Of a DNA stretch of 64,000 nt, positions 1 to 64,000 are shown in pieces; position 1 is the first letter of the stretch; the number at the start of each line of letters is the position of its first letter. The DNA is from a phage. The position numbers and the translations under genes are program-made. The notes beneath the pieces were generated by a model. The model saw nothing but the letters and a program-made list of their open reading frames with translations. It was not told where the DNA came from and ran no database searches. The stretch is from sequence record PZ445427.1. The stretch is one strand, 5' to 3'.

Positions 1-173
1 TCATCTTCACCACAGAAGCGACGGAAGCCAGCTTCAAAGTTAGGCAAGCTACATACTTCCTCTAGATCGTACTCATCCCACAAGGATTTCCCACTAGCAG
101 TATCAGTACGGAAAGCACGAACACCACTATCTACACTCAAACCTGCACCACTAACAACGATTAGTCTACGCAT
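1..173 (-). CDS. Sir2-like NAD-dependent deacetylase, N-terminal part (gene continues left of window)
   Basis: Minus-strand ATG at 173..171; translation MRRLIVVSGAGLSVDSGVRAFR... matches sirtuin GAGxSxxSGIxxFR NAD-binding motif; TAATG overlap with upstream gene. Confidence 0.5.
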   Translation of the reverse strand, partial: MRRLIVVSGAGLSVDSGVRAFRTDTASGKSLWDEYDLEEVCSLPNFEAGFRRFCGED

Positions 174-325
174 TATACGATTCCTTGCTTGAATCCTTCG
201 ATGATATTTTGGAGCAGAATTGCTTCTTCTGGGCGAACCTTCTCTTGCTTAATAAGTATATCCAAACCAGCAATACAGGTAGCTACTCCAGCATTATACC
301 CAGCATTCCACTGCTCCATGAGCAT
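173..325 (-). CDS. hypothetical small protein (50 aa, internal Met of track ORF 173..451)
   Basis: Track ORF 173..451 overlaps 336..539 in another frame; only the part after stop of 336..539 is likely coding. Confidence 0.25.
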   Translation of the reverse strand: MLMEQWNAGYNAGVATCIAGLDILIKQEKVRPEEAILLQNIIEGFKQGIV

Positions 326-335
326 ATTTTCTAAA

Positions 336-539
336 TTACTTTTTAGATTCTGATTCAAGAAGTCCATAAAGTTTTTCCTCCAATTCCATAATACGATTTT
401 CGTAAGAAGCACGCAGCTTCTCGATGGACAAAGCACGAACTGTAACTTCATCTGAATTGATCGCTAGCTGAGCTAGATCTTCTGTTTCCATACGTCCGTT
501 GTAAATTAAGCGATATTTAAGATGTTTTACGTTTTTCAT
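336..539 (-). CDS. hypothetical protein (67 aa)
   Basis: ORF with AAGGAAC RBS upstream of ATG 539; in operon with flanking minus-strand genes. Confidence 0.45.
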   Translation of the reverse strand: MKNVKHLKYRLIYNGRMETEDLAQLAINSDEVTVRALSIEKLRASYENRIMELEEKLYGLLESESKK

Positions 540-548
540 TCTTGTTCC

Positions 549-830
549 TTAGTTCTGTACTGTAAATTCATTCTTATCACAGTGAGCATAATAATACCCA
601 TACATACGATAAATTTTAACAGCCTTAGTAGATCCTTTGGATTCTTCATAATCAATCCAGAGCCACTTGTCTTTACCTACATAATGTACCCGAAACTTCT
701 TAACTTTCTTATCATTCCATGTTGCAACAACACGACGATAATCAAATCCGCCTAACCAATCGAGAGCCTTACGTTCATCACTAGGCTCTCCAAGATGTGA
801 AACATCTACTTTAGGAAGCAATTCGCTCAT
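549..830 (-). CDS. hypothetical protein (93 aa)
   Basis: ORF preceded by GAGGAG RBS and a T5-type promoter on minus strand. Confidence 0.6.
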   Translation of the reverse strand: MSELLPKVDVSHLGEPSDERKALDWLGGFDYRRVVATWNDKKVKKFRVHYVGKDKWLWIDYEESKGSTKAVKIYRMYGYYYAHCDKNEFTVQN

Positions 831-857
831 AGCTTTCTCCTCTCAAATTTATAAATC

Positions 858-886
858 AATTATACATAAGTTTTAGCTCGAAAGCA
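858..886 (-). promoter_or_regulatory. sigma70 promoter (minus strand) TTGCTT-17-TATAAT
   Basis: plus-strand attata 858..863 and aagcaa 881..886 give minus-strand -10/-35 with 17-bp spacer; followed by ATAAATTTGAGAGGAG box. Confidence 0.6.
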
Positions 887-889
887 AAT

Positions 890-920
890 AAAATAAAAGC
901 CAGGTCGACTAGCAACCTGG
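890..920 (-). terminator. rho-independent terminator downstream of nrdD
   Basis: Stem gccaggt/acctggc (898..904/914..920) followed on minus strand by TTTTATTT. Confidence 0.6.
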
Positions 921-928
921 CTGATTCA

Positions 929-2803
929 TTATTTAGCGCGAATGTCCTGATGTTTCACTCGACCCATAACCTCATGTTGTTTGCCTGGGTTAAATGGACG
1001 AGCACCTGGATTTCCAAGATATCCGCAAACTCGACGAGTTACCTCAAGAGTCTCAGGATCATGATTGCCACAAATTGGGCATTTGAAACCATCCTCAGAA
1101 GCTATAGTTTCACCCAAGAACCCACATTCCCCACAAGAGTCTACTGGAGTATTAATACCGAAGTAATGAACTTTACTTGCAGCATAGTTAATAACCCATT
1201 CCAGTGCATCAGGGAATCGTTTCATATCCGGTAATTCCACATAGGAAATGCACCCACCAGAAGCAATAGGAGTAAAGTTAGACTCATAATCAAACTTCAC
1301 ATTTGGAGCAACCTTACGTTCTACATCAAGGTGATGGGAATTAGTGTAATATCCTTTAGCCAGAATATCTTCATGCTCTGGGAAATACTCACGGTCTAGG
1401 CGACAGAAGCGATCACATAGAGATTCAGATGGTGTAGCATACAGACTATACCCTAATTGAGTCTCTTCCTTCTTCTGATCAGCACGATCACGCATGTATT
1501 GTAGCACACGTTGAACGAACTTGATACAAGACTCAGACATTGTATCTACATCTTTACCAAACATGAGTTGCAACATTTCGTGGCAGCCAATATATCCTAG
1601 GGATACAGAAGCACGCTTGTAGAAATGATCAAATACATATTCATCTGGCCCCAGACGTAATCCAAAGGCTCCTGACATATAGAGGATGGGCGCAGCTTTA
1701 GCTTGAATGTATTTTAAGCGATCAACCCTCCACTCCAATCCTTTTAACGCGGTATCCACACGCAGCTCAAGCAGATCGAAGAATAGATCAATATTTCCTT
1801 CCGCTTCGATAGCAATTCGAGGAAGGTTCACAGAAACAACACCTAAGTTATTACGGCCAGAAGTTTCACCATCTTCCGCAGCAGCTAGGAATGAACGACA
1901 GCCCATAGAGACTTTGTAGTCACCAGTAACTTCTACAACCTTATCATAACTGATATAGTCAGGATACATACGTTCAGCAGTACATTTCATAGCTAACTTC
2001 TTGATATCATAGTTAACATCACCAGGTTTCATGTTAACACCATCACGAAGTACAAATACCAGTTTAGGGAAGATAGCTGTACGTTTATTAATACCCAAAC
2101 CATCCATACGCACTTCTAAGATTGCTTTCTGTACAAGACGTGCTTCCCAAGAAGTTCCTAGACCAAAACCAAAGGTAATAAATGGACTCTGACCATTAGA
2201 GTTGAACATCGTATTGATCTCATACTCTAGACCCTGACAGGCATCGTAAACTTCCTTCTCAGTCATTTCCGTAGCCATTACAGATGCTTTAGCTTCATCC
2301 TTAGTCCAACGTTTTGCAAACGCATGATTCTTATCATAAGACTTACGAACATAAGGAGCCAATACTTCATCTAATCGGTCTACAGAAGTACCACCATATT
2401 GATGTGAACTAACCTGAGTGATAATCTGAGCTGTGATAGCAGCCGCAGTAGTAATAGAGTTTGGCGTACTGATTTCAGCATTACCAACCTTCATACCGTT
2501 TTTCAACATATCTTCCAAAGCAACCAGGCAACAGTTAGTCATACCTAACGCAGCGTAATCAGCATCATGGAAGTGAATATCACCAATCATGTGAGCATTT
2601 CGAATCTGGATTGGCATTTCTTCCAGAATCAGATATTTACTCAATTCCCCTGCAAGCATGTCCCTTTGTGTAGGGAAACGTTCTGAGGGCTTATTGGCAT
2701 TATTAAACAGCAGCTCTTCATCTGCTGAACCTTCGATAATTTCTTTGCAGTTTCGAATCAAGGACTGCATTCCTTTATACTTTAGTTCTTCATTGCGATT
2801 CAT
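929..2803 (-). CDS. nrdD: anaerobic ribonucleoside-triphosphate reductase (class III)
   Basis: 624 aa; C-terminal glycyl-radical motif RVCGYLG and CxxC...CxxC zinc site; AAGGAGG RBS. Confidence 0.9.
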   Translation of the reverse strand: MNRNEELKYKGMQSLIRNCKEIIEGSADEELLFNNANKPSERFPTQRDMLAGELSKYLILEEMPIQIRNAHMIGDIHFHDADYAALGMTNCCLVALEDMLKNGMKVGNAEISTPNSITTAAAITAQIITQVSSHQYGGTSVDRLDEVLAPYVRKSYDKNHAFAKRWTKDEAKASVMATEMTEKEVYDACQGLEYEINTMFNSNGQSPFITFGFGLGTSWEARLVQKAILEVRMDGLGINKRTAIFPKLVFVLRDGVNMKPGDVNYDIKKLAMKCTAERMYPDYISYDKVVEVTGDYKVSMGCRSFLAAAEDGETSGRNNLGVVSVNLPRIAIEAEGNIDLFFDLLELRVDTALKGLEWRVDRLKYIQAKAAPILYMSGAFGLRLGPDEYVFDHFYKRASVSLGYIGCHEMLQLMFGKDVDTMSESCIKFVQRVLQYMRDRADQKKEETQLGYSLYATPSESLCDRFCRLDREYFPEHEDILAKGYYTNSHHLDVERKVAPNVKFDYESNFTPIASGGCISYVELPDMKRFPDALEWVINYAASKVHYFGINTPVDSCGECGFLGETIASEDGFKCPICGNHDPETLEVTRRVCGYLGNPGARPFNPGKQHEVMGRVKHQDIRAK

Positions 2804-2832
2804 TATACCCTCCTTCTCTAACTAAGACTACT

Positions 2833-2861
2833 ATTATAACTCATTCGAAGGCGGATGTCAA
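2833..2861 (-). promoter_or_regulatory. consensus sigma70 promoter for nrdD (TTGACA-17-TATAAT)
   Basis: plus-strand attata 2833..2838 and tgtcaa 2856..2861 = perfect -10 and -35 on minus strand, 17-bp spacer, about 25 nt upstream of nrdD start. Confidence 0.65.
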
Positions 2862-2912
2862 CAATATTTTACTATAACATTCTGTAAATTGATCTGAGTC
2901 AAAAAATTTTAT

Positions 2913-2941
2913 TTGCCAACCTCTATTAAAAATAGTATAAT
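2913..2941 (+). promoter_or_regulatory. sigma70 promoter TTGCCA-17-TATAAT
   Basis: ttgcca 2913..2918, tataat 2936..2941 in divergent nrdD/phoH intergenic region. Confidence 0.45.
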
Positions 2942-3053
2942 CACGCGCCCGTGTACGCGATATAAAATGATTATCTAGTACCACACATCTCCCAATAAAA
3001 GCAAGCAAATTTTTTATTTAAAAGCAATATCATAGGCTTATTTAAAATTGTAG

Positions 3054-3082
3054 TTGCTTTCTCCCGTATATATTGGTATAAT
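3054..3082 (+). promoter_or_regulatory. sigma70 promoter TTGCTT-17-TATAAT (phoH)
   Basis: ttgctt 3054..3059, tataat 3077..3082. Confidence 0.55.
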
Positions 3083-3155
3083 ATATTTGTAAGTTGATAA
3101 ACAAGATCTTTTTGTTGATCCTCTGTTAGCGAAGTACACTATAGGAGTGTTATTT

Positions 3156-3908
3156 ATGGGAAAAGCACGTCAAAAAAGAGAGAACCGCAATGGTTCAAGA
3201 AAGCGTGGCAACAAGTACGAGAGTAACGTAATTCAAGCAGATTTCTCTGGTGATTACGCCAATCCAGTTGCTAAATCCCTAGTTGGTAAAAACCGTGAGC
3301 AAAAATCATATATCAATATGATCAAGAACAACACAGTGACTGTGGGTATTGGTGAACCAGGTACTGGTAAAACCTTTATTCCATCCGTTCTTGCAGCTCA
3401 GGAACTCGTAGACATTCACTCAGATATTGAGCAAGTGATCCTCGTGCGTCCGAACGAACCTCTAGGTAAATCTCTTGGTATGCTCCCAGGTGATCTGGCA
3501 GAAAAGCTAGAGCCTTGGTTGGAACCAATAGCCGATGGCATGAAATGGGCAATCGGTGATCACGCCTACAAAGGATATGTCGAACGTCAGAAAATTAAAT
3601 TCCTGGCTATCGAACATGCCCGTGGCCGAACTTTCAACAACTCCTATGTAATTGTCGATGAAGCTCAGAATATCTCCGTTGAAGCAATGATCTGTCTCTT
3701 GACTCGTGTAGGACAAGATTGTCGTTTAATTATCTGTGGGGATATAGCGCAGAAAGACATCAAGGGTGATTCAGGTCTAGCACTTCTTATGGAAGTCTAT
3801 GAGAAGTATGAAAACTCTCCTTTCTCTATGATCGAACTGATCGACAACGTTCGCTCACCAGAGTCTAAAGCATTCTACGATATCTTTAAGGATATGGGGA
3901 AGGTGTAA
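3156..3908 (+). CDS. phoH: PhoH-like ATPase
   Basis: Walker A GEPGTGKT, PhoH-like fold; likely start ATG 3156 after AGGAG (track start 3147 is GTG). Confidence 0.8.
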   Translation: MGKARQKRENRNGSRKRGNKYESNVIQADFSGDYANPVAKSLVGKNREQKSYINMIKNNTVTVGIGEPGTGKTFIPSVLAAQELVDIHSDIEQVILVRPNEPLGKSLGMLPGDLAEKLEPWLEPIADGMKWAIGDHAYKGYVERQKIKFLAIEHARGRTFNNSYVIVDEAQNISVEAMICLLTRVGQDCRLIICGDIAQKDIKGDSGLALLMEVYEKYENSPFSMIELIDNVRSPESKAFYDIFKDMGKV

Positions 3909-3909
3909 T

Positions 3910-4152
3910 ATGGGAAACGTCGTACATCTGCACCGCAAAACTAAGATCCACCGTACTTCACTGAGTGCTGCTAATATGATTACACGTAAGGAAGGGGAAG
4001 AAAGTCCTAAGACTACCCTAGCGTGGAAAATTGTAGCCTCTAATCCAAATCGGCCTTTTAATTATAATGAACTTTCAACATCAGTAGATATTCTTCTGAG
4101 GGCGAATGCGAAAGCAAAAGTAATTAATCAAGCCGAAAAACTAGACTGGTAA
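3910..4152 (+). CDS. hypothetical protein (80 aa)
   Basis: ORF directly coupled to phoH stop (TAATATG). Confidence 0.4.
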   Translation: MGNVVHLHRKTKIHRTSLSAANMITRKEGEESPKTTLAWKIVASNPNRPFNYNELSTSVDILLRANAKAKVINQAEKLDW

Positions 4153-4273
4153 TATAGAAGGCCTGGGTATGAAAATACTCGGGCCTTTTCTATCAGAAAA
4201 TTTTATTTGCCAAATGACTGAGAATAAAGTAAACTATTTCCTAAATCCTGATAACTACAAAAAGGAAAGCCAA

Positions 4274-6604
4274 ATGAGCCATCGCATAGAAAAAGTAATC
4301 AAACGTGACGGTACTGTAGAAGACTTTGCTCCTGAAAAACTCAATGGTTGGGCAGTGTATGGCTGCAAAACAGTTGATGTAAGCTGGTCATCCATCACTA
4401 TGGCTGCTCAAAAAACTCTACCTAAAGGTGTTGTAGACTCCGACACCCTAATGGATGCGTTAATTAAAGCCGCTGAAGGTCTTATCAAAGATAACCCAGC
4501 ATATGATGTGCCAGCTAAGGAATTACGTCTTGCGCAGATGCGTAAACGTCTATATGACTCCTTCGAGCCTCCTTCTCTGCGTTTCTTCCACGATCATATG
4601 GTTAGTGTTGGAGCTTGGGAAGACATGAGTGCATGGATTAGCGATGATCAGTTTGATGCTCTGAATCAAGTTATCGATCATGATCGCGATCGTTTATTCA
4701 CCAGTGGTGGACTGAAACAGTTCTTCGACAAGTATTCCCGTCGTAATATTGCAACTGGTGAAATTTATGAAACCCCGCAGTTTGCCTACATGGGCATGGC
4801 AATGGCGATGTTATCTCAACCTAACTGGACAATCCTAGATGCAATCGACCTCTACAATGCAATGTCGCTCCACAAAATCAACGTTCCTACTCCACCTCTC
4901 GTGGGTCTTAGGAGCAGCGACCGCGGTTTTGCTTCTTGTTGTCTTGTTGATAGTACTGATACCCTCGATTCAATCGACACAGCCGAGCATATCGTCTTCA
5001 AAATGGTCGCAGCCAGAGCGGGAATCGGGTATCATCTTGAAAGCCGATCAATTGCTGATCCGGTGCGAAATGGGGCATTCCCGCATTCCGGAAAACTGCC
5101 ATATTATCGACACATTGACCGTTCAGTAAAAGCTAACACTCAGCAAACCCGTGGCGGTTCTGCTACTGTGTCTTATCCATACTTCGATCCTGAAATCATT
5201 CAGTTGATGCAGGTTAAGCAGCAACGTGCTACAGACGAGAATAAAATCGATAAGATGGATTATTCTCTGAGCTTTAACAACCTTCTGTTAAAACGTTACC
5301 TGAAAAACGAAGATATTACGCTAATGTCCTACTTCTACGCACCAGAAGTTCATGAAGCGTTTTATGGTGAAGATGAGGCTAAGTTTGAAGAAATCTACGT
5401 GGCAGCGGAGAAACGTGTGGCATCTCTTACAAAGACCGACCACGAAGGAAAAACAATTCCAGCAGCTCCTAGAATCTCTGCAAAAGAAATCCTAGATACT
5501 TGGTTACGTATCCGTATGGAAACAGGGCGTATGTATGCTCATCACATTGGTGAATCTAACCGTCATGGTAACTTCCTTGACCCGATTCGTATGACCAACC
5601 TTTGTGTTGAAATTACTCAGCCAACCCGTCCATTCCATCACATTACGGAACTGTATAAAACCCAAGATCAGTTAGACGATATGCGTCCAGAAGATATTGG
5701 TGAAGTATCTCTGTGTAACTTAGGTGGTGTTGTACTAGGCCGCATGGAATCTCTGGCTGAATGGGAGAAAACTTGCTACATCCTTCTGAAATTCGTTGAT
5801 ACAATCATCGAGATTCAGGATTACCCATTCCCAACTATGGAATACACGGCTAAGAAACGTCGAAACGTTGGTATTGGCCTGATGAACGCAGCAGGTGCAA
5901 TGGCAGCAGAAGGTTTGGCTTACGAAGGTGTTGAAGCTCGTAACTGGATTCACCGTGAAGCTGAAAAACTGTCTTACTTCCTGCACAAAGCATCTGTACG
6001 TCTGGCTAAAGAACAAGGTGCATGTGACTGGTTTAATCGTACTAAGCCATCCAAAGGAACTCTGGTAATCGACACGTACAAGAAAACTGTTGATGAACTG
6101 GTAACCGTAGGTCTAGAAATGGATTGGGAATCTCTGCGTGCAGATATCCTGAAATACGGTATGCGTAACTCTGTTCTGACTGCTCAGATGCCGGGTGAAA
6201 GTTCCTCTGTACTGCTAGGTGTTACTAACTCTATTGAACCACCTCGTAAGATTGTATCTATCAAGGGTAGTGCAGTGAATAAAGTAATTGCAATTGCTCC
6301 AGGTGCAACCGATTGGGATACATTAATGAGCTATAAACTGGCTTATGATGTAGATCGTATCGAGTGGATCAAATGGGTAGCAACCATGCAGAAATTTTTC
6401 AGTCAGTCTATCAGTACGAATATGTACTATGACTACACCAAGTTTGAGAATGAAATCATTCCTGGTCCAGTAGTAGTTCGTGATTTCATGACTGCTGTTA
6501 AGTACGGTTGGAAAACTTGGTACTACGCTAACTTCAACACTGAAAATGGTGGTGGAGCTGGTGAAGAAGCAGCAGGTTGTGCATCCGGTGGTTGTAACCT
6601 ATAA
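4274..6604 (+). CDS. nrdA: ribonucleoside-diphosphate reductase large subunit (class Ia)
   Basis: ATP-cone VIKRDG start, C-terminal CxxxxC tail; start taken at ATG 4274 after AAAGGAAA (track ORF starts earlier at 4169). Confidence 0.9.
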   Translation: MSHRIEKVIKRDGTVEDFAPEKLNGWAVYGCKTVDVSWSSITMAAQKTLPKGVVDSDTLMDALIKAAEGLIKDNPAYDVPAKELRLAQMRKRLYDSFEPPSLRFFHDHMVSVGAWEDMSAWISDDQFDALNQVIDHDRDRLFTSGGLKQFFDKYSRRNIATGEIYETPQFAYMGMAMAMLSQPNWTILDAIDLYNAMSLHKINVPTPPLVGLRSSDRGFASCCLVDSTDTLDSIDTAEHIVFKMVAARAGIGYHLESRSIADPVRNGAFPHSGKLPYYRHIDRSVKANTQQTRGGSATVSYPYFDPEIIQLMQVKQQRATDENKIDKMDYSLSFNNLLLKRYLKNEDITLMSYFYAPEVHEAFYGEDEAKFEEIYVAAEKRVASLTKTDHEGKTIPAAPRISAKEILDTWLRIRMETGRMYAHHIGESNRHGNFLDPIRMTNLCVEITQPTRPFHHITELYKTQDQLDDMRPEDIGEVSLCNLGGVVLGRMESLAEWEKTCYILLKFVDTIIEIQDYPFPTMEYTAKKRRNVGIGLMNAAGAMAAEGLAYEGVEARNWIHREAEKLSYFLHKASVRLAKEQGACDWFNRTKPSKGTLVIDTYKKTVDELVTVGLEMDWESLRADILKYGMRNSVLTAQMPGESSSVLLGVTNSIEPPRKIVSIKGSAVNKVIAIAPGATDWDTLMSYKLAYDVDRIEWIKWVATMQKFFSQSISTNMYYDYTKFENEIIPGPVVVRDFMTAVKYGWKTWYYANFNTENGGGAGEEAAGCASGGCNL

Positions 6605-6613
6605 TAAAAACAA

Positions 6614-6640
6614 GGAGATCTTCGGGTCTCCTTTTTCTTT
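6614..6640 (+). terminator. rho-independent terminator after nrdA
   Basis: ggagatc-ttcg-ggtctcc hairpin then T-run. Confidence 0.6.
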
Positions 6641-6650
6641 GAAATTTTAC

Positions 6651-6679
6651 TTGCTAATCGCTACCAGATTTGCTATAAT
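6651..6679 (+). promoter_or_regulatory. sigma70 promoter TTGCTA-17-TATAAT (nrdB)
   Basis: ttgcta 6651..6656, tataat 6674..6679. Confidence 0.6.
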
Positions 6680-6710
6680 ATTCCTGAAATAGTGAGAAAG
6701 AGGAAAATCA

Positions 6711-7856
6711 ATGACTACTTTACTAAACCTGAATTGGGATCATACTAACGCTGACCTTTTCCTGGGCGATTCTCTTGGTATCGCAGATTACGTTCGTGTA
6801 GCACATCCTGAACTTGAGCGTCTAGCACTTCTGCAACGTTCTCAATTTTGGACTGAAACTGAAATCAGTCTGGAAGCTGATAAGAAACAATGGCCAAACC
6901 TCCCGCGTGATATCCAGGAAATTACTCTCCTGAACTTAGCATGGCAAACTCAAACAGATTCTTTCATTAGTCGTGCTCCTGAGGCAGCTATTATGCCACT
7001 TGTAAGCCGTCCTGAATTGGAAGGTATGCTCAAGCAGTGGAGCTACTTCGAAGATCTACATAGCCGTGCGTATAGTAACATTATTCGTAACGTTCTGACT
7101 GACCCAGCAGAATTTATTGATTCTGTAACTAAAAACCAAGAAGCATTTGCACGTATCGCAGATTCTGTTGAACTGTTTGATGAATTGTATCTGTTAGGTC
7201 AGTATTTCCTTGCAGTACGTGATCATCAGGGTGATAATACTTATCCAGAAACTGAGTTCCCTGAAGTTAAACGTGAAACTCAGGCTAAGCTGTTAGATGC
7301 TTACTTTGCAATCTACGGTCTGGAAGCAATGCAGTTCTACGCATCTTTTGCATGTACCTTTGCTCTAGCAGAGAACGATATTCTGCAAGGTATTGCCAAG
7401 AACCTGCAACTAATTGCTAAAGATGAAGCTCTGCACACTCAAATGTCTAAAGCTATCATCCAGATTATGTTTCAGCAGTTTGATAAAGATCTGGTAGATG
7501 AAGCATTAGCTAAAGCACCAGCACAACTCCTAAAAACTCTGAAAACTGAGATTGAATGGGGTCACTTTATCTTTAAAGGCCGTAGTCTGATTGGTTTGAA
7601 CGCAGAACTGCTTGAAGAATATCTTTACTTTGTAGGACGTAACGCATTTATGCATATTGGTGTAGAATGGCCAAGCCACTTACCTGTAATTACTAAGAAC
7701 CCTATTCCGTGGATTATGAACTGGTTGGATACTACGTCTTTACAACCTGCTCCGCAAGAGATTCAGATTGGTGCGGCATACCGCGTAGGTCAGGTCACAG
7801 AAACCTCTGCTGATACTCTGAAAGATCTTGGCAACGAATTTGAGGGTATGTTCTAA
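6711..7856 (+). CDS. nrdB: ribonucleoside-diphosphate reductase small subunit
   Basis: 381 aa, ferritin-like diiron R2 fold, AGAGGAAA RBS. Confidence 0.9.
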   Translation: MTTLLNLNWDHTNADLFLGDSLGIADYVRVAHPELERLALLQRSQFWTETEISLEADKKQWPNLPRDIQEITLLNLAWQTQTDSFISRAPEAAIMPLVSRPELEGMLKQWSYFEDLHSRAYSNIIRNVLTDPAEFIDSVTKNQEAFARIADSVELFDELYLLGQYFLAVRDHQGDNTYPETEFPEVKRETQAKLLDAYFAIYGLEAMQFYASFACTFALAENDILQGIAKNLQLIAKDEALHTQMSKAIIQIMFQQFDKDLVDEALAKAPAQLLKTLKTEIEWGHFIFKGRSLIGLNAELLEEYLYFVGRNAFMHIGVEWPSHLPVITKNPIPWIMNWLDTTSLQPAPQEIQIGAAYRVGQVTETSADTLKDLGNEFEGMF

Positions 7857-8386
7857 TGATAGCAGCAATCTATGCAACTGGGCCGAATGGGGAGTTCGGC
7901 CTCAACGGTAAACTCCCTTGGGGTTCTTTCAAAGAAGAACTAGATATCTTCTACGCTACTTTGGATTCTCTAGCACCTGATAATATTATTGTAGGAGCAG
8001 GAACTTGGTTAGCCTTCCCTGAGACTCTGCAAAAAAGAATACTAGGAGATTCTGACCTATTTATTTATGCAAATAGACCACTACCTAACTCTGTAGGATC
8101 AGCCACACGCATAAGTAACATTGGATACAGTCTACCTGATTTCCTCAAGGAAGAAGTAACTGTAGTATTAGGGGGAGCAACTCTGCTTCTTGAAATGTAT
8201 GTCAAAAATCATCTAGATATGGCGTATATCTCTACTATTACTTCAGCTACACCATTATCTGCTGATGTACATCTGCATCATCACATTACTTTAACTAATT
8301 CAATGGCAACTAGAATGGACTATGTAGCAGGACAGAATGCAGATAAAACACTTTCTTTCTTACAAGAATTGGTGATATTTAAATGA
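7856..8386 (+). CDS. frd: dihydrofolate reductase-like protein
   Basis: N-terminal GLNGKLPWG and IVGAGTW / VLGGATLL motifs as in phage DHFRs; translationally coupled to nrdB and thymidylate synthase. Confidence 0.6.
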
Positions 8387-9237
8387 GGCAATATATTGAA
8401 ACTGGAAAACGTATTCTAGAAGAGGGTGTATGGGTAACGAATCCTAGAACAGGGGTTCGTTGCCTAACTATTATTGATGCAGACTTTACCTTTAACGTAG
8501 GAGCAGGAGAACTGCCGCTAGTAACTACTCGTAAAGCATTTGCTAAACAAGCAATAATGGAAATGATCGGATATCTCCGTGGGTACGACTCAGCAGCACA
8601 ATTCCGCGCTATTGGTGTTAATACATGGAATGCTAATGCAAATGAAAATATTGCCTGGCTAGGTAATCCATTCCGTAAAGGCGAGGATGATATGGGACGA
8701 GTCTATGGTGTTCAAGGACGTCATTGGACTAATTCTGATGGTATGGTATTTGATCAGTTAGCCAAAGTCTATCATAATTTGAAAAGAGGGATTGACGATC
8801 GTGGAGAAATTTTAACTTTTTGGAACCCTGGGGAATTTCGTAAAGGATGCCTACGTCCGTGTATGCATACCCATCAATTCTCTATTTTAGGTGATACACT
8901 ATACCTAAACTCTTTCCAGAGGTCTAATGATTTCTTGCTGGGCCAAGTATTTAATATGGTGCAATGTTATGCACTTCTAGCTATTATGGCACAGATTACA
9001 GGTCTTAAGCCAGGTATTGCTCGTCAAAAGATTATCAATCTTCATATCTATGAAGATCAGTATAATGTTCTGATGGAGCACAAGCAATTCGATCGTAAAC
9101 CTTTTGCATCTCCTACTTTAGAAATCAATCCAAATATCCAAACTTTGGATGATGTATTAACGTGGGTAAATAAGGATGATTTTACTGTTCGTGGCTATGA
9201 ACACCATCCTGCTATTGCATACCCATTCACAGTCTAA
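8383..9237 (+). CDS. thyA: thymidylate synthase
   Basis: 284 aa; catalytic RPCMHTHQF motif; ATGA overlap with upstream gene. Confidence 0.85.
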
Positions 9238-9242
9238 TTCAA

Positions 9243-9267
9243 ATAGCCCTTCGGGGCTATTATATTT
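9243..9267 (+). terminator. rho-independent terminator
   Basis: atagccc-ttcg-gggctat hairpin followed by TATATTT. Confidence 0.55.
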
Positions 9268-9276
9268 AAATTTCAT

Positions 9277-9305
9277 TTGCTTACTGAGTGAAATTCAAAT
9301 ATAAT
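9277..9305 (+). promoter_or_regulatory. T5-type early promoter
   Basis: ttgctt 9277..9282, 17 bp, tataat 9300..9305. Confidence 0.6.
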
Positions 9306-9329
9306 ATATTTTATAAATTGGAGACACTT

Positions 9330-9584
9330 ATGGGACTCTTTAAAAAGAAAGTTTATTTAACACAAAGTCAAGAACGCAGGTTCTTAGCTCTGTCTCAGTA
9401 TTACCATTTACCTTTCGATCATTTCATAGAACGGGCGTTAGAACAATTCCTAGAAAAGGAATTAAGGGCAATTAGACCTGAACCGCCAAGAGCACCAAAT
9501 GATGCACAGAGAGGTCATCCACGTATCCCACCTATGCCGCCAGTTCCACCAGCGACTAGGGTCATTATAGAAGGTGAAAAATAA
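9330..9584 (+). CDS. ribbon-helix-helix-like small DNA-binding protein with Pro-rich tail
   Basis: ATG 9330 after GGAGA; N-terminal KKVYLTQSQERRFLALSQYY resembles RHH beta-strand/helix; C-terminal PRIPPMPPVPP. Confidence 0.45.
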   Translation: MGLFKKKVYLTQSQERRFLALSQYYHLPFDHFIERALEQFLEKELRAIRPEPPRAPNDAQRGHPRIPPMPPVPPATRVIIEGEK

Positions 9585-9853
9585 TGTCTATTCTTTTATC
9601 TGCTTTAGAAGCAAAACAAAATACTATTGCTAGTATTAAAAAGGAAGTAATTGACTTAGAGTCACTTATTGCCGTAGAGATTGACAAAGCCATCAAAGAT
9701 AAAGAATTTAACTGTCACATCCAGGGATTGACTGAATATTCAGAAAATGCTAGAAATAGCGTCATGCAAAAACTTAGCAAACTAGGTTATGTTGTGGAAG
9801 CTAAGTATGAGCAACGTGAAGGTTTTTGGCTTGAAATTGATTGGAGCAAATAA
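9584..9853 (+). CDS. hypothetical protein (89 aa)
   Basis: ORF translationally coupled (TAATG) on both sides. Confidence 0.5.
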   Translation: MSILLSALEAKQNTIASIKKEVIDLESLIAVEIDKAIKDKEFNCHIQGLTEYSENARNSVMQKLSKLGYVVEAKYEQREGFWLEIDWSK

Positions 9854-10329
9854 TGTCGGTTTTCCACATATATACAGATGGTGCATGTAAGGGCAATCCT
9901 GGTTTAGGTGCGTGGGGATTCGTTGTCTATAATGATAATGATGATCGTATTGGCTCTAAATCTGGCTTCAGCCATAAAACTACTAATAACGAAATGGAAC
10001 TTACTGCAATTGTTGAAGTTCTTCGTTGGTCTACTAAGAAAGATAATCGTCCAGTAATTATCTACACTGATTCTGCTTACTGCAAAAATGGTATGGAAAG
10101 CTGGATGTGGTCTTGGCAGAAGAAAGGATGGAAGAAAGGAGATGGTGAAACTCCTCTTAATCTAGAACTCTGGCAAGAAGCGTTTAAACTAACTCAACAG
10201 TATATTAATTTCCATGATACTAACCCAACCTTTGTTAAGGTTAAAGGTCACTCAGGTATTCGTGGTAATGAAGAAGTTGATGCTCTATGCAATACTGTAA
10301 TTACTGAGCAAGAACTTGCTGAGATGTAA
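9853..10329 (+). CDS. rnhA: ribonuclease H
   Basis: HIYTDGACKGNPG and ELTA motifs of RNase HI; ATG 9853 overlaps upstream stop. Confidence 0.8.
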   Translation: MSVFHIYTDGACKGNPGLGAWGFVVYNDNDDRIGSKSGFSHKTTNNEMELTAIVEVLRWSTKKDNRPVIIYTDSAYCKNGMESWMWSWQKKGWKKGDGETPLNLELWQEAFKLTQQYINFHDTNPTFVKVKGHSGIRGNEEVDALCNTVITEQELAEM

Positions 10330-10349
10330 TAAATAATTTAAAAATTCAC

Positions 10350-10378
10350 TTGCTTAAAGCCCTCGAATTTAGTATAAT
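10350..10378 (+). promoter_or_regulatory. T5-type early promoter
   Basis: ttgctt 10350..10355, 17 bp, tataat 10373..10378. Confidence 0.6.
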
Positions 10379-10405
10379 ATTCGTATTGAAAGTGAGGAGG
10401 GCTTT

Positions 10406-10684
10406 ATGCGAATTTACAACTCAAATTCATTAGGATTTAAACCTTTGAGAAAACGCGCACAATCTCCGCGTCAGATCAGAAAGGCAAATATTGGTGAGCC
10501 AGAAACTAGGCTTCCACCACCTCCGGAGCAGCGTCTAGTTTATCTAGATGAAGAATTAGCCGAAAGGGAACGCAAAGCTCAAGAAGAAATTGAGCGCAAG
10601 AAACTGTGTACTGCTCCTGCATATAACAAGGGTGGTTATCAGTACGTTTCCAGTGAGGAACAAGCTAAGATGATCGGCAGATAA
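10406..10684 (+). CDS. hypothetical protein (92 aa)
   Basis: GAGGAGGG RBS. Confidence 0.55.
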   Translation: MRIYNSNSLGFKPLRKRAQSPRQIRKANIGEPETRLPPPPEQRLVYLDEELAERERKAQEEIERKKLCTAPAYNKGGYQYVSSEEQAKMIGR

Positions 10685-10700
10685 TTTTTAAAAAATTCAT

Positions 10701-10729
10701 TTGCTAAACGCTTCAAAATTTCGTATAAT
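10701..10729 (+). promoter_or_regulatory. T5-type early promoter
   Basis: ttgcta 10701..10706, 17 bp, tataat 10724..10729. Confidence 0.6.
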
Positions 10730-10767
10730 ATATCTCATAAATTGATCAACAAAAAGGAAAACAAATA

Positions 10768-11283
10768 ATGGCTAAGCAGAAAAACGCAAAAACTCAGGCA
10801 GCTCCGGCAGTTAAAACTTTCGCTCAGACCGAAGCCAATCGTAAGGCTCGTCTGGAACGTCATCTGCGTAAGCATCCTACTGATGCTCAGGCTCAGACTG
10901 CCCTGAAGTCTGCGGCTCCGGTTCGCCAGAAGCCGAAGGCCAAGAACTCTACTCGCGCAACTGCTAAGCAGATTGTGTTCATCAAGGATGAAGGTCATAA
11001 GTCTGTACCGGTAACTCTGAGCTTTAACGGCGGTGCTGAGATGTTCGCCCGCAACGGTATGGCTCTGAAAGACTACGAAAAAGCAGTCAATCAGAAGCGT
11101 AAGCCAATGGCTGACGTAATGCGTGAATCCCGTGGACAGTTTGGCTCCGTTAAACCGAATATTTTCGGTGTAGAGTATAGCCGTGACAACGTTCGCGCTC
11201 TGTGCTACGGTATCGGTATTAAGTTTACTGGTGCTTCTGATCGTAAATCCGCTAAACCTACTCGTAAGCGTAAAGCGAAGTAA
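10768..11283 (+). CDS. basic (K/R/A-rich) hypothetical protein, highly expressed codon style
   Basis: 171 aa, AAAGGAAA RBS, strong codon bias (CTG, CGT, GCT); antisense ORF 10735..11307 is spurious. Confidence 0.6.
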   Translation: MAKQKNAKTQAAPAVKTFAQTEANRKARLERHLRKHPTDAQAQTALKSAAPVRQKPKAKNSTRATAKQIVFIKDEGHKSVPVTLSFNGGAEMFARNGMALKDYEKAVNQKRKPMADVMRESRGQFGSVKPNIFGVEYSRDNVRALCYGIGIKFTGASDRKSAKPTRKRKAK

Positions 11284-11344
11284 TGATTGATGGGGCGAAA
11301 GCCCCATATACTAACTCTTTCTCTGACTAATTAAGGATATTTTT

Positions 11345-11560
11345 ATGTTCTCTAAGAAACCACGTTCCGTTACTGAAATCGTTGCTTCCTTTACCACTAT
11401 TACTGATGAACTTCAAGCTCGTATTGAAGCTGACCAGAAAACTGCTGCTGATATTCAGAAACAGCAGGAAGAACTCGCTCTGAAACTGGCTGAAACCAAT
11501 AAGAGTGAAAAATCTGCTCAAACTATTAAGGAAAATATCCTTAAACTGCTGGGCAAGTAA
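11345..11560 (+). CDS. hypothetical coiled-coil protein (71 aa)
   Basis: AAGGA RBS. Confidence 0.5.
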   Translation: MFSKKPRSVTEIVASFTTITDELQARIEADQKTAADIQKQQEELALKLAETNKSEKSAQTIKENILKLLGK

Positions 11561-11601
11561 TTTAAATCAGGGGGCGAAAGCCCCTCTTATTTGGAGAAAC
11601 T

Positions 11602-11814
11602 ATGCGTAACTTCGTTGCAAAGAATGATTTTAACCGTGCTAGCACTCACAAGTCTGCTAGAGACTACACTCGTCTTTCTAAACATGAGCTTCTAGAAGAA
11701 ATCATGGAAGAAAACTGGGATGTTAGTGAAAATGGAACAGACCTGTTTGAAGAAGAGGAACTTCCTCTGAAAGACCCCAAACAGTGGGAGTCTATTAAAG
11801 AGACAGCTCTTTAA
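11602..11814 (+). CDS. hypothetical acidic protein (70 aa)
   Basis: GGAGA RBS. Confidence 0.5.
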   Translation: MRNFVAKNDFNRASTHKSARDYTRLSKHELLEEIMEENWDVSENGTDLFEEEELPLKDPKQWESIKETAL

Positions 11815-11844
11815 TAGTTTTCTACAACAATAAAGGACATAATT

Positions 11845-12546
11845 ATGAAATTCAAGCCCTTTGGTATGCTGGACATTGAATCTCTAGGTACTCCAGGAAA
11901 TTGCGGTACTACTCATATTGCAATGCCTTCTTTCGCTTTTGTAGCGATGCACGGAATTGATAAAGATCCTGATCTGGTATTCGTTACTCTAGACGTTCAA
12001 GATCAGCTTAATGCGGGTGCTAAGGTAACTGCCTCTACTATTGCATTCTGGATGGATCAAGCTAAAAACAGTCCATCTGCGCTCCATATTATGGAGGCTC
12101 TAAATGGTCGTAATCCTAAACTGATTGCCTTCCGTGATGGTAAGCATCACTGCACTAATGACGTAGGCTCTAATTATGCTGCCTTCTCTATGGCTCAGAA
12201 CATTATGGAATTGTCTCTAGGAGATAATGCTCTGTATTACGGCAATGGCCCAGAGTTTGATATGACAATCTACTCTGCAAATACGTTCCATGCCGGAACC
12301 CATGAAGAAATAGTTCCGTGGAAATTCTGGAACTTAGGTAACGTTCGATCTTTCCGTAATCAGTGGATGCAAGCTGGTTATAGCTATAAAGATCTAGAAG
12401 CCGAAGGTGCTAGCTGGGCAAAAGCTAAAATGGAAAAGATGGACACCATTCGTTATGGAATCTATCCTGTGAAGCATGATCCAGCATTCGATGCTTTAGT
12501 TGAAAGTTATTGTGTAGCCGTCATGATCGAAAAAATCAAAATTTGA
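11845..12546 (+). CDS. DEDDh-type 3'-5' exonuclease-like protein
   Basis: Exo I motif LDIES near N-terminus and Exo III motif HDPAFDA near C-terminus. Confidence 0.5.
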   Translation: MKFKPFGMLDIESLGTPGNCGTTHIAMPSFAFVAMHGIDKDPDLVFVTLDVQDQLNAGAKVTASTIAFWMDQAKNSPSALHIMEALNGRNPKLIAFRDGKHHCTNDVGSNYAAFSMAQNIMELSLGDNALYYGNGPEFDMTIYSANTFHAGTHEEIVPWKFWNLGNVRSFRNQWMQAGYSYKDLEAEGASWAKAKMEKMDTIRYGIYPVKHDPAFDALVESYCVAVMIEKIKI

Positions 12547-12547
12547 T

Positions 12548-12576
12548 TTGCTTTCAGCTCCAAAATTCTGTATAAT
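12548..12576 (+). promoter_or_regulatory. T5-type early promoter
   Basis: ttgctt 12548..12553, 17 bp, tataat 12571..12576. Confidence 0.6.
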
Positions 12577-12616
12577 ATATTCATAAATTTGAGAGAACAA
12601 CAAAAGGAAAACAATT

Positions 12617-12799
12617 ATGCCAGTATCTAAAAACGTCCGTAAAAATGGTAAAGTAGCAAAACGTAACCTGGGTCTGCGTCGTATGGCTGAACGTCAGTCC
12701 GGCATCCAGAAAATCTTTAACGTACTGAATCGCGCCAATCCGAATATTGATAACAGTTCTGATACTGTTCTGCGCACTCTGCTCGCAATCGGTCTGTAA
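12617..12799 (+). CDS. small basic protein (60 aa)
   Basis: AAAAGGAAA RBS. Confidence 0.5.
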   Translation: MPVSKNVRKNGKVAKRNLGLRRMAERQSGIQKIFNVLNRANPNIDNSSDTVLRTLLAIGL

Positions 12800-12853
12800 T
12801 AGACCGTTTTTAAAACAAATTCAAATCTCAAACTTCATATAAGGAAGCAAATA

Positions 12854-13492
12854 ATGACTACTCGTATCTCTAAAACTCGTGCTCTGGCAACTATCAAGTC
12901 TCTGGAAGCTAAAATCCGTAAAGCTACTGAACAACAGCTTTTGATTGCTGTTGGTGAAGGTAAAGACAAGAATCAAGTTGTCGTTGGTGCTGCAATCGAA
13001 GTAGATGCTCTGTCTACTCGTATTAAAACTGATTTCCAGTCTCTGCTGGATATGATGACCCAGCGTGATCATCTGAAAGCAGCGCTGATCAAGAGCAATG
13101 CTGAAACTGTTGTAGAGATCGGTTCCCGCTCTATGACTGTTGCGGAAGCAATCGAAGCTAAGCGTTCTATGGAACTCAAAGCTCAGTTGCTGGCTAACAT
13201 GCGTAAGCAGTTCCATGCTGCTACTGTTAAGTTTAACACTCAAAAGGCTCAGTTTGATGCCAAGTATGAGCGTTTGCAGGATACCATGGCTACCCGTGAC
13301 AAGAAGACTTCCGAGGATGAAGTTAAGATGCAGCTTAACCTGCTGGAACTCAAGAACACTCCGTTCCTGATCGATCCGCTGGAGCTGGAAAAGCTGATCA
13401 AGCAACACGACGAAGAGTACCAGGACTTTGCAACCAACGTTGACTTTGTTCTGTCTGAGTCCAACGCCTCTACTTTTATCGAAGTAGAGTAA
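12854..13492 (+). CDS. hypothetical protein (212 aa), highly expressed codon style
   Basis: TAAGGAAG RBS; antisense ORFs 12821..13408 and 13249..13464 are spurious. Confidence 0.6.
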   Translation: MTTRISKTRALATIKSLEAKIRKATEQQLLIAVGEGKDKNQVVVGAAIEVDALSTRIKTDFQSLLDMMTQRDHLKAALIKSNAETVVEIGSRSMTVAEAIEAKRSMELKAQLLANMRKQFHAATVKFNTQKAQFDAKYERLQDTMATRDKKTSEDEVKMQLNLLELKNTPFLIDPLELEKLIKQHDEEYQDFATNVDFVLSESNASTFIEVE

Positions 13493-13501
13493 TAATTTAA
13501 A

Positions 13502-13855
13502 AGACTAGTAAATCGGTAGACGAAAGCCCAAGCATCTTACCTCGCAGCAGCGGTTGAAATACGAGGTTAAATAAGACCGCTGACCATACTATAAAGTATA
13601 ATCTATTGGAGATTATGTTTATTACATCAGACATTTAATCTGACACGTAAAAACAAAAGGTCGTTGGTAGTACCAACACAACTTCAAAGATCAACGCTCA
13701 AGTATGAAAGCTGAAAAGTTAAAAGCACTCAAACTTCTAACCTTCTAAAGCTAAAAGATGCAAAGTATTCGTTGATGATTCAAACCCTAGATCAAAGGTA
13801 CATGGCTCATAAGATATGGCCTGTGGCGCCTCTAGGCTGTTTATCGGTTTACTAG
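13502..13855 (+). other. ORF-free structured region closed by long-range stem (candidate ncRNA or processed 3' UTR)
   Basis: agactagtaaatcgg at 13502.. pairs with ccggtttactagtct at about 13840..13855; no ORF of 60 aa or more and no tRNA motif inside. Confidence 0.3.
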
Positions 13856-13876
13856 TCTCTCAATTTAAAAATGTAT

Positions 13877-13905
13877 TTGCTAATTAGTTTAGTTTTCTAT
13901 ATAAT
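13877..13905 (+). promoter_or_regulatory. T5-type early promoter
   Basis: ttgcta 13877..13882, 17 bp, tataat 13900..13905. Confidence 0.6.
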
Positions 13906-13935
13906 ATATTTTTAAATTGATGAGACGAGGCTATT

Positions 13936-14253
13936 ATGATTTTTCATATTCTGATTGATGATGTGCGTAACCTTCATGGAATGGACATTATCATTCGAAC
14001 CCCCGAAGCCGCTGTTGAGTTTCTGAATAAAACCGATACCACAGGTCATTTCGTTTATATGGATAACGATCTGGCTGTAGATGGTATGGAAGGTTATCAA
14101 ATTCTTCGTTTACTCCTAGAATTTGGTCAGAGACCCAAGAAAGTGGTACTAGTAACCTCGAACCCAGTAGCTAAAGAGACCATGCGTAATGATCTCTTAG
14201 ACGAAGGGTATCAAGAAAGCCCTAATCGTATTGAGTACGATTGGCCGGAGTAA
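13936..14253 (+). CDS. CheY-like receiver-domain protein (orphan)
   Basis: ILIDDV acidic pocket, YMDNDLAVDGMEG around the putative phospho-Asp, VVLVTSNP; 105 aa. Confidence 0.4.
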   Translation: MIFHILIDDVRNLHGMDIIIRTPEAAVEFLNKTDTTGHFVYMDNDLAVDGMEGYQILRLLLEFGQRPKKVVLVTSNPVAKETMRNDLLDEGYQESPNRIEYDWPE

Positions 14254-14258
14254 ATAAA

Positions 14259-14708
14259 ATGAAGGCAGCTTTGCTTTTAATAGCTGCCCTAACCTATAGC
14301 TTCAATAGTCATGCGACCTACGACTCAAAGCAGATTGATTGCATTGCAAAAAATATCTACTTCGAAGCACGAGGTGAGGGCACTAAAGGAATGATCGCAG
14401 TTGCACAGGTTACTAAAAACCGTGTTAACTCTGGTACTTTTCCTGATTCTTACTGTAAAGTAGTATATCAGTCTAACCAGTTCTCTTGGGTGGCCAAGAG
14501 ACCAAAAGTTGATAAAACCGATGAGGCTTGGCAAGTTGCTAAGAATTTAGCTAGAGTGATATACTACGTTGATTTACCACAAGATCCAACACATGGAGCG
14601 TTATACTTCCATAGTGGTAAAGATAAACCGTACTGGACAAAGAAGTTTAAGAAAACAACGAAGATTCAAGGCCATACGTTCTACAAGCCTGTGGTTAAGA
14701 AAACTTAA
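14259..14708 (+). CDS. secreted SleB-like cell-wall hydrolase (Hydrolase_2 family)
   Basis: Start ATG 14259 after GGAG gives signal peptide MKAALLLIAALTYSFNSHA; motifs NIYFEARGE, AVAQVTKNRV, YQSNQFSWV. Confidence 0.6.
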   Translation: MKAALLLIAALTYSFNSHATYDSKQIDCIAKNIYFEARGEGTKGMIAVAQVTKNRVNSGTFPDSYCKVVYQSNQFSWVAKRPKVDKTDEAWQVAKNLARVIYYVDLPQDPTHGALYFHSGKDKPYWTKKFKKTTKIQGHTFYKPVVKKT

Positions 14709-14716
14709 AAATTCGA

Positions 14717-14745
14717 TTGCTTAAAGCCTTAAATTTCTGTATAAT
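14717..14745 (+). promoter_or_regulatory. T5-type early promoter
   Basis: ttgctt 14717..14722, 17 bp, tataat 14740..14745. Confidence 0.6.
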
Positions 14746-14776
14746 ACTTTCATAAATTAATGAGAGGAAGCGAAAT

Positions 14777-14947
14777 ATGAAATCAGTTGTAATTATTGGT
14801 GTTAATACTCGTGGTATCCGTACTACGAAAACAGTTAAAACTACTAACGTTGCTGAAATTACTACAAACCCTAAGAAGTTTGATTTCGCTAAAGTCTCGG
14901 CAGTTATGACAGAACAATCTTTTAACCAAGCACTGGGAATTAAATAA
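14777..14947 (+). CDS. small hypothetical protein (56 aa, below track cutoff)
   Basis: GAGAGGAAG RBS then ATG 14777; stop overlaps next start (TAATG). Confidence 0.45.
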   Translation: MKSVVIIGVNTRGIRTTKTVKTTNVAEITTNPKKFDFAKVSAVMTEQSFNQALGIK

Positions 14948-15390
14948 TGGAAGAGAATATTCTAAATGTTTTGCGTAGGGCTTTGCAGGAATCTAAGGTT
15001 GATGGTTCTGATAAAGAAGTAGCTAAAAGCTACCAGACCATAATCGGAGATCTTCAGCGTGTTGATAAAGACTTCATTACTTCTGAACAGTTTGTATCTT
15101 ATCTAAAAGCTCAACTGAAAAGCATTAATCAGACGAAAGCTAAACTTCACGGTCAAGACCTTGATAATTATAGCTTGCAGTCTGCTCAGTATGAGTATAT
15201 ACTGAACAAATGGCTACAACAGTATCTGCCGCCTCAGTTATCTGATTCTGAGATTCGCAAATACTTTGCAGAATTAGTTAAGTTGAACCCTGGGATTACA
15301 AAAGGTATGCTGATGAAAGCGATTAAGGAAGAGTTTCCTGGTCGTTACGACGGTGGCATTGCTGCTCAGGTTGCTGGCGAATTTAATTAA
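14947..15390 (+). CDS. YqeY/GatB-domain-like protein
   Basis: 147 aa; LNVLRRALQESK ... ELVKLNPGITKGMLMKAIKEEFPGRYDG resembles YqeY family. Confidence 0.45.
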   Translation: MEENILNVLRRALQESKVDGSDKEVAKSYQTIIGDLQRVDKDFITSEQFVSYLKAQLKSINQTKAKLHGQDLDNYSLQSAQYEYILNKWLQQYLPPQLSDSEIRKYFAELVKLNPGITKGMLMKAIKEEFPGRYDGGIAAQVAGEFN

Positions 15391-15398
15391 AAATTGAT

Positions 15399-15427
15399 TT
15401 GCTAAACGCCTCAAAATTCTGTATAAT
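15399..15427 (+). promoter_or_regulatory. T5-type early promoter (very close to classical P_N25 sequence)
   Basis: ttgcta 15399..15404, 17 bp, tataat 15422..15427, then AGATTCATAAATT. Confidence 0.65.
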
Positions 15428-16286
15428 AGATTCATAAATTAGAGAACAGCGAGCCGATTACGCTGAGTGAGTTTAGTGATTCCTACTAGGATAGCTATTC
15501 CACTGAATAGAGTCGGTGAGTTGGAGACTAGTAAGTACTCTGAGAGAGGCTACGAGCTAACGCTTATTGCTATTGATAGGGAACTGAAAATCTGCGGAAA
15601 ACTCGGGAGCTGTCCCGAAATCTCGTAAACTCTTCTCTAGTTTATGTTAGTGGGGTGTCGAACTGACTTATGTGATAACACTGCCGTCCTAGTATAAACG
15701 GTAATATCAAACCGTAACTGGTGGAAGATGCAGGTTCGAATCCTGCGGTCGGAAAGAATCAGATAACTCGGGCTTATACCGGATAAGCATTCGCTGCTGG
15801 AGTACATACTATGACGGTTCAGGAGGTACGCCACCTGATCAGTATTAGGTTAGAATCGAAACAGCTAAACCACGAGGAAACCTGACGGCCTCAACCAAAC
15901 TCGGAACTCGGGATCACTGCCTAGTGTGTGCCCCGTTTAACCTGAGACTAGGCATCCAGCTTCGCATCGAAAATCGGAGGTGCGATTCTAACAGACCGCG
16001 TGAATATGAGAGTGGGAAACGCTGACATGAGAGATGTCACTAATGGTGCCCAATAGTACAGGTAATTCGCGATAATTCCTGTTGAGCGGCAGCAGTAGGC
16101 TGGGAGTCATGACCTAAGCCTAACCGAGTTCTTCACATACGGAGAACATAACCACAAAGTCACCCTGACTTAAACTGGAAGATATTGTCTGACGGAAGGG
16201 CTGCAGAGCTTAATCTGAGGGGGCTGACCCTACCTACCGTCGGGTATCTTTAAGAGCTTTTATAAGAGTTCTTAAAAATACCTAAA

Positions 16287-16361
16287 CGGGGTGTAGTCTA
16301 AGGGATAGGCAGGAGTCTTCTAAATTCCTTTATGCAGGTTCGAATCCTGTCACCTCGGCCA
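16287..16361 (+). tRNA. tRNA-Arg(TCT)
   Basis: Acceptor cggggtg/cacctcg, anticodon loop cttctaa, T-arm gcagg-ttcgaat-cctgt, CCA encoded. Confidence 0.75.
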
Positions 16362-16387
16362 ATTTTATTAACTGCTAGGAAAATAAA

Positions 16388-16588
16388 GTGAAAACACGAT
16401 ATATAGTAAAAGTAGTAGGTGAACATTCACAAGTAAATACCACCGATGTTACAGCGCTAGCATTTGAAGTAGTCTCCGGTATAGTCATATTTCATAACGG
16501 AGATATCAAAGCTCCTGAATTTGCTGTGGATGCTAGCCTGTTTATTTCTGCAACTAAAGTAACTGTAGTAGCTAACTCTTCTAAATAA
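16388..16588 (+). CDS. hypothetical protein (66 aa, GTG start)
   Basis: AGGAAA RBS before GTG. Confidence 0.45.
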   Translation: MKTRYIVKVVGEHSQVNTTDVTALAFEVVSGIVIFHNGDIKAPEFAVDASLFISATKVTVVANSSK

Positions 16589-16599
16589 TAAGGAAATAT

Positions 16600-17544
16600 A
16601 TGTTTACTAAAAACACTAAAGAACTGACTTCCGATCAAAAAGTAATTCGTACTATTAAACGTTGGGGTGTTGGTGCTGTAGTTGGTCTTGGCGCTCTTAT
16701 TCTGGCTCTCAATTCCTACACAGTTGTTCAGGATGGTACTGTTAAGACTCAAACCTTCCTGGGTAAAGTTAGCCCGAACCCTGTACTGCCAGGCTTCCAT
16801 ATTGTTAACCCATTTGCTTCTTTTGATACTTTTAGTACGAAAGATATTTCTATGAAACTGGATAAACTTCAGGTTCCTAGCCAGGATAAGTTTAAGTCTA
16901 CTGTTGACATTACCGTTATGTTGCAGTTTGATGGTGCTAAAGCTCCTATGAACCGTGTTAACGCAGGTACTCAGGATCAGGCTCTGAACAAGTACGTTGA
17001 AGAGAAGATGCTATCTACGATTCGTGAGTTTGGTAAGTCTGTACCAAAAGCACAAGATCTGTTCGACGCTAAGATTCAGGCTCAACTGCAAACTGCTATT
17101 CAGCAAGAAGTAGAGGAGTATGCGCGTCCTTATGGTTACACCGTTAAGCAAGTATTCCTTCAGGATATTACTCTGCCACCGGTAATCATGGAACAGGTAC
17201 AGAACACCAAAGTTCGTGAAGAACAAGTTAACGCTGCAAAAGCTGAACTGGCTCGTGTTGAACAAGAAGCACAACAGAAAGTTAAGCAAGCTGAGGCAGA
17301 TCGTTCTGCTCGTGAAAACATGGCAGTAGCTAACGAACGTGACGCAGATGCTAAACTGTACGCAGCTAAGAAAGAAGCTGAAGCTAACGCCGCTCTGCAA
17401 CGTACCATTACTCCTGAAATGATTCGTTGGAAGCAGCTGGAAGTTGAAATGCTTCGTGCTGAAAAATACCAAGGTGGTGTACCGCAGACTGTTGTTGGTA
17501 CTGGCTATGATGGTCAAATGATCATGGATATGCGTAACAAGTAA
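16600..17544 (+). CDS. SPFH/band-7 (prohibitin/HflK-like) membrane protein
   Basis: N-terminal TM segment then SPFH-like core (VVQDGTVKTQTF, PGFH, DITV) and long coiled-coil tail. Confidence 0.6.
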   Translation: MFTKNTKELTSDQKVIRTIKRWGVGAVVGLGALILALNSYTVVQDGTVKTQTFLGKVSPNPVLPGFHIVNPFASFDTFSTKDISMKLDKLQVPSQDKFKSTVDITVMLQFDGAKAPMNRVNAGTQDQALNKYVEEKMLSTIREFGKSVPKAQDLFDAKIQAQLQTAIQQEVEEYARPYGYTVKQVFLQDITLPPVIMEQVQNTKVREEQVNAAKAELARVEQEAQQKVKQAEADRSARENMAVANERDADAKLYAAKKEAEANAALQRTITPEMIRWKQLEVEMLRAEKYQGGVPQTVVGTGYDGQMIMDMRNK

Positions 17545-17568
17545 TAGTTACACGTAATCTTCGAACCA

Positions 17569-17601
17569 AGCCCGCGTTTCCTCCGAGAGCGCGGGCTTTT
17601 C
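17569..17601 (+). terminator. rho-independent terminator
   Basis: agcccgcg ... cgcgggct hairpin then TTTTCT. Confidence 0.6.
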
Positions 17602-17611
17602 TGTATTTAAG

Positions 17612-17654
17612 ACAAAAGAAAAGCCCCTTACCTTTCGGCAGGGGCTTTGTTTTT
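17612..17654. terminator. bidirectional terminator between convergent transcription units
   Basis: aagcccct ... aggggctt hairpin flanked by A-run upstream and TTTGTTTTT downstream. Confidence 0.6.
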
Positions 17655-17861
17655 GGTTTAGAACCATATACTCTTGTTACAGCAACCACCCATACGGGAG
17701 ACCAATCTTGACTGAAAATCTACTCTAGGGGGCAGGATAAGAGTAGGCTTAAAGGCAAACGGATTGAACACCGGTATTTGCGTAAACATTGCTGGAGAGC
17801 AACAACGTGCTACAGGCATTGGGCAGCATGATGTAGGTTTTCTACAACACATATAAACTCC

Positions 17862-18281
17862 TTAGGATTTCTCCCCATTTTGCGCTTTTGCAACTTGACT
17901 TTGACAGAAACTATTAAACTTACCCATAAGTGAAACAAGTTGCTTCCCATCCTCTGTTTTAGCGAAGTCTTCGAAAAGGGCTAGAACAGCCTGTCCTTCC
18001 GCAGATACCTGCGGTTGTTGGGTTTGTTGAGTCATCTGCTGCTGTGGTTGCATTTGCTGAGGCATCATCTGCTGAGGCACCATTTGTTGCATTTGCATTT
18101 GCGGCTGCATTTGCATCTGGTTGATGTTTCCCTGCGGGTTTTGCAGGGAATTTTGCATTTGCTGTGCTTCTGCCAATCTCTGTTGCAACTGTTGTAAGTA
18201 GGGGTTATCCAGCCCCGGAACGGGCTGCTGGGAGCCCATACTTTGATTAAATCCGTTGTTCACAAAACCATATTTACTCAT
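17862..18281 (-). CDS. Q/M-rich low-complexity protein (139 aa)
   Basis: GGGGAGGAG RBS; central QMQMQPQMQMQQMVPQQMMPQQMQPQQQ tract. Confidence 0.6.
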   Translation of the reverse strand: MSKYGFVNNGFNQSMGSQQPVPGLDNPYLQQLQQRLAEAQQMQNSLQNPQGNINQMQMQPQMQMQQMVPQQMMPQQMQPQQQMTQQTQQPQVSAEGQAVLALFEDFAKTEDGKQLVSLMGKFNSFCQSQVAKAQNGEKS

Positions 18282-18303
18282 GATGGGCTCCTCCCCTTAA
18301 TTA

Positions 18304-19299
18304 TTAAGCCGGCAGTTTAGCCTGCAGACCAGCCAGAGTCTGAGTGATAGCACCAAGACTTACAGCGATTTGGTTGATTACCTGACCGTTAGCACCGCTA
18401 CCCTGAGCGATAGCTTCACGCAGACGGCATTCGTTCAGTTCGTCCTGAATACGCGCAGTAGTTACACCAGCGATTGCAGACTGAAGTTCACAGCAGCATT
18501 CAGCGATCTGACGTTCCAGAGCGTTCTGGTTAGCACAAGCCTGAGCAGCTACAGCAGCGAACTGGTTGTTAGTCTGGATAGACTGAGCAAACATGATCTG
18601 AGCGGTATCGAACTTGTCTTGAGCACGTGCGATCTGGTTAGCAGCGAAAGCTTGATCCATTTGACGAGAAAGATCGAACTGACCCTGAATAACATTACGA
18701 GTTTCCTGACAGATCTGGTTGGACAGGTTAGCACCAGTACCGTAGATCGTAGTCAGAAGCTGTTGAGTACTAGCAGCTTGAGCAGCTCCTACACCATTTA
18801 CTGCACTCAGAACAGCACCAGTACCCTGATTAGCTTCAGTACGAGTAGTGTTGATTGCAGCTAGAATACTTGCAGTATCCTGGTTAGAAAGGATCGCATC
18901 CACAGCAGTTCCCTCAGCGGCAACACCAGCACCGCGGCCAAAACCACCGAAACCACCGAATCCGCCTGTTAATAGAGCACCGATTAGGATAGCTCCGAAT
19001 AGACCCATACCTTCACCACCGAAAGCACCATTAGCAACTGCTGGGTAACCACCCATTAGGCCAGGGAAGCCACTAGTGAATACGTTTACTGGTTCTTGCA
19101 TTTTATGTTTTCCATGTTTATGACAATGTTCATCATCGTCATCTTCTTCATCATTTTCATCGTGTTCACGATGTTCTTTTTCGTAGGCCTTGACCTTCTC
19201 CCACTTTTTCTTGTCTGATTCTTCGTGACGACGCAGTTCTGCTGCTACGCCAGCGACCGTATCAGGACTCTTAGCTACTTCTTCTGTCATTTTTGACAC
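18304..19299 (-). CDS. membrane-anchored Gly/Ala/Gln-rich protein (331 aa)
   Basis: AGGAGGTG RBS; acidic His-rich segment, TM LFGAILIGALLTGGFGGFGGFG, A/Q-rich C-terminal half; antisense track ORFs inside are spurious. Confidence 0.6.
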   Translation of the reverse strand: MSKMTEEVAKSPDTVAGVAAELRRHEESDKKKWEKVKAYEKEHREHDENDEEDDDDEHCHKHGKHKMQEPVNVFTSGFPGLMGGYPAVANGAFGGEGMGLFGAILIGALLTGGFGGFGGFGRGAGVAAEGTAVDAILSNQDTASILAAINTTRTEANQGTGAVLSAVNGVGAAQAASTQQLLTTIYGTGANLSNQICQETRNVIQGQFDLSRQMDQAFAANQIARAQDKFDTAQIMFAQSIQTNNQFAAVAAQACANQNALERQIAECCCELQSAIAGVTTARIQDELNECRLREAIAQGSGANGQVINQIAVSLGAITQTLAGLQAKLPA

Positions 19300-19351
19300 C
19301 TCCTAGTATATAGAAAATGTGTGTCTCTTTGATCACTCATCCATATCATAT

Positions 19352-19380
19352 ACTTTACATTACCCCAGCGAAAATGTCAA
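19352..19380 (-). promoter_or_regulatory. sigma70 promoter (minus strand) TTGACA-17-TAAAGT
   Basis: plus-strand tgtcaa 19375..19380 gives minus -35; -10 TAAAGT 17 bp downstream. Confidence 0.45.
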
Positions 19381-19496
19381 GGGGTCTTTAAAAATTGCCC
19401 CCGGATTTTTAGTGGGGTAACAATTTCTGGACTTCACCACTCACCTGCTACCCTTAAGTGCCCTGCGATTTTCCACTAAAAAGTTTAAAAATTCGA

Positions 19497-19525
19497 TTGC
19501 TTGAATGCTAAATTCTCTGTATAAT
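19497..19525 (+). promoter_or_regulatory. T5-type early promoter
   Basis: ttgctt 19497..19502, 17 bp, tataat 19520..19525. Confidence 0.6.
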
Positions 19526-19555
19526 ATATTTATAAATTTGAGAGAGGAATCAAAT

Positions 19556-20611
19556 ATGATTAAGACTGGTCTAGTAATTGGTAAGTTCGCACCATTAACG
19601 CGTGGTCATATTAACCTAATAAACACAGCAGCAACTATGTGTGAACGAGTTATTGTTGTAGTTAGTCATGATAATCGTTGGCTGGATAAGCAGAACACAC
19701 GTGATCAGGAAGTATTACAGTTAAAGAATCGACTTCGTTGGTTAGAACAAACTTACGCGGATATTGAGCACATTTCGGTAGAGTACATTATTGAAGATGA
19801 TATTCCTGAATATCCGAATGGTTGGCCGGAATATGCTAGAATCCTTAATGAAAATTACGGACATTTGCCTGAGATCACCATTTTCTCTAGCGAACTAGAC
19901 TATGATGCAGAATATAAGAAATATCTGCCGAAGTTTGGTCATTATATTGTAGATTCTGATCGGACTCGTGTTCCAATCTCAGCTACAATGATTCGTAATG
20001 ATCTTATGAAGTATTGGGAGTTTCTTCCTAGCGTAGTTCGTAAAGATTACGTGCGTAAGGTTGTAATCATTGGGACTGAAAGCTCGGGAAAGACTACTTT
20101 AACAAAATACCTTGCGAAGCTATACAACACTTCGTGGGTAGAAGAATATGGCCGAACGTATTGTGAAGTTGATCTAGTTGGTAACGAAAATCTACTTACC
20201 AGTGAAGATTATAGTAAAATTGCGTTCAGACACAAAGAGCTAGAGTTTGAAGCAGAACGTACTGCAAATAAGATCATGTTTGTGGATACAAATGCTTTTA
20301 TTACTGAGTTCTACCACAGACTTTATGAACATCGTAAGAATCCTGTGGTTACAGCAATTGCAAAAGAAGAACATTACGATTTAGTAATTGTTCTAGCGCC
20401 TACTGTTAAGTGGGTAGATGATGGTTTACGTATTAACTCCGATCGTTCAATTACTTCTGAACTGTTCGAGCAGATGAAGAAAGAATTTCCAAATCAGTTC
20501 CCTGAAGGGCGTACTGTTTACATCGACTCCCCGGACTACAAAGTTCGTATGGACGAAGCAGTAAACGCAGTAGACTGGCTGATTCATCACTTTAACGTTG
20601 GAGAGTTTTAA
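19556..20611 (+). CDS. nadR: NadR-like bifunctional NMN adenylyltransferase / ribosylnicotinamide kinase
   Basis: GKFAPLTRGH nucleotidyltransferase motif and IIGTESSGKTTL P-loop; start ATG 19556 (track start 19505 lies in promoter). Confidence 0.7.
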   Translation: MIKTGLVIGKFAPLTRGHINLINTAATMCERVIVVVSHDNRWLDKQNTRDQEVLQLKNRLRWLEQTYADIEHISVEYIIEDDIPEYPNGWPEYARILNENYGHLPEITIFSSELDYDAEYKKYLPKFGHYIVDSDRTRVPISATMIRNDLMKYWEFLPSVVRKDYVRKVVIIGTESSGKTTLTKYLAKLYNTSWVEEYGRTYCEVDLVGNENLLTSEDYSKIAFRHKELEFEAERTANKIMFVDTNAFITEFYHRLYEHRKNPVVTAIAKEEHYDLVIVLAPTVKWVDDGLRINSDRSITSELFEQMKKEFPNQFPEGRTVYIDSPDYKVRMDEAVNAVDWLIHHFNVGEF

Positions 20612-20612
20612 T

Positions 20613-21290
20613 ATGACTAACTATCTTGTAAATGACTTTAAAAACTGGAAACCTTTGGAATATCTGTGGCTGTTTATAGCAGTCGCCTTTATTAGTTTAG
20701 CAAACTATAATGGTACAGCTCTAGATTGGGCTACTGCAATAACCAATGTGGTTTGTGTTATTCTGGTTGCAAAAGGACGTGTTTCCAACTATATTTGGGG
20801 CTTAGTGGGTGTTCTTACATATGGTATTACAGCTTTAAACGCAGATCTTTATGGTAACGCTGCACTAAACCTGCTATACTACGTTCCTATGCAGTTTTAT
20901 GGAATGTACTTATGGCATAAAAATAAGCCAAGTAATCTGCCAGATGTTCCAACTAAGGTTCTGACTAAAGCCCAAGCTCTGCTGACTCTAGGGATTCTAG
21001 CAGTAGCCACGTTAGGGTATGGTAGTTTCTTAGCTACTACGGCTGATCCATTCCCAATGTTGGATGCATTTACTGCGGTAGGTAGTGTGATCGCTATGTG
21101 GCTTATGGTTAAGCAGTATGCCGAGCAGTGGCTGATCTGGATTGCTATTAACATTGGTACTGTGTACATTTGGCTTGTAACTGCTCAATCTACAGGTGCA
21201 TCTTATGCAATCCTAGCAATGTGGCTAGTATTCTTAGGTAACTCTATTATGGGAGCCTATAAAGGATACTTTGTACGCGTTAACAAATAA
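20613..21290 (+). CDS. pnuC: PnuC-like nicotinamide riboside transporter
   Basis: Polytopic membrane protein immediately after nadR; start ATG 20613 after GGAGAG. Confidence 0.6.
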   Translation: MTNYLVNDFKNWKPLEYLWLFIAVAFISLANYNGTALDWATAITNVVCVILVAKGRVSNYIWGLVGVLTYGITALNADLYGNAALNLLYYVPMQFYGMYLWHKNKPSNLPDVPTKVLTKAQALLTLGILAVATLGYGSFLATTADPFPMLDAFTAVGSVIAMWLMVKQYAEQWLIWIAINIGTVYIWLVTAQSTGASYAILAMWLVFLGNSIMGAYKGYFVRVNK

Positions 21291-21296
21291 AGTAGT

Positions 21297-21325
21297 TATA
21301 GCCCTCGCTTAGAGGGCTATTATAC
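21297..21325 (+). terminator. hairpin, probable terminator
   Basis: tatagccctc-gctta-gagggctat stem-loop, weak U-tract. Confidence 0.4.
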
Positions 21326-21337
21326 AGAAATTTTCAC

Positions 21338-21366
21338 TTGCTTTATATAGAAAATTTCTGTATAAT
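21338..21366 (+). promoter_or_regulatory. T5-type early promoter
   Basis: ttgctt 21338..21343, 17 bp, tataat 21361..21366. Confidence 0.6.
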
Positions 21367-21396
21367 ATATTTATAAATTTGAGAGAGGAATCAAAC

Positions 21397-21693
21397 ATGA
21401 AACGCATTGTACTTGCATTGACTCTAGTATCTACTTCTGTATTTGCTGTTCCACAACAGGAACTTTGTCAAGTTCAGGTTTGTAATAAGTTAGAACGATT
21501 TACTTTGGATATTTGGTCACACATTAAAGATAATATGGGTGAACAGTGTTTTGATATTGTTCTGCCAAAAGAGCAGGCTGTTCCTGGTGCTGTTCTTAGC
21601 TCAGAGTCACGTTGGTGGCAGGGTTCTTCTATCAACCCAACTAAGAAGTCAGTGACACGTATCAAACAGGTATATCAGTGCAATGTTCAGTAA
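21397..21693 (+). CDS. secreted hypothetical protein (98 aa)
   Basis: ATG 21397 gives signal peptide MKRIVLALTLVSTSVFA; track start 21379 is TTG inside promoter box. Confidence 0.55.
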   Translation: MKRIVLALTLVSTSVFAVPQQELCQVQVCNKLERFTLDIWSHIKDNMGEQCFDIVLPKEQAVPGAVLSSESRWWQGSSINPTKKSVTRIKQVYQCNVQ

Positions 21694-21701
21694 AATTTCA
21701 C

Positions 21702-21730
21702 TTGCTTAATGCCGAAATTTTCTGTATAAT
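21702..21730 (+). promoter_or_regulatory. T5-type early promoter driving tRNA cluster
   Basis: ttgctt 21702..21707, 17 bp, tataat 21725..21730. Confidence 0.6.
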
Positions 21731-21744
21731 ATATTCATAAATTT

Positions 21745-21838
21745 GGAAGATTAACCCTAAAGGTAAGGGAGCTGTTTGCTAAACAGCCAGTAACTGTGGA
21801 GACACGGTGTGCCAGTTCGAATCTGGCATCTTCCTCCA
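21745..21838 (+). tRNA. tRNA-Ser(GCT)
   Basis: Acceptor ggaagat/atcttcc, anticodon loop ttgctaa, long variable arm, T-loop ttcgaat, CCA. Confidence 0.75.
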
Positions 21839-21843
21839 AATTT

Positions 21844-21921
21844 GGTTCTCAAGCTCATTTGGTATGAGCCGTCGCCTCATAAGCGAAAGGTAGGTAGGTT
21901 CGAATCCTCCGGGAGCCACCA
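21844..21921 (+). tRNA. tRNA-Met/Ile(CAT)
   Basis: Acceptor ggttctc/gggagcc with G-U pairs, anticodon loop ctcataa, T-arm with one mismatch. Confidence 0.55.
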
Positions 21922-21938
21922 ATTAATTAGGAGACTAT

Positions 21939-22124
21939 ATGTCTAGATTCTACGAAATGAAGAAAGCATTAGAAGAATGTCGGTGTAAGGACTGTCATGG
22001 TGGTGGTAGGCAGGATGATGCAGAACCTGGGGATATTTTCTGTAGAGAATGGGAATGTCCTACATGTAAAGGTACTGGTATCAACCCTGAATATGCAATT
22101 TGTCTAGACATTGAGCGAGGCTAA
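21939..22124 (+). CDS. small zinc-ribbon-like protein (61 aa)
   Basis: AGGAGA RBS; CxxC...CxxC. Confidence 0.5.
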   Translation: MSRFYEMKKALEECRCKDCHGGGRQDDAEPGDIFCREWECPTCKGTGINPEYAICLDIERG

Positions 22125-22125
22125 G

Positions 22126-22464
22126 ATGGATATTTTTACTACTCCGGCAATAAACCTTTTAGGTGTTGGCTTGTTCCAAGCTACGGTGTATCGTACCGAT
22201 GATTCTACTGATGTGGTAACGTTCATCGTACCTGAGTTCTTCCTAGAAAAGTTCTTTGAAGAGTTTGAGCAGTTCCGTGAAGAACACAATGCTCATTCCG
22301 ATATGGAAGATCTAGCAGCTATGTTCCCTGCGGTTTACGGCTATATCTTTGAAGGTAATGGCCTAGATCTTAATAAATCTGAACTCGTTGAACTTAATTG
22401 GGGCATCAATTTTGAGGTTGGCTCTCCATTCCCTCGATATTTCCAGGGTTTAGAGATTCGCTAA
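22126..22464 (+). CDS. hypothetical protein
   Basis: ATG 22126 after previous stop; track start 22111 is TTG. Confidence 0.5.
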   Translation: MDIFTTPAINLLGVGLFQATVYRTDDSTDVVTFIVPEFFLEKFFEEFEQFREEHNAHSDMEDLAAMFPAVYGYIFEGNGLDLNKSELVELNWGINFEVGSPFPRYFQGLEIR

Positions 22465-22472
22465 GATTACAT

Positions 22473-22549
22473 GGGGGTGTAATCGAATTGGCATAGGTAC
22501 TGGACTTAAAATTCAGGTTTTGTGGGTTCGAATCCCACCACCCCTACCA
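22473..22549 (+). tRNA. tRNA with anticodon TAA (Leu-like, short variable loop)
   Basis: Acceptor gggggtg/cacccct, anticodon stem ctgga/ttcag loop cttaaaa, T-arm gtggg-ttcgaat-cccac, CCA. Confidence 0.5.
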
Positions 22550-22564
22550 AATTAAGGAAATAAA

Positions 22565-22686
22565 ATGAAAGCTATTAAGAAAGCACTACGTAAATTTATG
22601 TACTGTCGTTTCCATAGTATTAAGGCTTCAACTAATGGTACGACTTACGATCGCTATGATCCTAAGTTTGGCTTACATTCTAAATA
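22565..22686 (+). CDS. small hypothetical protein (40 aa)
   Basis: AAGGAAA RBS then ATG; below track cutoff. Confidence 0.3.
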
Positions 22687-22700
22687 ACTGGAGATAATAA

Positions 22701-22907
22701 ATGGCTAATCCTGAAATTACTGCACAGCGCTTTATGCTGAAAGGTATTATTGCTGAAGCAGGCATGACAGAAGAAGTTGCAGATTTTCAAAAGCAGTTCC
22801 TAAATATTCTCACTCAAGCCAAAGAGCTAGGAGAGAAAGAACATGGCGCGGCTATTATGGCAATCACATTGGTTGGGCTTGATCTGGCAGAAGAATCAGG
22901 AGTTTAA
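22701..22907 (+). CDS. hypothetical protein (68 aa)
   Basis: GGAGA RBS. Confidence 0.5.
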   Translation: MANPEITAQRFMLKGIIAEAGMTEEVADFQKQFLNILTQAKELGEKEHGAAIMAITLVGLDLAEESGV

Positions 22908-22937
22908 CTCCTCCAAGCAGAAATTTTAAAAATGTAC

Positions 22938-22967
22938 TTGCTTTTTACTTAAGATTTCTGCTATAAT
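22938..22967 (+). promoter_or_regulatory. T5-type early promoter
   Basis: ttgctt 22938..22943, 18-bp spacer, tataat 22962..22967. Confidence 0.55.
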
Positions 22968-22997
22968 AGTTATATAAATTGATGAAGGAGTTAACGA

Positions 22998-23273
22998 ATG
23001 TCAAAACGTGTTACTTCAACTGGTGTTGAAAGTGCTGTTTGTAAATCCTGGGGTGGCTGGGAAGGTGAGATTGAATGGCTTTATTTCTACGATGTAGAAC
23101 TTCTGCCGGAAGTCAAAGCTAAATGTGTGGAAGCTGGTATGGCTCCTGATGCAAAGGCTGATATCGAAATCACCATGACTAAGCTAGAAGGTCGTGTAAT
23201 TACGCTCAATGATGATTATGAAGAAGTGTTCGAGCTTCCATTCAAACTGAGTGTCACTCCTAGCTTCGAGTAA
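22998..23273 (+). CDS. hypothetical protein (91 aa)
   Basis: AAGGAG RBS. Confidence 0.55.
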   Translation: MSKRVTSTGVESAVCKSWGGWEGEIEWLYFYDVELLPEVKAKCVEAGMAPDAKADIEITMTKLEGRVITLNDDYEEVFELPFKLSVTPSFE

Positions 23274-23309
23274 CTGATATAGCACTGAGCAAGTTCTTTA
23301 AAATTTGAC

Positions 23310-23338
23310 TTGCTCAGTCCTTCAAAACTTGATATAAT
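23310..23338 (+). promoter_or_regulatory. T5-type early promoter
   Basis: ttgctc 23310..23315, 17 bp, tataat 23333..23338. Confidence 0.55.
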
Positions 23339-23403
23339 ATTTATCTAATTTGGAAACATATTTAAAAGTGTTTAAATGAGAATTTTTGAATACTTCTAAA
23401 TAT

Positions 23404-23491
23404 GGGCGTTTATTCCGTAAGTGGTAGCGGAGGGGATTGTAAATCCCTGGTCATTGCGACTCGAGTGGTTCGACTCCATTAACGCCCACCA
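23404..23491 (+). tRNA. tRNA-Tyr(GTA)
   Basis: Acceptor gggcgtt/aacgccc, anticodon loop ttgtaaa, long variable arm, T-loop ttcgact, CCA. Confidence 0.75.
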
Positions 23492-23508
23492 AATTAAAGG
23501 TAAAGGAT

Positions 23509-24000
23509 ATGTATATTGATCGGATAATTCAAGAAGCTGCAAATAGGGGTATTATACAGTTGGGTTCACCCGCTGATATAAATAAAGATCTAATATTAGA
23601 AAGCCTCACATTTGGTACAGCTAACTTTGGTCGCGATAGTAATCGTCGATATAGCTTGAAGTTATCTGCACTATCTTTTATCAAGTATAACAAAAGTATT
23701 GGAGAAAAATCCAGCTGTGGTTTTATTTACGCAATAACTAACCCAGCTTGGGATAACTATGTAAAAATTGGTATGTCTTCTGATCCTAAAACAAGATTAA
23801 GAAATTACCAAACCTATTCTCCTTTACGTGATTATAAGTTAATACATTGGTCATTCTGGTTTAATGCTAGAGAAGCGGAGAAAATGCTTCATAATAGCTT
23901 TCCTGAACGGCTTAACGAATGGGTAGTGTTAGACAGAGGTGTAGACGAAATACTTTCCGAGTTTAACAATTTATCCAATAAGCAATTTAAGTCCTGTTAG
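23509..24000 (+). CDS. GIY-YIG nuclease-like protein (T5orf172-type domain)
   Basis: CGFIYAITN ... YVKIGMSSD ... RLRNY arrangement typical of GIY-YIG/T5orf172 domain; sits inside tRNA cluster; stop overlaps tRNA-Glu. Confidence 0.5.
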   Translation: MYIDRIIQEAANRGIIQLGSPADINKDLILESLTFGTANFGRDSNRRYSLKLSALSFIKYNKSIGEKSSCGFIYAITNPAWDNYVKIGMSSDPKTRLRNYQTYSPLRDYKLIHWSFWFNAREAEKMLHNSFPERLNEWVVLDRGVDEILSEFNNLSNKQFKSC

Positions 24001-24067
24001 ACAAACTGGTAAAGTCACTACCCTTTCAAGGTAGGATTTGCGGGTTCGATCCCCGCACAGGACGCCA
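23991..24067 (+). tRNA. tRNA-Glu(TTC)
   Basis: Acceptor gtcctgt/acaggac, anticodon stem ctacc/ggtag loop ctttcaa, T-arm gcggg-ttcgatc-cccgc, CCA. Confidence 0.7.
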
Positions 24068-24075
24068 ATTTCTGC

Positions 24076-24152
24076 ATTCCTAGAGTGTTACTGGACAGCA
24101 TGTCGGTCTCCAAAACCGTACGGTCTAGGTTCGAGTCCTAGTAGGTTTGCCA
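24076..24152 (+). tRNA. tRNA-Trp(CCA), acceptor stem imperfect
   Basis: Anticodon loop ctccaaa, T-arm ctagg-ttcgagt-cctag, CCA; 5' acceptor pairs only 5 of 7. Confidence 0.4.
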
Positions 24153-24158
24153 ATATTT

Positions 24159-24233
24159 GCACCTTTAGCTGAGATGGATTAGCGCTTGCCTGAAGAGCTT
24201 GAGAGGTTCGTTCAATTCGAACAGGGTGCACCA
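24159..24233 (+). tRNA. tRNA-Phe(GAA), weak anticodon stem
   Basis: Acceptor gcacctt/agggtgc, anticodon loop ctgaaga, T-arm gttcg-ttcaatt-cgaac, CCA. Confidence 0.45.
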
Positions 24234-24252
24234 ATTAATCAATATAAGGCTT

Positions 24253-24633
24253 ATGGAAACAAAAACGTGTAATAAGTGTGGAAATACATTTCCCTTGAGT
24301 ACGGACTACTTCTTTAAAAGTGGTAAGCAAGTCTCAGGAAAACAAAAATGGAAACCTATGTGCAAACAATGCGAAAGTATATCTCGTATTGAATACTATA
24401 ATAATACAATTGCCGAGGTTTTTCCTGACTTACATTGTGCTATTTGTGGGTATAACAAGTGTCCACAGGCGATTGATTTCCATCATTTAGAGCAGGATGA
24501 TAAAGAGTTTAATATTAGTGAAGCTAGACGGGGTACGTTTAACAAAGAAAAACTAATAGAAGAGCTTGAGAAATGTGTACCTTTATGCTGTAGGTGTCAC
24601 AGAGAATATCATGCTGGAGTTATTGAGCTTTAA
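24253..24633 (+). CDS. HNH endonuclease-like protein
   Basis: CAICGY...HHL...N...CCRCHREYH HNH/zinc motif; start ATG 24253 (track start 24199 overlaps tRNA). Confidence 0.65.
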   Translation: METKTCNKCGNTFPLSTDYFFKSGKQVSGKQKWKPMCKQCESISRIEYYNNTIAEVFPDLHCAICGYNKCPQAIDFHHLEQDDKEFNISEARRGTFNKEKLIEELEKCVPLCCRCHREYHAGVIEL

Positions 24634-24647
24634 ACTGAAAAATGTAG

Positions 24648-24676
24648 TTGCTTAAATCCTTAAAGTTCTGTATAAT
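24648..24676 (+). promoter_or_regulatory. T5-type early promoter
   Basis: ttgctt 24648..24653, 17 bp, tataat 24671..24676. Confidence 0.6.
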
Positions 24677-24704
24677 TATTATATAAATTGAACTGGAGAA
24701 CTAG

Positions 24705-24893
24705 ATGAAAGCACCTAAACCGAAATTAGTTAAGTTCGACTGCTGTGACACTGAAATCTTATTTACTAAGTTTGGTGAATTTAAGATGTGTGAATGTGGA
24801 ACATGTGGTTATGATCATGGTGATGGATATTATTGCAGAACCCTCGGGCCTTCTGAACTAATCCACTTCTCATGGCCGGAAAGTAAAGAATAA
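24705..24893 (+). CDS. small Cys-rich protein (62 aa)
   Basis: GGAGAA RBS; CCxxC...CxCGxC. Confidence 0.5.
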   Translation: MKAPKPKLVKFDCCDTEILFTKFGEFKMCECGTCGYDHGDGYYCRTLGPSELIHFSWPESKE

Positions 24894-24895
24894 TA

Positions 24896-24971
24896 CGACC
24901 GTTGGCTGAATGGCTTAGGCGGAGGCCTGCAAAACCTCCTTATGTGAGTTCGAATCTCATGCGGTCGTCCA
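24896..24971 (+). tRNA. tRNA-Cys(GCA)
   Basis: Acceptor cgaccgt/gcggtcg, anticodon region ctgcaaa, discriminator U, T-loop ttcgaat, CCA. Confidence 0.6.
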
Positions 24972-24978
24972 AATTTTA

Positions 24979-25061
24979 GGGTCGTTAGCCAAGCGGTTTG
25001 GCGGTGGACTGTTAATCCATGTCGAAAGACAACGTAGGTTCGAATCCTACACGGCCCGCCA
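24979..25061 (+). tRNA. tRNA-Asn(GTT) with unusually long variable arm
   Basis: Acceptor gggtcgt/acggccc, D stem gcca/tggc, anticodon stem gtgga/tccat loop ctgttaa, 13-nt variable arm (gtc-gaaa-gac), T-arm gtagg-ttcgaat-cctac, CCA. Confidence 0.6.
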
Positions 25062-25164
25062 TATTCTGTGTAGAGTTAAGTAAACCGGTAGCCAACCAGC
25101 TATCATTGCTGATATCGAATTCAGTCACAGATACCATTTTTCATTAACAACTGAGGAAATAGAT

Positions 25165-25350
25165 ATGACAACTCGTGCAATTGCTCGACTAGAAGCTGAT
25201 CGTGATAGTCTGATTAATAATATTAAGGTTTGGGATCAAGAAATTGAAAACCAAAAACTGACATTAATTCAAGATATGCAACAACAGAATGCCCGTCGTG
25301 AAGCTCTAAAAGAGGTTGAGGAAGCTATCGAAAAACTCAAAACTGAGTAA
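25165..25350 (+). CDS. hypothetical coiled-coil protein (61 aa)
   Basis: GAGGAAA RBS. Confidence 0.5.
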   Translation: MTTRAIARLEADRDSLINNIKVWDQEIENQKLTLIQDMQQQNARREALKEVEEAIEKLKTE

Positions 25351-25359
25351 ATAAATTAT

Positions 25360-25436
25360 GCGATCGGGGCTGGCTTGGTAATGGTACTCCCCTGTCACGG
25401 GAGAGAATGTGGGTTCGAATCCCATCGGTCGCGCCA
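25360..25436 (+). tRNA. tRNA-Asp(GTC)
   Basis: Acceptor gcgatcg/cggtcgc, anticodon stem ctccc/gggag loop ctgtcac, T-loop ttcgaat, CCA. Confidence 0.75.
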
Positions 25437-25442
25437 AATAAT

Positions 25443-25518
25443 ACATCCATAGCTCAATGGTTAGAGCTACCGCCTCTTAAGCGGAGGGTTCTAGGTTCAA
25501 GTCCTAGTGGGTGTACCA
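25443..25518 (+). tRNA. tRNA-Lys(CTT)
   Basis: Acceptor acatcca/tgggtgt, D stem gctc/gagc, anticodon loop ctcttaa, T-arm ctagg-ttcaagt-cctag, CCA. Confidence 0.65.
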
Positions 25519-25519
25519 A

Positions 25520-25731
25520 ACATCAGAGCAGCGTGATGTACTGCAAAGACCCAAAGTCCGGGGTGGACTTCTTGATTCAAAGGAGCAGGCATTAATTATC
25601 ATTCTAGCGTGGTGGAGAGGGGACACCAGCTTGCCGAGGGTAGAAGCTCGTTCGATTCGAGTGAAAGAATGGTTCTCGTAAATCCGCACAAGTGATAGTA
25701 GGTTCAAGTCCTACCTAGATTGACTCATTAT
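25520..25731 (+). other. unresolved tRNA-like region (two T-arm-like hairpins without canonical acceptor stems)
   Basis: gctcg-ttcgatt-cgagt at 25646..25662 and gtagg-ttcaagt-cctac at 25698..25714; no 7-bp acceptor partner found by eye. Confidence 0.3.
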
Positions 25732-25805
25732 GCGTTCGTAGTTAAAAGGTATAATTTTTGGTTGCCAACCAGAAGTTGAGGGTTCGATTCCCTCCGACCG
25801 CACCA
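25732..25805 (+). tRNA. tRNA-Gly(GCC)
   Basis: Acceptor gcgttcg/cgaccgc (1 mismatch), anticodon stem tttgg/ccaga loop ttgccaa, T-arm gaggg-ttcgatt-ccctc, CCA. Confidence 0.65.
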
Positions 25806-26053
25806 AATTTAGGTTTCTGCTTCCTAGAGAACTGACTCCTAGATAAACAAGGCGATGAGTTTCCGGCCGGTTCTAGTCGCTGAAAATCCTCCCGACCAGG
25901 TAGGTGTAAGTAAACGAAAGTTTACTTATTAAGTAAGTCCGACACATCGGCGGGTGTGTTCTAGTACTTAAAGAAGGTCTCGCAAACTTTCTCGCTAGCA
26001 TGAGTTGATAGCTCGGTGACTTACCTAATAAGTAAATTTATTAAAAAATGTAG

Positions 26054-26082
26054 TTGCTATTTAGCTTAATTCTCTGTATAAT
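26054..26082 (+). promoter_or_regulatory. T5-type early promoter
   Basis: ttgcta 26054..26059, 17 bp, tataat 26077..26082. Confidence 0.6.
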
Positions 26083-26114
26083 ATATTTTATAAAGTGAGT
26101 TAACAAAGAATATT

Positions 26115-26192
26115 CTCCGTGTAGCTCAGTTTGGCCAGAGCGTTTCGTTTGGGGCGATAGGGTCGGGGGTTCAAATCCTCCCACGGAGACCA
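26115..26192 (+). tRNA. tRNA-Pro(TGG)
   Basis: Acceptor ctccgtg/cacggag, anticodon loop tttgggg (G37), variable gggtc, T-loop ttcaaat, CCA. Confidence 0.7.
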
Positions 26193-26198
26193 AACAAT

Positions 26199-26276
26199 TG
26201 CGGGTTAGATCTCTGGTAGAGATCGCTAGTCTCATAAGCTAGAAAGAGGTAGGTTCGATTCCTACACCCGCTTCCA
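26199..26276 (+). tRNA. tRNA-Met/Ile(CAT)
   Basis: Acceptor tgcgggt/acccgct with 1:72 mismatch, anticodon stem ctagt/gctag loop ctcataa, T-arm gtagg-ttcgatt-cctac, CCA. Confidence 0.6.
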
Positions 26277-26297
26277 ATTTAATAGAAGGATTTCGAA

Positions 26298-26462
26298 ATG
26301 AAATTATTTCGTTTAAAAGTAAGTGATCTACGTTCTAGCAAAGATCGTAAGAAGTATCCACTAGCCCATTACGGTAAAGATGAAAATGAAGTGATGGCGG
26401 AATTTGGTATTAATCATCCTTACTTGAAAGTTCACTCTATTAAAGAAGTATACATGTATTAA
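26298..26462 (+). CDS. small hypothetical protein (54 aa)
   Basis: AAGGA RBS; between tRNAs; below track cutoff. Confidence 0.35.
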   Translation: MKLFRLKVSDLRSSKDRKKYPLAHYGKDENEVMAEFGINHPYLKVHSIKEVYMY

Positions 26463-26464
26463 AT

Positions 26465-26542
26465 TGACCGTTAACTCAACTGGATAAGAGTACCGAGCTT
26501 TTACCTCGTAGGTTCTGGGTTCGAATCCCAGACGGTCAACCA
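26465..26542 (+). tRNA. tRNA-Lys(TTT)
   Basis: Acceptor tgaccgt/acggtca, anticodon loop cttttac, T-arm ctggg-ttcgaat-cccag, CCA. Confidence 0.7.
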
Positions 26543-26559
26543 ATTTAAAGGAATTTGTT

Positions 26560-26877
26560 ATGAATATTAACAAAGTTCTAGGAACAATATCAGAAATGTC
26601 TGGTAGAGCTGGAAAACGCTTTACTGAATTATGTATTAAAAATCAAAAAGTACCAGAACATCAATGTCATTATTGTCGAGACTGTGAACAATACCATGAA
26701 ATGTGTGTGGTTGAAGATTGGGTCTGGGATCAGATAAGAAAAGAACAATCCAAAGATATTGTTCTATGTTTTACTTGTATGGAACGACGTTTAGGACGTA
26801 AAATTACTCTTAAAGATCTTAAACATGTTCCCTGTAACGCTCCTTACTTCATTGGTTTTAGAATGGAGAGATTTTGA
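26560..26877 (+). CDS. Cys-rich zinc-ribbon-like protein (105 aa)
   Basis: AAAGGAA RBS; CHYCRDC and CFTC motifs. Confidence 0.55.
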   Translation: MNINKVLGTISEMSGRAGKRFTELCIKNQKVPEHQCHYCRDCEQYHEMCVVEDWVWDQIRKEQSKDIVLCFTCMERRLGRKITLKDLKHVPCNAPYFIGFRMERF

Positions 26878-27010
26878 TGATAATCTGGTTTTACTTAATG
26901 AAACAAAAAGTCAAGCAGTACAACGTATTTTCTGCTGATTTTACTATTGGAATGTTCTTAGCGGGATTATGTGAGTTTCTGTTTGAAGCCTACATCATAG
27001 GAAGTCTTTT

Positions 27011-27084
27011 GCTCGGTTAGTTTAATGGGAGAACCCCGTCTTTACACGGCGGTTGCGATAGTTCGATTCTATCACCGAGTACCA
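27011..27084 (+). tRNA. tRNA-Val(TAC)
   Basis: Acceptor gctcggt/accgagt, anticodon stem ccgtc/ggcgg loop tttacac, T-arm gatag-ttcgatt-ctatc, CCA. Confidence 0.7.
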
Positions 27085-27103
27085 ATTAACTCAAAATAAG
27101 GAA

Positions 27104-27463
27104 TTGCAAATGCAATTATCAAGCAAGGTTCAAGGCTATTTCGGGCATGTAACAATGGAGTTCGCTATCTCTAAAGGTTGGGACTTCGAACAAGATCTAG
27201 CTGAATTCTACAAAGATATTGATCTGAATGTACCGTACATAGGACTCTCTACTGGTCAAGAGATCACAGAAGGCGATGTGTTCAAGGCAAGTCAAGGTGA
27301 GGTAACACCTAGTTTTGCCGAGTTCTGGTTAGGTATTACTTTGAAAGAAGATGCACCGGATGGTGGTGTGGTTATGCAGAGTATGCACTCTGGAAGCTCT
27401 GACTACCTTTTCGTTAGTGACGTTAAGGAAATACAAGAAATCTGCAAAAATGTACTTGCTTGA
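27104..27463 (+). CDS. hypothetical protein (119 aa)
   Basis: AAGGAA RBS. Confidence 0.55.
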   Translation: MQMQLSSKVQGYFGHVTMEFAISKGWDFEQDLAEFYKDIDLNVPYIGLSTGQEITEGDVFKASQGEVTPSFAEFWLGITLKEDAPDGGVVMQSMHSGSSDYLFVSDVKEIQEICKNVLA

Positions 27464-27484
27464 TGCTTAATTTCTTGTTATAAT
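27456..27484 (+). promoter_or_regulatory. T5-type early promoter
   Basis: ttgctt 27456..27461, 17 bp, tataat 27479..27484. Confidence 0.6.
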
Positions 27485-27727
27485 ATTTATATAAATTGAT
27501 GGGGAGAAATCCTCATCAAAGTTCACTAAGGTATTAGCTCGACCTAGGACTGGCTGCCAAAAAGCACGATCCCTACGACTTGGGAGAAGTTCTAGATTAG
27601 TCCACTAGATTCAGTGGCAACTGAATAGTGTATCGGGTTTGTGAAGAGCGGTTATCCTCTACTGGCTAATGTCTGAGGGTAATACGCACACCGAGCTAAT
27701 AGCCTTAGTAAACTAGAAGGAATATCT

Positions 27728-27991
27728 ATGTTTGATCTTAAAGATATGGCTAAGAAACTAATGTCGCAACGTTATCAACAAAGAACCCTCCATAAACGAG
27801 TTTCCGATATGAAGAAACGTTGCAATAATGCTAAGTATTATAATAGTCTTAATAAACTATCTGATGTAGATCTTGCTAAAACTGAAGCAATATATAATCA
27901 CTTAGTAGTAGAATCTGATATAGTGAATAAAGATATTGCTAGGCTAGAAGCTCAGATTGTAGCAACTGTTCTCGATATGTATAGAGAATAA
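27728..27991 (+). CDS. hypothetical protein (87 aa)
   Basis: AGAAGGAA RBS; preceded by about 240-nt ORF-free leader. Confidence 0.5.
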   Translation: MFDLKDMAKKLMSQRYQQRTLHKRVSDMKKRCNNAKYYNSLNKLSDVDLAKTEAIYNHLVVESDIVNKDIARLEAQIVATVLDMYRE

Positions 27992-28000
27992 ATAAATTTT

Positions 28001-28079
28001 GGGGAATGGGTCTGCATGGAGTGGACACCTCGCTTGCACCGAGGACATCAGAACGGTTCGATTCCGTTATTCTCCACCA
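28001..28079 (+). tRNA. tRNA-Ala(TGC)
   Basis: Acceptor ggggaat/attctcc with G3-U70, anticodon stem cctcg/cgagg loop cttgcac, T-arm aacgg-ttcgatt-ccgtt, CCA. Confidence 0.65.
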
Positions 28080-28085
28080 AAATTC

Positions 28086-28161
28086 GGGGTCATAGGTTAT
28101 TTGGTTAAACTTACTGCCTTGCAAGCAGTGGAACTCAGTTCAATTCTGAGTGACTCCACCA
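28086..28161 (+). tRNA. tRNA-Ala(TGC) second copy (divergent sequence)
   Basis: Acceptor ggggtca/tgactcc with G3-U70, anticodon stem actgc/gcagt loop cttgcaa, T-arm ctcag-ttcaatt-ctgag, CCA. Confidence 0.6.
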
Positions 28162-28180
28162 AACAAATTAAGGAAATAAT

Positions 28181-28399
28181 ATGGTATTCTTAGCAGCCTC
28201 TGTAGTTCTTGCAGCTTTAGCACTAGCTATCTATTTTAGAACTATTAAAGATTTAGCTAAAGAAAAGAAAACTTTCTTTACTGATTATTCTTGGGGCGCT
28301 CCATATACCGTCCGCTTTATCAGCTTAGAAGCTATGCTGATAATGGTATTCAGTGGTATAGGTTCCGTTGTTACAGGGTTACTATTTATTTCTAACTAA
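28181..28399 (+). CDS. small membrane protein (72 aa)
   Basis: AAGGAAA RBS; two hydrophobic segments. Confidence 0.5.
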   Translation: MVFLAASVVLAALALAIYFRTIKDLAKEKKTFFTDYSWGAPYTVRFISLEAMLIMVFSGIGSVVTGLLFISN

Positions 28400-28406
28400 A
28401 TAAAAT

Positions 28407-28487
28407 GGGGATGTGGCGAAATTGGCAGACGCGCTAGATTTAGGCTCTAGTCTTCGGGTGTGGGTTCGAGTCCCTCCATCCCTACCA
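28407..28487 (+). tRNA. tRNA-Leu(TAG)
   Basis: Acceptor ggggatg/catccct, anticodon stem ctaga/tctag loop tttaggc, long variable arm, T-loop ttcgagt, CCA. Confidence 0.7.
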
Positions 28488-28661
28488 AACATTGGATTAA
28501 CTCATGATGAAAACTCCTATAACTGATATCTGGTTAGCTGTTAATACATTAACTAAAGAGTATGTGTTTATAGAGTATGGTCAGAGGTATGACCAAAAGA
28601 TGTATAATCTCATACTTCCAGTATCCGCTAATGAAGTTTATGATTTAATCCTGAGATCTAC

Positions 28662-28752
28662 GGAAGAGCAAATCGATTAGGTGACGAAAACCGCTTGGAA
28701 AGTGGCTGACTGGTAAAACGGCTTGAGAGTTCGAATCTCTCTTCTTCCGCCA
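28662..28752 (+). tRNA. tRNA-Ser(GGA)
   Basis: Acceptor ggaagag/ttcttcc, anticodon loop ttggaaa, long variable arm, T-arm gagag-ttcgaat-ctctc, CCA; 91 nt. Confidence 0.55.
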
Positions 28753-28774
28753 AACAACTTACTAGGAAACTAAT

Positions 28775-29131
28775 ATGTCAGAAGTGACAATCTATAATGA
28801 AATGCTTGGCAAAATTTTTACTAGTGTATGCCAAGACCAAGATACTCTTATCTTCATTTGTACTGATGGTAAGAACTATAAGTTTTATCATGAGCAGGAC
28901 TGCTGTGAAGATGTTCATATAGATGATATTATTGGTGATTTACATGACCTTTTAGGTTATCCAATCATAGAAGCAGAGGAAGTAATCACACACGCTACAG
29001 AAGATTGGGATTCAGTAACCCATACATGGTATAAGTTTGCCACAGCTAAAGGCTGTGTAACCGTTAAATGGCATGGTTCTAGTAATGGTTATTACTCTGA
29101 ATCTGTAAACTTTGTAATATACGAACAATAG
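28775..29131 (+). CDS. hypothetical protein (118 aa)
   Basis: AGGAAA RBS. Confidence 0.55.
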   Translation: MSEVTIYNEMLGKIFTSVCQDQDTLIFICTDGKNYKFYHEQDCCEDVHIDDIIGDLHDLLGYPIIEAEEVITHATEDWDSVTHTWYKFATAKGCVTVKWHGSSNGYYSESVNFVIYEQ

Positions 29132-29219
29132 AAGATAGGACGTAGTGGTACGTAACCGGTCTTGAAAACCGGCCCGCTGTAGTGATATGGTGATGGTTCG
29201 ACTCCATTATCTTCTGCCA
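29130..29219 (+). tRNA. tRNA-Ser(TGA)
   Basis: Acceptor agaagat/atcttct perfect, anticodon stem ccggt/accgg loop cttgaaa, long variable arm, T-loop ttcgact, CCA. Confidence 0.75.
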
Positions 29220-29356
29220 AATCTTGAAGTATGCCGGAATCGGTAGACGGGGCTTCCTAAAGGGCGTAAGGGGAACATCCACTCCTCATAAGATACCCGA
29301 AAACGAGGCTGAGATAAATGGTCTATCTCGTGAAGGTTCAAGTCCTTCTGCTTCTT
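29220..29356 (+). other. unresolved tRNA-like structured region
   Basis: Hairpin gagata-aatggtc-tatctc followed by T-arm-like gaagg-ttcaagt-ccttc; no canonical acceptor stem found. Confidence 0.3.
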
Positions 29357-29577
29357 GATATTCAATGGCTCAAAGAGTAACGGTGCACCTTTCTAGAGAA
29401 TTTCCTGGGCGAGAATCCAGGTGTAATCAACTAGTTGTTAGTGTGATGAGTTTCGGAGAGCCGCCACAATTGAAAATTCGTACTCGTCTTGAGCTTCGTG
29501 CAATAGAAGATAACTTGATTAGTATTCTAGAAAATGCTATTTGAGGATGGTTTCGCTAACCCTGCGAGTTTTCAATT

Positions 29578-29654
29578 GTGGCTATATCATAATTGGTTAA
29601 TGATCCTGATTGTGAATCAGGCCTATGTGGATTCGAGTTCCACTAGCCACCCCA
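29578..29654 (+). tRNA. tRNA-His(GTG)
   Basis: Acceptor gtggcta/tagccac, anticodon stem cctga/tcagg loop ttgtgaa, T-arm gtgga-ttcgagt-tccac, CCA. Confidence 0.75.
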
Positions 29655-29660
29655 AATATT

Positions 29661-29735
29661 GCGTCCTTATTTCAACGGAAAGAATGTAAAGCTACGAACT
29701 TTACGATCGGGGTTCGATTCCCTGAGGATGCACCA
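29661..29735 (+). tRNA. tRNA-Arg(ACG)
   Basis: Acceptor gcgtcct/aggatgc, anticodon stem taaag/cttta loop ctacgaa, T-arm cgggg-ttcgatt-ccctg, CCA. Confidence 0.7.
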
Positions 29736-29759
29736 ATTAACTTAAACAGGAAAATAATA

Positions 29760-29960
29760 ATGGCTGATTTCTGTAAAGAATGCTCTATCGATATGTGGGG
29801 CAAAGATACACAAGATCTTTCTGGTCTTATCACTGAAGCCGAGGTTAAAGAGGGCTACGGTGCTGTAGTAATCTGCGAAGGTTGTGGTATTATCCGTGTT
29901 GATCATGAAGGCAAACGCCTTGAAGAACCTGAGCCAATCGCAACGGTTCCTGTAGAGTAA
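29760..29960 (+). CDS. small zinc-ribbon-like protein (66 aa)
   Basis: ATG 29760 after AGGAAAA; CxxC...CxxC; track ORF 29625.. overlaps tRNAs and is rejected as start. Confidence 0.5.
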   Translation: MADFCKECSIDMWGKDTQDLSGLITEAEVKEGYGAVVICEGCGIIRVDHEGKRLEEPEPIATVPVE

Positions 29961-29968
29961 AGAATTAT

Positions 29969-30044
29969 TGGGATGTAGATCAATTGGCAGATCGTCGGCC
30001 TCTGACTCCGAAGGTTCCACGTTCGATCCGTGGCATCCCAGCCA
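29969..30044 (+). tRNA. tRNA-Gln(CTG)
   Basis: U1-A72 acceptor tgggatg/catccca, anticodon loop ctctgac, T-arm ccacg-ttcgatc-cgtgg, 3' end CCCAGCCA. Confidence 0.7.
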
Positions 30045-30050
30045 AACAAT

Positions 30051-30126
30051 TGGAGAGTAGTGTAACGGTTAGCACAACGGCCTTTGACTCCGTTAATGGT
30101 AGGTTCGATTCCTCCTTCTCCAGCCA
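30051..30126 (+). tRNA. tRNA-Gln(TTG)
   Basis: U1-A72 acceptor tggagag/ttctcca, anticodon loop ctttgac, T-loop ttcgatt, CCA. Confidence 0.65.
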
Positions 30127-30132
30127 ATTTAT

Positions 30133-30207
30133 GCGTGATTAGTTCAGTGGCTAGAATAACTGGCTTCCAACCAGTAGACACGAGTTCGACTCTCGTATCC
30201 CGCACCA
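30133..30207 (+). tRNA. tRNA-Gly(TCC)
   Basis: Acceptor gcgtgat/atcccgc (1 mismatch), anticodon stem actgg/ccagt loop cttccaa, T-arm acgag-ttcgact-ctcgt, CCA. Confidence 0.7.
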
Positions 30208-30223
30208 AATATAAGGAAACGTT

Positions 30224-30466
30224 ATGGACGTTTTTGAGTTTCGTAATAAAAGCCCCAATAGGCGCGTTTTGATTATTGGTGAAACATATCGAGCTTATGA
30301 GCAAGAAGATGGTTCGGTTTTACTAAACGATGAAAAGCAAGGTTATAGCTTTTATCCAGAAGAAACGTATGAAGAATTTCGTACCAAGTTTCTCTTACCA
30401 GACTGGCTAGCAGTAGCCGAGCAACGAGAATCCGAAGATGGCAGAAAACCTAAAATTAAAGGTTGA
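30224..30466 (+). CDS. hypothetical protein (80 aa)
   Basis: AAGGAAA RBS. Confidence 0.55.
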   Translation: MDVFEFRNKSPNRRVLIIGETYRAYEQEDGSVLLNDEKQGYSFYPEETYEEFRTKFLLPDWLAVAEQRESEDGRKPKIKG

Positions 30467-30612
30467 CAAACAAAAGAAATACGTTGAGGTTGAATTAGGC
30501 GAAGAACGCTTAAAGCTATCCTTCGAGTTTCTTCAGCAGTTGGCGATGACAGTAATGTCTGATAAGTCTCCTGTATTTGAGAAAGAAATCCCGTTGAAAT
30601 GACGGGTTTATT

Positions 30613-30687
30613 GCTCCTAAAGCATTGCTGGCGATGCAGTTGCCTTGTAAGCATCTGAACCGGGTTCGATTCCTGGTGGGAGCACCA
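30613..30687 (+). tRNA. tRNA-Thr(TGT)
   Basis: Acceptor gctccta/tgggagc, D stem gcat/atgc, anticodon loop cttgtaa, T-arm ccggg-ttcgatt-cctgg, CCA. Confidence 0.7.
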
Positions 30688-30702
30688 AATTTAAAAATTC
30701 AT

Positions 30703-30731
30703 TTGCCTTCTCTCTTATTTCTTGTTATAAT
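30703..30731 (+). promoter_or_regulatory. T5-type early promoter
   Basis: ttgcct 30703..30708, 17 bp, tataat 30726..30731. Confidence 0.55.
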
Positions 30732-30761
30732 ATTTATATAAATTAATGAGAGGGAAACCAA

Positions 30762-31055
30762 ATGAAACGTTATCTTTCTGTCGTATTCCAAACGGGTGGT
30801 CAACGCTACACTTACGAATTTCCTGAGTCTTGGAAAATCAAAGAGGGTGATCAAGTTGTTGTGTTAACACCTCGTGAAGGCTTCAAAGTAGTAACGGTTA
30901 AACAAGTATTTCCAAAAGATCACGAACCATCTAAGTCTCTTAACTATAAGATGATTCATGGTCTGGTACGAAAAGTACCTAGAACAGAAGTCGAAGTAGA
31001 TAAAACTGGAGAAGCTAAATACCAGTATACCTCTTACTTAGACGAAATGATGTAA
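30762..31055 (+). CDS. hypothetical protein (97 aa)
   Basis: GAGAGGGAAA RBS. Confidence 0.55.
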   Translation: MKRYLSVVFQTGGQRYTYEFPESWKIKEGDQVVVLTPREGFKVVTVKQVFPKDHEPSKSLNYKMIHGLVRKVPRTEVEVDKTGEAKYQYTSYLDEMM

Positions 31056-31056
31056 T

Positions 31057-31132
31057 GCTCCGATAGTTCAAACGGTTAGAACAGGCGACCGATAATCGTC
31101 AAATCTTGGTTCGATCCCAAGTCGGAGTACCA
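31057..31132 (+). tRNA. tRNA-Ile(GAT)
   Basis: Acceptor gctccga/tcggagt, anticodon stem ggcga/tcgtc loop ccgataa, T-arm cttgg-ttcgatc-ccaag, CCA. Confidence 0.6.
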
Positions 31133-31138
31133 AATTAT

Positions 31139-31211
31139 AGTTAGTTGGCAGAGTGGTTATGCACCTCCTTCATACGGAGTGACTACAGTGGTTCAAATCC
31201 ACTACTAACTA
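31139..31211 (+). tRNA. tRNA-Met/Ile(CAT), CCA not encoded
   Basis: Acceptor agttagt/actaact perfect, anticodon loop ttcatac, T-arm agtgg-ttcaaat-ccact. Confidence 0.6.
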
Positions 31212-31583
31212 CTAAACAGAGGATCAGGTCATTGTACCAGATCCTGCTGAGAAGAGAGTCCACATTCTATAAATGGCCGGGCGTGACAGCAGGAAGTAGA
31301 CTGCAACTCCATGCTATCCAGGAGTATAAATGTAGAAGCTAGGACTTTAGATAGCCATTGTCTTAGCGTGAGCAATCACGTAGTTGCAACAGACCTGGAA
31401 GATCGCAACGTTAAAATCAAAGTTCCAGTGCTTATTTATCTAATCGAGACCATCAATCTCACCGGAATGCTAGCACCCCAACAGTAGCTAGTGATTAGAT
31501 AATAAGCAAGCCTGCCTTCCAGTTTTTATCTTGCTTCTGGGTTAACAAAAAGCTGAGCCAAATTCTAACATCAGGGAGATCTA

Positions 31584-31952
31584 ATGAAAGCATATCAAAG
31601 TCTTAAGTCTGGCGTAATTAACATTGTTCATAACAATCAGATCATTCAACTATATTCTAAAGATGGTGAACTTAAACAGAAAGTTCTAGTCGAAGATCTA
31701 GAAGGTATCACACCTCACTTTGACCCTGAGGCCTTTCGCATTGTAGATGTGGAAGTGGTTCCTCAAGTCGAGGGTGGTCAGCACCTAAATGTCAATGTGT
31801 TAAGCCGTGATCAGCTTTTGGATGCACAGAAACATCCTGAAAAATATCCTCAGTTGACCATCCGTGTCTCTGGCTATGCTGTTCGATTTAACGCATTGAC
31901 GCGTGAACAACAGAACGACGTTATTAGTCGTACATTTACTCAGGCGATATAA
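31584..31952 (+). CDS. grcA: autonomous glycyl radical cofactor (GrcA/YfiD-like)
   Basis: 122 aa; [11 protein letters not shown] and [32 protein letters not shown] closely match the GrcA / pyruvate formate-lyase C-terminal glycyl-radical domain. Confidence 0.8.
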
Positions 31953-32033
31953 TGGGGTTTGGATACGATTTCTCCCAGCTACGCAAGGTAGTCGAGCAAA
32001 CTCCATTTATCTCCCAAGTTTTAGGAGAAATGT

Positions 32034-32333
32034 GTGGATCGAGCATTAAGACGCCATCACCGGCAACGTGTGAAAAACAACCGAAAGAAGTATTGGACAG
32101 TATTCCCTCATGAAGAAAGTCCTAAGCGGTTAGGCATTATTACTACCACGCCTTGCATCTGTTCTTGTTGGATGTGTGGGAATCCTCGCAAATACTATAA
32201 GAATAGTAAAGCAGGTATGAAAATCTCGGAGATTAAAAAGATGGATGCAATGATTATGGGCACCACCTTTACAGGTGGTATCTCTGATGAATTCGACGGT
32301 TTTGTAACTCAAGATATTGTTGAAATTATCTAA
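32034..32333 (+). CDS. hypothetical protein (start uncertain)
   Basis: Track ORF; overlaps an alternative 53-aa ORF at 31952..32113; no clear RBS. Confidence 0.3.
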   Translation: MDRALRRHHRQRVKNNRKKYWTVFPHEESPKRLGIITTTPCICSCWMCGNPRKYYKNSKAGMKISEIKKMDAMIMGTTFTGGISDEFDGFVTQDIVEII

Positions 32334-32342
32334 TTAATAATA

Positions 32343-32378
32343 AACCCCAGCTATTGAATAAGTAGTCTGGGGTTTTCT
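32343..32378 (+). terminator. rho-independent terminator
   Basis: aaccccag ... ctggggtt hairpin then TTTCTT. Confidence 0.6.
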
Positions 32379-32397
32379 TGTATGTAGGATTTTCGAA

Positions 32398-32583
32398 ATG
32401 AAAATTTTTAAAGTGAACTATAGAGGCCTGTGGTTAGGTGGTACAGCTATTGTTGTTGCGGAAACTGCGGAAGAAGCAATCGAACTGGCTAGAAACCATA
32501 GAAGTTCTATAGAGTTCGAAGATGCGAGGGTAGAAGAACTCCCAAGCAGTGGGGTAGTATACAACGACAACGGAGATTACTAA
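32398..32583 (+). CDS. hypothetical protein (61 aa)
   Basis: Track ORF, weak RBS. Confidence 0.4.
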   Translation: MKIFKVNYRGLWLGGTAIVVAETAEEAIELARNHRSSIEFEDARVEELPSSGVVYNDNGDY

Positions 32584-32641
32584 TGTTATATTTTGAAGTT
32601 CGTCCACATTAAGTTAATTCAAAAGACTTAATGGAGGTAAT

Positions 32642-32989
32642 ATGAGCCGTACTTATCGTAAACAATCTGGTGATCAGTGGTGGAAATCAAAAGCTAAGTA
32701 TACTCAGGAGTACACTCTCCTCAAAGGTAGTGGCTACTGGATTCGAGTTACTTACGCTAAATCCTGGGATGAAGTAGAGCAGGAAATGAAGGAAGCAACT
32801 ATCCGCAACGAGAAAAAGGATGGTTACAACTGGGATTCTGTTAGCAAGAATGTTAAGTGGCATTCTAACAAAATGGTTCGTCAAGGGAATCGTCAAGAAC
32901 TCCACCGTGTAATGAGAGATCCAGAAAATTACGACTATAATCGCGACCATGACATGCGTAAGCGTGGTTTATGGTGGTGCTACGACTAA
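32642..32989 (+). CDS. hypothetical protein (115 aa)
   Basis: GGAGG RBS. Confidence 0.55.
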   Translation: MSRTYRKQSGDQWWKSKAKYTQEYTLLKGSGYWIRVTYAKSWDEVEQEMKEATIRNEKKDGYNWDSVSKNVKWHSNKMVRQGNRQELHRVMRDPENYDYNRDHDMRKRGLWWCYD

Positions 32990-32995
32990 GGAAAT

Positions 32996-33493
32996 ATGGA
33001 AACCTGGAAAGACATAACAGGTTTTGAGGGTAAATACCAGATATCTAATAAGGGGAATGTCTCTAGTTATTTATCTGGTAAAATTCTCAAACCCCAAGTA
33101 AATAGACAAGGGTATCTTGTCATCAACCTATATTATGAAGTAGGTAAAGCTAGAAAATTTAGGATACACAGACTTGTAGCTGAGCACTTTATACCTAATC
33201 CAGATAATAAACCCTTCGTTAATCATCTGGATGGTGATAAGTCAAATAATGACGAGGATAACCTAGAATGGAGCACCTCGGAAGAGAATAATAGACATGC
33301 CCGTGAAAATGGTTTAGCTAATTGGGCGAAAGGGGAACAGCATGGTAGGTGTAAACTATCTGATGCAGATATCTTTTGGATAAGAAGTCATTATCAGCCA
33401 AGAAACCGAGAATTTGGTCAAGCTGCTTTAGCTAGGATGTTCGGTGTAAGTCAACCTCACATATCGTATATAATTAACGGGCATAAAAGGTAA
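32996..33493 (+). CDS. HNH homing endonuclease (NUMOD4 + HNH)
   Basis: GFEGKYQISNKGNV NUMOD4 motif and HRLVAEHFIPNP...NHLDGDKSNN...NLEW HNH motif; C-terminal HTH-like tail. Confidence 0.85.
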   Translation: METWKDITGFEGKYQISNKGNVSSYLSGKILKPQVNRQGYLVINLYYEVGKARKFRIHRLVAEHFIPNPDNKPFVNHLDGDKSNNDEDNLEWSTSEENNRHARENGLANWAKGEQHGRCKLSDADIFWIRSHYQPRNREFGQAALARMFGVSQPHISYIINGHKR

Positions 33494-33509
33494 AAATGAA
33501 ATAATTCAT

Positions 33510-33538
33510 TTGCTAAAGAACCTCTTTATTGATATAAT
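33510..33538 (+). promoter_or_regulatory. T5-type early promoter
   Basis: ttgcta 33510..33515, 17 bp, tataat 33533..33538. Confidence 0.6.
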
Positions 33539-33569
33539 ATTTATATAAATTGATAGAGAGGGCTTTGAA

Positions 33570-33851
33570 ATGAAAACTCGCCTAGACTGTGCTGTTCATG
33601 TACTTGAGCATGATATTGTTGGGACTTGTATGTCTTATCATGAAGCAGGTAAAATGATTGTTAAACGTGTTGCTGATGTTTGTAGTTTGAAAATCACCGA
33701 AGATGAAGCAGACGAACTGCTTGGACAGGCAATAGAGAAAACAGAAATTTTCTTGTGCGATTCTTGTTCTTGGTGGTGTGAAGCTCACGAACATTCTTTC
33801 AATGATTATGATGTATGCCGTGACTGTAAAGAGGACGATGAAGATGAATAA
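33570..33851 (+). CDS. Cys-rich acidic protein (93 aa)
   Basis: AGAGAGGG RBS. Confidence 0.55.
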   Translation: MKTRLDCAVHVLEHDIVGTCMSYHEAGKMIVKRVADVCSLKITEDEADELLGQAIEKTEIFLCDSCSWWCEAHEHSFNDYDVCRDCKEDDEDE

Positions 33852-34143
33852 GTTTATTATTGCTCTGGTAATTTCAGCAGTCAGTTTCGGTTCTCTGGCA
33901 TCTACCAAAGTTTCTATGAAAAATGGTAATGTTAAAGTTCAGCAGAATGGCATTACCACCGAATATGGTAAAGTACGTGATGTAAAAGAACGTAATGGCA
34001 AAGTAGAAATATATACTAATAAAAACTTCTCTACTCCGGCTGTTACTGTTAGTAAACGTGGTGAAATCACTACTCAACGTACTAATAGTTCTGATTCTTT
34101 TACTTGCCGTTATGACTGCGGCTTTGAAGGTGAAGATGAGTAA
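33844..34143 (+). CDS. secreted protein with signal peptide (99 aa)
   Basis: ATG 33844 gives MNKFIIALVISAVSFGSLA signal peptide; track start 33778 rejected. Confidence 0.5.
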   Translation: MNKFIIALVISAVSFGSLASTKVSMKNGNVKVQQNGITTEYGKVRDVKERNGKVEIYTNKNFSTPAVTVSKRGEITTQRTNSSDSFTCRYDCGFEGEDE

Positions 34144-34555
34144 TTTAGACCCTAGAATTAAACATGCAGTTGAAGAAATCCAAGATCAAATCGATGAGGA
34201 TTTCACTGTTTGGTCAAGATTTGGTAATGGTGAAGGTTGTCAGCTTTATAGCATGAAAATGGGTATCTCGATTGAACTTAGTATCAATCCCGAGGGTAAC
34301 GTAGAAGCCCAACCCATGTTCAGTGTTCCAGGCTTCTCTGGATTTGTTATGGGCATGAAACTATGTCTACCAAATAAACATCTTTACCGTGTTATCTGTC
34401 AGCTAGAAACAATTAAACATTTCTTGCCAGAAGATAACATTAATGACTACTATCATGAAGTTGTAGCAGCTTACATGATGAAAGAACGCAAACGTCGGAG
34501 AGCAGAACGTGAAAGAGCTAAATCTCAACAGTCTAGTACAGATTCCAGCAACTGA
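34136..34555 (+). CDS. hypothetical protein (139 aa)
   Basis: ATG 34136 (MSNLDPRIKHAVEE); track start 34058 is upstream in overlap. Confidence 0.5.
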   Translation: MSNLDPRIKHAVEEIQDQIDEDFTVWSRFGNGEGCQLYSMKMGISIELSINPEGNVEAQPMFSVPGFSGFVMGMKLCLPNKHLYRVICQLETIKHFLPEDNINDYYHEVVAAYMMKERKRRRAERERAKSQQSSTDSSN

Positions 34556-34805
34556 TGCTGTACTAGACTTCCTCAAGCAGGAACATATTAAGTTCTGGAC
34601 TAACTATGCAGAACAGTACGAAGAAACTTCTAGTGCAATAACATTCGCGGATAAACGAATAGCTGAGTATACAGATCCTAGAGTTAAAAATGGTATGATT
34701 ACCTTACCACTTTGGGATGTAATGGAAAAGTTTGGTAAAGATTTGTGCCCAGGTTGTATACCATTGTTTGTTACTATTCTAATTGACGAAAAGGATCTTA
34801 AATGA
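34509..34805 (+). CDS. hypothetical protein (GTG start, uncertain)
   Basis: Track ORF begins with GTG overlapping previous gene by 47 nt. Confidence 0.3.
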   Translation: MKELNLNSLVQIPATDAVLDFLKQEHIKFWTNYAEQYEETSSAITFADKRIAEYTDPRVKNGMITLPLWDVMEKFGKDLCPGCIPLFVTILIDEKDLK

Positions 34806-35086
34806 TTATCTCTCCATTTGCTTTGTGGTTTGTTATTGGTGCAGTTGTCGCGATTTACAGTCTGATTGATGATCTGTATATCTCTAAAAATAAAGATGTT
34901 ATTCTTTATGTTATAAACAAATATCGTCCGCCAGAATTAGCAGAATTTGACGATGAAAAGATGTTCAAATTCATTATGTCAGGTATGCTTATTATGGACA
35001 CCTTGTTCGGGCCAGTAGCTACTTATTTCTTCTTCCGTAAAACTCGTAAGATGAAAAAGTTCCGTGCTGAAATGCAGAGCAAGTAA
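34802..35086 (+). CDS. membrane protein (94 aa)
   Basis: ATGA overlap start; two hydrophobic segments. Confidence 0.5.
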   Translation: MIISPFALWFVIGAVVAIYSLIDDLYISKNKDVILYVINKYRPPELAEFDDEKMFKFIMSGMLIMDTLFGPVATYFFFRKTRKMKKFRAEMQSK

Positions 35087-35202
35087 AGAACTCGCGTAGG
35101 ACCGAGTTGCGTCACCTGCAACTGTTACGGATAAGGGAGTCGTGCCCCTTAGTGCGGTAAGTGGTGAGTTGGTCGCTGACCTCAACTTTAACTGGAGATA
35201 TC

Positions 35203-35550
35203 ATGAGCTTTATTTTATTTATTGTAGCAGCATGGTTTATTATTGGTTTAGGCTATGCTATTGCAGTTATTCGTCATCTGGATGAATATTCTGCTGAATG
35301 GTTTATTAAGTACCTACGTTTAGACGATCAAGAACACGAGTTCGACAGTGCTGAGGAAAGACAGGCTGTCCAGTCAATGACTCCCAAAGAATGCTTGCTT
35401 TACATGCGTGTAATTGGTTTCTTTGGACTGTTGGTAGCGGGGCCGCTAGGTCTTACTATTGCTCCCTACAAAGAAGTTGTTGACGACATTAAACTATGGA
35501 GAACCGCTGGATCGCTACGTCGTGCTAGAGAATTAAGTAAACAAGAGTGA
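35203..35550 (+). CDS. membrane protein (115 aa)
   Basis: ATG 35203 after GGAGA; track start 35161 is upstream alternative. Confidence 0.5.
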   Translation: MSFILFIVAAWFIIGLGYAIAVIRHLDEYSAEWFIKYLRLDDQEHEFDSAEERQAVQSMTPKECLLYMRVIGFFGLLVAGPLGLTIAPYKEVVDDIKLWRTAGSLRRARELSKQE

Positions 35551-35585
35551 TGATAATCACCTCCTAGCAAGAATAATAATGACAA

Positions 35586-35620
35586 AGCCCAGCCTGCAAT
35601 TTTGCGACTGGGCTATTTTT
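35586..35620 (+). terminator. rho-independent terminator
   Basis: agcccag ... ctgggct hairpin then TTTTT. Confidence 0.6.
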
Positions 35621-35635
35621 GTAATAAAATTTCAG

Positions 35636-35664
35636 TTGCTCAGATGCCACAAGTATTGTATAAT
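35636..35664 (+). promoter_or_regulatory. T5-type early promoter
   Basis: ttgctc 35636..35641, 17 bp, tataat 35659..35664. Confidence 0.55.
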
Positions 35665-35695
35665 ATGTTTATAGATTGAGGCAAAAGGATAATTT

Positions 35696-36394
35696 ATGAG
35701 AATCATTTCAAAGTTCAATGATGTATACGATTTGCAGAATAGTTTATTTGATCCAGATCGTGTCTGGGAGCGTAAAACTGAAGAGCTGCTAGTAAAAGTA
35801 ACTGACGATGTAGAAAAGAATATCGTTCATAATCGTCAGGTGTTTCGTGAGGGTTCCTTATCCTTCCGTGGTGACTTCGAATACTCAGTAAATCCACTGT
35901 TTATTGCAGGCGAAGTTTACTGGTTACATGAACTGTCCTGCTGGCATCCAGCATTCAGTTTCAAAACGTTCAACATCGATGCTGTGTTCGATAAAATGGA
36001 AGAAATGGGATTACATGCCCGTTCTTACTTACTAGATAAGAATCGTGGTGATGTTCGTGAAACCATGCGAGATATGTTGGTTGAAGCAAAACCTAAAGCA
36101 GAACGTATCTTATCTGAACTGCGCGTACCAATTGCATATGTGAAAGGTATTAAGAAGAACGATAACGATGATGTTCGTAACTTCGTAATTCAGACAAACA
36201 TTCGTTTCCATCAGTCAGGTATTCCGTGGCAGGAAATTGAAAGTAACTTATACCGTTTACACCAAGTTCTCGAACAGTATATCTTCGGTGTACTAGGAAC
36301 TGGTGAGCCTGATATGATTACCGTATCAGATAAAGACAGGTTAGCAGCACATGGATTTGATACAAAAACTTCTTTCAGGAATATGGCAAGGTAA
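35696..36394 (+). CDS. hypothetical protein (232 aa)
   Basis: AAAAGGA RBS. Confidence 0.55.
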   Translation: MRIISKFNDVYDLQNSLFDPDRVWERKTEELLVKVTDDVEKNIVHNRQVFREGSLSFRGDFEYSVNPLFIAGEVYWLHELSCWHPAFSFKTFNIDAVFDKMEEMGLHARSYLLDKNRGDVRETMRDMLVEAKPKAERILSELRVPIAYVKGIKKNDNDDVRNFVIQTNIRFHQSGIPWQEIESNLYRLHQVLEQYIFGVLGTGEPDMITVSDKDRLAAHGFDTKTSFRNMAR

Positions 36395-36800
36395 GTGGTA
36401 TATCCTGGGAGCTGGTCTTGCGATAGGTATCGGATTCGGTGCTTATCACTTAGTAAATAAGGTTGAAACCCTAGCTGGGGATCTTGCAATTGCGACTAAA
36501 AAGATCTCCACTCTAGAGACTTCCCTTAATAAGGTGAAAACTGAGAGTGAACTTCGTGAGACTCGAATGAACCAGTATTTCACAATGAATAATATTTCGC
36601 AAGCAGATCTAGACAAAAAGATTAAGCAGTTAGATAAAGCTCTTAGTCGTCAAGATGTTATCGCTGCAAAGCCTGGATTGGTAACATTAATTGCTAAAAA
36701 GCAGAATAAAGAGTTCGAGGAAAGATTAGCATGTTTAACTGGAAACTTGGAGTACTGCTCGCAGCCGCAATCACAATCACAGGCTGTGCAGAAGAAATAA
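36351..36800 (+). CDS. membrane-anchored coiled-coil protein (i-spanin-like)
   Basis: N-terminal TM WYILGAGLAIGIGFGAY then coiled-coil; overlaps next gene. Confidence 0.4.
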   Translation: MDLIQKLLSGIWQGKWYILGAGLAIGIGFGAYHLVNKVETLAGDLAIATKKISTLETSLNKVKTESELRETRMNQYFTMNNISQADLDKKIKQLDKALSRQDVIAAKPGLVTLIAKKQNKEFEERLACLTGNLEYCSQPQSQSQAVQKK

Positions 36801-37084
36801 AACCAGAGCCATCTCATGAGTTAAAGCAAGCTCATGTTGACTGGCCTAAAGGACTTCAGCCGTGTAGCTTTGATTTCAAATTCGAAAAGAAATTAGCTAC
36901 AAATGGTGAAGATGGCGTAGTAGTTGTTGTACCTTACAAAGATTGGAATGCAAAAGCAAAATGCGAGGAAGCAGTTTACTCTTACATTTCACGACTGACC
37001 GGTATGGTTTGCTTCTATCGTCAAGATTTACAAGAAAAACGTTGCTTAGTTTACTATCCACCCATTACAAATAGGAAAGATTAA
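36731..37084 (+). CDS. lipoprotein (o-spanin-like), overlapping upstream gene by 70 nt
   Basis: GAGGAAAG RBS; signal peptide with lipobox LLAAAITITGC. Confidence 0.45.
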   Translation: MFNWKLGVLLAAAITITGCAEEIKPEPSHELKQAHVDWPKGLQPCSFDFKFEKKLATNGEDGVVVVVPYKDWNAKAKCEEAVYSYISRLTGMVCFYRQDLQEKRCLVYYPPITNRKD

Positions 37085-37836
37085 TGTCAGTATTAGTCGG
37101 TTTACATGGTGAGGCTGGTGCGGGAAAAGATACCGTTGCAGAATTAATGATTGACTGGTGTAATGACACGTTCCCAACGTGTTTATCCCGTCGTTATAGT
37201 TTTGCTAAACCCGTTTACGAACTTGCATCCGTAATCCTCGGGGTAACCCCAGAGTTTCTGGGAGAGCGCAGGGGAAAAGAGATTGACCAATGGTTTACAG
37301 TCACACAATCTCAATTGGAGCGAGCTAGAGACGTATGGTTTAAGTATGGTATCGATAAGTTTGAGGACTTCTCGTACGTTTGGCCGATATTTGAAGGAAA
37401 ATACCTTGATCCTCAGCAGTTAATTGGGCAAGCTGATGATGCGCTGTATAGCGTATTTATCTCCCCAAGAAAAATGCTACAGCTTGTAGGTACTGAGTTA
37501 GGAAGGCAGCTGGTGCATGAACGCATTTGGCTCATAATTCTGGAGCAATCCATCGATAAAGACGACCCAGACGTCGCAATCGTTACCGATGTGCGTTTCC
37601 CCAATGAGGGAGAGCTAATCATGGAAACCAATACTCTAGATATGGATTCCATGCTTATTAAGGTTGAATCTGGTATTACTAATAAGTATCGCATCGAGAC
37701 AGATCATCCGTCTGAAAGCGGTATTCCTGAAAAATACATTTCTCATAAATTTGAGAATACCTTCAACGGACTTGATGCACTTCGTACCGATGTGTACCAC
37801 TTCTGTGACTTAGAGCTAGAACCACTAGTTGGATAA
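37084..37836 (+). CDS. dnk: deoxynucleoside monophosphate kinase
   Basis: GLHGEAGAGKDT P-loop and overall similarity pattern to phage dNMP kinases (T4 gp1 type). Confidence 0.65.
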   Translation: MSVLVGLHGEAGAGKDTVAELMIDWCNDTFPTCLSRRYSFAKPVYELASVILGVTPEFLGERRGKEIDQWFTVTQSQLERARDVWFKYGIDKFEDFSYVWPIFEGKYLDPQQLIGQADDALYSVFISPRKMLQLVGTELGRQLVHERIWLIILEQSIDKDDPDVAIVTDVRFPNEGELIMETNTLDMDSMLIKVESGITNKYRIETDHPSESGIPEKYISHKFENTFNGLDALRTDVYHFCDLELEPLVG

Positions 37837-37848
37837 TTAAGGATCACT

Positions 37849-38448
37849 ATGACTAATAAGAAAGAAGAAAAGACTAACCTGTTTCACACTGTTCGCCAAT
37901 CTAACGAATATACCTTTTTCTTTGATGAAGAATTAGGCTCACCGGATGAGTATCGTGATCTATCAATGATACTGATGCAGGCTGGTGAAGATGATGAAAT
38001 TAATCTGATGATTAATGGGCCTGGTGGTTACGTTGATACTGCTGCACAACTATCTAACCTAATCGCTAACTGTCGTGGAACGGTTATTGGACACCTGCTC
38101 GGTCCTAGTGCTTCTGCTTACTGCACAATCTTCCTGTCTTGCCATGGTTGGGTTGTACATCCACATGCTACGCTTATGGGACATACGTTCTCTGGCGGAT
38201 TCTGTGAGAAAGGTCAAGAAATCAAGAAAGCCTATGAATCTTACAACCAGTTTGTAGAAGATATGATGCTCGATGTTTACTTCCCGTTCTTCTCTATTGA
38301 CGAGATCGAGGACATGGTAAAAGAGAATAAGAATATCTACCTCAACAGCAAAGAAATCAATAAGCGTATTGAAATTTTGGCGAATTATCGCAAAGAGCAA
38401 TATAGTAAAGCTCAAGCTCCACATCCAGAAGAACATGGAGAAGTGTAA
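37849..38448 (+). CDS. ClpP-family serine peptidase-like protein
   Basis: LMINGPGGYV and GPSASAYC resemble ClpP/S14 core motifs. Confidence 0.45.
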   Translation: MTNKKEEKTNLFHTVRQSNEYTFFFDEELGSPDEYRDLSMILMQAGEDDEINLMINGPGGYVDTAAQLSNLIANCRGTVIGHLLGPSASAYCTIFLSCHGWVVHPHATLMGHTFSGGFCEKGQEIKKAYESYNQFVEDMMLDVYFPFFSIDEIEDMVKENKNIYLNSKEINKRIEILANYRKEQYSKAQAPHPEEHGEV

Positions 38449-38457
38449 GTAGTTTTA

Positions 38458-38489
38458 AGCCAGAGTTTAACGACTCTGGCTTTTCTTTT
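38458..38489 (+). terminator. rho-independent terminator
   Basis: agccagag ... ctctggct hairpin then TTTCTTTT. Confidence 0.6.
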
Positions 38490-38551
38490 GCCTAAAATTC
38501 TTCTTGACAACGACAAAAAATTATGCTCCAGAAGTGATCTTTAAAAACACG

Positions 38552-38580
38552 TTGTAATTTTCCTCTAGAATTAGTATAAT
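38552..38580 (+). promoter_or_regulatory. sigma70 promoter TTGTAA-17-TATAAT (lysis cassette)
   Basis: ttgtaa 38552..38557, tataat 38575..38580. Confidence 0.5.
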
Positions 38581-38604
38581 GGTAATGGTTAGAGGAGGTT
38601 ACAA

Positions 38605-39261
38605 GTGGAAAAGTTTCTACAACTATTAACGGTACTGCTCCAAGAAGCGAAAGATCCAGCTTCGCTACTAAAACGTCTGCTAACTATCTTAGTTGCTGTC
38701 ATTATTTTCTTGTTTGTAAGTAACACTAGCGAGGTGATGTCATTTTTAAAGACTTTCTCCACGTCTGCGGTTTTACAGGATGTTCAAACCCAAAGGATAG
38801 ATAACTTTCCTAATGTAGCACGAGAAAAGAGCATGGTTCTTTTCTCTCAGACGGGTGCGGATGCTGTTTTTGTAGTCAAGTATAAACCCGATGCTATAAA
38901 CGATTATTCGAACATTATTGCATGGGAAAGCAATGCGCAATTGGATAGGGCTGACTTGGCCGATAAAGCAGTAAACAAGACGTCTGAACTTTATAGACGT
39001 CACCTGGAAGGCTTTAACTACGCTTCGGATTTAAGTGTAAAAGTAAATAAATATATGGGGTCAAATATACCCGCGTTTAAGAACGTTACTTTTAATTACG
39101 TCTATACTTGTCCGTATTTCAACCTAAATAATATCTATGCTGGATACATAGGTATTGCCTGGAAGGATAAACCCGTAGATACAGCTGACTCGGAACAATT
39201 TAAGGAGTACTTAACAAAGCTTTGCTCACCGCAGCAAAGATCATTAGGTAGATCTATATGA
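38605..39261 (+). CDS. holin (T5-type)
   Basis: GTG start after AGAGGAGG; 218 aa with single N-terminal TM; immediately upstream of and overlapping endolysin. Confidence 0.7.
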   Translation: MEKFLQLLTVLLQEAKDPASLLKRLLTILVAVIIFLFVSNTSEVMSFLKTFSTSAVLQDVQTQRIDNFPNVAREKSMVLFSQTGADAVFVVKYKPDAINDYSNIIAWESNAQLDRADLADKAVNKTSELYRRHLEGFNYASDLSVKVNKYMGSNIPAFKNVTFNYVYTCPYFNLNNIYAGYIGIAWKDKPVDTADSEQFKEYLTKLCSPQQRSLGRSI

Positions 39262-39671
39262 GTTTTAAATTTGGTAAAAATAGCGAAAAACAATTAGCAA
39301 CTGTTAAGCCCGAGCTACAAAAGGTAGCTCGTAGGGCTTTAGAACTATCCCCATATGATTTCACAATCGTACAAGGTATTCGTACAGTAGCACAAAGTGC
39401 CCAAAACATTGCTAATGGTACTTCATTTTTGAAAGACCCTAGCAAAAGTAAGCATGTAACTGGAGACGCTATCGATTTTGCACCATATATTAATGGTAAG
39501 ATTGATTGGAAAGATCTGGAAGCATTTTGGGCTGTTAAGAAGGCTTTTGAACAAGCTGGTAAGGAACTTGGTGTCAAACTTCGTTTTGGTGCCGACTGGA
39601 ATAGTTCTGGTGATTATCATGATGAGATCGATCGTGGTACTTACGACGGTGGTCACGTAGAATTAGTCTGA
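39258..39671 (+). CDS. lys: endolysin, L-alanyl-D-glutamate peptidase (M15-type)
   Basis: 137 aa; Zn-binding H...D...H pattern (SKHVTGDAIDF ... GGHVELV) as in T5 Lys. Confidence 0.8.
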   Translation: MSFKFGKNSEKQLATVKPELQKVARRALELSPYDFTIVQGIRTVAQSAQNIANGTSFLKDPSKSKHVTGDAIDFAPYINGKIDWKDLEAFWAVKKAFEQAGKELGVKLRFGADWNSSGDYHDEIDRGTYDGGHVELV

Positions 39672-39681
39672 TAATAAATCA

Positions 39682-39705
39682 AGGCGGGGTAATTCCCGCC
39701 TTTTA
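39682..39705 (+). terminator. rho-independent terminator
   Basis: aggcggg-gtaatt-cccgcct then TTTT. Confidence 0.6.
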
Positions 39706-39746
39706 AAGCAAAGGGGGCTTTAAAAACTTAATGATAGGAGAAAGCC

Positions 39747-40163
39747 ATGTTTGCAGAACTATTCACCATGATATTACTAGGAATATGGAAAATAAGCCTA
39801 GTAGTTTTCATCTTAATGATAATTCTCACTGTTGTCGCACTAGTTACCCAAAATGATACATTAAAGAAAGTCGTTCATGGGCTAGAGTATATAATTATGG
39901 GCACATTCGGCGTTTGCAAATGCAACTGCCAGAGGAATACGAAATATTGTTGGCTTTGGATGGAGTTAGAGAACTGCATCACAGTAGCCCTGGCTGTCTC
40001 ATTCGGTATGATTCTTATGGCCCTTACTCTAGCATTGATACCACTGATGTTAGCTGGGGGAGTCACGGCTTATTTCACCCTTTTCTCCCCTATACTTATG
40101 TATTCAATATATCCAATAACTATGTACTTAGTTAGGAAGAGATTCCCACATCAAGCACACTAA
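39747..40163 (+). CDS. polytopic membrane protein (138 aa)
   Basis: AGGAGAAAG RBS; four hydrophobic segments. Confidence 0.55.
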   Translation: MFAELFTMILLGIWKISLVVFILMIILTVVALVTQNDTLKKVVHGLEYIIMGTFGVCKCNCQRNTKYCWLWMELENCITVALAVSFGMILMALTLALIPLMLAGGVTAYFTLFSPILMYSIYPITMYLVRKRFPHQAH

Positions 40164-40175
40164 TATAAAAAAGTA

Positions 40176-40204
40176 GTTGACTTTCCGCTGAAATTTTTAT
40201 ATAA
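40176..40204 (+). promoter_or_regulatory. T5-type early promoter
   Basis: ttgact 40176..40181, 17 bp, tataat 40199..40204. Confidence 0.6.
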
Positions 40205-40238
40205 TATTTGTATAAATTGAATCAGAGGAGTTTCACAA

Positions 40239-40649
40239 ATGTCAGATCGTTACTATACTCAGATGGCTAACCATTACAATATGGCTCCGTATGAATTGAA
40301 CATCGCATTACGTGACCTCGATTCACCAGAGCGTGCAAAACTTGAGAAAAAGGCGGGAATTCGTATGTCTAGCAATGGCAAGAAACTTACTCGTATTGAC
40401 TTAAATACCATGCTAATGGAAGAGCTTGGCGTGAATATTGAAGGTCAGAAGTTGCCTCTCAATGTTCTTGAAACGATGCTGGATATAGTCAAAAAGAAAA
40501 CCTATAAGAAAGTACAAGTACCGGAAGGCAGGCTAAAAGCCCCTTATCAGGCTGCTGTATCTGAGTGCTTAGGTGCTACCTTAGATCTTAGCACTGCAAC
40601 TGTTAAAGTGATGAAGGCATTTTTGGAGGCCATTAATAAACATGAGTAA
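40239..40649 (+). CDS. hypothetical protein (136 aa)
   Basis: AGAGGAG RBS. Confidence 0.55.
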   Translation: MSDRYYTQMANHYNMAPYELNIALRDLDSPERAKLEKKAGIRMSSNGKKLTRIDLNTMLMEELGVNIEGQKLPLNVLETMLDIVKKKTYKKVQVPEGRLKAPYQAAVSECLGATLDLSTATVKVMKAFLEAINKHE

Positions 40650-40932
40650 ATTAGTATATCTATTAAAGGGATCTACCTGCAATCCGTGCAAAATGTTCGA
40701 GCCTGTATTTGATAAAGTAGTACAGGACTACAGTCTAGAAGTTCATAAAGAGACTGATAACACAGAACTTATGCAGAAATTTGGCGTTCGTCAGGTTCCT
40801 GTAGTAGTTTTAGCAGATCGTCTCCCGAATGGTCGTGTGGAAGCCAACCACATTCTGATTGGTCGTCAGCTTCGTAAAGAAACTATGCACGATGCAATCA
40901 AAAACTTCCTGGAAGATAATCCAGAAGATTAA
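40642..40932 (+). CDS. thioredoxin/glutaredoxin-like protein (CNPC active site)
   Basis: N-terminal GSTCNPCKMFEP CxxC motif in thioredoxin-fold context. Confidence 0.55.
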   Translation: MSKLVYLLKGSTCNPCKMFEPVFDKVVQDYSLEVHKETDNTELMQKFGVRQVPVVVLADRLPNGRVEANHILIGRQLRKETMHDAIKNFLEDNPED

Positions 40933-40940
40933 TAAATCCA

Positions 40941-40970
40941 ACCCAGATCTTAGCTGATCTGGGTTTTTTA
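40941..40970 (+). terminator. rho-independent terminator
   Basis: acccagatc ... gatctgggt hairpin then TTTTTTATT. Confidence 0.65.
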
Positions 40971-40974
40971 TTAC

Positions 40975-41003
40975 TTGCTTTCTGCTAAAAATTTTGATAT
41001 AAT
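40975..41003 (+). promoter_or_regulatory. T5-type early promoter
   Basis: ttgctt 40975..40980, 17 bp, tataat 40998..41003. Confidence 0.6.
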
Positions 41004-41034
41004 ATATGTATAAATTGATGAGAGGAGTATCACA

Positions 41035-41415
41035 TTGAATTACGCATATCTTATAATACATAACAACGTGGTCTGTGGTACTCGTGCTGTAGAGATGGGA
41101 ATCACAGAAGAAAAGTATAAGTCACTGCCTGAAAAGGAGCAAGAATATTATGTTGAGCAAGCTGCTTGGGAATATGCTGAAGTTTATCCCGAAGAACGTG
41201 AAGGCCGTGTTACTATTGTTGTTGCTCTGGGGCTGGTGGGCTGTGATACCGAAGTTGATACAGATCTAGAAACACTTGAAGAATGGGAAGAGCTGGATAT
41301 TGCAGAGCAAAATGCTATTATCCGTGAATCTTTCTGGGAAGCAGTAGACTGTCACGTTGTATTTGAGCCAAACGATACAGAAGCTGAAAAACACACTAAT
41401 TGGATGACTCGATAA
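41035..41415 (+). CDS. hypothetical acidic protein (TTG start)
   Basis: GAGAGGAG RBS 6 nt before TTG 41035. Confidence 0.45.
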   Translation: MNYAYLIIHNNVVCGTRAVEMGITEEKYKSLPEKEQEYYVEQAAWEYAEVYPEEREGRVTIVVALGLVGCDTEVDTDLETLEEWEELDIAEQNAIIRESFWEAVDCHVVFEPNDTEAEKHTNWMTR

Positions 41416-42278
41416 TGAAAAAAGAATTTAACCTGCATGAAATGTTAGTAGTACCAGATGATGTTAACCTGTTCTTCGTAGGAGATATTCACGGCTGTAA
41501 TGATATGCTGGAAGATGCTCTTAAACTAGCAGGGTATAAAGAGAAGCGTGATTATGTTGTCTGTGTTGGCGACCTAATTGACCGTGGCCCGCAGAACTTA
41601 CAGGTTCTAGCCAAATTCTTATATAACCCACGCTTCCGTAGCGTTCGTGGCAACCATGATCAGTTTATGATTGCTGGTGACTATGCCAACTGGATGTATA
41701 ATGGTGGAATGTGGGCAATGAATGATCTGGATACCGATACAATTAAAGGTATCGCAGAAGATATGGCAGTTAAAATGCCAGTATTCATGACTGTACTCCA
41801 TCGTGGCAAGAAATACGGTGTTGTTCATGGTGGAATACCATTCCAATATAAAGATGCGGGATTCGATGTACATACACCTAATTGGGACGATATTATTGAT
41901 CATATCGCTGCAAGTGAAAATGATCCTAATGATCATCCTAGTTATTACATTGAGCCATATCTATGGGATCGTGATGTAATTCAGGAAATTGGTTTTCATC
42001 TGTCTAAGCAAGGTGCAGAGCACCCCTATTTCCAGCGTTATACAGGATTTAAAGATGAACTGACTGTGGAAGTGCCAGAAGTTGAAAGTGTAGATTTCGT
42101 ATTCCATGGTCACACTGGTGTTCCTTACCCAATTCTGTACAAGAACCGTGTTTATCTCGATACTGGCGGTGTTTTCAACGGGCAGTTGACGGTTGCGCAA
42201 GTTAATGATGAAGCTGGTAAGATTATGACATTTACCACTGACAAAGATGATAGCTGTGGTGTACAGAGGATTCTATAA
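41415..42278 (+). CDS. Ser/Thr protein phosphatase (calcineurin-like, lambda-PP type)
   Basis: GDIHGC, GDLIDRG, RGNHDQ motifs; ATG 41415 overlaps upstream stop. Confidence 0.8.
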   Translation: MKKEFNLHEMLVVPDDVNLFFVGDIHGCNDMLEDALKLAGYKEKRDYVVCVGDLIDRGPQNLQVLAKFLYNPRFRSVRGNHDQFMIAGDYANWMYNGGMWAMNDLDTDTIKGIAEDMAVKMPVFMTVLHRGKKYGVVHGGIPFQYKDAGFDVHTPNWDDIIDHIAASENDPNDHPSYYIEPYLWDRDVIQEIGFHLSKQGAEHPYFQRYTGFKDELTVEVPEVESVDFVFHGHTGVPYPILYKNRVYLDTGGVFNGQLTVAQVNDEAGKIMTFTTDKDDSCGVQRIL

Positions 42279-42646
42279 TGGAACGTGAAGAACGTTATGT
42301 AGTTATAAAGCTGTCTGATATTGAGAAAGCCCTAGAATTAGGGCATATCACTCAGAGTAACTTTACCACTTTGGAACATATCTTGTCCAAACTATGGTAT
42401 AGTCGAGCACAACGTGGTAAAGAAGATCTCAAAACCGTCGTGGTAGAGCATGATTGGCCAGAGTACGAAGAAGTCTGGAAAATGCTAGAGAATCGTGTTG
42501 GTTTTGAGCAAGCACGACAGGAAGAACTTGACAAAGGATATCAAGAAGCGAAAGAGCACCATGAGGTTTATGATGAAATATTCAAACTTCGTGGTATTAG
42601 TAGTTATTGTCAGGGTTGGAATAAATATGCGGAGGAAGTTCTGTAA
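42278..42646 (+). CDS. hypothetical protein (122 aa)
   Basis: ATGA overlap coupling. Confidence 0.5.
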   Translation: MEREERYVVIKLSDIEKALELGHITQSNFTTLEHILSKLWYSRAQRGKEDLKTVVVEHDWPEYEEVWKMLENRVGFEQARQEELDKGYQEAKEHHEVYDEIFKLRGISSYCQGWNKYAEEVL

Positions 42647-42852
42647 TGAAGAGATTACTACTAGTATCAGTACTAATACTAGCTGGATGTGATCCTTATG
42701 ATAATAGTATGAGATTCACCGCAGAAGATACTAGACACTTGTGTGATGTAGCTGGAGGTGAGCTGGATAATTCCAGCATCCAAATTGGACTCACAAAAGG
42801 TATATTCTACGATAGTTATACTATTACCTCAACTTGTGTAAGGAATAAGTAA
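42646..42852 (+). CDS. small lipoprotein (68 aa)
   Basis: Signal peptide with lipobox LILAGC. Confidence 0.5.
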   Translation: MKRLLLVSVLILAGCDPYDNSMRFTAEDTRHLCDVAGGELDNSSIQIGLTKGIFYDSYTITSTCVRNK

Positions 42853-43442
42853 TGAAAGTTAAATTCTGGTCGGATTTGCACCTAGACCATCCTGGAACTC
42901 TTCGCTTCCGTCCGTGGTTTAAGAACATGAAAGAGCACGATGAATATATCCTAGATACTTTGTCCAAGCACATTGGCAAGCGTACAAAACTTGTATTGCT
43001 AGGAGATATTGCCGTGGGGCGTGAAGGGTTGGCTAAATTGAAGTCGGTTATCCACAATGTGCCTAACCAATTAATCATGGGCAACCACGATGCTGAACGT
43101 CAGGGTCTGCGTATTAAAGATCTTGTAGACGTTTATGATGATATTCAGGCTCTAGGTAAGCAAACAGGTGGTGGCAAGAAGTTTTGGCTGTCACACTGTC
43201 CATTGCACGAAGCAGAACTTCGTGGTAAGCTAAACATTCACGGACATGTGCACACCAATTCTGTGCGTGACCCACGTTATATCAACGTCTCTTTTGAGAT
43301 GAGCAAGACTCCTATTCCTCTAGAGGATATTGTGTCTGGCAAGTTCACAAGCTATGATAAAGTGGTTAACTGCACTACTGGTGAAATACTCCAAATCGAT
43401 GAAGATGTGGCGGCGGTATTGAGAGGAGATATCAATGTTTGA
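42852..43442 (+). CDS. metallophosphoesterase
   Basis: DLHLDH, GNHD, GHVH motifs. Confidence 0.7.
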   Translation: MKVKFWSDLHLDHPGTLRFRPWFKNMKEHDEYILDTLSKHIGKRTKLVLLGDIAVGREGLAKLKSVIHNVPNQLIMGNHDAERQGLRIKDLVDVYDDIQALGKQTGGGKKFWLSHCPLHEAELRGKLNIHGHVHTNSVRDPRYINVSFEMSKTPIPLEDIVSGKFTSYDKVVNCTTGEILQIDEDVAAVLRGDINV

Positions 43443-43537
43443 TTTTGATGGCATGGCTCGTGAGATATTTATAGCAATAGGTATAGTAGTTCTTATCTCT
43501 TTCTTTACGGGCCTAGGCTTAGGCCTTTTATTTTAAA
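43436..43537 (+). CDS. small hydrophobic peptide (33 aa)
   Basis: ATG overlapping upstream stop; single TM-like segment; below track cutoff. Confidence 0.25.
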
Positions 43538-43544
43538 ACTTCAT

Positions 43545-43573
43545 TTGCTAAAATGCTTAGTTTTCTGTATAAT
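43545..43573 (+). promoter_or_regulatory. T5-type early promoter
   Basis: ttgcta 43545..43550, 17 bp, tataat 43568..43573. Confidence 0.6.
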
Positions 43574-43603
43574 TACTTTATAAATTGATGAGAAGGAATC
43601 AAA

Positions 43604-44035
43604 ATGCAAAAGATTGATAAAGCACTCTTAATCGCAACAGCAGATAAGTTTGAGCAAGTTAAAGCTACTTTTAAGGCAGTCTTTCAGTCCTATGTTCAAG
43701 ACAAATCGAACCCGATTTCTGAGCGTTTGATGATGTGGGAATGTTTTGCTTGCAATGCTCTGCTAATTTCCGATTATAAGGGAGAAGTATCTGAGGAATT
43801 GCATGAGATCTTTATTAATGAGGATACTCCACGCTATCAGTTAGTGAACTTCCAAGATCTAGCTGAGCAAGTTATTCCTGATGATCTTTGGGACAAGTAT
43901 TACGGTGATCCTGAAGAAGATGGTATGGAACCTGAGAAGTGCATCGAACTGATCTGTAAGGATCACCCTGAAATTGCTGAGAAATTTGAGCTAGTATTTG
44001 CTTCTGAGTTCTCAGGTTTCGTTAACGATTGGTAA
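43604..44035 (+). CDS. hypothetical acidic protein (143 aa)
   Basis: AGAAGGAA RBS. Confidence 0.55.
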   Translation: MQKIDKALLIATADKFEQVKATFKAVFQSYVQDKSNPISERLMMWECFACNALLISDYKGEVSEELHEIFINEDTPRYQLVNFQDLAEQVIPDDLWDKYYGDPEEDGMEPEKCIELICKDHPEIAEKFELVFASEFSGFVNDW

Positions 44036-44051
44036 GTAAATAAAAAATTCA

Positions 44052-44080
44052 GTTGCTTTTAGCTTTAAAATTCTGTATAA
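44052..44080 (+). promoter_or_regulatory. T5-type early promoter
   Basis: ttgctt 44052..44057, 17 bp, tataat 44075..44080. Confidence 0.6.
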
Positions 44081-44113
44081 TAAGTTCATAAATTAATGAG
44101 AGAGGAAATTCTA

Positions 44114-44365
44114 ATGGAAAACATGACTAAAACTGAAATGGCTAACGTTCTGGCAATTCTCCTCGATATGCAGGGTTTTGAAGGTCAGCTCATGAAGATG
44201 TCTATTCCGGCAATGAAAAAGATGTATGATTCTCTGAACAAGAATGCTATGGCATTCAACCTTGCAAAACAAGAAGCACGTTTTGCAAAAGAGCATCAGG
44301 CAACTGCGGAACGTCGTGCAGCATCTTTTGAGCGTGAAGTTAAGCAACTGAAAGGTAAAAAATAA
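44114..44365 (+). CDS. hypothetical protein (83 aa)
   Basis: ATG 44114; track start 44096 is the ATG inside the conserved promoter box ATGAGAGAGG. Confidence 0.5.
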   Translation: MENMTKTEMANVLAILLDMQGFEGQLMKMSIPAMKKMYDSLNKNAMAFNLAKQEARFAKEHQATAERRAASFEREVKQLKGKK

Positions 44366-44778
44366 TGACTTACGGCCAATTCTTCTATACACTAGGGCTT
44401 GGTGCCCTAGTTTCACTCTGTATTTCGATGGGCACGACGGGCTATATGCTTAGTCAAAGAGATGCAGATCTACCAAAACCAGTAACTAAAGAAGTATACG
44501 TTTACTCCAGTCCTGAAGTACAAGCAATAGCGGAACGTAATAAAATGCTCGCAGAAGCAAACGTTGCACTTAAACAAACAGAATTAGATGAAGCGTTATC
44601 GAAATATTCTGGGGTTGAAGTAGTAGATGCCTACAAAATGGAAGACTCAATTGAAGTCAAGCTTCAAATTGAAGAGGGTAAAAGATTCTGTAAAATGAAT
44701 GATTCCTCCTTAGTAAAAATTAAGTTTTATGAAACTATAAGCCCCTACATTAAATGTAGTAATGGAGTAACGGATTAA
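44365..44778 (+). CDS. membrane protein (137 aa)
   Basis: Overlapping start; N-terminal TM. Confidence 0.5.
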   Translation: MTYGQFFYTLGLGALVSLCISMGTTGYMLSQRDADLPKPVTKEVYVYSSPEVQAIAERNKMLAEANVALKQTELDEALSKYSGVEVVDAYKMEDSIEVKLQIEEGKRFCKMNDSSLVKIKFYETISPYIKCSNGVTD

Positions 44779-45059
44779 TGATTACAGAAATTTTAATTGG
44801 ATTGCTGGTTCTCACGACTTTAGCAGCAATTGGTGGAATCATTGGCATTCTTAATGCTAATAAAAATATGGAAGCAATGAAGGCCACCAATAATGCGCTT
44901 TGGGAAAAATATATAGCTGCTGAAAAAGATATCGAAGACACGCAAAGACGTTCAGATCTTCTTAAAGAAAAGCTAAAGAATGTTGAAGCTCTTGTTGGTA
45001 ACACTAAACTTCCTATTAAAGTCCTGCGCGCTCAGGTAATCACGGAGATTAAGAAATGA
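44778..45059 (+). CDS. membrane protein (93 aa)
   Basis: Overlapping start; N-terminal TM then coiled-coil. Confidence 0.5.
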   Translation: MITEILIGLLVLTTLAAIGGIIGILNANKNMEAMKATNNALWEKYIAAEKDIEDTQRRSDLLKEKLKNVEALVGNTKLPIKVLRAQVITEIKK

Positions 45060-45301
45060 TGTTAATTATCTTAGCTTTTTATCTGGTTATTGTTGGTGTT
45101 CTGGTTACTAAGTATCACACCTGGACTCCAAAGAACGTTGGTAAAGTAGCGCTGTTTGTTCTGCCAGTTCCTATCATCATTGTTGCTATGTTGTTCACGA
45201 TGTTGGCAGGTAAAGTGACAAAAACTGATGTAAAACGCATTGTAGACGAACTACAGCAATCTTCTGACCTGATCGAGGATATTCTGAAAGATGAAGCTTA
45301 A
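45056..45301 (+). CDS. membrane protein (81 aa)
   Basis: ATGA overlap; two TM segments. Confidence 0.5.
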   Translation: MMLIILAFYLVIVGVLVTKYHTWTPKNVGKVALFVLPVPIIIVAMLFTMLAGKVTKTDVKRIVDELQQSSDLIEDILKDEA

Positions 45302-45623
45302 TTTTAGTGAATTAACCCTGCTGGACGAGTTTCTAGGTTTTGTTACTGAACGTGGGTTTATTAACGTAGACCCCCAGACACTAGAAGTCCTTCAATCTAT
45401 CCAGAATAAAACTAAAACAGATCTGGAAGACTTATGGCGACCGCTTTCTGAGTTAACTCCTCTTAATATGAAAGTGATTGTTAAAAATATTGAAACTGGT
45501 GAAGAACGTGAGATGGTTCGTAAAGAACTAGCTAATAGTTATTCTCCAGAGTCCTTAGTGATGCATCATGACGATGAACCAGAAACACTTTGGACAGCCC
45601 ATTACGTTTGGCGTCTACCTTGA
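45291..45623 (+). CDS. hypothetical protein (110 aa)
   Basis: Track ORF in coupled gene run. Confidence 0.5.
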   Translation: MKLNFSELTLLDEFLGFVTERGFINVDPQTLEVLQSIQNKTKTDLEDLWRPLSELTPLNMKVIVKNIETGEEREMVRKELANSYSPESLVMHHDDEPETLWTAHYVWRLP

Positions 45624-45722
45624 TTGATTTAACAACTGTTACGGCAATCTTAATCTTCGGTTTAGTGGTTGCCGTTTTCATAATCATTGAGCAGGCCAAA
45701 GTAATACGGAGACTTAAAAACA

Positions 45723-45923
45723 ATGCTAAGACTTCTTAGTTCCAAGCTCTCCCAATCCATTTGGGAGTATTTTATAATTCTACCAGCTTTTATGTTAAGT
45801 TGTGCAATCATTAACATTATGTATCAAGAAGCTGGTTGGACAGTCCAAGATTTCCACATTTCACAAGTTCTTCCTTTCATGTATGAAGGCGTTATCGCAG
45901 CAATAAATGGAGTTCGTAAATGA
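45723..45923 (+). CDS. small membrane protein (66 aa)
   Basis: Track ORF; hydrophobic core. Confidence 0.45.
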   Translation: MLRLLSSKLSQSIWEYFIILPAFMLSCAIINIMYQEAGWTVQDFHISQVLPFMYEGVIAAINGVRK

Positions 45924-46387
45924 CAGCACTGCAAAGATTACAGAATTACTGGTTTGATGACCAATTTAATGATTTATTCATCCAGTTGTTTGTCGAAACG
46001 AACGGACGTTTTAACTACCGCTTCTTTAATACTTTCCATGAAACGAAGTTCTCGCATACAGAGATTAACGCAGCGATTCAAGATCTCACTGGTTCTAAGG
46101 TAATTCCTTATCGTGATGTAGATTTTGCACCTGACTGTTTTGGTTTTGAACTGTTTAAGAAAGCATATAAGTTTGGTAAGTTCGAAGATGCACGACATTG
46201 GGTTCATGACTTCTGGTATAATACCGATATCGTCCCTAGCCGTGTACTGATCCTCAACTGGATTGCTAAACAACATCCGCCGAAGGCACAATCGGCATTC
46301 CTTCCAACTGATACAGGAAATCTTTACCATGACACAAAAGAAAAATCCAGTGCTAGAGCAGATGAAGCAGTTGGAGAAGCAGATTGA
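45920..46387 (+). CDS. hypothetical protein (155 aa)
   Basis: ATGA overlap start. Confidence 0.5.
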   Translation: MTALQRLQNYWFDDQFNDLFIQLFVETNGRFNYRFFNTFHETKFSHTEINAAIQDLTGSKVIPYRDVDFAPDCFGFELFKKAYKFGKFEDARHWVHDFWYNTDIVPSRVLILNWIAKQHPPKAQSAFLPTDTGNLYHDTKEKSSARADEAVGEAD

Positions 46388-46712
46388 GGAAGGAAGCGTT
46401 GATGGACAGTCAATTGTCAATCATGCTTTTGATCTTACAGTAGGATGTGCTAATCCGCTGGTGGCAGGTGAAACAGCAGATATTCTTGGGCTTTTAATGG
46501 CAGTTGGCCAGTTAATCGAGATTACCCAAGAAGAGCTAGACAATGATGAAGAAGTAACTGTTCATGATGTTCTCGGTGCTCTAGATCTGATTGTTAATGC
46601 TTATGCCTATAAACGCCGCCACTCAATTGATGAATATCTAGTTTCTCGTGAGATTACCGAATCTCTTCTGGAAACTGCTGATATGGCCTTAAACGGCAAG
46701 CAACTTCACTAA
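46329..46712 (+). CDS. hypothetical protein (127 aa)
   Basis: ATG 46329 after AGGAAA; track start 46263 is upstream in overlap. Confidence 0.5.
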   Translation: MTQKKNPVLEQMKQLEKQIEEGSVDGQSIVNHAFDLTVGCANPLVAGETADILGLLMAVGQLIEITQEELDNDEEVTVHDVLGALDLIVNAYAYKRRHSIDEYLVSREITESLLETADMALNGKQLH

Positions 46713-46719
46713 TCCTAGA

Positions 46720-46747
46720 GGCCAGGACTTAATTGTTCTGGCCTTTC
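46720..46747 (+). terminator. hairpin, probable terminator
   Basis: ggccag ... ctggcc hairpin then TTTCG. Confidence 0.4.
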
Positions 46748-46756
46748 GTGTATACT

Positions 46757-47275
46757 ATGAGAGATAAAATAAACGAATTACTTTATGAGGAAGCACTACA
46801 ATTCCCCATAAATAGATTCACTAAATCAGATGGATCTATTAATAGAACTAAGCTCAAACAACTTCATCCAGACTTCCAGCAAGATGCACTTAATCTTATC
46901 TTTATTAGAAGAGCTGTAGAAGCACATGGTAAGTTCTTTGGATATGAAAGAGTTAAGTATAGAACAATGCAACAGCAGGTTGAGGTCTATTGTCCAGATC
47001 ATGATGGCTACTTCTTGCAAACTGCACGGTCTCACTTAGAAGGATACGGTTGCCGATTATGTGCGCATAAAGTTGTGACACGCTTAACAGAATATGGAGT
47101 GTACACCGTACCAGCACCTTTCCACAAATTTGTAGTTGACGGTGAGCACATAATTTGGTATAATAAAGATCAAAAGTTAAAACAGGAGTTAAAGAAAGAT
47201 GGAGTACGTAGTCTGGTCAAACCCCTTAGCTCTACTCTCCCACAAACTGTTCAAGACGACGTGGGGAAGGCATGA
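46757..47275 (+). CDS. hypothetical protein (172 aa)
   Basis: ATG 46757; 3' end overlaps next ORF by 77 nt in another frame. Confidence 0.45.
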   Translation: MRDKINELLYEEALQFPINRFTKSDGSINRTKLKQLHPDFQQDALNLIFIRRAVEAHGKFFGYERVKYRTMQQQVEVYCPDHDGYFLQTARSHLEGYGCRLCAHKVVTRLTEYGVYTVPAPFHKFVVDGEHIIWYNKDQKLKQELKKDGVRSLVKPLSSTLPQTVQDDVGKA

Positions 47276-47483
47276 AGTCTTTATAGATACAAATCCTTAC
47301 CCAAATAATCATCCATTAGTTCCTACATTATTTAAGGTAAAAATTGATGGTAAAGAATATTTACTAGATTCTTTTGGGCATGAGTTTGTAATAGAAGCCA
47401 TAGAAGATAATAGTATCTCTATGCGTGAAGTAATTAATAGAGCAGCCAACTTTGATAAGAGTTGGATGCTAATCTGGGGTTAA
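47199..47483 (+). CDS. hypothetical protein (94 aa), overlaps upstream ORF
   Basis: AAAGAAAG RBS-like before ATG 47199. Confidence 0.4.
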   Translation: MEYVVWSNPLALLSHKLFKTTWGRHEVFIDTNPYPNNHPLVPTLFKVKIDGKEYLLDSFGHEFVIEAIEDNSISMREVINRAANFDKSWMLIWG

Positions 47484-47484
47484 T

Positions 47485-47670
47485 ATGGAAACACTACTTC
47501 TTGTACTACTAGGTGGCTCACTCTTAACCATTCTAGGCTTGATAATTGTATGCAGTCGCCTCAATGTTAAGAATCTAGAATTAAATAGTGAGAATGAGAT
47601 TCTTAACCGAGAAATTAAACAACATAATATCGCAGCTCGTAAGCTGTTAGATAAACTGGAGAATAGATAA
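47485..47670 (+). CDS. small membrane protein (61 aa)
   Basis: N-terminal TM then coiled-coil. Confidence 0.5.
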   Translation: METLLLVLLGGSLLTILGLIIVCSRLNVKNLELNSENEILNREIKQHNIAARKLLDKLENR

Positions 47671-48281
47671 TGTTTACACAACAAACCATTAAAGTAGTTG
47701 CAGATCATGAACTCGACACATGGGATTACAGCTTTAAAGATCTGACTGCTACAGTACAGTTTAAATCTATGCAACTGTCGTTTTTGCACACTGATCTTCA
47801 AGGTTGCAAGGAATTTCAGGCTAAACTCATGAATGCTCGTGCTATCTTTGGCACAGCTCGCATCCCGGCAGATAATCTGATTAATGCACTAATCGATGCG
47901 GGGTATAAACTCATGAAGACTGAGGTGAACCGCCCTAGTACTCCAGTGACTATTCGGGATCCATGGCAGTCAGGGCCAATCGCAATGCTGAATAATTCTG
48001 ATAAAAGATTAATGTCGGATATGCACAATGTTCCTTGTGGTGGCGTGGTAAGCAATACACAATCATATAAGTTTGGGGAAGCATCTAGCGTAGACGAGTG
48101 GGATAAAGCTGGCGTTGCAATGATGGGCTTTGCAAAAGATCGCGGAGCACAAGAAGACTCCGGAGTTTCTAGGAACTCATATACTATTCGTTTGAGCAAT
48201 CCTAGCAAAGAAGGTGAGCTTGAAGAAATGTTAACGAAAGTATTCGAAGCTATTGATGCAGATAAAGCTAGAGGTCGTTAA
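47670..48281 (+). CDS. hypothetical protein (203 aa)
   Basis: TAATG coupling. Confidence 0.55.
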   Translation: MFTQQTIKVVADHELDTWDYSFKDLTATVQFKSMQLSFLHTDLQGCKEFQAKLMNARAIFGTARIPADNLINALIDAGYKLMKTEVNRPSTPVTIRDPWQSGPIAMLNNSDKRLMSDMHNVPCGGVVSNTQSYKFGEASSVDEWDKAGVAMMGFAKDRGAQEDSGVSRNSYTIRLSNPSKEGELEEMLTKVFEAIDADKARGR

Positions 48282-49171
48282 TGGGATTTTATAGTAATAG
48301 AAAGCCGAAAGGTGTAGTTGGTAAATTCGCGGTGGAAGAGAGACCTTTTCCACCGGTCGATGTAGAGAAACTACGTGAACTTCTCGAAATGTTAGAGGGC
48401 TGCCATGAACGTTGTTACTCTGAGCTTTCTTTAAACGAGAAACGTGTTGTTGAGATGTTCTGTATTCGGTCAGCTAGAACAGTTAGAGGTACTTCTCCAA
48501 AAGATGAAATAAAAGAATACAGAGTTCTAGTGATGCATGCTTGGGCACAACGTTTTGCAGTTCATTCACTTCAGGAATGGTTTAATCTTCCAGCATATAA
48601 AGACTTCCATGTTTATGAAGATGAAGTTATGAATTATAATGAGTTGTACGGTTTGTCATTTAAAAAGACAGGCTCACCAATGCATGATGCACTCAATTCA
48701 TTCCCTGATCATTATCTTCCAGTTCGTGAATACAGAGATCGTGAGGGAAATAAACCTTGCTTCACTATATGGAATAAGTCTAAGACAATATCTGATCTAG
48801 ACAATTATTGGTTCCGCACAAAAGAAGGATTCCTAGGAACAGAACCTTTACCTAAGGATCTCAAGCCTATCCTCCCACCTGTGAAACCTAAGCATGAAGT
48901 AACGATTGCTATTAATAGAATAATTCTAGGAGCAGATGATCTTACTAAACAAATCGCCGCAGTTATTGCAGTTCTGTTTGAAGGTACAAAATCTTCCCCA
49001 CGTTATGAAAAGCTAACTGATAACAAATTGCAGATACCTAACGAGTTGTACGAGAGTTCATGTAAGATCTATGATAACTTCAGTAAAGTAGATTACCCTG
49101 TGAGATCCATCAAAGAACTCATGGAGTATGCGGAGATGGGGATGAAAGGAAATCTCATGTTCGATGAATAA
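48281..49171 (+). CDS. hypothetical protein (296 aa)
   Basis: TAATG coupling; last gene before repeat region. Confidence 0.55.
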   Translation: MGFYSNRKPKGVVGKFAVEERPFPPVDVEKLRELLEMLEGCHERCYSELSLNEKRVVEMFCIRSARTVRGTSPKDEIKEYRVLVMHAWAQRFAVHSLQEWFNLPAYKDFHVYEDEVMNYNELYGLSFKKTGSPMHDALNSFPDHYLPVREYRDREGNKPCFTIWNKSKTISDLDNYWFRTKEGFLGTEPLPKDLKPILPPVKPKHEVTIAINRIILGADDLTKQIAAVIAVLFEGTKSSPRYEKLTDNKLQIPNELYESSCKIYDNFSKVDYPVRSIKELMEYAEMGMKGNLMFDE

Positions 49172-49178
49172 ACTCTAC

Positions 49179-49207
49179 TTGACGTTATGATTTCTGCATG
49201 TTATAAT
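49179..49207 (+). promoter_or_regulatory. strong sigma70 promoter TTGACG-17-TGtTATAAT pointing into ORF-free repeat region
   Basis: ttgacg 49179..49184, extended -10 tg at 49199..49200, tataat 49202..49207. Confidence 0.55.
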
Positions 49208-49213
49208 AACTCT

Positions 49214-49400
49214 ATGAAATAACATAGAATAAAGAGATCCACCCGGATACGGATGGTGGATGGGAAACTTCTATTTCCCCCGTAGCTTGTCGGAGGGCTA
49301 GGGAAATCTTCAGAAGTTTTGTACCATCTCACGCAATTCGTATCCCAGGGGTGGAGCATCTCTCACAATCCCTTGGGGATCTTATACTTATATAAAAACT
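49214..49400 (+). ncRNA. candidate structured non-coding RNA
   Basis: Promoter-proximal ORF-free GC-rich segment with multiple local hairpins (gggaaacttctatttccc; cccagggg ... cccttgggg). Confidence 0.3.
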
Positions 49401-49456
49401 AATACTGTTGAATAGATAAATTAACGTTCAAGATGATACACTTGTTGCCGCCGCTC

Positions 49457-49650
49457 TTCCTAGGATGGCACAACACTTTCTAGTAGACTCCTAAGTTTCT
49501 AGGAAAACTCACACCAACTCAGGCGGTTTTCATATTCCTAGAAACTCTAGCAATAGGCGGTTTAATACAGGGCGGTTATTTCTAGGAGACATTTTTCCAA
49601 AACACATTTCTGGAAATTGCTATCGGATTTGCACTCTGTGTTTCTAGAAA
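49457..49650. repeat. array of about 8 TTCTAG(G/A)A motifs with 3 interspersed (A/G)GGCGGTT motifs
   Basis: tcctagga 49459, ttctagta 49479, ttctagga 49498, tcctagaa 49536, ttctagga 49580, ttctggaa 49609, ttctagaa 49643; ggcggtt at 49522, 49556, 49571. Confidence 0.6.
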
Positions 49651-50222
49651 TTTATGGTCGGATTTGCACAATTGCCTAAGTTTTCATGAACACATACTCT
49701 CCTGAAAATAACAGCATTATTTCGGGCCGAAGGCCCATGATTGCCTGAGTTTTTAGAGCCACAGGAATTTTCACTTGTCAAGCTATTTTGCCCCATTTTG
49801 CTAATAAAATTTCGCATAATCTCGCCCCACGCCCAATTATCCCAAAACATCCCACATTATCCCCAAAAACGCAGCAAACTAGGCGTTGCACGCCCTTCCA
49901 GCTGCTACTTTCGTAGTTCCTCCCAAAATCTCATCGGATTCGCACTTCTCCCCAAACTCACACAATCACACACCCTCCAATCGAAGTCACAAAAATCTTG
50001 TCGGTTCTGCACACCTTAACACTTGTCGGATTTGCACATATTCTAGTAAATCCAGCTGGATTGCATCGCAGTTGCGGATTGCTGGAGTTTTTAGGAAAAT
50101 TCATTGTCGGATTCGCACACTGTAAAAATATTTCCCATCGGATTTGCACACTACCAAAAATTGTCGGATTCGCACATGCACGCTGGCACGTAATCCATGG
50201 TGGCAAATGTCGGATTTGCACA
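49622..50222. repeat. dispersed array of about 9 copies of GTCGGATT(T/C)GCACA
   Basis: Copies at about 49622, 49657, 49932, 50000, 50025, 50106, 50137, 50163, 50209 plus 2 degenerate copies near 50057..50085. Confidence 0.7.
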
Positions 50223-50257
50223 AAAGCGCAGGGCAAAATGAAAATGCCCTGCCTGCC

Positions 50258-50405
50258 GAAATGCGAATGATAATGAGATTGATTCGCATTTGAGAAGTTG
50301 AATGCGAATGATAATGATTCGCGTTTAGAAAGGGGAATGAGAATGGTTATCCTTTACAGAGTTGAATACGAATGAGTCGCATTTAGAAAGCGAAGTGAGA
50401 AACAC
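50258..50405. repeat. three tandem palindromic units AATGCGAAT-N-ATTCGCATT
   Basis: gaatgcgaatgataatga...gattcgcattt repeated at 50260, 50301, 50367. Confidence 0.6.
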
Positions 50406-50416
50406 TGTTATTTAAG

Positions 50417-50425
50417 TTATCCACA
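50417..50425 (+). promoter_or_regulatory. consensus DnaA box TTATCCACA
   Basis: Exact 9-mer; two 8/9 copies TTATCAACA at 50478 and 50490. Confidence 0.55.
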
Positions 50426-50506
50426 GGTTTATTAACAGCACGATTTGACTTGACAAAATCCTAGTGATTTTGAGGCGTTATCAACAGACTTATCAACAGG
50501 TTATTC

Positions 50507-50526
50507 TACTGTATATTTATACAGTA
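50507..50526. promoter_or_regulatory. LexA (SOS) box-like palindrome TACTGTATATTTATACAGTA
   Basis: 19/20 match to TACTGTATATATATACAGTA consensus (CTGT-N8-ACAG). Confidence 0.5.
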
Positions 50527-50555
50527 TTCCTGCGTAGTGAATAACTCTAATATAG

Positions 50556-50587
50556 CTCTAAAACGCTCTCAAACGCATTCTAACGCG
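50556..50587 (+). repeat. 31-bp direct repeat copy 1 (tctaaaacgctctcaaacgcattctaacgcg)
   Basis: Second copy at 54824..54854 with 3 mismatches. Confidence 0.6.
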
Positions 50588-50627
50588 TTTATTTTTGGAG
50601 GACGTATTTTAATAAGGGGAAATTTGA

Positions 50628-50668
50628 GGAAGGCCAGAAAAAGCGGGGCCGATAGTTGCGCCCCGTTA
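50628..50668 (-). terminator. rho-independent terminator (minus strand)
   Basis: cggggc ... gccccg hairpin; minus strand reads stem then CTTTTTCT. Confidence 0.5.
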
Positions 50669-50671
50669 TTA

Positions 50672-50866
50672 TTAGTCCGGTATTTGATGGGAGAACTCTA
50701 CGCTTTCACCGTAGGAATCTACTAGATTAGTGTAGTAACCATACTCATCATATATAAGTTTGTCATACTCTTGATTCTCACAAATTGCGCGGTTTTCTTT
50801 TGTATCTTCTACATAGAATGTATCCACGGTAACACTAGTTTTACGAATAACAATTTTATCACTCAT
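50672..50866 (-). CDS. hypothetical protein (64 aa)
   Basis: Track ORF, last gene of minus-strand operon inside IR-bracketed cassette. Confidence 0.5.
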   Translation of the reverse strand: MSDKIVIRKTSVTVDTFYVEDTKENRAICENQEYDKLIYDEYGYYTNLVDSYGESVEFSHQIPD

Positions 50867-50883
50867 AGTAACGCCCTCTTTTA

Positions 50884-51144
50884 TTAGTATTCTGTATTAG
50901 TTATAACTATAGCCGTATTTTCTAATTGTCCAGCACTTTCCGCTAAAAATGTAATATGTGCTGTATTGTTAATATAGATTGACTTATGCGCATTTCTTAA
51001 AGCATAAGCCCACCCACGGATCGCTGGCAAAATCTTGTCAAGCGATATATTTTGCGCTCTCAATTCCTTAGCGCGTACTGCCATTGCTTCATGTGCTTCA
51101 GTCAGTCCCTTAACTGTAAAAATACCGTTGCCGTGGTTGATCAT
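50884..51144 (-). CDS. hypothetical protein (86 aa)
   Basis: Track ORF, minus-strand operon. Confidence 0.5.
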   Translation of the reverse strand: MINHGNGIFTVKGLTEAHEAMAVRAKELRAQNISLDKILPAIRGWAYALRNAHKSIYINNTAHITFLAESAGQLENTAIVITNTEY

Positions 51145-51270
51145 AGTGCCATTGCTCCTAGAATGAGAATGATTATCAATATCATTGTAAAGCCATTACC
51201 AAATCGTAAACGCTGGGAATGTTTCCCAGCGGTATTATTAGATTTATGGCTTTGTGTTTTTCGCCACCAG

Positions 51271-51471
51271 CTATTCACGGTAAACGCTCCAACCGTCTAG
51301 CTTCCATTCCTCCCCCTTGCGAATATTGAAAAACCAATCATTAAAATTGTAACCATCTTCCGACATGATCACGCCGTTTTCTTTCATGTACAAAAACTCA
51401 TCGCTAGTAAAATATTGATTACTAACTTTGAAACCTTGTTTCATTTTTTCTAACGCTTCATCTTTAGTCAT
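51271..51471 (-). CDS. hypothetical protein (66 aa)
   Basis: Track ORF, 4-nt overlap with upstream gene. Confidence 0.5.
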   Translation of the reverse strand: MTKDEALEKMKQGFKVSNQYFTSDEFLYMKENGVIMSEDGYNFNDWFFNIRKGEEWKLDGWSVYRE

Positions 51472-51812
51472 TGTGCAATTTCCCGAAACGCTGTTTCAAT
51501 ACTTTCAGCGGTTGATTGAATATATGCGCCTTTCATAATCAGGCGCTCTGTACATACTTTGCGGAAAATGTCAATAAATTCATTTTCATTTTCTGCTACT
51601 AATGGCTCACCCATAACCTGTACATCACATGCGCCAAAAGTAAGAAACTGGAAGGCAAGCTCGCGAGCAACAACGGCATTAATCTTATAATGTGATTTGC
51701 CCTCATAGATATTAACCACGCCTTTATAAACTGGTGAAAGCTGATTTAAATAGCTTGCTAATAATGCCGGACGGCAATTAGTAACAAAACGATTACCCTC
51801 GTAAATAACCAT
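51468..51812 (-). CDS. hypothetical protein (114 aa)
   Basis: Track ORF, minus-strand operon. Confidence 0.55.
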   Translation of the reverse strand: MVIYEGNRFVTNCRPALLASYLNQLSPVYKGVVNIYEGKSHYKINAVVARELAFQFLTFGACDVQVMGEPLVAENENEFIDIFRKVCTERLIMKGAYIQSTAESIETAFREIAQ

Positions 51813-51921
51813 TTGTCAAGCTCCTAAAGCTGGGAAAATATCAGGTACATTTTTAAAACAAATGCAGCGAATGAGCAAACAACGCCAACGGTAGCAAACG
51901 CTAGAGCAATATATAAGGATC

Positions 51922-52134
51922 TCATAATACCCCACGAAAAGCAGCGTAAAAGGTGGCAAAGTGTTTAACCGTTTCGGCTACCAAATTTCCGCGCTTGTCA
52001 AATTTCTTTTCAGTAACACGGAAAGCGTTTTTGTTACGTGCTACATATTCGATTTTACAATCTGGACGCTCAAACGTGTTAACATCCACCAGCTTAAAAC
52101 CTTTAGAACGGGCAAGGGAAACATTCTTTAACAT
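51922..52134 (-). CDS. hypothetical protein (70 aa)
   Basis: Track ORF; preceded on minus strand by extended -10 TGTTATAAT (plus 52192..52200). Confidence 0.5.
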   Translation of the reverse strand: MLKNVSLARSKGFKLVDVNTFERPDCKIEYVARNKNAFRVTEKKFDKRGNLVAETVKHFATFYAAFRGVL

Positions 52135-52191
52135 TTGCTTAACTCCTAGAAATCAGGGAAAATTTTCAATCCACCGTTTCGGTGTAAAGGC

Positions 52192-52200
52192 ATTATAACA
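52192..52200 (-). promoter_or_regulatory. extended -10 promoter element TGTTATAAT (minus strand)
   Basis: plus-strand attataaca; no clear -35. Confidence 0.35.
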
Positions 52201-52228
52201 AAAAAGGCCGCCGATTAGGGCGACCTTT
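52200..52228 (-). terminator. rho-independent terminator (minus strand)
   Basis: Minus strand reads aggtcgccc-taat-cggcggcct then TTTTTTGT. Confidence 0.55.
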
Positions 52229-52241
52229 ACAAAACTTTACA

Positions 52242-52763
52242 TTACATATATCTGATTATTGCATCGCCGTATAGCTCGCTTTCAGATCGTAACACTTGCT
52301 CGAAACGCTGGTATTCTAGCGCCCTGTTTTCTTTTGGGAAATAGCAAGCGTTTTCTAGTGCCTTTTGATAAACATGCAATTCATTATCAAAACGCTGAAC
52401 GATCCCCAGTTCTAGCAAGGCTTTATATACTTCATCCTCACCATGACCACCATTAACAAATTGATAACTTTTCGTGAATTGCCAGCGGTACGCCGTTGCG
52501 CCCACGTCTGGATTTTCTACCATGTTGCAATCGTCACACTCGCAATCATTAGCAGACTCATCACAATTCTGACAGATTTCATGATTGCTAAAACTGGAGG
52601 CGTTTTCCATCGCCATTTCATGCAACGGCGTTTCAATATCGCCAGCGAAAAAATGTTCTACGCTTGCCCATTGTTCGCCGTGGGTATTAGTGTAACAGTA
52701 CACTAGTGCAATGATCGGATGATCAATATGTGATCCGGTTACTACGTCGCCATACTTTGACAT
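52242..52763 (-). CDS. hypothetical Cys-rich protein (173 aa)
   Basis: Track ORF; CQNCDESANDCECDDC cluster. Confidence 0.55.
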   Translation of the reverse strand: MSKYGDVVTGSHIDHPIIALVYCYTNTHGEQWASVEHFFAGDIETPLHEMAMENASSFSNHEICQNCDESANDCECDDCNMVENPDVGATAYRWQFTKSYQFVNGGHGEDEVYKALLELGIVQRFDNELHVYQKALENACYFPKENRALEYQRFEQVLRSESELYGDAIIRYM

Positions 52764-52777
52764 TAATTAGTCTCCTA

Positions 52778-53086
52778 TTAATTAGCAGGGAAATAAAGAG
52801 AATTTGCTACATCGTAAAATCCTTTATTCAAGAAAATTACGTCATCACGGACTATTTCATCCATTCCATAATCCAGCAAAGTTTCATCTACAAAAATACA
52901 TAGCCAGCCATAACCACGATCAAAGAAAGCATGATAATTATTCGCGCTTTCTACATGTTCCCATAAAAAGGGACGGCCTTGCTTTTCCCATATAGGAATA
53001 TTGCTTTGATCGTCTGAATAATTAACGTGTGGGCTATTCGGCATCTTTTCGGCTAATTGCGTCAACATGATTTGATTCAGTTGCAT
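52778..53086 (-). CDS. hypothetical protein (102 aa)
   Basis: Track ORF. Confidence 0.5.
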   Translation of the reverse strand: MQLNQIMLTQLAEKMPNSPHVNYSDDQSNIPIWEKQGRPFLWEHVESANNYHAFFDRGYGWLCIFVDETLLDYGMDEIVRDDVIFLNKGFYDVANSLYFPAN

Positions 53087-53118
53087 AATAAGTAGTCTCC
53101 TAACAATTAACAGGGAAA

Positions 53119-53145
53119 TAGTAAAGCGGGGAAATAATCCCCGCT
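53119..53145 (-). terminator. hairpin terminator (minus strand)
   Basis: agcgggga-aataa-tccccgct; same stem recurs at 56588. Confidence 0.45.
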
Positions 53146-53153
53146 AGTTATTA

Positions 53154-54149
53154 TTATTCTGTTTCGGTGTTTTGGGTAAAGGTAGAAATGTCAATACCTT
53201 TTACCATTTCATCGATCATTTCAGCAATATTGAAACTTTGTACCATTTCCAACATTGCCGCTTCCATTGCCGCGCCTGCTACCGCTTTAGCTTTCGCATT
53301 AGTCGGGGCGTACTGGTCAACCGCTACACTCAGCAGGTTAGCGATCACTACACGACCAATCGGCGTATCAATATACCCTTTAATCATAAACGGCGCTTTT
53401 TTCGCCGCTACTTTTGTGATTTGAGTCAGTGCAATTTTACCCGCTTCCAGTTTAGCAGCGTTAACAACGGCGGATTTATTAGCGGCAACGATAGAAGATA
53501 CTTTAGACATAATATTTCCTTTATTTTCAGTAGTTTGCGCATTTGCGCTTGAAGTTTGAGAGTTTACAGCCTGTTTTGTTACGTTGTCAAGCGGTAAAAG
53601 TGTAAATCCAGCGTTTGCAACGTTTGATTCATTCCCATACTCTAAATAATCGTTAGGGATCAACATGTTACCGCTAGCGCGTTCAAAACACAATACGCCA
53701 GTTGTTTCGATTGCGTCACTATCAGCACGTTTAATGGCGCTTGTCAATTCGCCCCAAATACTAGATAGTAAATCTTCTACATCGCTGGAATTAATACCAT
53801 TTACGCGAGTAGCGAAAACCATTTCCTTTTCTTGTACATTGTAACCACGGGCAATATAGCTTTTTTCGTCGTGACCTACAATGATAAAATCAATATCGCT
53901 TCCCCGCTGATTTCGCATGATGTGATAGTCACGGTTGTAAAGCACTAGAACGCGGGTAGGGTCTAGTAGTTGTGTGAAATCACTTAAACAATAATGAGTA
54001 TCATTATTATCTAAAATATCATCGTGAATCTTTTCAACCATTGCCGCCGTATGTTGTAGGCTTGCTGGACTTGATCCGTCTAGCAGGTTGCGCAAACTAC
54101 CCTTAATAATAGTGGCGTTTGCTGGTACTGCAATTCTTACAGTAGACAT
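53154..54149 (-). CDS. hypothetical protein (331 aa)
   Basis: GGGAGACAAAGA RBS; first gene of cassette. Confidence 0.6.
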   Translation of the reverse strand: MSTVRIAVPANATIIKGSLRNLLDGSSPASLQHTAAMVEKIHDDILDNNDTHYCLSDFTQLLDPTRVLVLYNRDYHIMRNQRGSDIDFIIVGHDEKSYIARGYNVQEKEMVFATRVNGINSSDVEDLLSSIWGELTSAIKRADSDAIETTGVLCFERASGNMLIPNDYLEYGNESNVANAGFTLLPLDNVTKQAVNSQTSSANAQTTENKGNIMSKVSSIVAANKSAVVNAAKLEAGKIALTQITKVAAKKAPFMIKGYIDTPIGRVVIANLLSVAVDQYAPTNAKAKAVAGAAMEAAMLEMVQSFNIAEMIDEMVKGIDISTFTQNTETE

Positions 54150-54396
54150 TTCTTTGTCTCCCTCGTTAATCGGTGAGTGAATGATATAGATAATTGTTCG
54201 CTAGGGGCAAGAAAAAAGAAAAGGTTTTTTATTTCTTGCTTACTGCCTGTTTTTATGATAACCGCGCGTTTTCTATTTCTAGCTCTCTGTAAGCGTACAC
54301 AAGGCTTTATTATAGTAAGGGGTAATGCTGAAAAACCGCTTAGAACGCGTTTTAGGCCGCTTAAATTTGATTGCGGTTGTTACTGCTACCATTCTA

Positions 54397-54416
54397 CCCT
54401 GTATATTTATACAGTA
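54397..54416. promoter_or_regulatory. LexA (SOS) box-like palindrome (core CTGTATATTTATACAG identical to 50509..50524)
   Basis: ccctgtatatttatacagtagg. Confidence 0.5.
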
Positions 54417-54436
54417 GGATAACCTGTACATAAGTC

Positions 54437-54445
54437 TGTGGATAA
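54437..54445 (-). promoter_or_regulatory. consensus DnaA box (TGTGGATAA)
   Basis: Exact reverse complement of TTATCCACA. Confidence 0.55.
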
Positions 54446-54485
54446 GTCGCCAAAACGTCGCCTATTACGTCAAGTTATTTTGTGC

Positions 54486-54494
54486 TGTGGATAA
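54486..54494 (-). promoter_or_regulatory. consensus DnaA box (TGTGGATAA)
   Basis: Exact reverse complement of TTATCCACA; 8/9 copy at 54770. Confidence 0.55.
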
Positions 54495-54823
54495 CTTTGT
54501 GAATAACCTAAATGATAGTGGTTCTCACTTAGCCGATAGTTTCTTATAGTTATTATTTCTCTTTAATTTATAAATATATTATATAATATGAAATAGTTAG
54601 TTGGCTAATAGGTTTTTAGAGTATTAATAGTCTGCTAACTGTTTCGGCTGTTACAATCCACCAGCGTGATTATCATCCTAGCGATTGTTAGTCTACTAAT
54701 GCTCTGATGCACGTCCAGACTTATTTGTCAATGAAAAATAACAGCAGAAAATACTTTTTTGAAAAATCAAGTGGATAACTCATTAAATTTCATTTTTGCT
54801 TTTTGTATAAGTTATTAACAGGG

Positions 54824-54854
54824 TCTAAAACGCTCTGTAACGCATTCTAAGCGC
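54824..54854 (+). repeat. 31-bp direct repeat copy 2
   Basis: tctaaaacgctctgtaacgcattctaagcgc. Confidence 0.6.
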
Positions 54855-54921
54855 CTCAAAGGAAAAGATAGGCAATCATAAGGGGTACACCGAGAAAACC
54901 TCACCACGAGGATTTTAGATT

Positions 54922-54949
54922 TTGTCAAGTAGGGCAAAGCAAATATAAA
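54922..54949 (+). promoter_or_regulatory. candidate sigma70 promoter TTGTCA-16-TATAAA
   Basis: ttgtca 54922..54927, tataaa 54944..54949. Confidence 0.35.
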
Positions 54950-55180
54950 TGAAAAAATTACTTGCTAAAATGGTTGTTTTGGTGTTATTCGCGCGCCTGT
55001 TTCATTAAATTTAGTGCGCCGCTGGACGTTTGCGGGTAGTGGTTTTCTTTACGTTTCTTTACAAAAATACGCTTGCGCCATTTTCGGGAATAACCTATTA
55101 TTTATCTCGTAGGACGGCAAGACGGAAACGAAAGGCCAGACTACAACGGCGGGGAAGTTTACCGCCATGCTCTTTAAAAA

Positions 55181-55206
55181 CTAGGGAACATCTTAAAGCC
55201 TATCGG
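55181..55206. repeat. 26-bp inverted repeat, left copy (partner 55468..55495)
   Basis: ctagggaacatcttaaagcctatcgg vs reverse complement of ccgataggttttaagatgttccccgtag; flanked by 12-bp direct repeat gctctttaaaaa at 55169 and 55501. Confidence 0.6.
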
Positions 55207-55240
55207 CGGTAAACTTATACATTATAAGGAATCGACGATA

Positions 55241-55459
55241 ATGATCAAATCAAAAAACGCTTTAGTGATTAGTGCAAAACCTGCTAGCCCACTGGATAGC
55301 AGAACAAAAAATTTGTTGACAGTAGCGCAACGATCTGTAAAATACAGATTCAAGCAATACAAGAAAGGCAAGCAACAAGGGCTGGAAATGGTGTGGCGTA
55401 ATATAATGATTGATTTATATAACTCACATCAAATCGAAAAAAGTTTAAAAAACGCTTGA
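55241..55459 (+). CDS. hypothetical basic protein (72 aa) bracketed by inverted repeats
   Basis: Track ORF; lies exactly between the 26-bp IR copies. Confidence 0.45.
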   Translation: MIKSKNALVISAKPASPLDSRTKNLLTVAQRSVKYRFKQYKKGKQQGLEMVWRNIMIDLYNSHQIEKSLKNA

Positions 55460-55484
55460 CACGCTAGCCGATAGGTTTTAAGAT
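55456..55484 (+). promoter_or_regulatory. candidate sigma70 promoter TTGACA-17-TAAGAT
   Basis: ttgaca 55456..55461 overlapping right IR copy. Confidence 0.4.
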
Positions 55485-55495
55485 GTTCCCCGTAG
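55468..55495. repeat. 26-bp inverted repeat, right copy
   Basis: See 55181..55206. Confidence 0.6.
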
Positions 55496-55623
55496 TAACT
55501 GCTCTTTAAAAATTTGGATAACGGTAATGTTTAGGCTAACTCCTAGCGGATTATAATCTAATAGCGTTTCAAAGTATCGAGGCGCTATTGTGGAATAATC
55601 CCCAATAAACCGGAGTATTAAAA

Positions 55624-55875
55624 ATGCAAAACGTTATTACCGCGCCGAAAGTAGGTCAATCTGTATTCATTCCTTTTGTAACTAAAACGGATGAATTAAC
55701 CGGAAAAGCCGAACGTATTAAAGGTGCGGCGCTTGATCCCTTTGATAAGATTGAAGCGGTCTATGCGGAAACGGAACGCAGTAACCACGGCAAGCCTATT
55801 TATAACGTCCGTGTTAAATCTGGCGACGTTGTAAAAATCATTCAGAAAGATGATAAATGGCAAGCTATCGCATAA
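55624..55875 (+). CDS. hypothetical protein (83 aa)
   Basis: GGAGTATTAAAAATG initiation region (motif shared by several genes in this block). Confidence 0.55.
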   Translation: MQNVITAPKVGQSVFIPFVTKTDELTGKAERIKGAALDPFDKIEAVYAETERSNHGKPIYNVRVKSGDVVKIIQKDDKWQAIA

Positions 55876-56161
55876 ATTAATGCGCCTTACATATCATGCT
55901 TAGTTAGGCAATAAAGATAACTCGAAATATTCCTAGCGTGAACGGAATAATAAACAGCGTATAAATACAATGTTGCCTTATTAATTCTCTGGCAAGCCGG
56001 ATAAGGTGAGAATATAAATATATTCGGGAATTAATAAACCGCTTGAAACTGGAAATAAAAATAAAATGTTTCCGTTATATATTCTAGCTAATAGAATATA
56101 TAGCGATTAACATTTAGTTAATCATAATCCCTTAATTAATAATTGAATGGAGTATTAAATT

Positions 56162-56578
56162 ATGTCTAACGTTAAAACCGAAAAAACCGCAAAATTCTCT
56201 TGGAACGAAGAAAACACCGAAAAGGCTGTTTCTATGTATTCTGAAATGGTCGCTAAAAGCGGAATTGAATTTGCTAACAGTGACGGCCTGAAAGAAATTG
56301 CCGCCGCCGTTGGCGCTGCAAGCCCTGTTTCTGTACGTTCTAAACTGACAAGCGCAAAAGCGTACCAGAAAAGTGATAAACCGCGTAAAGTTGGCGGCGG
56401 GTCTAGTGTCCGTAAAGCTCACTATGTGCGCGTTATGGCTAAACATGCCATTGATGCTGGCGTTATCAAAGACGCTGATGATCTGGCAAGTCTGGAAAGT
56501 GCAAAACTGGAAACGCTGGAAGCCGTAGCGCAATTGTTAGGCGTAGCGGAGGAAGTAAAACAGGCCGCAGGTGAATAA
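56162..56578 (+). CDS. hypothetical protein (138 aa), possible A2-like pre-early DNA-binding protein
   Basis: GGAGTATTAAATTATG; position immediately upstream of the A1-like gene; identity is positional inference only. Confidence 0.35.
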   Translation: MSNVKTEKTAKFSWNEENTEKAVSMYSEMVAKSGIEFANSDGLKEIAAAVGAASPVSVRSKLTSAKAYQKSDKPRKVGGGSSVRKAHYVRVMAKHAIDAGVIKDADDLASLESAKLETLEAVAQLLGVAEEVKQAAGE

Positions 56579-56587
56579 ATTTTAATT

Positions 56588-56612
56588 AGCGGGGATTATT
56601 CCCCGCTATAAT
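56588..56612 (+). terminator. hairpin, probable terminator
   Basis: agcgggga-ttatt-ccccgct then ATAATTT. Confidence 0.45.
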
Positions 56613-56636
56613 TTCCCTTTGACCGGAGTTATTAAA

Positions 56637-56864
56637 ATGATCTTCTTCCCTAGTGAAGCGTTTATTTTAGGTTTATTTATAGTTGCCGCTATATTTATAT
56701 TTAATTACGGCAAATATATAATCTCTATTATCGGCATTAATTCAGCTTATGCCGCTGATATGTTTAAACGTCAAGCTAATAAACAAAAATATCTAGCGAT
56801 TATATTTTTAACGCTGGCTATTAGTTGCGGTTTTAGTTCTAGTCTTATGCCAATTCTAGAATAA
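56637..56864 (+). CDS. small membrane protein (75 aa)
   Basis: ATG 56637 after GGAGTTATTAAA; two TM segments; track start 56619 is upstream. Confidence 0.5.
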   Translation: MIFFPSEAFILGLFIVAAIFIFNYGKYIISIIGINSAYAADMFKRQANKQKYLAIIFLTLAISCGFSSSLMPILE

Positions 56865-56972
56865 TATTGCAAATTATAACGCCTTTTAAATTGTCCTCAC
56901 TTCAGGCAAGGCGTTATATTTGGCAATATTGCCAGTATTAATATTTATCCCTTTATAGGAGTTGATTTAGTT

Positions 56973-58637
56973 ATGAATATTTCCGCAGAAAAACAAGCTC
57001 AAATTCTGAAAATGGCCGCAGATTTTAACTTCTACGGTAAGCGTTTACGCGCTACTAAATTGGAAGTTTGCGACGATATTTCAAAAGCTGTTTATGATAC
57101 GCCGAAACATTCGACCGCAATTTGTGACTGGTTGGAAGCAAATAAGCCAGCGAAACCGAAAGCGGCAAAAGCTGAAAAGGCGATTAAAAATGATGATCGC
57201 CCCGAAGCGGCGGGGATTGTTTCTAGTACCGTCGAACAATGGGAAGTTAAATCCGGTCGCCGTTTTATTCTAACGTCGATTCAAAATAATACTTTCCCGC
57301 ATAAAAACTTTTTAGCAAGTCTGGAAAAATTCGCTGAATATTGCGGCGCTGAATTGCTGGTTAGTAAATTCATTTATAATAAAAATGGATTCCAGAATGG
57401 GGAAGGTAGCGACGGCATCAAATACGATCCCGCATTTAATAAATATATTTGCGAGAAAAACGTATTTTTAAATAATCGCCGCTTTGCTTTCATGGCTGAA
57501 ATTAACGTTTTACCAACGGCAGATTATCCGCTTTCAGGATTCGCAGAAACCGCCACGGCTTTAAATATTGAAGGGCTGGCAATCGGTCACGCTAAAATCA
57601 CCGCTGAAAGTGTACCAGCGTTAAAAGGTGAAGTAGTGCGCCGTATGTATTCAACCGGAACGGCGACACTAAAAAACTATATCCAGCAAAAGGCGGGACA
57701 AAAAGCCGAGGCTTTACATAATTTCGGCGCTTTGCTGGTAGAGTTTGACGACGACGGAGAATTTTATTGCCGCCAGCTTGAAACAATGGACGAAAGCGGA
57801 ATGTTCTACGATTTGAACGTGTGCGCTATCGCTACCGGATGTTATGAAACATCGGGCCATGTTCTAGGCTTGCAATATGGCGATATTCACGCCGAAAAAT
57901 TAGATGATGAATGCGCCGTTGCTTCATGGGCTAGTGAAAACAGCTTGCTTGATATTCTCAAGCCTAAATATCAATTTATTCATGATGTGCATGATTTTAC
58001 ATCGCGTAACCATCACAACCGCGCTAGTGGTGTATTCCTTGCTAAACAGTACGCCGCCGGACGTGATAAAGTTATTGATGATCTTATCGATACTGGACGC
58101 GTTTTAGAGTCTATGGAGCGTGATTTCTCTCAAACAATCATTGTGGAATCCAACCATGATTTAGCTCTTTCACGCTGGCTAGATGATCGTAACGCAAACA
58201 TTAAAGACGATCCCGCAAACGCGGAATTGTATCACCGTCTAAACGCTGCGATTTACGCCGCTATTGCTGAAAAGGATGATACCTTTAACGTTCTAGATTA
58301 CGCCTTGCGTAGTGTCGCAGGTTGCGAATTTAACGCTATTTTCCTGACGACAGACCAATCATTTAAAATCGCTGGCATTGAATGCGGCGTACACGGTCAC
58401 AATGGCATTAACGGCAGTCGGGGCAATCCTAAGCAGTTTAAAAAGTTGGGACGCCTTAACACTGGTCATACTCATACGGCTAGCATTTACGGCGGCGTTT
58501 ATACCGCTGGCGTGGCGGGGTCGCTTGATATGGGCTACAACGTGGGCGCGTCAAGCTGGACGCAAACGCATTTAATTACCTATGCAAACGGGCAACGTAC
58601 TTTGATTGATTTCAAAAACGGTAAATTCTTTGCATAA
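56973..58637 (+). CDS. A1: calcineurin-like metallophosphoesterase nuclease, T5 A1-like pre-early protein
   Basis: 554 aa; full set of metallophosphoesterase motifs (GDIH, IHDVHD, ESNHD, GVHGHNG, TGHTHT); TAGGAG RBS; assignment to T5 A1 rests on size, motif set and gene context. Confidence 0.5.
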   Translation: MNISAEKQAQILKMAADFNFYGKRLRATKLEVCDDISKAVYDTPKHSTAICDWLEANKPAKPKAAKAEKAIKNDDRPEAAGIVSSTVEQWEVKSGRRFILTSIQNNTFPHKNFLASLEKFAEYCGAELLVSKFIYNKNGFQNGEGSDGIKYDPAFNKYICEKNVFLNNRRFAFMAEINVLPTADYPLSGFAETATALNIEGLAIGHAKITAESVPALKGEVVRRMYSTGTATLKNYIQQKAGQKAEALHNFGALLVEFDDDGEFYCRQLETMDESGMFYDLNVCAIATGCYETSGHVLGLQYGDIHAEKLDDECAVASWASENSLLDILKPKYQFIHDVHDFTSRNHHNRASGVFLAKQYAAGRDKVIDDLIDTGRVLESMERDFSQTIIVESNHDLALSRWLDDRNANIKDDPANAELYHRLNAAIYAAIAEKDDTFNVLDYALRSVAGCEFNAIFLTTDQSFKIAGIECGVHGHNGINGSRGNPKQFKKLGRLNTGHTHTASIYGGVYTAGVAGSLDMGYNVGASSWTQTHLITYANGQRTLIDFKNGKFFA

Positions 58638-58689
58638 TTAAATTTAATCGGCGGTTGAAATATACCGCCATTAATAAAAGGTTTATTAA

Positions 58690-58968
58690 ATGGCTAGTAA
58701 AATTAATATATCTATCCCTGATAGCAATTGTTTAGAAGATATTGCATGGTCTGAAATGTCTTTTGATAGTTGCGTTTATTTAGTTACCCGTGGAATGTAC
58801 GCGGGAATGTATGCCGTATGGGATAGTAATATTGGCGAAAATATGATCTTTTTCGGAAAAGATTCTATTCAGGTAATGACAGGCGATTACCTTAATCAAG
58901 AAAGGAAAGACGGCGACGAAACATATTTTCGTAAAACTGATTTATCTTTAAATGTATTTTTTCAATAA
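58690..58968 (+). CDS. hypothetical protein (92 aa)
   Basis: Track ORF. Confidence 0.5.
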   Translation: MASKINISIPDSNCLEDIAWSEMSFDSCVYLVTRGMYAGMYAVWDSNIGENMIFFGKDSIQVMTGDYLNQERKDGDETYFRKTDLSLNVFFQ

Positions 58969-59000
58969 ATCCCGTAATTAAATAATCTGGAGTCATAAAC

Positions 59001-59393
59001 ATGAAACAACAAAATATTCCTTTTGACCGCGCTACTTCTTCCATCGTTCTAGTTTATTCTAACGGCGAACGTTATCACGTTGAAGCGGGGCAAGTTAATT
59101 TCGATTTGCTAAATTATAATGACGCTTTGCAGGTTACTACCTTTGCTTATGATACCGGCAAAGTGGCAAGCCATACGAAAGCAAAAGGCGTTTACGCTGA
59201 TACTTTGACAGTGCAAACAATCATTATTGATGCGCTTAAATCCGGTCTAGCGTTTGCAGTTGTTAAGCCGTGTCCGGTCTGCAATCCCGAAGCTAGCGCA
59301 ATGGTTTATACTTGCGCGGGGATTCGTTCTAGCGTACATGGTGAAGATCTTAGTTTTATTGGTGACGCGCTAGCGTATGGCCTCACTAACTAA
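59001..59393 (+). CDS. hypothetical protein (130 aa)
   Basis: CTGGAG RBS. Confidence 0.5.
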   Translation: MKQQNIPFDRATSSIVLVYSNGERYHVEAGQVNFDLLNYNDALQVTTFAYDTGKVASHTKAKGVYADTLTVQTIIIDALKSGLAFAVVKPCPVCNPEASAMVYTCAGIRSSVHGEDLSFIGDALAYGLTN

Positions 59394-59480
59394 TAGTTAA
59401 TTGAACATTGCCAGCTAATCTAATATAATTAGCTGGCAAGATTGAATTAACCTAAATCCCTTAAATGGAGAATGTAACAA

Positions 59481-60215
59481 ATGAATCAAGTCAACATGAA
59501 TATTACCCGCACTTTCCCGCATATTTCCCGCGTTATGATTTGGGATTTAGACGGAACGATTATAAATTCTTTCCATCGTGTAGCGCCTTGCTTTGATGAT
59601 AACGGGAATTTAGATTTAAATAAGTATTCTCGCGAAGCCTGCAAACATGATTTAATTATGCAAGATTCTTTATTGCCGTTGGTTGAATATATGCGCCAAT
59701 GTATGAATGATGCAAATACATTAAATATAATTTGTACCGCGCGCTTAATGTCTAAAAGCGATTATTTTTATTTACGCAAACAAGGCTTGCGAGGGCGCGG
59801 AAATAGTAATATTCGCGTATTTTCCCGCGATACATTACATAAATACTTTGATGCAAATAAGGTTAGCGAAATATATCACAGTAAAGACGCTGTATATAAA
59901 TCTTATTACTTTGAACTGTTTAAACAGCTATATCCTAACGCTGATTTTACAATGATTGATGATCATAAAGGTGTATTATCGGCGGCGGCAAGTGCTGGAT
60001 TTAAAACGCTGGACGCTCAAGCCGTTAATGATATCCTATCAATCGGCGTAACATTGATCGGTGAAACCTTTATTGATGAATCGCTTGATGATGATAACGA
60101 TTATCAATTCCTAGCCGAACGTTTAAAAATGTGTTGGGAAGGTATGACCGAGGAAGAACGCGCGGAATATAGTACCACTCCGCAACAATTCATTGATAAA
60201 TTAAAAGTTGCCTAA
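59481..60215 (+). CDS. dmp: HAD-superfamily 5'-deoxyribonucleotidase (T5 Dmp-like)
   Basis: 244 aa; HAD motif I IWDLDGTIINS; TGGAGA RBS; last gene of the pre-early-like block. Confidence 0.55.
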   Translation: MNQVNMNITRTFPHISRVMIWDLDGTIINSFHRVAPCFDDNGNLDLNKYSREACKHDLIMQDSLLPLVEYMRQCMNDANTLNIICTARLMSKSDYFYLRKQGLRGRGNSNIRVFSRDTLHKYFDANKVSEIYHSKDAVYKSYYFELFKQLYPNADFTMIDDHKGVLSAAASAGFKTLDAQAVNDILSIGVTLIGETFIDESLDDDNDYQFLAERLKMCWEGMTEEERAEYSTTPQQFIDKLKVA

Positions 60216-60227
60216 CAATTAAAAATA

Positions 60228-60264
60228 AAATAGTCACACTGTGTAATGATAACATGGTGTGACT
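60228..60264 (+). terminator. 10-bp perfect hairpin after dmp-like gene
   Basis: atagtcacac ... gtgtgactat; no clear U-tract. Confidence 0.35.
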
Positions 60265-60378
60265 ATTAGCTTGCTAAGTACCGGGGCGGTAATGAGACTC
60301 ATTCTCATCTAGGGAACCTCTGGGCACACCTTCATGTGTAATCTTATGAGATTTCGAGAATTGGTAATTAGCGCTAAC

Positions 60379-60624
60379 TTAGGAGGAACACCGGTCTACC
60401 GGCTTGTCTCCTGATTCTGACATACGAAATCTCCTCCGCGATGCCCGAGATCCATCCGACCACTCTCGCTCAAACTCCTCCCGTTTCTCCGCAAACTTCC
60501 GCTCCCTTTCCGAAAGCTCCCGCGATACTCCCGCAATATATTCACGATGCTTATTAATCGCCCCGAGTGTTCCGAAGATTCCCGCAAGCACCCTGATAAT
60601 AAAGATAGCTACAAAGCTAAACAT
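60379..60624 (-). CDS. small membrane-anchored charged protein (81 aa)
   Basis: Track ORF; N-terminal TM then ERERKFAEKREEFERE. Confidence 0.45.
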   Translation of the reverse strand: MFSFVAIFIIRVLAGIFGTLGAINKHREYIAGVSRELSERERKFAEKREEFEREWSDGSRASRRRFRMSESGDKPVDRCSS

Positions 60625-60811
60625 CTAATTCCCTCTCAAGTTGGTGAATACGTGCCCGATCATTACGTTGGGAGTCCAGTAACTTATCCATATTAATATT
60701 CAGTTGGGTGACTTTATCCTCTAGCCGCTGTATACGATTACGATGTGACGTCATATATCCAACAATCCAGACAAGCCATACTACAAGTGTAATAAGTCCT
60801 AGCCAATCCAT
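60617..60811 (-). CDS. small membrane protein with coiled-coil tail (64 aa)
   Basis: Track ORF; 8-nt overlap with downstream gene. Confidence 0.45.
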   Translation of the reverse strand: MDWLGLITLVVWLVWIVGYMTSHRNRIQRLEDKVTQLNINMDKLLDSQRNDRARIHQLERELDV

Positions 60812-60916
60812 TATTTGTCTCCCCGCAGCTTACGTTCTATACGAGCTAAGTGGTTATCTAGAATGCACTGTCCGATAATTACCACAACTAGTAAAGCAAT
60901 AATTACTACTTCCATT
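60812..60916 (-). CDS. small hydrophobic peptide (34 aa)
   Basis: ATG at 60916 on minus strand; MEVVIIALLVVVIIG...; below track cutoff. Confidence 0.25.
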
Positions 60917-60987
60917 ATAACCACCCCGCCATAGCTGCTAACCAAAAGAGTACAAAGATAAAGAATAACACAGTCCCGAATCCGAAA

Positions 60988-61302
60988 CTATTTATCCAAC
61001 TTTCGTACACTTCCCCGCGTCTGTTCTTTCTTCTGTTGTCGTCTGACATCTCTTTGCTTCTCCTGTAGTCCTGGTATTTGGAATATCCTAGCAATTGCAC
61101 GAACCATTATGACCGTCCCGATAAGATCCATTACTTCATCGAAGCCGGATTCTTCTAGTAAGAAGGATGTTCCCATCACATCTTCCATTGTATCTTCTAT
61201 GACGTCTTGAATGATTTCGTTAATTGCATCATGTATTGCTTTAGTCCTGGGATCTATTTCAAAGTTAACAGGTTCCTGAAAGGCCTTTTCTTCATCTTGC
61301 AT
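60988..61302 (-). CDS. hypothetical acidic protein (104 aa)
   Basis: Track ORF; overlaps alternative ORF 60915..61100 in another frame. Confidence 0.4.
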   Translation of the reverse strand: MQDEEKAFQEPVNFEIDPRTKAIHDAINEIIQDVIEDTMEDVMGTSFLLEESGFDEVMDLIGTVIMVRAIARIFQIPGLQEKQRDVRRQQKKEQTRGSVRKLDK

Positions 61303-61376
61303 TGTGTTTGCTACCTGTACCTCATCCCAGAAATAAAAATTTTTGTTTACTTCGAGATCTTTTTACTTTATACTAA

Positions 61377-61643
61377 TTACAAGTGACCAGATTGTTCTAG
61401 TTTAAATTTGCAATCGCCATATTTGAGGTCAAACTGTGACAAATCCCACCACCCAAACTTAGTGCGTAACTGAGTTTTAGGGAATCGGTAGCCCACAGTA
61501 CGTGCTTCTCGAATATCTAAAGCATAGTGTTCTTCACCAACATGACCATAAGACTTCACGTATGCCTTACAGAATGGCTCGGGAGCTGGTACACAACCAG
61601 TCAACACTACTGCTGCAACTACGATAGCTAATAACTTTTTCAT
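61377..61643 (-). CDS. lipoprotein (88 aa), possibly Llp-like receptor-blocking lipoprotein
   Basis: Signal peptide with lipobox VVLTGC; divergently transcribed from adjacent receptor-binding-protein-like gene, as T5 llp is from oad. Confidence 0.45.
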   Translation of the reverse strand: MKKLLAIVVAAVVLTGCVPAPEPFCKAYVKSYGHVGEEHYALDIREARTVGYRFPKTQLRTKFGWWDLSQFDLKYGDCKFKLEQSGHL

Positions 61644-61726
61644 AATCGTTCCTCTGTTTAATTTATAAATATATTATAGCAAAATAGAGGGATCTAAGCA
61701 AATACATTTTTAAAGAAGGAGATTGT

Positions 61727-63508
61727 ATGAGTTTTTTCGCAGGAAAATTTAGTGATGGTAAAACTGTATTATCGCTAAACGCTGCTAATGGTGGTGATAC
61801 TGGTGAACACTACTCTCCAAATACTAATAGTATCTTTCACTCAGATATGCCTTTCGTCCTGGTTGATGGGACTTATGAAGCGGCTCTAGGTAATGCAGGT
61901 AATGGATACTTTGTTACTCAGATGCCTTGGGATATTATAAATATTAAATCCAATGATCCGGGTAGAGTTATATTAACTGCTATTGAGATTAATGGTACCC
62001 ATAGAGGATTCCTCAATGGTACTCAATCTCAGGTTGGTAGCTATTTAACTCTTGCGGAGGATCCAGGTTTTAGAGCATTCGCTCAAGTAGGCTTAAGTTC
62101 TGCTTTTGCAATCGGCGATAGTCTAGCACACGGTACTTATATTTATAATAGTGGATTAGGACATGAAGAGTCTATAGCCAGACAAGGTACTGGCGGAACA
62201 ATTATACAATCATCAGATGTGGGTATAGTGAGACCTGGGGGTGTTCCGGTAGGGGAAGCGGTTGCCAGAGCATATGAAATGCTTGGATTTCCTAGAGGAA
62301 CTATTAATGTACCTATAAATGCCGGAGATTTAAACTATTGGGATCCTAACTGGCAGGCACCTATTGGTTCTGCCGGTAGAGGTCATGATCATTTCTACGT
62401 ATGTAACTCAAATATTCGCAGCTATATAGGTAAGAAAAAAGAAATACCGGCAAATGTAAATCATATCTATTCCTCCCCTACTTTTCCTTATCTATATACC
62501 TGTAGAGGTTCGGCTAGTAATATGGGTTCTCAGTCTGTTAACACTGTTTATATTCAGGACTGGTATAATATTACACCTACTAAGGTTATCTGGTATGTTT
62601 TAAACCTACGTTACTCTAATGGTAATATGGTGGTTTCTGGTAATCCATTTACTGGTTCTGATATCCTTATCTCTCCATCTAACTTTACTATTAAAGGGGT
62701 AAGTTTACCTAACTCTGGTTATAAATTTATTAATCAGAATGCCTTTGGTAATCTAGGTTATCGTTCAGATATGGAATATATAGGTAATAATGCTGCGTAT
62801 ACTGGGGTTTTTGGGGATACTACTGCGCGATGTGAATTCATTGGCTCTAGCAATGGTGGATTATGGTCTCCAGTTAACTATGGGGGTGCTGCCTCTCAGA
62901 TTAGTTTATATAAGTTTGGTGCAGGTAAACAATGGTATGTAGATACTAATAGTAATTCCATAGGAAATGAACATGGTCCAGTTTGGAGTCCCTCTACAGT
63001 TCCACTACGATTATTCCCTGGTAACGTTGCTAGTACTTATGTTGGGGATGATATAAATCCATCTTACCCAGCGGCAGGCAACTATTATCAGCCTTTAGCT
63101 ACTGTATGGTTGGGTCTGCCTAATGCTCATTCTACTATTATACTAACCACTGAAGTTATTATGGGTAATATTAATACTGCTGGAATGCCTGTGCGTACTT
63201 ACGGAGGTAGTGCTTGGCAGGTACAAGGTAGACGGCAACAAAGTTATACTGCTGGTGATGGTATATTTCATCAAATACTAACATTGCCTCCAGGATATCT
63301 AGTACCATATCATAGTACTACAGCATATAGTTATACACAGGAATGGGCGAGCCGACCAGATAGTATGATTTTTAGAAGGAATGGTTATATTTATACTATT
63401 AAAAACCTTGGTAATGGCAACGTTGAGTTGGGTGTTATTATCCATGCTGCAGAAGCAGCTGCTATCTTCTTACCAAGACTACGTGTAACAGTTCAACGCC
63501 TAACCTAA
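61727..63508 (+). CDS. tail receptor-binding protein-like (pb5/Oad-like), 593 aa
   Basis: GGAGA RBS; large Gly/Asn/Ser/Tyr-rich beta-type protein; position next to lipoprotein gene; identity by context and composition only. Confidence 0.45.
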
Positions 63509-63518
63509 AGGAGGATAT

Positions 63519-64000
63519 ATGGCAAATGATGTATTAGTTCCCGATCTCATGTCTCCCGAAGGCATGGATGTTATTGAAGCCTATTTACAGTGTAGTAGCG
63601 ACGTTCCTGCCGCCGCTCGTAGTCTTGGTATGTCCGAGATTGCATTTCGTGATATAATGAATCGTGGAGAAGTTAAAAACTATCTCAACGATATATTTAT
63701 GGAAAGCGGCTTCCGTAACCGTGACCGTTTATTCGGAGTTCTTGATGAAGTTATCAAGCGTAAGCTGGAAGAACTTGAAGAAACTGGCATGGGTTCTGAC
63801 CAGGATATCATGGATATTCTCTGGAAGGCGCATAAGATGAAGATGGAAGAAATGAAAATGATGGTAGAACTGGAGAAAGTGAAGGCAGCAGCTCGTACTC
63901 CGGCTAACCAGACTAACATTCAGAATAATATTATTGCTGGAAGTGGTGACGAAAACTATATGAATCTTATTACCGCTCTAGCAGGAGGGGGTAAGAGATA
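63519..64000 (+). CDS. HTH-containing protein, 5' part (terminase small subunit-like); continues beyond window
   Basis: AAAGGAGGA RBS; N-terminal [16 protein letters not shown] helix-turn-helix then coiled-coil. Confidence 0.35.

What the first reader, a model, noticed from the sequence alone, without database searches (positions are those of the whole stretch)
15428..16290. Promoter-driven 0.9-kb non-coding stretch ending in tRNA-Arg
The promoter at 15399..15427 most similar to classical P_N25 is followed by about 860 nt without any ORF of 60 aa or more, containing a tRNA-like T-arm (gcagg-ttcgaat-cctgc at 15730..15746) that lacks a matching acceptor stem, before tRNA-Arg(TCT) at 16287. It may encode one or more stable RNAs other than tRNAs, or degenerate tRNAs.
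Basis: seen in the sequence. Interest (0 to 1): 0.5.

Follow-up and report, generated by a model that had tools for sequence, protein, structure and literature searches.

The report
T5-type RNAX: large structured phage RNA
The ORF-free stretch is the counterpart of phage T5's annotated but unstudied "RNAX": an ~850-nt, many-domain folded non-coding RNA with a built-in tRNA look-alike, made from a strong early promoter just upstream of tRNA-Arg, and it resembles the giant "ornate" phage RNAs (GOLLD, ROOL) without belonging to any curated RNA family.

Summary
A sigma-70 promoter (15399-15427) is followed by ~853 nt with no credible gene, then tRNA-Arg(UCU) at 16287. The window is a T5-like phage (100% identical here to Salmonella phages Stitch and Seabear). 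The stretch is the homologue of T5 "rnaX / RNAX, stable RNA with unknown functions". It is a structured RNA gene, not junk or a chain of dead tRNAs. Short invariant motifs alternate with hairpins that change by compensatory substitutions. In the 3' core, 98.7% of cells pair (38-47% in slid controls), and 14 pairs show double changes. Minimum-free-energy z-score is -4.4; G+C is 46% against 40% for the window. An 8-nt loop holding the palindrome GUCAUGAC is invariant in all 38 distinct homologues, so self-association is a testable idea. Homologues (638-1290 nt) occur in 526 phage records (Tequintavirus, Epseptimavirus, Sugarlandvirus, Hongcheonvirus). None occur in E. coli genomes or plasmids. 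Rfam 15 matches only the tRNA model. Function is unknown; the closest analogues are GOLLD and ROOL.

The parts
15399..15427 (+). Sigma-70 promoter (TTGCTA, 17-nt spacer, TATAAT), orthologue of T5 promoter P 16-17.
   Evidence: 10 of 12 consensus matches, the only hit in 14700-17800. (annotated promoter at the same place in S114 and T5). (conserved in all homologues).
15434..16286 (+). RNAX transcript body. The start is inferred at the A 7 nt after the -10 hexamer. The 3' end is inferred from RNase P cleavage at the 5' end of tRNA-Arg.
   Evidence: Homology to T5 and DT571/2 misc_RNA rnaX. MFE -269.8 kcal/mol, z = -4.43. The ends themselves are inferred, not measured.
15434..15446 (+). P1 helix, 5' strand (AUAAAUUAGAGAA). 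It pairs with 15633-15645.
   Evidence: MFE fold. In T5 the same strands form a simple hairpin. L079 has the compensatory AAAUUAGAUG/CAUCUAAUUU.
15447..15632 (+). Optional 5' domain, inserted in the loop of P1. It holds hairpin CAGCG/CGCUG (15447-15451/15461-15465), a variable hairpin, a candidate pseudoknot GCCGAUU (15453-15459) with AGUCGGU (15511-15517), and the motif AAUCUCGUAAACUCUUCUC.
   Evidence: The closing pairs of the variable hairpin covary (G-C/A-U/G.U; U-A/C-G in 21 sequences). The pseudoknot pairs in 21 of 21, with only U.G to U-A variation, plus one C-G to A-U change in the Pectobacterium phage. The domain is absent from T5 and replaced by an HNH ORF in SE3 and KKP_3831.
15633..15645 (+). 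P1 helix, 3' strand (UUCUCUAGUUUAU).
15650..15682 (+). Conserved junction motif GUGGGGUGUCGAA...UUAUGU..UAACACU immediately 5' of the tRNA-like domain.
   Evidence: Present in all homologues, including Klebsiella and Pectobacterium phages. Used as the search pattern.
15683..15754 (+). tRNA-like domain. Acceptor stem 15683-15689/15747-15753; D arm with A14, G18G19, A21; T arm 15730-15746 with loop UUCGAAU. The anticodon arm is degenerate (3 bp plus a 6-nt loop). Discriminator A; no encoded CCA.
   Evidence: Rfam tRNA 29.3 bits and 26.6-38.3 bits in homologues. Compensatory changes in the acceptor, T and D stems across 15 distinct sequences. Not called by ARAGORN.
15755..16008 (+). Central domain. 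Conserved motifs GGAAAGA, GAUAACU, CGAAACAGCUAAACCACGAGG, CCUCAACCAAAC and CUUCGCAUCGAAAAUCGGAGGUGCGAUU are separated by variable hairpins, for example GCUUA/UAAGC at 15772-15776/15784-15788.
   Evidence: The hairpin GCUUAU/AUAAGC becomes GGUUC/GAACC in Klebsiella phages and GCGUA/UACGC in the Pectobacterium phage. The T5 type carries a different module here.
16009..16184 (+). Conserved 3' core. A multi-helix junction is closed by GUGG (16012-16015) with CCAC (16152-16155). It is followed by hairpin AAGUCA-CCC-UGACUU (16157-16171) and AAACUGGAAGAUA.
   Evidence: Alignment, fold and pair counts. Covariance model R1 finds exactly one copy in the window at 209.9 bits.
16105..16112 (+). Invariant 8-nt hairpin loop AGUCAUGA closed by GG/CC. 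It contains the 8-nt palindrome GUCAUGAC (16106-16113). Candidate kissing-loop self-association site.
   Evidence: Present exactly once in 38 of 38 distinct homologues, within 19 different flanking-stem contexts. The flanking stem covaries (helix 5). The functional reading is an inference.
16178..16251 (+). Tail domain, closed by GAAGAUA (16178-16184) pairing with UAUCUUU (16245-16251). The interior is variable.
   Evidence: The G-C pair in the window type becomes A-U in the T5 type (GAAAAUA/UAUUUUU). Inner helices covary (helices 8 and 9).
16249..16276 (+). Terminal 12-bp A/U-rich hairpin UUUAAGAGCUUU-UAUA-AGAGUUCUUAAA. This is the last element conserved in all homologues.
   Evidence: G.U to G-C and U.G to C-G exchanges fit RNA pairing on the + strand only. 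94.7% identical over 38 nt even in Pectobacterium phage DU_PP_V (hit H90).
16287..16361 (+). tRNA-Arg(UCU) with encoded CCA, co-transcribed downstream. Its 5' processing would set the RNAX 3' end.
   Evidence: ARAGORN; Rfam 49.3 bits. In the T5 annotation rnaX abuts the tRNA.

Best explanation
The stretch is a gene for a long, multi-domain, highly structured non-coding RNA: the orthologue of bacteriophage T5 RNAX. Host RNA polymerase starts at the strong early promoter (15399-15427) and reads through RNAX, tRNA-Arg(UCU), a 66-aa ORF and an SPFH/Band-7 gene to the terminator-like hairpin at 17568-17598. RNase P cleavage at the 5' end of tRNA-Arg would release RNAX as a separate molecule of about 850 nt (inferred). 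The RNA has four parts. First, a dispensable 5' domain sits inside helix P1. Second, a junction carries a tRNA-shaped domain that keeps the tRNA elbow and acceptor stem but cannot decode. Third comes a variable central domain. Fourth comes a conserved 3' core with a tail and terminal hairpin. I think it most likely acts as an RNA scaffold in the manner of the giant phage RNAs GOLLD and ROOL. Its invariant palindromic loop (GUCAUGAC) may serve as a self-association (kissing-loop) contact. Its tRNA-like arm may be a swappable peripheral module that engages tRNA-handling factors. Shown here: homology to RNAX, absence of coding signal, conserved secondary structure on the + strand, modular architecture. 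Inferred: transcript ends, stability, oligomerisation, biological role.
For: Homology and synteny with T5 and DT571/2 'rnaX, stable RNA with unknown functions'. Promoter confirmed, and no terminator-like site before 17568. MFE z-score -4.43; G+C 0.463 against 0.400. 3' domain: 62 pairs, 98.7% of cells paired against 38-47% in slid controls, 14 pairs with changes on both sides against 0-4, and 0 of 500 shuffles reach the observed values. G.U to G-C exchanges place the structure on the + strand. The tRNA-like stems covary. The domain-1 hairpin covaries and a pseudoknot is possible. The same ordered set of invariant motifs runs from E. coli and Salmonella phages to Klebsiella and Pectobacterium phages, while the hairpins between them differ. 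The palindromic loop is invariant in 38 of 38 sequences. No conserved ORF; inner ORFs have no Pfam or PHROG family, whereas the flanking genes do. GOLLD and ROOL are phage RNAs near tRNA islands; GOLLD has a conserved 3' and variable 5' region, sometimes with embedded tRNAs, and both assemble through kissing loops (PMC12286853).
Against: No expression or stability data were available. The 'stable RNA' label in the T5 record carries no reference that I could read, and I found no paper on RNAX. I found no covariation-supported pairing between domains, so one functional molecule is not proven against several processed pieces. Large parts of the window's RNA are absent or replaced in relatives: the 5' domain is missing in T5, the tRNA-like domain is replaced in Eps7 and GSW6, and the central domain has two types. 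The covariance model of the 3' core scores only 16-18 bits on Klebsiella phages and misses the Pectobacterium phage, where similarity is at motif level only. The loop is invariant, so no covariation can support the kissing-loop idea. No GOLLD or ROOL model match.
Confidence: 0.85

Rival explanations
1. RNAX is a polycistronic precursor. It is cut by RNase P, RNase E, RNase III and 3' exonucleases into several independent small stable RNAs: the tRNA-like RNA, the 3' core, the 5' domain. No function would need the whole molecule.
For: The tRNA-like domain has the acceptor stem and elbow that RNase P recognises. The T5 record lists several separate small 'tRNA-like stable RNAs' elsewhere in the tRNA region. 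Domains are gained, lost and swapped independently among relatives. No inter-domain covariation was found. The long A/U-rich terminal hairpin could be an RNase III site (inference).
Against: Motif order is constant, and the architecture is nested: domains sit inside closing helices P1, GUGG/CCAC and GAAGAUA/UAUCUUU. In Eps7-type RNAs a plain hairpin replaces the tRNA-like domain at the same junction. That fits a peripheral arm of a larger fold better than a separately released product. The tRNA-like domain carries conserved U5.U68 and G1.A72 mismatches and no CCA.
Confidence: 0.25
2. It is a long structured 5' leader whose role is cis-acting: control of processing, stability or timing of tRNA-Arg and of the downstream 66-aa and SPFH genes. 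It would not be a trans-acting RNA.
For: The same transcription unit holds tRNA-Arg and two ORFs, with no terminator before 17568. RNAX always lies upstream of tRNA-Arg.
Against: In many relatives a 169-aa ORF or two small ORFs separate RNAX from tRNA-Arg without disturbing RNAX. Length and complexity (638-1290 nt, many conserved single-stranded motifs) far exceed known leaders. Conservation stops at the terminal hairpin, not at the tRNA.
Confidence: 0.1
3. It is decayed sequence: remnants of old tRNA genes and mobile-element scars in a recombination hot spot, transcribed but without function.
For: One degenerate tRNA-like element. The T-arm is nearly identical to that of the neighbouring tRNA-Arg. 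Homing-endonuclease ORFs insert here often. T5 carries an insertion flanked by a 24-nt direct repeat. Mosaic modules.
Against: Compensatory substitutions keep helices intact across genera. Invariant single-stranded motifs persist from Markadamsvirinae to Sugarlandvirus and Mccorquodalevirinae. It is present in 526 phage records. G+C and folding energy are above background.
Confidence: 0.04
4. It encodes one or more small proteins, for example the 53-aa + strand ORF 15467-15628 or the 65-aa - strand ORF 15637-15834.
For: ORFs of 45-65 aa exist. A 60-65-aa - strand ORF overlaps the tRNA-like region in several relatives. Some depositors annotate 'hypothetical proteins' here.
Against: No Pfam or PHROG family for either ORF, while the flanking genes match. 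The 53-aa ORF lies in a domain that T5 lacks. ORF positions and lengths are not conserved in Klebsiella, Pectobacterium or Eps7-type homologues. The substitution pattern is compensatory for RNA helices. The - strand ORF has no promoter-like site and simply follows the conserved tRNA-like sequence.
Confidence: 0.03

Closest known systems
Bacteriophage T5 RNAX (misc_RNA rnaX, locus tag T5s08, NC_005859.1 40848-41566; also annotated in phage DT571/2)
   Same: Same locus: downstream of the YqeY-like gene, same promoter, ends at tRNA-Arg(UCU). Blocks of 80-94% identity. Covariance model of the 3' core scores 174.8 bits on T5. Same tRNA-like domain and terminal hairpin.
   Different: The window's RNA has a 186-nt 5' domain where T5 has only a hairpin, and a different central module. 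T5 has an extra 84-nt insertion flanked by a 24-nt direct repeat. The T5 record says nothing on structure or function.
[quoted passage not shown]
   Same: Very large (about 800 nt or more). Encoded by phages and prophages next to tRNA islands. Conserved 3' region and poorly conserved 5' region. tRNAs sometimes sit in a variable linker. Many hairpins and pseudoknots. Function unknown (PMC12286853; compare).
   Different: No match to the Rfam model even at E<=10, so it is not a member. Different hosts and phage group (Demerecviridae of Enterobacterales). Nanocage formation is unknown for RNAX.
ROOL RNA (Rumen-Originating, Ornate, Large)
   Same: Large phage or prophage RNA near tRNA islands. No protein partner known. 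Assembles through kissing loops, which fits RNAX's invariant palindromic loop as a hypothesis.
   Different: No Rfam match. Unrelated sequence and secondary structure. Oligomerisation of RNAX is untested.
tRNA-like domains in non-tRNA RNAs (T5 'tRNA-like stable RNAs' RNA1, RNA2, RNA3; tmRNA tRNA-like domain; bacterial Y RNA YrlA)
   Same: Acceptor stem plus D/T elbow without a decoding anticodon arm. The comparison with tmRNA and YrlA rests on my own knowledge.
   Different: Here the domain is one arm of a much larger RNA and is replaced by a simple hairpin in some relatives. ARAGORN called no tmRNA, and no Rfam family other than tRNA matched.
Palindromic kissing-loop dimerisation sites such as the HIV-1 DIS (works-like comparison only; own knowledge)
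   Same: A self-complementary 6-8-nt sequence displayed in a hairpin loop of about 8-9 nt, with a strictly conserved loop sequence.
   Different: No evidence here that RNAX dimerises. The loop could instead dock on hairpin 16157-16171, which carries the same palindrome, or bind a protein.

Membership tests
T5 RNAX (annotated stable RNA of Tequintavirus T5) | Lies between the P16-17-type early promoter (after the YqeY-like gene) and tRNA-Arg(UCU). | tested here: met
T5 RNAX (annotated stable RNA of Tequintavirus T5) | Sequence and structure homology to the T5 rnaX feature. | tested here: met
   blastn 83% over the shared blocks. Three-way alignment. Model R1 scores 209.9 bits on the window and 174.8 bits on T5.
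T5 RNAX (annotated stable RNA of Tequintavirus T5) | Accumulates as a stable RNA in infected cells. | not testable with these tools
   No transcript data. Only the wording of the GenBank note is available.
tRNA (Rfam RF00005) | Acceptor, D and T arms with the conserved elbow nucleotides. | tested here: met
   29.3 bits against a gathering score of 29. Homologues score 26.6-38.3 bits. Stems covary; A14, G18G19, A21 and UUCGAAU are kept.
tRNA (Rfam RF00005) | 5-bp anticodon stem with a 7-nt loop and a defined anticodon. | tested here: not met
   3-bp stem and 6-nt loop in the window. A long hairpin in Klebsiella SEL21-type phages; other shapes elsewhere. No ARAGORN call. Depositors give conflicting anticodons: Pseudo-TAA, Ser-ACT, SeC-TCA, Pro-CGG.
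tRNA (Rfam RF00005) | Fully paired acceptor stem and 3' CCA, as encoded in the neighbouring tRNA-Arg. | tested here: not met
   U5.U68 in 11 of 15 and G1.A72 in 6 of 15 sequences. The sequence after the stem is AAAGAA, not CCA.
GOLLD RNA | Match to the curated covariance model. | tested here: not met
   No hit at E<=1 on 18 kb of the window and on 9 homologous loci, nor at E<=10 on the region alone.
GOLLD RNA | Large phage-borne RNA beside a tRNA island, with a conserved 3' part, a variable 5' part and tRNA in a variable region. | tested here: met
   against the description in PMC12286853. This is a resemblance only; it does not make RNAX a member.
GOLLD / ROOL RNA | RNA-only homo-oligomeric nanocage. 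| not testable with these tools
   Only the invariant palindromic loop hints at self-association.
ROOL RNA | Match to the curated covariance model. | tested here: not met
tmRNA, and all other Rfam 15 families (which I expect to include RNase P RNA, group I/II introns, 6S and Y-RNA-like; their presence in the library was not checked) | ARAGORN tmRNA call, or a match to any Rfam family other than tRNA. | tested here: not met
   ARAGORN reports tRNAs only. cmscan at E<=10 returns only the tRNA hit and one antisense chance hit.
Protein-coding gene | An ORF conserved in position and frame among homologues, or a match to a protein family. | tested here: not met

The most novel reading that the evidence does not exclude
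RNAX is a third, independent class of giant 'ornate' phage RNA. Like GOLLD and ROOL, it would self-assemble into an RNA-only homo-oligomer. Here the contact would be the invariant palindromic loop GUCAUGAC, with tRNA-shaped arms displayed on the outside. It would act early in infection on the tRNA or translation machinery, or on tRNA-directed host defences. Unlike GOLLD and ROOL, it sits in a genetically tractable model phage of E. coli and Salmonella.
Probability: 0.2. Interest if true: 0.85.

Novelty: new member of a known kind. Interest (0 to 1): 0.6.

Why it matters
GOLLD and ROOL were recently shown to form RNA-only nanocages, yet their function is unknown and their hosts are hard to work with. 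RNAX has the same outward traits: it is giant, phage-borne, sits at the edge of a tRNA island, has a conserved 3' half and a variable 5' half, and carries an embedded tRNA-like module. It lives in T5 and hundreds of cultured T5-like phages of E. coli, Salmonella and Klebsiella. There, deletions, loop mutants, pull-downs and infection assays against tRNA-targeting defence systems are routine. The locus has been labelled 'stable RNA with unknown functions' in the T5 reference genome. It is missing from Rfam, and most depositors leave it blank or annotate it as hypothetical proteins or odd tRNAs. A curated family would correct hundreds of phage annotations. It could also make the long-standing question of what giant phage RNAs do directly testable.

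Tried and rejected
1. Known RNA families: three Rfam runs, including E<=10 on the region alone, gave only the tRNA model. ARAGORN gave no tmRNA and did not call the tRNA-like domain.

2. Coding hypothesis: the inner ORFs have no Pfam or PHROG match, and there is no conserved ORF in 33 homologues.

3. Metagenome scan, my error: the hairpin pattern was written with 6 instead of 7 N. All 38 loci returned (L020-L057) were chance matches without any RNAX motif.

4. IMG/VR scans: the first pattern gave 5 T5-like contigs. The junction pattern gave 32 T5-like isolates plus 5 chance hits inside coding regions. No RNAX turned up outside T5-like phages.

5. Covariance model R1 found no second copy in the window or in T5 22-42 kb. 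It found nothing in Vibrio phage Dax (Ermolyevavirinae) or in a Felixounavirus that shares a tRNA-Arg-proximal match. It also missed the Pectobacterium homologue.

6. A brute-force search for long-range helices was swamped by A/U- and G.U-permissive matches. It yielded only local or closing helices, with no convincing inter-domain pairing.

7. No match in 5,426 complete E. coli genomes or 72,556 plasmids.

8. Literature: nine searches found no paper on RNAX (one search failed because a term was too short). The BF23 genome paper does not mention it.

9. An attempt to get a denominator of T5-like genomes used the receptor-binding protein by mistake, and that protein is too variable. The fraction of T5-like phages carrying RNAX therefore remains unmeasured.

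10. ORF-free length as a statistic was rejected: 34% of shuffles do as well.
Full report
**Observation check.**
- The scan finds one sigma-70-type promoter in 14700-17800: TTGCTA, 17 nt, TATAAT at 15399-15427.
- The next gene-like object on the + strand is tRNA-Arg(tct) at 16287-16361.
- In between, the longest + strand ORF is 53 aa (15467-15628). One 65-aa GTG ORF lies on the opposite strand (15637-15834).
- The T-arm gcagg-ttcgaat-cctgc is at 15730-15746.
GCCGUCC (15683-15689) pairs with GGUCGGA (15747-15753), with a U.U and a G.A mismatch. The Rfam tRNA model just reaches its gathering score on 15683-15754, at 29.3 against 29 bits.
- An ORF-free run of this length is not unusual on its own: 341 of 1000 shuffles have no longer ORF.
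- What sets the region apart is its composition and its fold. G+C is 0.463 against 0.400 for the window. MFE is -269.8 kcal/mol, z = -4.43.

**What the locus is.**
- The window comes from a T5-like phage. The region is 100% identical to Salmonella phages Seabear, Stitch, EH2, EH3 and EH5 (genus Epseptimavirus in the related records read, e.g. S114). It matches 507 phage records by megablast and 526 by blastn.
- In the T5 reference genome the homologous interval is annotated misc_RNA rnaX, 'RNAX, stable RNA with unknown functions'. It spans 719 nt, from promoter 'P 16-17' to the base before tRNA-Arg.
- Phage DT571/2 carries the same annotation, at 636 nt. S114 labels the promoter 'P16-17-like'.
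- The T5 record lists eight such 'stable RNAs' in its tRNA region.
- Most other depositors leave the interval empty. Others call hypothetical proteins or odd tRNAs there: tRNA-OTHER, Sec, Ser-ACT, Pro-CGG.
- I found no paper that discusses RNAX.

**Not protein-coding.**
- The two inner ORFs match no Pfam or PHROG family. The flanking genes do: a YqeY-like protein, PHROG 11609, and an SPFH/Band-7 'lipoprotein'.
- Across 33 homologues no ORF is conserved in place and length. The 53-aa ORF lies in a domain that T5 lacks altogether.

**It is a structured RNA on the + strand.**
- Twelve distinct sequences of the 3' domain give a consensus of 62 pairs.
- 98.7% of cells form standard pairs, against 38-47% when partners are slid by 1-3 columns.
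- 14 pairs carry changes on both sides, against 0-4 in the slid controls.
- None of 500 shuffles reaches the observed pairing, double-change or covariation values.
- Frequent G.U to G-C and U.G to C-G exchanges would be C.A mismatches on the other strand. The fold therefore belongs to the transcript made from the promoter.
- Further hairpins covary in more distant relatives:
  - GCUUAU/AUAAGC (15772-15788) becomes GGUUC/GAACC in Klebsiella phages and GCGUA/UACGC in Pectobacterium phage DU_PP_V.
  - The terminal hairpin shows C-G, U-A and U.G at one position.
  - P1 is AAAUUAGAGA/UCUCUAAUUU in T5 and AAAUUAGAUG/CAUCUAAUUU in L079.

**Architecture (window coordinates).**
- P1 (15434-15446 with 15633-15645) encloses a 186-nt 5' domain. 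That domain holds hairpin CAGCG/CGCUG, a variable hairpin whose closing pairs covary, and a possible 7-bp pseudoknot GCCGAUU/AGUCGGU. The pseudoknot pairs in 21 of 21 sequences but has little variation to test it.
- T5 has only the bare P1 hairpin. SE3 and KKP_3831 have an HNH-type ORF in place of the domain.
- Next comes the invariant junction GUGGGGUGUCGAA...AACACU (15650-15682), then the tRNA-like domain (15683-15754).
- A central domain follows (15755-16008). It comes in two alternative types.
- The conserved 3' core is 16009-16184. Its multi-helix junction is closed by GUGG/CCAC.
- A tail is closed by GAAGAUA/UAUCUUU. This pair of strands is G-C in the window type and A-U in the T5 type.
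- The RNA ends in a 12-bp A/U-rich terminal hairpin (16249-16276).
- Some relatives add a further ~180-nt domain between P1 and the junction.
- Total lengths run from 638 to 1290 nt.
- The pattern is short invariant, mostly unpaired motifs in constant order, separated by hairpins of free sequence and length. This is what large folded RNAs look like.

**The tRNA-like domain.**
- Among 15 distinct versions, the acceptor, T and D stems keep pairing through double changes. Examples are T-stem C-G to U-A and A-U to G-C, and acceptor 4:69 G-C to C-G.
- The D loop keeps A14, G18G19 and A21. The T loop is UUCGAAU.
- The elbow and acceptor of a tRNA are therefore preserved.
- The anticodon arm is not. 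It has 3 bp and a 6-nt loop here, and a long hairpin in some Klebsiella phages.
- U5.U68 and G1.A72 mismatches are conserved, and no CCA is encoded.
- In Eps7, IMGVR_706 and GSW6 the whole domain is replaced by an unrelated hairpin, CCAGA...UCUGG, at the same junction.
- I read it as a swappable peripheral arm, not the core of the RNA.

**An invariant palindromic loop.**
- The 8-nt loop AGUCAUGA (16105-16112), closed by GG/CC, occurs exactly once in all 38 distinct homologues. This includes the Klebsiella and Pectobacterium phages. The stem beneath it takes 19 different forms (helix 5).
- It contains the palindrome GUCAUGAC.
- A self-complementary sequence held in a loop is what a symmetric kissing-loop contact between two copies of an RNA requires (my own knowledge).
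- The same palindrome, split by a 3-nt loop, forms the neighbouring hairpin 16157-16171. An intramolecular docking or exchange is therefore also possible.
- This is a hypothesis only. An invariant sequence offers no covariation.

**Transcription unit and maturation (inferred).**
- No terminator-like site lies between the promoter and 17568-17598.
- RNAX, tRNA-Arg, a 66-aa ORF and the SPFH gene are therefore probably one early transcript made by host polymerase.
- RNase P processing of tRNA-Arg would free the RNAX 3' end. This rests on established knowledge of RNase P, and the T5 annotation ends rnaX at the tRNA.
- In S124, ende, 26175II, YZU-L1, GSW6 and KKP_3831 a 169-aa ORF lies between the terminal hairpin and tRNA-Arg. 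In Klebsiella phages two small ORFs lie there.
- The conserved RNA thus ends at the hairpin and is not merely a tRNA leader.

**Comparison with known families.**
- Rfam 15 has no family for it. Only the tRNA model hits, even at E<=10 on the region alone and on nine homologous loci.
- It is therefore not a member of GOLLD, ROOL or any other curated Rfam family, and ARAGORN calls no tmRNA.
- In behaviour it is closest to GOLLD and ROOL. Those are giant RNAs of phages and prophages, often near tRNA islands. [quoted passage not shown] Both are held together by kissing loops and A-minor contacts in RNA-only multimers, and their function is unknown (PMC12286853).
- RNAX shares the size, the phage origin and the position at the head of a region with 29 tRNA genes. 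It also shares the 3'-conserved, 5'-variable layout and the embedded tRNA-like element.

**Distribution.**
- Homologues were read in Tequintavirus, Epseptimavirus, Sugarlandvirus (Klebsiella) and Hongcheonvirus (Pectobacterium; motif-level similarity).
- The 3'-core model scores as follows:

| Sequence | Bits |
|---|---|
| window | 209.9 |
| T5 | 174.8 |
| 26175II | 70.5 |
| YZU-L1 | 41.7 |
| ende and KKP_3831 | 26 |
| Klebsiella phages | 16-18 |
| DU_PP_V, Vibrio phage Dax, a Felixounavirus | no hit |

- There is no match in complete E. coli genomes or in plasmids.
- All true IMG/VR hits are T5-like isolates.

**Mechanism and rivals.**
- Best supported (0.85): a structured non-coding RNA gene orthologous to T5 RNAX.
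- Within that, I favour a trans-acting scaffold that may self-associate through the palindromic loop and presents a tRNA-shaped arm (about 0.2 for the oligomer reading).
- The main rival (0.25) is that the transcript is a precursor cut into several small stable RNAs. The modular gain and loss of domains and the RNase P-competent shape of the tRNA-like domain speak for it. The nested helices, the constant motif order and the hairpin-for-tRNA swap speak against it.
- A purely cis-acting leader (0.1), decayed sequence (0.04) and small proteins (0.03) fit the data poorly.

**Verdict.**
- The locus itself is not new: it is annotated in T5.
- Its nature appears undescribed in what I could search. 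It is a large, covariation-supported, modular RNA family of T5-like phages, absent from Rfam and analogous to GOLLD and ROOL.
- Its presence in a tractable model phage gives it more than routine interest.

Noticed in passing
L002 (T5) about 3000-3110; compare window 16157-16184: T5 RNAX carries an 84-nt insertion flanked by a 24-nt direct repeat AGTCACCTTGAC[T/A]TAAACTGGAA. The repeat duplicates the hairpin AAGUCA-CCU-UGACUU. The insert has inverted ends (ATACTTACTT...AAGTAAGTAT) and is absent from DT571/2 and the window. It looks like a small mobile or duplicated element.
   Followed up: partly
L059 (SE3) 515-1000; L061 (KKP_3831) 515-997; L063 (KKP 3953) 625-1110: In these phages an HNH-type ORF of about 160 aa starts right at the RNAX transcription start and replaces the 5' domain. 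In KKP 3953 the ORF is a chimera that keeps the RNA motifs GAGAACAGC, GAGCCGATTACG and AATAGAGTCGG inside it.
   Followed up: partly
L016 1670-2179, L017 1505-2014, L018 1728-2237, L058 1495-2004, L061 1628-2137; Klebsiella L010 2012-2517: A 169-aa ORF sits between the RNAX terminal hairpin and tRNA-Arg; in Klebsiella phages two small ORFs sit there. The junction 16282-16286 of the window is thus a recurrent insertion point. I suspect a homing endonuclease, but this was not checked.
   Followed up: no
L009 (Eps7) about 1225-1265; also L007 and L058: The tRNA-like domain is replaced by an unrelated hairpin, CCAGAUGCUCACAGG...CUCCUUCUGG, at exactly the same junction.
   Followed up: yes
window 16105-16114 and 16157-16171: The invariant loop AGUCAUGACC and the neighbouring hairpin AAGUCA-CCC-UGACUU carry the same palindrome AGUCAUGACU, once single-stranded and once as a stem. 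In the Pectobacterium phage the hairpin splits the palindrome at a different point (AAGUC-UACGC-AUGACUU).
   Followed up: partly
window 17568-17652: A weak Rfam hit to anti-hemB (28.7 bits, gathering score 49.5) coincides with the strong terminator-like hairpin at 17568-17598, which T5 and S114 annotate as a bidirectional terminator. It is most likely a chance match to a hairpin.
   Followed up: partly
window 49172-51467 and 54150-56131: Two further stretches of about 2 kb lack any ORF of 100 aa or more. They may hold small genes or other non-coding features. I did not examine them.
   Followed up: no
window 14947-15390 and 16600-17544: The gene upstream of RNAX is a YqeY/GatB-like protein (PHROG 'tRNA amidotransferase'). 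The gene downstream of tRNA-Arg is an SPFH/Band-7 protein. Klebsiella phages lack the YqeY-like gene at this position; there RNAX follows the endolysin.
   Followed up: partly
window 61727-63508: The 593-aa ORF is a receptor-binding tail protein, 100% identical to that of E. coli phage vB_EcoS_Ace but only about 85% to those of the Salmonella phages read. The RNAX region, by contrast, is identical to Salmonella phages Stitch and Seabear. The genome is therefore mosaic.
   Followed up: no

What the first reader, a model, noticed from the sequence alone, without database searches (positions are those of the whole stretch)
17658..19400. Minus-strand two-gene island with its own promoter: membrane Gly/Ala/Gln-rich protein plus Q/M-rich low-complexity protein
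In an otherwise plus-strand early region, two genes run on the minus strand between a bidirectional terminator (17612..17654) and a TTGACA promoter (19352..19380). The 331-aa protein has an acidic His-rich N-terminus, a glycine-zipper-like TM segment and an A/Q-rich C-terminal half; the 139-aa protein contains a long QMQPQ-type tract. Both have strong RBS and highly-expressed codon style. The function is unknown; possibilities include a membrane-active or condensate-forming host-modulating protein.
Basis: seen in the sequence. Interest (0 to 1): 0.6.

Follow-up and report, generated by a model that had tools for sequence, protein, structure and literature searches.

The report
Mobile three-gene phage cassette, cysteine-stapled helix
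The "two-gene island" is a three-gene, self-contained, dispensable early operon of T5-like phages (T5.077-T5.079) whose main product is a membrane-anchored protein with one ~28-nm helix and an invariant Cys-Cys-Cys motif; it belongs to an uncharacterised family found almost only in viruses, from phages to giant viruses.

Summary
The window is a T5-like phage, 99% identical to Escherichia phage IrmaTschudi. Three corrections:
- There is a third gene, a 64-aa peptide with four vicinal Cys pairs (17658..17852).
- The large protein starts at ATG 19290 and is 328 aa.
- Only the large gene has highly-expressed codon usage.

The operon is orthologous to T5.077/078/079, which are annotated as hypothetical. 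They are "Not Fit" in a published T5 knock-down screen. Many sister phages have cleanly deleted the operon.

The same trio also sits in lambdoid contigs and in the virulent Pseudomonas phage KPP23, so it behaves as a mobile accessory cassette. AlphaFold2 with a deep alignment predicts three elements:
- an N-terminal helix;
- a Gly-zipper hydrophobic anchor;
- one uninterrupted 186-residue helix carrying invariant C252 and CCC265-267.

Profile searches link that helix (hhalign 99.3%) to a family with no match in Pfam, NCBIfam or PADLOC (its PHROG families are all "unknown function") that is common in giant-virus MAGs and nearly absent from bacterial genomes.

The Q/M-rich tract is a variable spacer, which argues against a condensate role. 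My best guess, at low confidence, is a thiol-bridged, membrane-attached scaffold with an accessory competition or defence-related role. The function remains unproven.

The parts
19352..19380 (-). Sigma-70 promoter of the operon: -35 TTGACA (19380..19375), 17-nt spacer, -10 TAAAGT (19357..19352). Homologous to T5 early promoter P12.
   Evidence: 10/12 matches. (T5 and BF23 records annotate promoter P12 at the same place). The same TTGACA-17-TAAAGT with upstream TTTAAAGACCCC is present in the divergent T5-like contig L007.
19381..19397 (-). A/T-rich block AATTTTTAAAGACCCC just upstream of the -35 hexamer. It looks like an UP element and is conserved in L007.
   Evidence: Read from the sequence. 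Its function is inferred, not tested.
19299..19303 (-). Shine-Dalgarno GGAGG of the large gene. The ORF-finder's GTG 'start' (19299..19297) overlaps it.
18304..19290 (-). Gene 1: 328-aa protein, orthologue of T5.077 and member of PHROG 8119. High CAI (0.54).
   Evidence: (E 5e-196), and 80 (dN/dS 0.14-0.15).
19156..19263 (-). Gene 1 residues 10-45: conserved charged N-terminal helix (VAAEL.RHE.SDKK...).
   Evidence: AF2 pLDDT 85-96. Conserved in A1 and recognisable in distant relatives P0157, P0164 and P0165.
19102..19155 (-). Gene 1 residues 46-63: acidic, His-rich, disordered linker (DENDEEDDDDEHCHKHGKHK). Its length varies, but the His-rich character recurs.
   Evidence: P0150, P0151 and P0153 also have His-rich N-termini; pLDDT <50.
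19078..19095 (-). Gene 1 residues 66-71: EPVNVF motif, nearly invariant, immediately before the Gly-rich region.
18937..19011 (-). Gene 1 residues 94-118: Gly-zipper hydrophobic segment GMGLFGAILIGALLTGGFGGFGGFG, followed by a conserved Arg. Putative membrane anchor.
   Evidence: invariant G94, L106, G113, G115; KD17 1.92; the same kind of segment in 73 of 134 family members. Only a weak SlyB-like glycine-zipper match (E 0.5). AF2 confidence here is low.
18319..18876 (-). Gene 1 residues 139-324: one uninterrupted alpha-helix of 186 residues (about 28 nm). A/Q/T/N-rich, with only 12% charged residues.
   Evidence: pLDDT >90 for residues 140-270 and 86-91 beyond. (composition; weak 3.6-3.7 residue periodicity).
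18490..18498 (-). Gene 1 residues 265-267: invariant Cys-Cys-Cys within QIAECCCEL. Invariant C252 (18535..18537) lies 13-15 residues upstream on the same helix.
   Evidence: (CCC invariant in the giant-virus-type family too).
18307..18390 (-). Gene 1 residues 301-328: the most conserved stretch of the close family, NGQVINQIAVSLGAITQTLAGLQAKLPA. This is the distal tip of the long helix.
   Evidence: block of invariant columns from G302 to Q323.
18288..18296 (-). Shine-Dalgarno GGGGAGGAG of gene 2.
17862..18281 (-). Gene 2: 139-aa protein, orthologue of T5.078 and member of PHROG 7894.
- Residues 27-43 (18153..18203): conserved helix PYLQQLQQRLAEAQ.
- Residues 44-92 (18006..18152): variable Q/M/P spacer.
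- Residues 93-133 (17883..18005): conserved domain EGQAVLALFE.FAKTEDGKQLVS.MGKFNSFCQS with an invariant Cys.
   Evidence: and 80 (dN/dS 0.15-0.18). No Pkinase domain, so the 'cAMP-dependent protein kinase' label in some records is a low-complexity artefact.
17858..17863 (-). Shine-Dalgarno AAGGAG of gene 3. It overlaps the TAA stop codon of gene 2, which suggests translational coupling.
17658..17852 (-). Orthologue of T5.079.
   Evidence: pattern conserved in the lambdoid and Pseudomonas-phage versions; dN/dS 0.21-0.27; present in 220 phage records, often unannotated.
17613..17655 (.). Bidirectional intrinsic terminator that closes the operon.
   Evidence: T5 and BF23 annotations.

Best explanation
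SHOWN. The locus is a self-contained three-gene early operon with its own promoter, three coupled genes and a bidirectional terminator. It is the orthologue of T5.077-T5.078-T5.079. It is dispensable and horizontally mobile: the same trio, in the same order, occurs in T5-like virulent phages, in lambdoid contigs and in the virulent Pseudomonas phage KPP23.

Gene 1 encodes an abundant-looking protein built from four elements:
- a charged N-terminal helix;
- an acidic, His-rich linker;
- a conserved Gly-zipper hydrophobic segment;
- one continuous helix of about 186 residues (~28 nm) carrying invariant C252 and CCC265-267.

Gene 2 encodes a small protein with a conserved helix, a variable P/Q/M spacer and a conserved 40-aa domain with one invariant Cys. 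Gene 3 encodes a 64-aa Pro/Phe-rich peptide with conserved vicinal Cys pairs.

INFERRED.
1. The Gly-zipper anchors gene 1 protein in, or on, the cytoplasmic membrane.
2. The long, poorly charged helix cannot be stable alone. It must pair with copies of itself, or lie along a surface, to form an extended coiled-coil scaffold.
3. The conserved cysteines of all three products form the joints of the assembly, either as shared metal-thiolate sites or as disulfides. This would explain why the three genes always travel together.
4. The assembly most likely sits on the cytoplasmic face. The partners have no signal peptides, a conserved Arg follows the anchor, and the giant-virus relatives have no anchor.
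5. It serves an accessory, competition-type role at the cell envelope (exclusion of other phages, or interplay with host defence) and has no core replication role.

Steps 3 to 5 are hypotheses.
For: Operon anatomy and orthology.

All three genes are under purifying selection.

Strict co-occurrence: 221, 221 and 220 phage records for genes 1, 2 and 3.

Mobility: the trio lies in L007 (a divergent T5-like contig), in L008/L009 (between antiterminator Q and the holin-lysozyme-Rz cassette, on the opposite strand), and in L010/KPP23 (next to terminase).

Dispensability:
- A clean ~1.75-kb deletion in TrudiRoth and many other Epseptimaviruses leaves a remnant of the 3' end of gene 3.
- T5.077, T5.078 and T5.079 are all 'Not Fit' in CRISPRi-ART (PMC11879866 supplement).

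Not a virion component: KPP23 virion mass spectrometry lists nine ORFs, none of them ORF072-074 (PMC4031330).

Structure: AF2 with 63 sequences gives helix 139-324 at pLDDT about 90-98. The helix has 12% charged residues.

Anchor: conserved hydrophobic Gly-zipper with a trailing Arg. Many distant members have it at residues 15-40 with no K/R before it.

Cysteines: invariant C252 and CCC, an invariant Cys in gene 2, and a conserved CC pattern in gene 3.

Abundance: CAI 0.54.

Neighbourhood of accessory or counter-defence genes: NadR-like NMNAT and PnuC in the window, and T5.076, annotated as anti-retron, in T5.
Against: - No experiment or homology ties the cassette to exclusion, defence or counter-defence. 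PADLOC gave no hit.
- Membrane insertion is predicted only from hydropathy. AF2 confidence in the anchor is low, and the lambdoid orthologue has a weaker hydrophobic core.
- Topology is ambiguous. The 90-residue N-terminal domain is highly charged (13 K/R), which argues for N-in/C-out. The flanking-charge pattern of the family argues the opposite.
- No multimer or complex prediction could be run, so interaction among the three proteins rests on co-occurrence alone.
- Hydrophobic periodicity of the helix is only weakly significant: 27 of 500 shuffles reach the observed power.
- Giant-virus relatives have neither the anchor nor the small partners. The ancestral role of the CCC helix may therefore have nothing to do with membranes.
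Confidence: 0.33

Rival explanations
1. Metal-handling module. The His-rich N-terminus, the CCC motif and the vicinal-Cys peptide bind soft metal ions such as Cu(I), Zn(II) or Ni(II). The cassette would sequester, buffer or deliver a metal during infection or lysogeny, as an auxiliary metabolic function comparable to the NAD-salvage genes next door.
For: - The His-rich acidic N-terminal tracts recur in close and distant relatives: HYHHHHHEHY in P0010-P0013, and HEHGDMDHAVEHKHKHKHG in P0151.
- Invariant CCC plus C252, four CC pairs in gene 3, and a Met-rich spacer in gene 2 of this phage.
- Literature precedents for CCC motifs as metal ligands, taken from titles and abstracts only: PP1 inhibitor-3 (PMC10066265) and a fungal Cu(I) metallothionein (PMC13107397).
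- Vicinal Cys pairs bind Hg or As in MerT/MerF and ArsD (my own knowledge, not tested here).
- The adjacent genes are metabolic auxiliaries, NadR-like and PnuC.
Against: - The His-rich tract is absent from several orthologues (P0020-P0027, L007).
- The Met-rich character of gene 2 is not conserved.
- Gene 3 has 12.5% Cys and 9% Phe, which is unlike metallothioneins.
- There is no similarity to any metal-transport or chaperone family in Pfam or NCBIfam.
- A 28-nm helix is unnecessary for metal buffering.
Confidence: 0.18
2. Periplasm-spanning stalk. Gene 1 protein inserts N-in/C-out, and its 28-nm helix crosses the periplasm as a disulfide-stapled coiled coil, like an i-spanin or TolA domain II. 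The conserved tip would touch the outer membrane or peptidoglycan to block incoming phage DNA or stabilise the envelope.
For: - The helix length of about 28 nm roughly matches the commonly cited width of the Gram-negative periplasm (my own knowledge).
- The N-terminal domain is long and highly charged (13 K/R, 23 D/E), so it is unlikely to be translocated.
- The C-terminal domain has six Cys in this phage.
- The most conserved segment is the distal tip.
- All known hosts of the trio are Gram-negative.
- There is an architectural echo of Rz/Rz1: a TM segment plus coiled coil with Cys, and a small Pro-rich Cys-containing partner.
Against: - Genes 2 and 3 have no signal peptide or lipobox, so they could not meet the periplasmic helix.
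- There are no K/R within 25 residues before the anchor, and a conserved Arg follows it. Many relatives have a short, uncharged N-tail, which favours C-in.
- Giant-virus homologues of the helix have no anchor or signal.
- Cys counts in orthologues are odd (7 or 9).
- The lambdoid contigs already carry their own Rz-type spanin (PF03245).
Confidence: 0.15
3. Counter-defence factor. The cassette neutralises a membrane-associated or thiol/metal-dependent host immunity system. It is kept or lost according to the defence repertoire of the local hosts.
For: - Presence/absence polymorphism among near-identical phages.
- Sharing between virulent and lambdoid (presumably temperate) phages.
- Early promoter.
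- Location in the accessory tRNA region, next to T5.076 (annotated anti-retron) in T5 and next to NAD-salvage genes here.
- No fitness effect on a laboratory K-12 host that lacks most defence systems.
Against: - The argument rests purely on neighbourhood.
- There is no similarity to any known anti-defence protein.
- The high expression level and the structural, non-enzymatic nature of the products are not typical of known inhibitors, although sponge-type inhibitors are an exception.
- It overlaps with the best explanation and cannot be separated from it computationally.
Confidence: 0.15
4. Condensate or aggregate former. The Q/M-rich protein drives phase separation to organise or sequester host factors.
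For: - 27% Gln and 9% Met in gene 2.
- A Q/N/A-rich gene 1 helix with few charges.
Against: - The Q/M tract varies from about 50 residues to almost none among orthologues and changes composition. The ordered flanks are what is conserved.
- The codon usage of gene 2 is average.
- The gene 1 C-terminal half is confidently helical and is not predicted to be disordered.
Confidence: 0.05
5. Virion or assembly component: an internal or ejection protein, or a scaffold.
For: - Giant-virus relatives occur as tandem arrays of 3-4 paralogues, as abundant structural proteins often do.
- In KPP23 the trio lies beside terminase and portal.
- A/Q-rich helices with hydrophobic Gly-rich segments resemble tape-measure or ejection proteins (my own knowledge).
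Against: - Early sigma-70 promoter in the early/tRNA region.
- Dispensable in T5 and naturally deleted.
- Not among the KPP23 virion proteins found by mass spectrometry.
- In KPP23 and the lambdoid contigs it is transcribed opposite to the structural or lysis genes.
Confidence: 0.04

Closest known systems
T5.077 / T5.078 / T5.079 of phage T5 (NC_005859), equivalent to ORF 326aa / 138aa / 64aa of BF23 (AJ604530)
   Same: - Orthologues: 92%, 83% and 94% amino-acid identity.
- Same order, and the same promoter (P12).
- The same bidirectional terminator.
- The same adjacent single-strand-nick motif and SPFH gene.
   Different: - The upstream neighbour differs: T5.076/hegA in T5, a NadR-like gene here.
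- These T5 genes are themselves uncharacterised: 'unknown function' and 'Not Fit'.
PHROG 8119 (gene 1) and PHROG 7894 (gene 2); related PHROGs 16490 and 9288
   Same: - Full-length matches, E 5e-196 and 1e-64.
- Distant relatives of gene 1 fall in PHROGs 16490 and 9288.
   Different: - All four PHROGs are 'unknown function'.
- Gene 3 has no PHROG and is listed as a singleton in the CRISPRi-ART annotation.
Giant-virus-type 'AECCCELKE' helical proteins (alignment A2; IMG/VR GVMAG loci L017-L070)
   Same: - Homologous over about 128 columns, including QFAA..QAC.N.NAL..QIAECCCEL and the following R(L/I)RD(E/A)L. hhalign gives probability 99.3%, E 4e-20.
- Also found almost only in viruses and uncharacterised.
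   Different: - No Gly-zipper anchor, no His-rich N-terminus and no small partner genes.
- They occur as tandem paralogue arrays in 200-470 kb contigs with eukaryote-type neighbours such as UCH.
Phage morons, meaning autonomous accessory transcription units such as lambda bor/lom or HK97 gp15 (my own knowledge)
   Same: - Own promoter and terminator.
- Opposite strand to the neighbouring genes.
- Presence/absence polymorphism.
- Occurrence in unrelated phage backbones.
- In the lambdoid contigs, placement in the Q-to-lysis gap.
   Different: - Here it sits in a virulent phage and is driven by an early promoter.
- Expression from a prophage is untested.
- There is no sequence relationship to any characterised moron product.
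Two-component spanins Rz/Rz1 (my own knowledge)
   Same: A bitopic protein with a long coiled coil containing Cys, plus a ~60-aa Pro-rich Cys-containing partner, both encoded by Gram-negative phages.
   Different: - Gene 3 has no lipoprotein signal or lipobox.
- The genes are not embedded in or overlapping one another.
- Early promoter, outside the lysis cassette.
- The lambdoid contigs have a separate Rz (PF03245).
- No Pfam spanin hit.
Vaccinia A27, the coiled-coil protein whose vicinal Cys71-Cys72 disulfide-link it to A26 and which is tethered to membrane via A17 (my own knowledge, an analogy only)
   Same: Adjacent cysteines inside a viral coiled coil act as the covalent joint to a partner, and the assembly is attached to a membrane.
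   Different: - No sequence similarity was tested or found.
- The poxvirus system relies on a virus-encoded cytoplasmic thiol oxidase, and no such enzyme is evident in this cassette.
Glycine-zipper membrane proteins such as SlyB
   Same: GxxxG-rich hydrophobic segment. SlyB is the top hit, though insignificant, in the PDB profile search (E 0.5).
   Different: - No lipoprotein signal.
- No significant match to any Gly-zipper Pfam family.

Membership tests
T5.077-T5.079 orthologous operon (Markadamsvirinae) | Sequence orthology of all three products | tested here: met
   Amino-acid identity to T5 is 92%, 83% and 94%. tblastn finds genes 1, 2 and 3 in 221, 221 and 220 phage records.
T5.077-T5.079 orthologous operon (Markadamsvirinae) | Conserved synteny: promoter P12, three genes, bidirectional terminator, nick motif, SPFH gene | tested here: met
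PHROG 8119 / PHROG 7894 | Full-length HMM match | tested here: met
   E 5.4e-196 over residues 4-331, and E 1.1e-64 over residues 1-138.
Virus-associated 'ECCCE helix' superfamily (defined here) | Invariant CCC within Q(L/I)AECCCE(L/I), preceded by AC.N and followed by R(L/I)(R/Q)D(E/A)L, on a long helix | tested here: met
   (112 representatives with E<=1e-3), and 93 (hhalign 99.3%).
Phage moron / autonomous accessory cassette | Own promoter and own terminator, transcribed independently of the flanking genes | tested here: met
   T5 and BF23 annotations. Actual transcription was not measured here.
Phage moron / autonomous accessory cassette | Present or absent among close relatives, and found in unrelated phage backbones | tested here: met
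   Deletion in TrudiRoth and others. Trio present in lambdoid and KPP23-type genomes.
Phage moron / autonomous accessory cassette | Dispensable for lytic growth | tested here: met
   Published CRISPRi-ART screen of T5: all three 'Not Fit'. Natural deletions.
Two-component spanin (Rz/Rz1) | Small partner is an outer-membrane lipoprotein with a signal peptide and lipobox Cys | tested here: not met
   Gene 3 starts MCCRKPTSCC, with no hydrophobic signal or lipobox.
Two-component spanin (Rz/Rz1) | Encoded in the lysis cassette and expressed late | tested here: not met
   Early-type promoter in the tRNA region. In L008/L009 it lies on the opposite strand to a complete holin-lysozyme-Rz set.
Two-component spanin (Rz/Rz1) | N-in/C-out bitopic topology of the large subunit | tested here: inconclusive
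   The charge distribution gives conflicting signals.
cAMP-dependent protein kinase catalytic subunit (label carried by gene 2 in several GenBank records) | Protein kinase catalytic domain | tested here: not met
   No Pfam family at E<=0.1 for the 139-aa protein. Only the Q-rich low-complexity tract could explain the label.
Metallothionein-like peptide (gene 3) | Very high Cys content (typically 15-30%), with few or no aromatic residues | tested here: not met
   12.5% Cys, 9.4% Phe and 14% Pro. Metal binding itself cannot be tested with these tools.
Known anti-phage defence systems (PADLOC) | HMM match to any defence-system protein | tested here: not met
   No hit at E<=1 for seven proteins from three versions of the cassette.
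Pfam Gly-zipper families / SlyB-like | Significant HMM match | tested here: not met
   None in Pfam. SlyB E 0.5 in the PDB profile search.

The most novel reading that the evidence does not exclude
The cassette is the bacterial-virus, genetically tractable representative of an ancient superfamily found almost only in viruses and shared by tailed phages and giant viruses of eukaryotes. Its members would build long, cysteine-stapled (metal- or disulfide-bridged) helical scaffolds. In phages the scaffold has acquired a membrane anchor and two dedicated Cys-bearing partner proteins, forming a previously unrecognised kind of envelope-associated accessory machine.
Probability: 0.3. Interest if true: 0.75.

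Novelty: categorically new. Interest (0 to 1): 0.52.

Why it matters
These genes have sat in the T5 reference genome for twenty years as "hypothetical". This analysis adds five points:
- The unit is a strictly co-inherited trio.
- The unit moves between unrelated phage lineages.
- It is gained and lost among near-identical phages.
- Its main protein is predicted with high confidence to be a single helix about 28 nm long with an invariant CCC motif.
- That helix is homologous to a large, unnamed family in giant viruses that is almost absent from cellular genomes.

A protein family with this distribution and no characterised member is rare. Here it comes with ideal experimental handles. T5 and the BASEL phages IrmaTschudi (cassette present) and TrudiRoth (cassette deleted) infect E. 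coli K-12. Working out the role of the cassette could reveal a new way phages modify the infected cell envelope or compete with other phages and host defences. It would also give a first functional foothold for the giant-virus relatives. If the phenotype turns out to be subtle, the practical gain is still a corrected annotation: the third gene, the start codon, and removal of the spurious "cAMP-dependent protein kinase" label.

Tried and rejected
Searches that found nothing useful:
- Pfam, NCBIfam and PADLOC scans of all three proteins and of the lambdoid and Pseudomonas versions gave nothing significant.
- A Pfam scan of 63 superfamily members gave only sub-threshold compositional hits: Apolipoprotein in 6 of 63 and Baculo_PEP_C in 3 of 63.
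- PDB sequence searches with single sequences and with profiles gave nothing: SlyB E 0.5, AbpA E 0.33.
- Foldseek against BFVD and PDB found no match. This is expected for a single long helix.
- PHROG scans of the neighbours of two distant relatives (L012, L013) were uninformative.
- The profile search with the giant-virus-type alignment and the cluster look-up returned no informative names; the sequences are metagenomic, unnamed or 'hypothetical protein'.
- Scans of one genome per bacterial species gave 0 loci for the close family and 3 loci for the wider motif, so prophage context could not be exploited.
- IMG/VR returned only T5-like isolates for the close family.
- Literature searches for the T5 locus tags, accessions, the PHROG id and the AECCCE motif found no study of these genes.

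Structure prediction:
- The first AF2 run, with 16 close homologues, was low-confidence (pLDDT 49) and was not used.

Readings considered and rejected:
- Kinase: no catalytic domain.
- Spanin: no lipobox, wrong regulatory context.
- Metallothionein: wrong composition.
- Microcin or bacteriocin precursor: no leader and no modification or export genes.
- Virion protein: early promoter, dispensable, absent from the KPP23 virion mass spectrometry.
- The terminator-like hairpin inside gene 2 (18128..18150, plus strand): the region's count of terminator-like hits matches chance (3 found, 2.2 expected from shuffles), and this one lies inside a coding region on the antisense strand.
- The 39-aa ORF annotated in IrmaTschudi (bas28_0086): it lies across the two terminators and is probably spurious.

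Full report
IDENTITY OF THE WINDOW AND CHECK OF THE OBSERVATION

The 2-kb region is 99% identical to Escherichia phage IrmaTschudi (Bas28, Epseptimavirus, Demerecviridae). It matches about 400 T5-like records.

The ORF list confirms minus-strand ORFs at 18304..19299 (331 aa from GTG) and 17862..18281 (139 aa). The consensus scan finds TTGACA-17-TAAAGT at 19380..19352 on the minus strand. The hairpin at about 17613..17655 folds at -22.2 kcal/mol (z -4.4) on the minus strand and -20.8 kcal/mol (z -3.1) on the plus strand, each followed by a U-run. The T5 and BF23 GenBank records annotate the homologous sites as 'promoter P12' and 'efficient bidirectional rho-independent terminator'.

Three corrections are needed.

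1. There is a third gene. A 64-aa ORF at 17658..17852 has an AAGGAG Shine-Dalgarno that overlaps the stop codon of the 139-aa gene. T5 annotates it as T5.079 and BF23 as 'ORF 64aa'.
2. The GTG at 19299 is part of the Shine-Dalgarno GGAGGTG. The start is ATG 19290, giving 328 aa, and all homologues begin at MTEEV.
3. Only the large gene has codon usage typical of highly expressed E. coli genes: Sharp-Li CAI 0.54, sixth of 138 ORFs in the window. The 139-aa and 64-aa genes score 0.26 and 0.21, at the window median of 0.27.

THE UNIT IS A CO-INHERITED TRIO UNDER SELECTION

Against T5 and Seabear, dN/dS is 0.14-0.15 for gene 1, 0.15-0.18 for gene 2 and 0.21-0.27 for gene 3. tblastn finds the three products in 221, 221 and 220 phage records respectively. 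Gene 3 is often left unannotated in those records.

THE UNIT IS DISPENSABLE

Many Epseptimaviruses have the SPFH gene and the NadR-like gene directly adjacent. These include TrudiRoth, SuperGirl, S113 and SH9, whose flanks are 96-98% identical to this window.

Aligning TrudiRoth shows that it lacks about 17687..19442. It retains a decayed copy of the 3' end of gene 3 and of the terminator, so this is a deletion of an ancestral cassette.

In the published dCas13d knock-down screen of T5, T5.077, T5.078 and T5.079 are all 'Not Fit' and annotated 'unknown function' (PMC11879866, supplementary files 8 and 16).

THE UNIT IS MOBILE

Divergent homologues of gene 1 (37-55% identity) were traced to their contigs. 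In every case the gene is followed by two others:
- a 107-143-aa protein with the conserved C-terminal motif F.EFA.TEDGKQLVS..GKFN.FCQSK;
- a 60-64-aa peptide that starts MCC or MCGCC and carries CC pairs.

The contexts differ widely:
- another T5-like genome (L007), with the same promoter sequence;
- lambdoid contigs (L008/L009), where the trio sits between antiterminator Q and the holin-lysozyme-Rz cassette on the opposite strand, with its own terminator;
- the virulent Pseudomonas siphovirus KPP23/RSP (L010, L090), beside terminase.

In KPP23 the virion mass spectrometry lists nine ORFs, none of them ORF072-074 (PMC4031330). This is the behaviour of a moron-like accessory cassette.

WHAT THE PROTEINS LOOK LIKE

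No Pfam, NCBIfam, PADLOC or PDB-sequence match is significant for any of the three proteins. PHROGs 8119 and 7894 are 'unknown function'. The 'cAMP-dependent protein kinase catalytic subunit' label on gene 2 in several records is a low-complexity artefact, because there is no kinase domain.

The alignment of the close family of gene 1 shows these features:
- a conserved charged N-terminal helix;
- a variable acidic, His-rich linker;
- a nearly invariant EPVNVF motif;
- a conserved Gly-zipper hydrophobic segment followed by Arg;
- a long A/Q/T/N-rich region with invariant C252 and C265-C266-C267;
- a very conserved C-terminal tip.

AlphaFold2 with 16 close sequences was unreliable (pLDDT 49). 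With a 63-sequence superfamily alignment it reached a mean pLDDT of 78.6. That model has helix 10-45 (pLDDT 85-96), a low-confidence hydrophobic helix 96-108, and one uninterrupted helix 139-324 (pLDDT >90 for 140-270 and 86-91 beyond). At 1.5 A per residue this helix is about 28 nm long.

The helix has only 12% charged residues and a weak 3.6-3.7-residue hydrophobic periodicity, which 27 of 500 shuffles reach. It must therefore be buried, either against copies of itself, against partners or against a surface. Foldseek finds nothing, as expected for a single helix.

It ranges from about 50 residues to almost none and changes composition. The helix PYLQQLQQRL.EAQ and the 40-aa C-terminal domain, which has an invariant Cys, stay conserved.

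Gene 3 is Pro/Phe-rich, with a conserved CC...CC...CC pattern.

A WIDER SUPERFAMILY FOUND ALMOST ONLY IN VIRUSES

An exhaustive HMM search of 1.84 billion representatives found only five clusters of the close family at E<1e-30, but 112 proteins at E<=1e-3. These share the stretch ..AC.N...L..Q(L/I)AECCCE(L/I)K....R(L/I)RD(E/A)L. Many also share the VNVF plus Gly-zipper module and a His-rich N-terminus. They fall in PHROGs 8119, 16490 and 9288, all of unknown function.

A subfamily without the anchor (alignment A2) is homologous to the T5-like family by profile-profile comparison: probability 99.3%, E 4e-20 over 128 columns.

Scanning one genome for each of 185,579 bacterial and archaeal species gave 0 loci for the close family and only 3 for the wider motif. 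IMG/VR gave 54 loci. Many are giant-virus MAGs or contigs of 200-470 kb. Their neighbours include a ubiquitin C-terminal hydrolase, an RNR small subunit, a GH18 glycoside hydrolase and DNA polymerase B. The gene often occurs there in tandem arrays of three or four paralogues, without any small Cys-rich partner. None of these proteins carries an informative name in any source.

MECHANISM: WHAT IS SHOWN AND WHAT IS INFERRED

Shown:
- an autonomous, early-type, dispensable, mobile three-gene unit;
- an abundant-looking main product with a conserved hydrophobic Gly-zipper and a very long helix;
- conserved cysteines in all three products.

Inferred: the Gly-zipper attaches the protein to the cytoplasmic membrane, the helix oligomerises into an extended scaffold, and the cysteines form its joints with the two partners through shared metal-thiolate sites or disulfides. 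This would explain the strict co-inheritance.

Topology cannot be settled. The 90-residue N-terminal domain has 13 K/R and 23 D/E, which argues against its translocation. On the other hand:
- there are no K/R within 25 residues before the anchor;
- a conserved Arg follows the anchor;
- many relatives have a short uncharged N-tail;
- the partners lack signal peptides;
- the giant-virus homologues have no anchor at all.

I therefore favour a cytoplasmic-face scaffold over a periplasm-spanning stalk, at roughly 55:30.

The biological role is the weakest step. The cassette's behaviour, its early promoter and its neighbourhood point to a competition or defence-related accessory function. The neighbourhood consists of NAD-salvage genes here and the anti-retron-annotated T5.076 in T5. 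Nothing computational discriminates exclusion, counter-defence or metal handling. The recurring His-rich tracts, and literature precedents for CCC motifs as metal ligands, keep the metal hypothesis alive.

COMPARISON WITH KNOWN SYSTEMS, AND VERDICT

The locus is a member of the T5.077-079 orthologous group and of PHROGs 8119 and 7894. It also meets the operational definition of a moron-like cassette.

It fails the tests for spanins (no lipobox, wrong context), kinases, metallothioneins, known defence systems and Pfam Gly-zipper families.

Architecturally it recalls Rz/Rz1 and the vaccinia A27-A26 vicinal-Cys coiled coil. These are analogies from my own knowledge, not relationships tested here.

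The genes themselves are catalogued, but no member of the family has a known function. The family lies outside every characterised kind that I could test.

I rate interest at about 0.5. The object is real and unusual, it is experimentally tractable, and its evolutionary reach is unexpected. Its function remains conjecture.

Noticed in passing
window 17568..17598 (+), nick motif at 17588|17589: The terminator hairpin of the SPFH gene contains AGA|GCGC. This is the same sequence and position that the T5 record marks as a major single-strand interruption (consensus Pu|GCGC; the 32.6% nick). This phage probably carries the same site-specific nick right beside the cassette.
   Followed up: partly
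window 16600..17544 (+): The SPFH/Band-7 membrane protein (T5.080 orthologue; PF01145 E 3e-19, PHROG 200) has a CAI (0.55) as high as gene 1. It is retained when the cassette is deleted, so it is not part of the unit, but it is another abundant membrane protein of unknown role.
   Followed up: partly
window 19505..21290 (+): A NadR-like bifunctional NMN adenylyltransferase / ribosylnicotinamide kinase (PF13521 plus PF01467; PHROG 3462) is followed by a PnuC-type transporter, annotated as such in IrmaTschudi. This NAD-salvage pair lies immediately upstream of, and divergent from, the cassette. In T5 that position is occupied by T5.076, which the CRISPRi-ART authors annotate as subverting retron defence.
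   Followed up: partly
window 17658..17852 (-): Gene 3 has an unusually low synonymous divergence: dS 0.08-0.16, against 0.33-0.94 for genes 1 and 2 in the same phage pairs. The cause could be an extra nucleotide-level constraint, recent recombination, or small-sample noise (64 codons).
   Followed up: no
window 17862..18281 (-); GenBank records of T5 (kapc), Seabear, STWB21, ESCO30/40, HMD-7: Gene 2 is widely mis-annotated as 'cAMP-dependent protein kinase catalytic subunit'. It has no kinase domain, and the label evidently comes from a Q-rich low-complexity match.
   Followed up: yes
L017-L022 (IMG/VR giant-virus contigs), e.g. L019 3014..6539: Giant-virus relatives of the CCC helix occur as tandem arrays of three or four paralogues of 246-288 aa. 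L019 also encodes DNA polymerase B, and L023 encodes a ubiquitin C-terminal hydrolase.
   Followed up: partly
window 15650..16400 (+): A GC-rich stretch (about 0.49, against about 0.38 around it) contains a tRNA at 16287..16358 and a borderline tRNA-like hit at 15683..15754 (29.3 bits, gathering score 29). In T5 the equivalent place next to tRNA-Arg is annotated as 'RNAX, stable RNA with unknown functions'.
   Followed up: no
window 17548..17667 (-), equivalent to bas28_0086 in IrmaTschudi: A 39-aa 'hypothetical protein' annotated in the IrmaTschudi record lies across the two terminator hairpins between the SPFH gene and gene 3. It is probably not a gene.
   Followed up: no
L008 5417..5611; L010 5419..5601: The gene 3 homologue was not called by the gene finders on the lambdoid and KPP23-like metagenomic contigs. 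It is also unannotated in many GenBank T5-like records. The KPP23 record does annotate it, as ORF072.
   Followed up: yes
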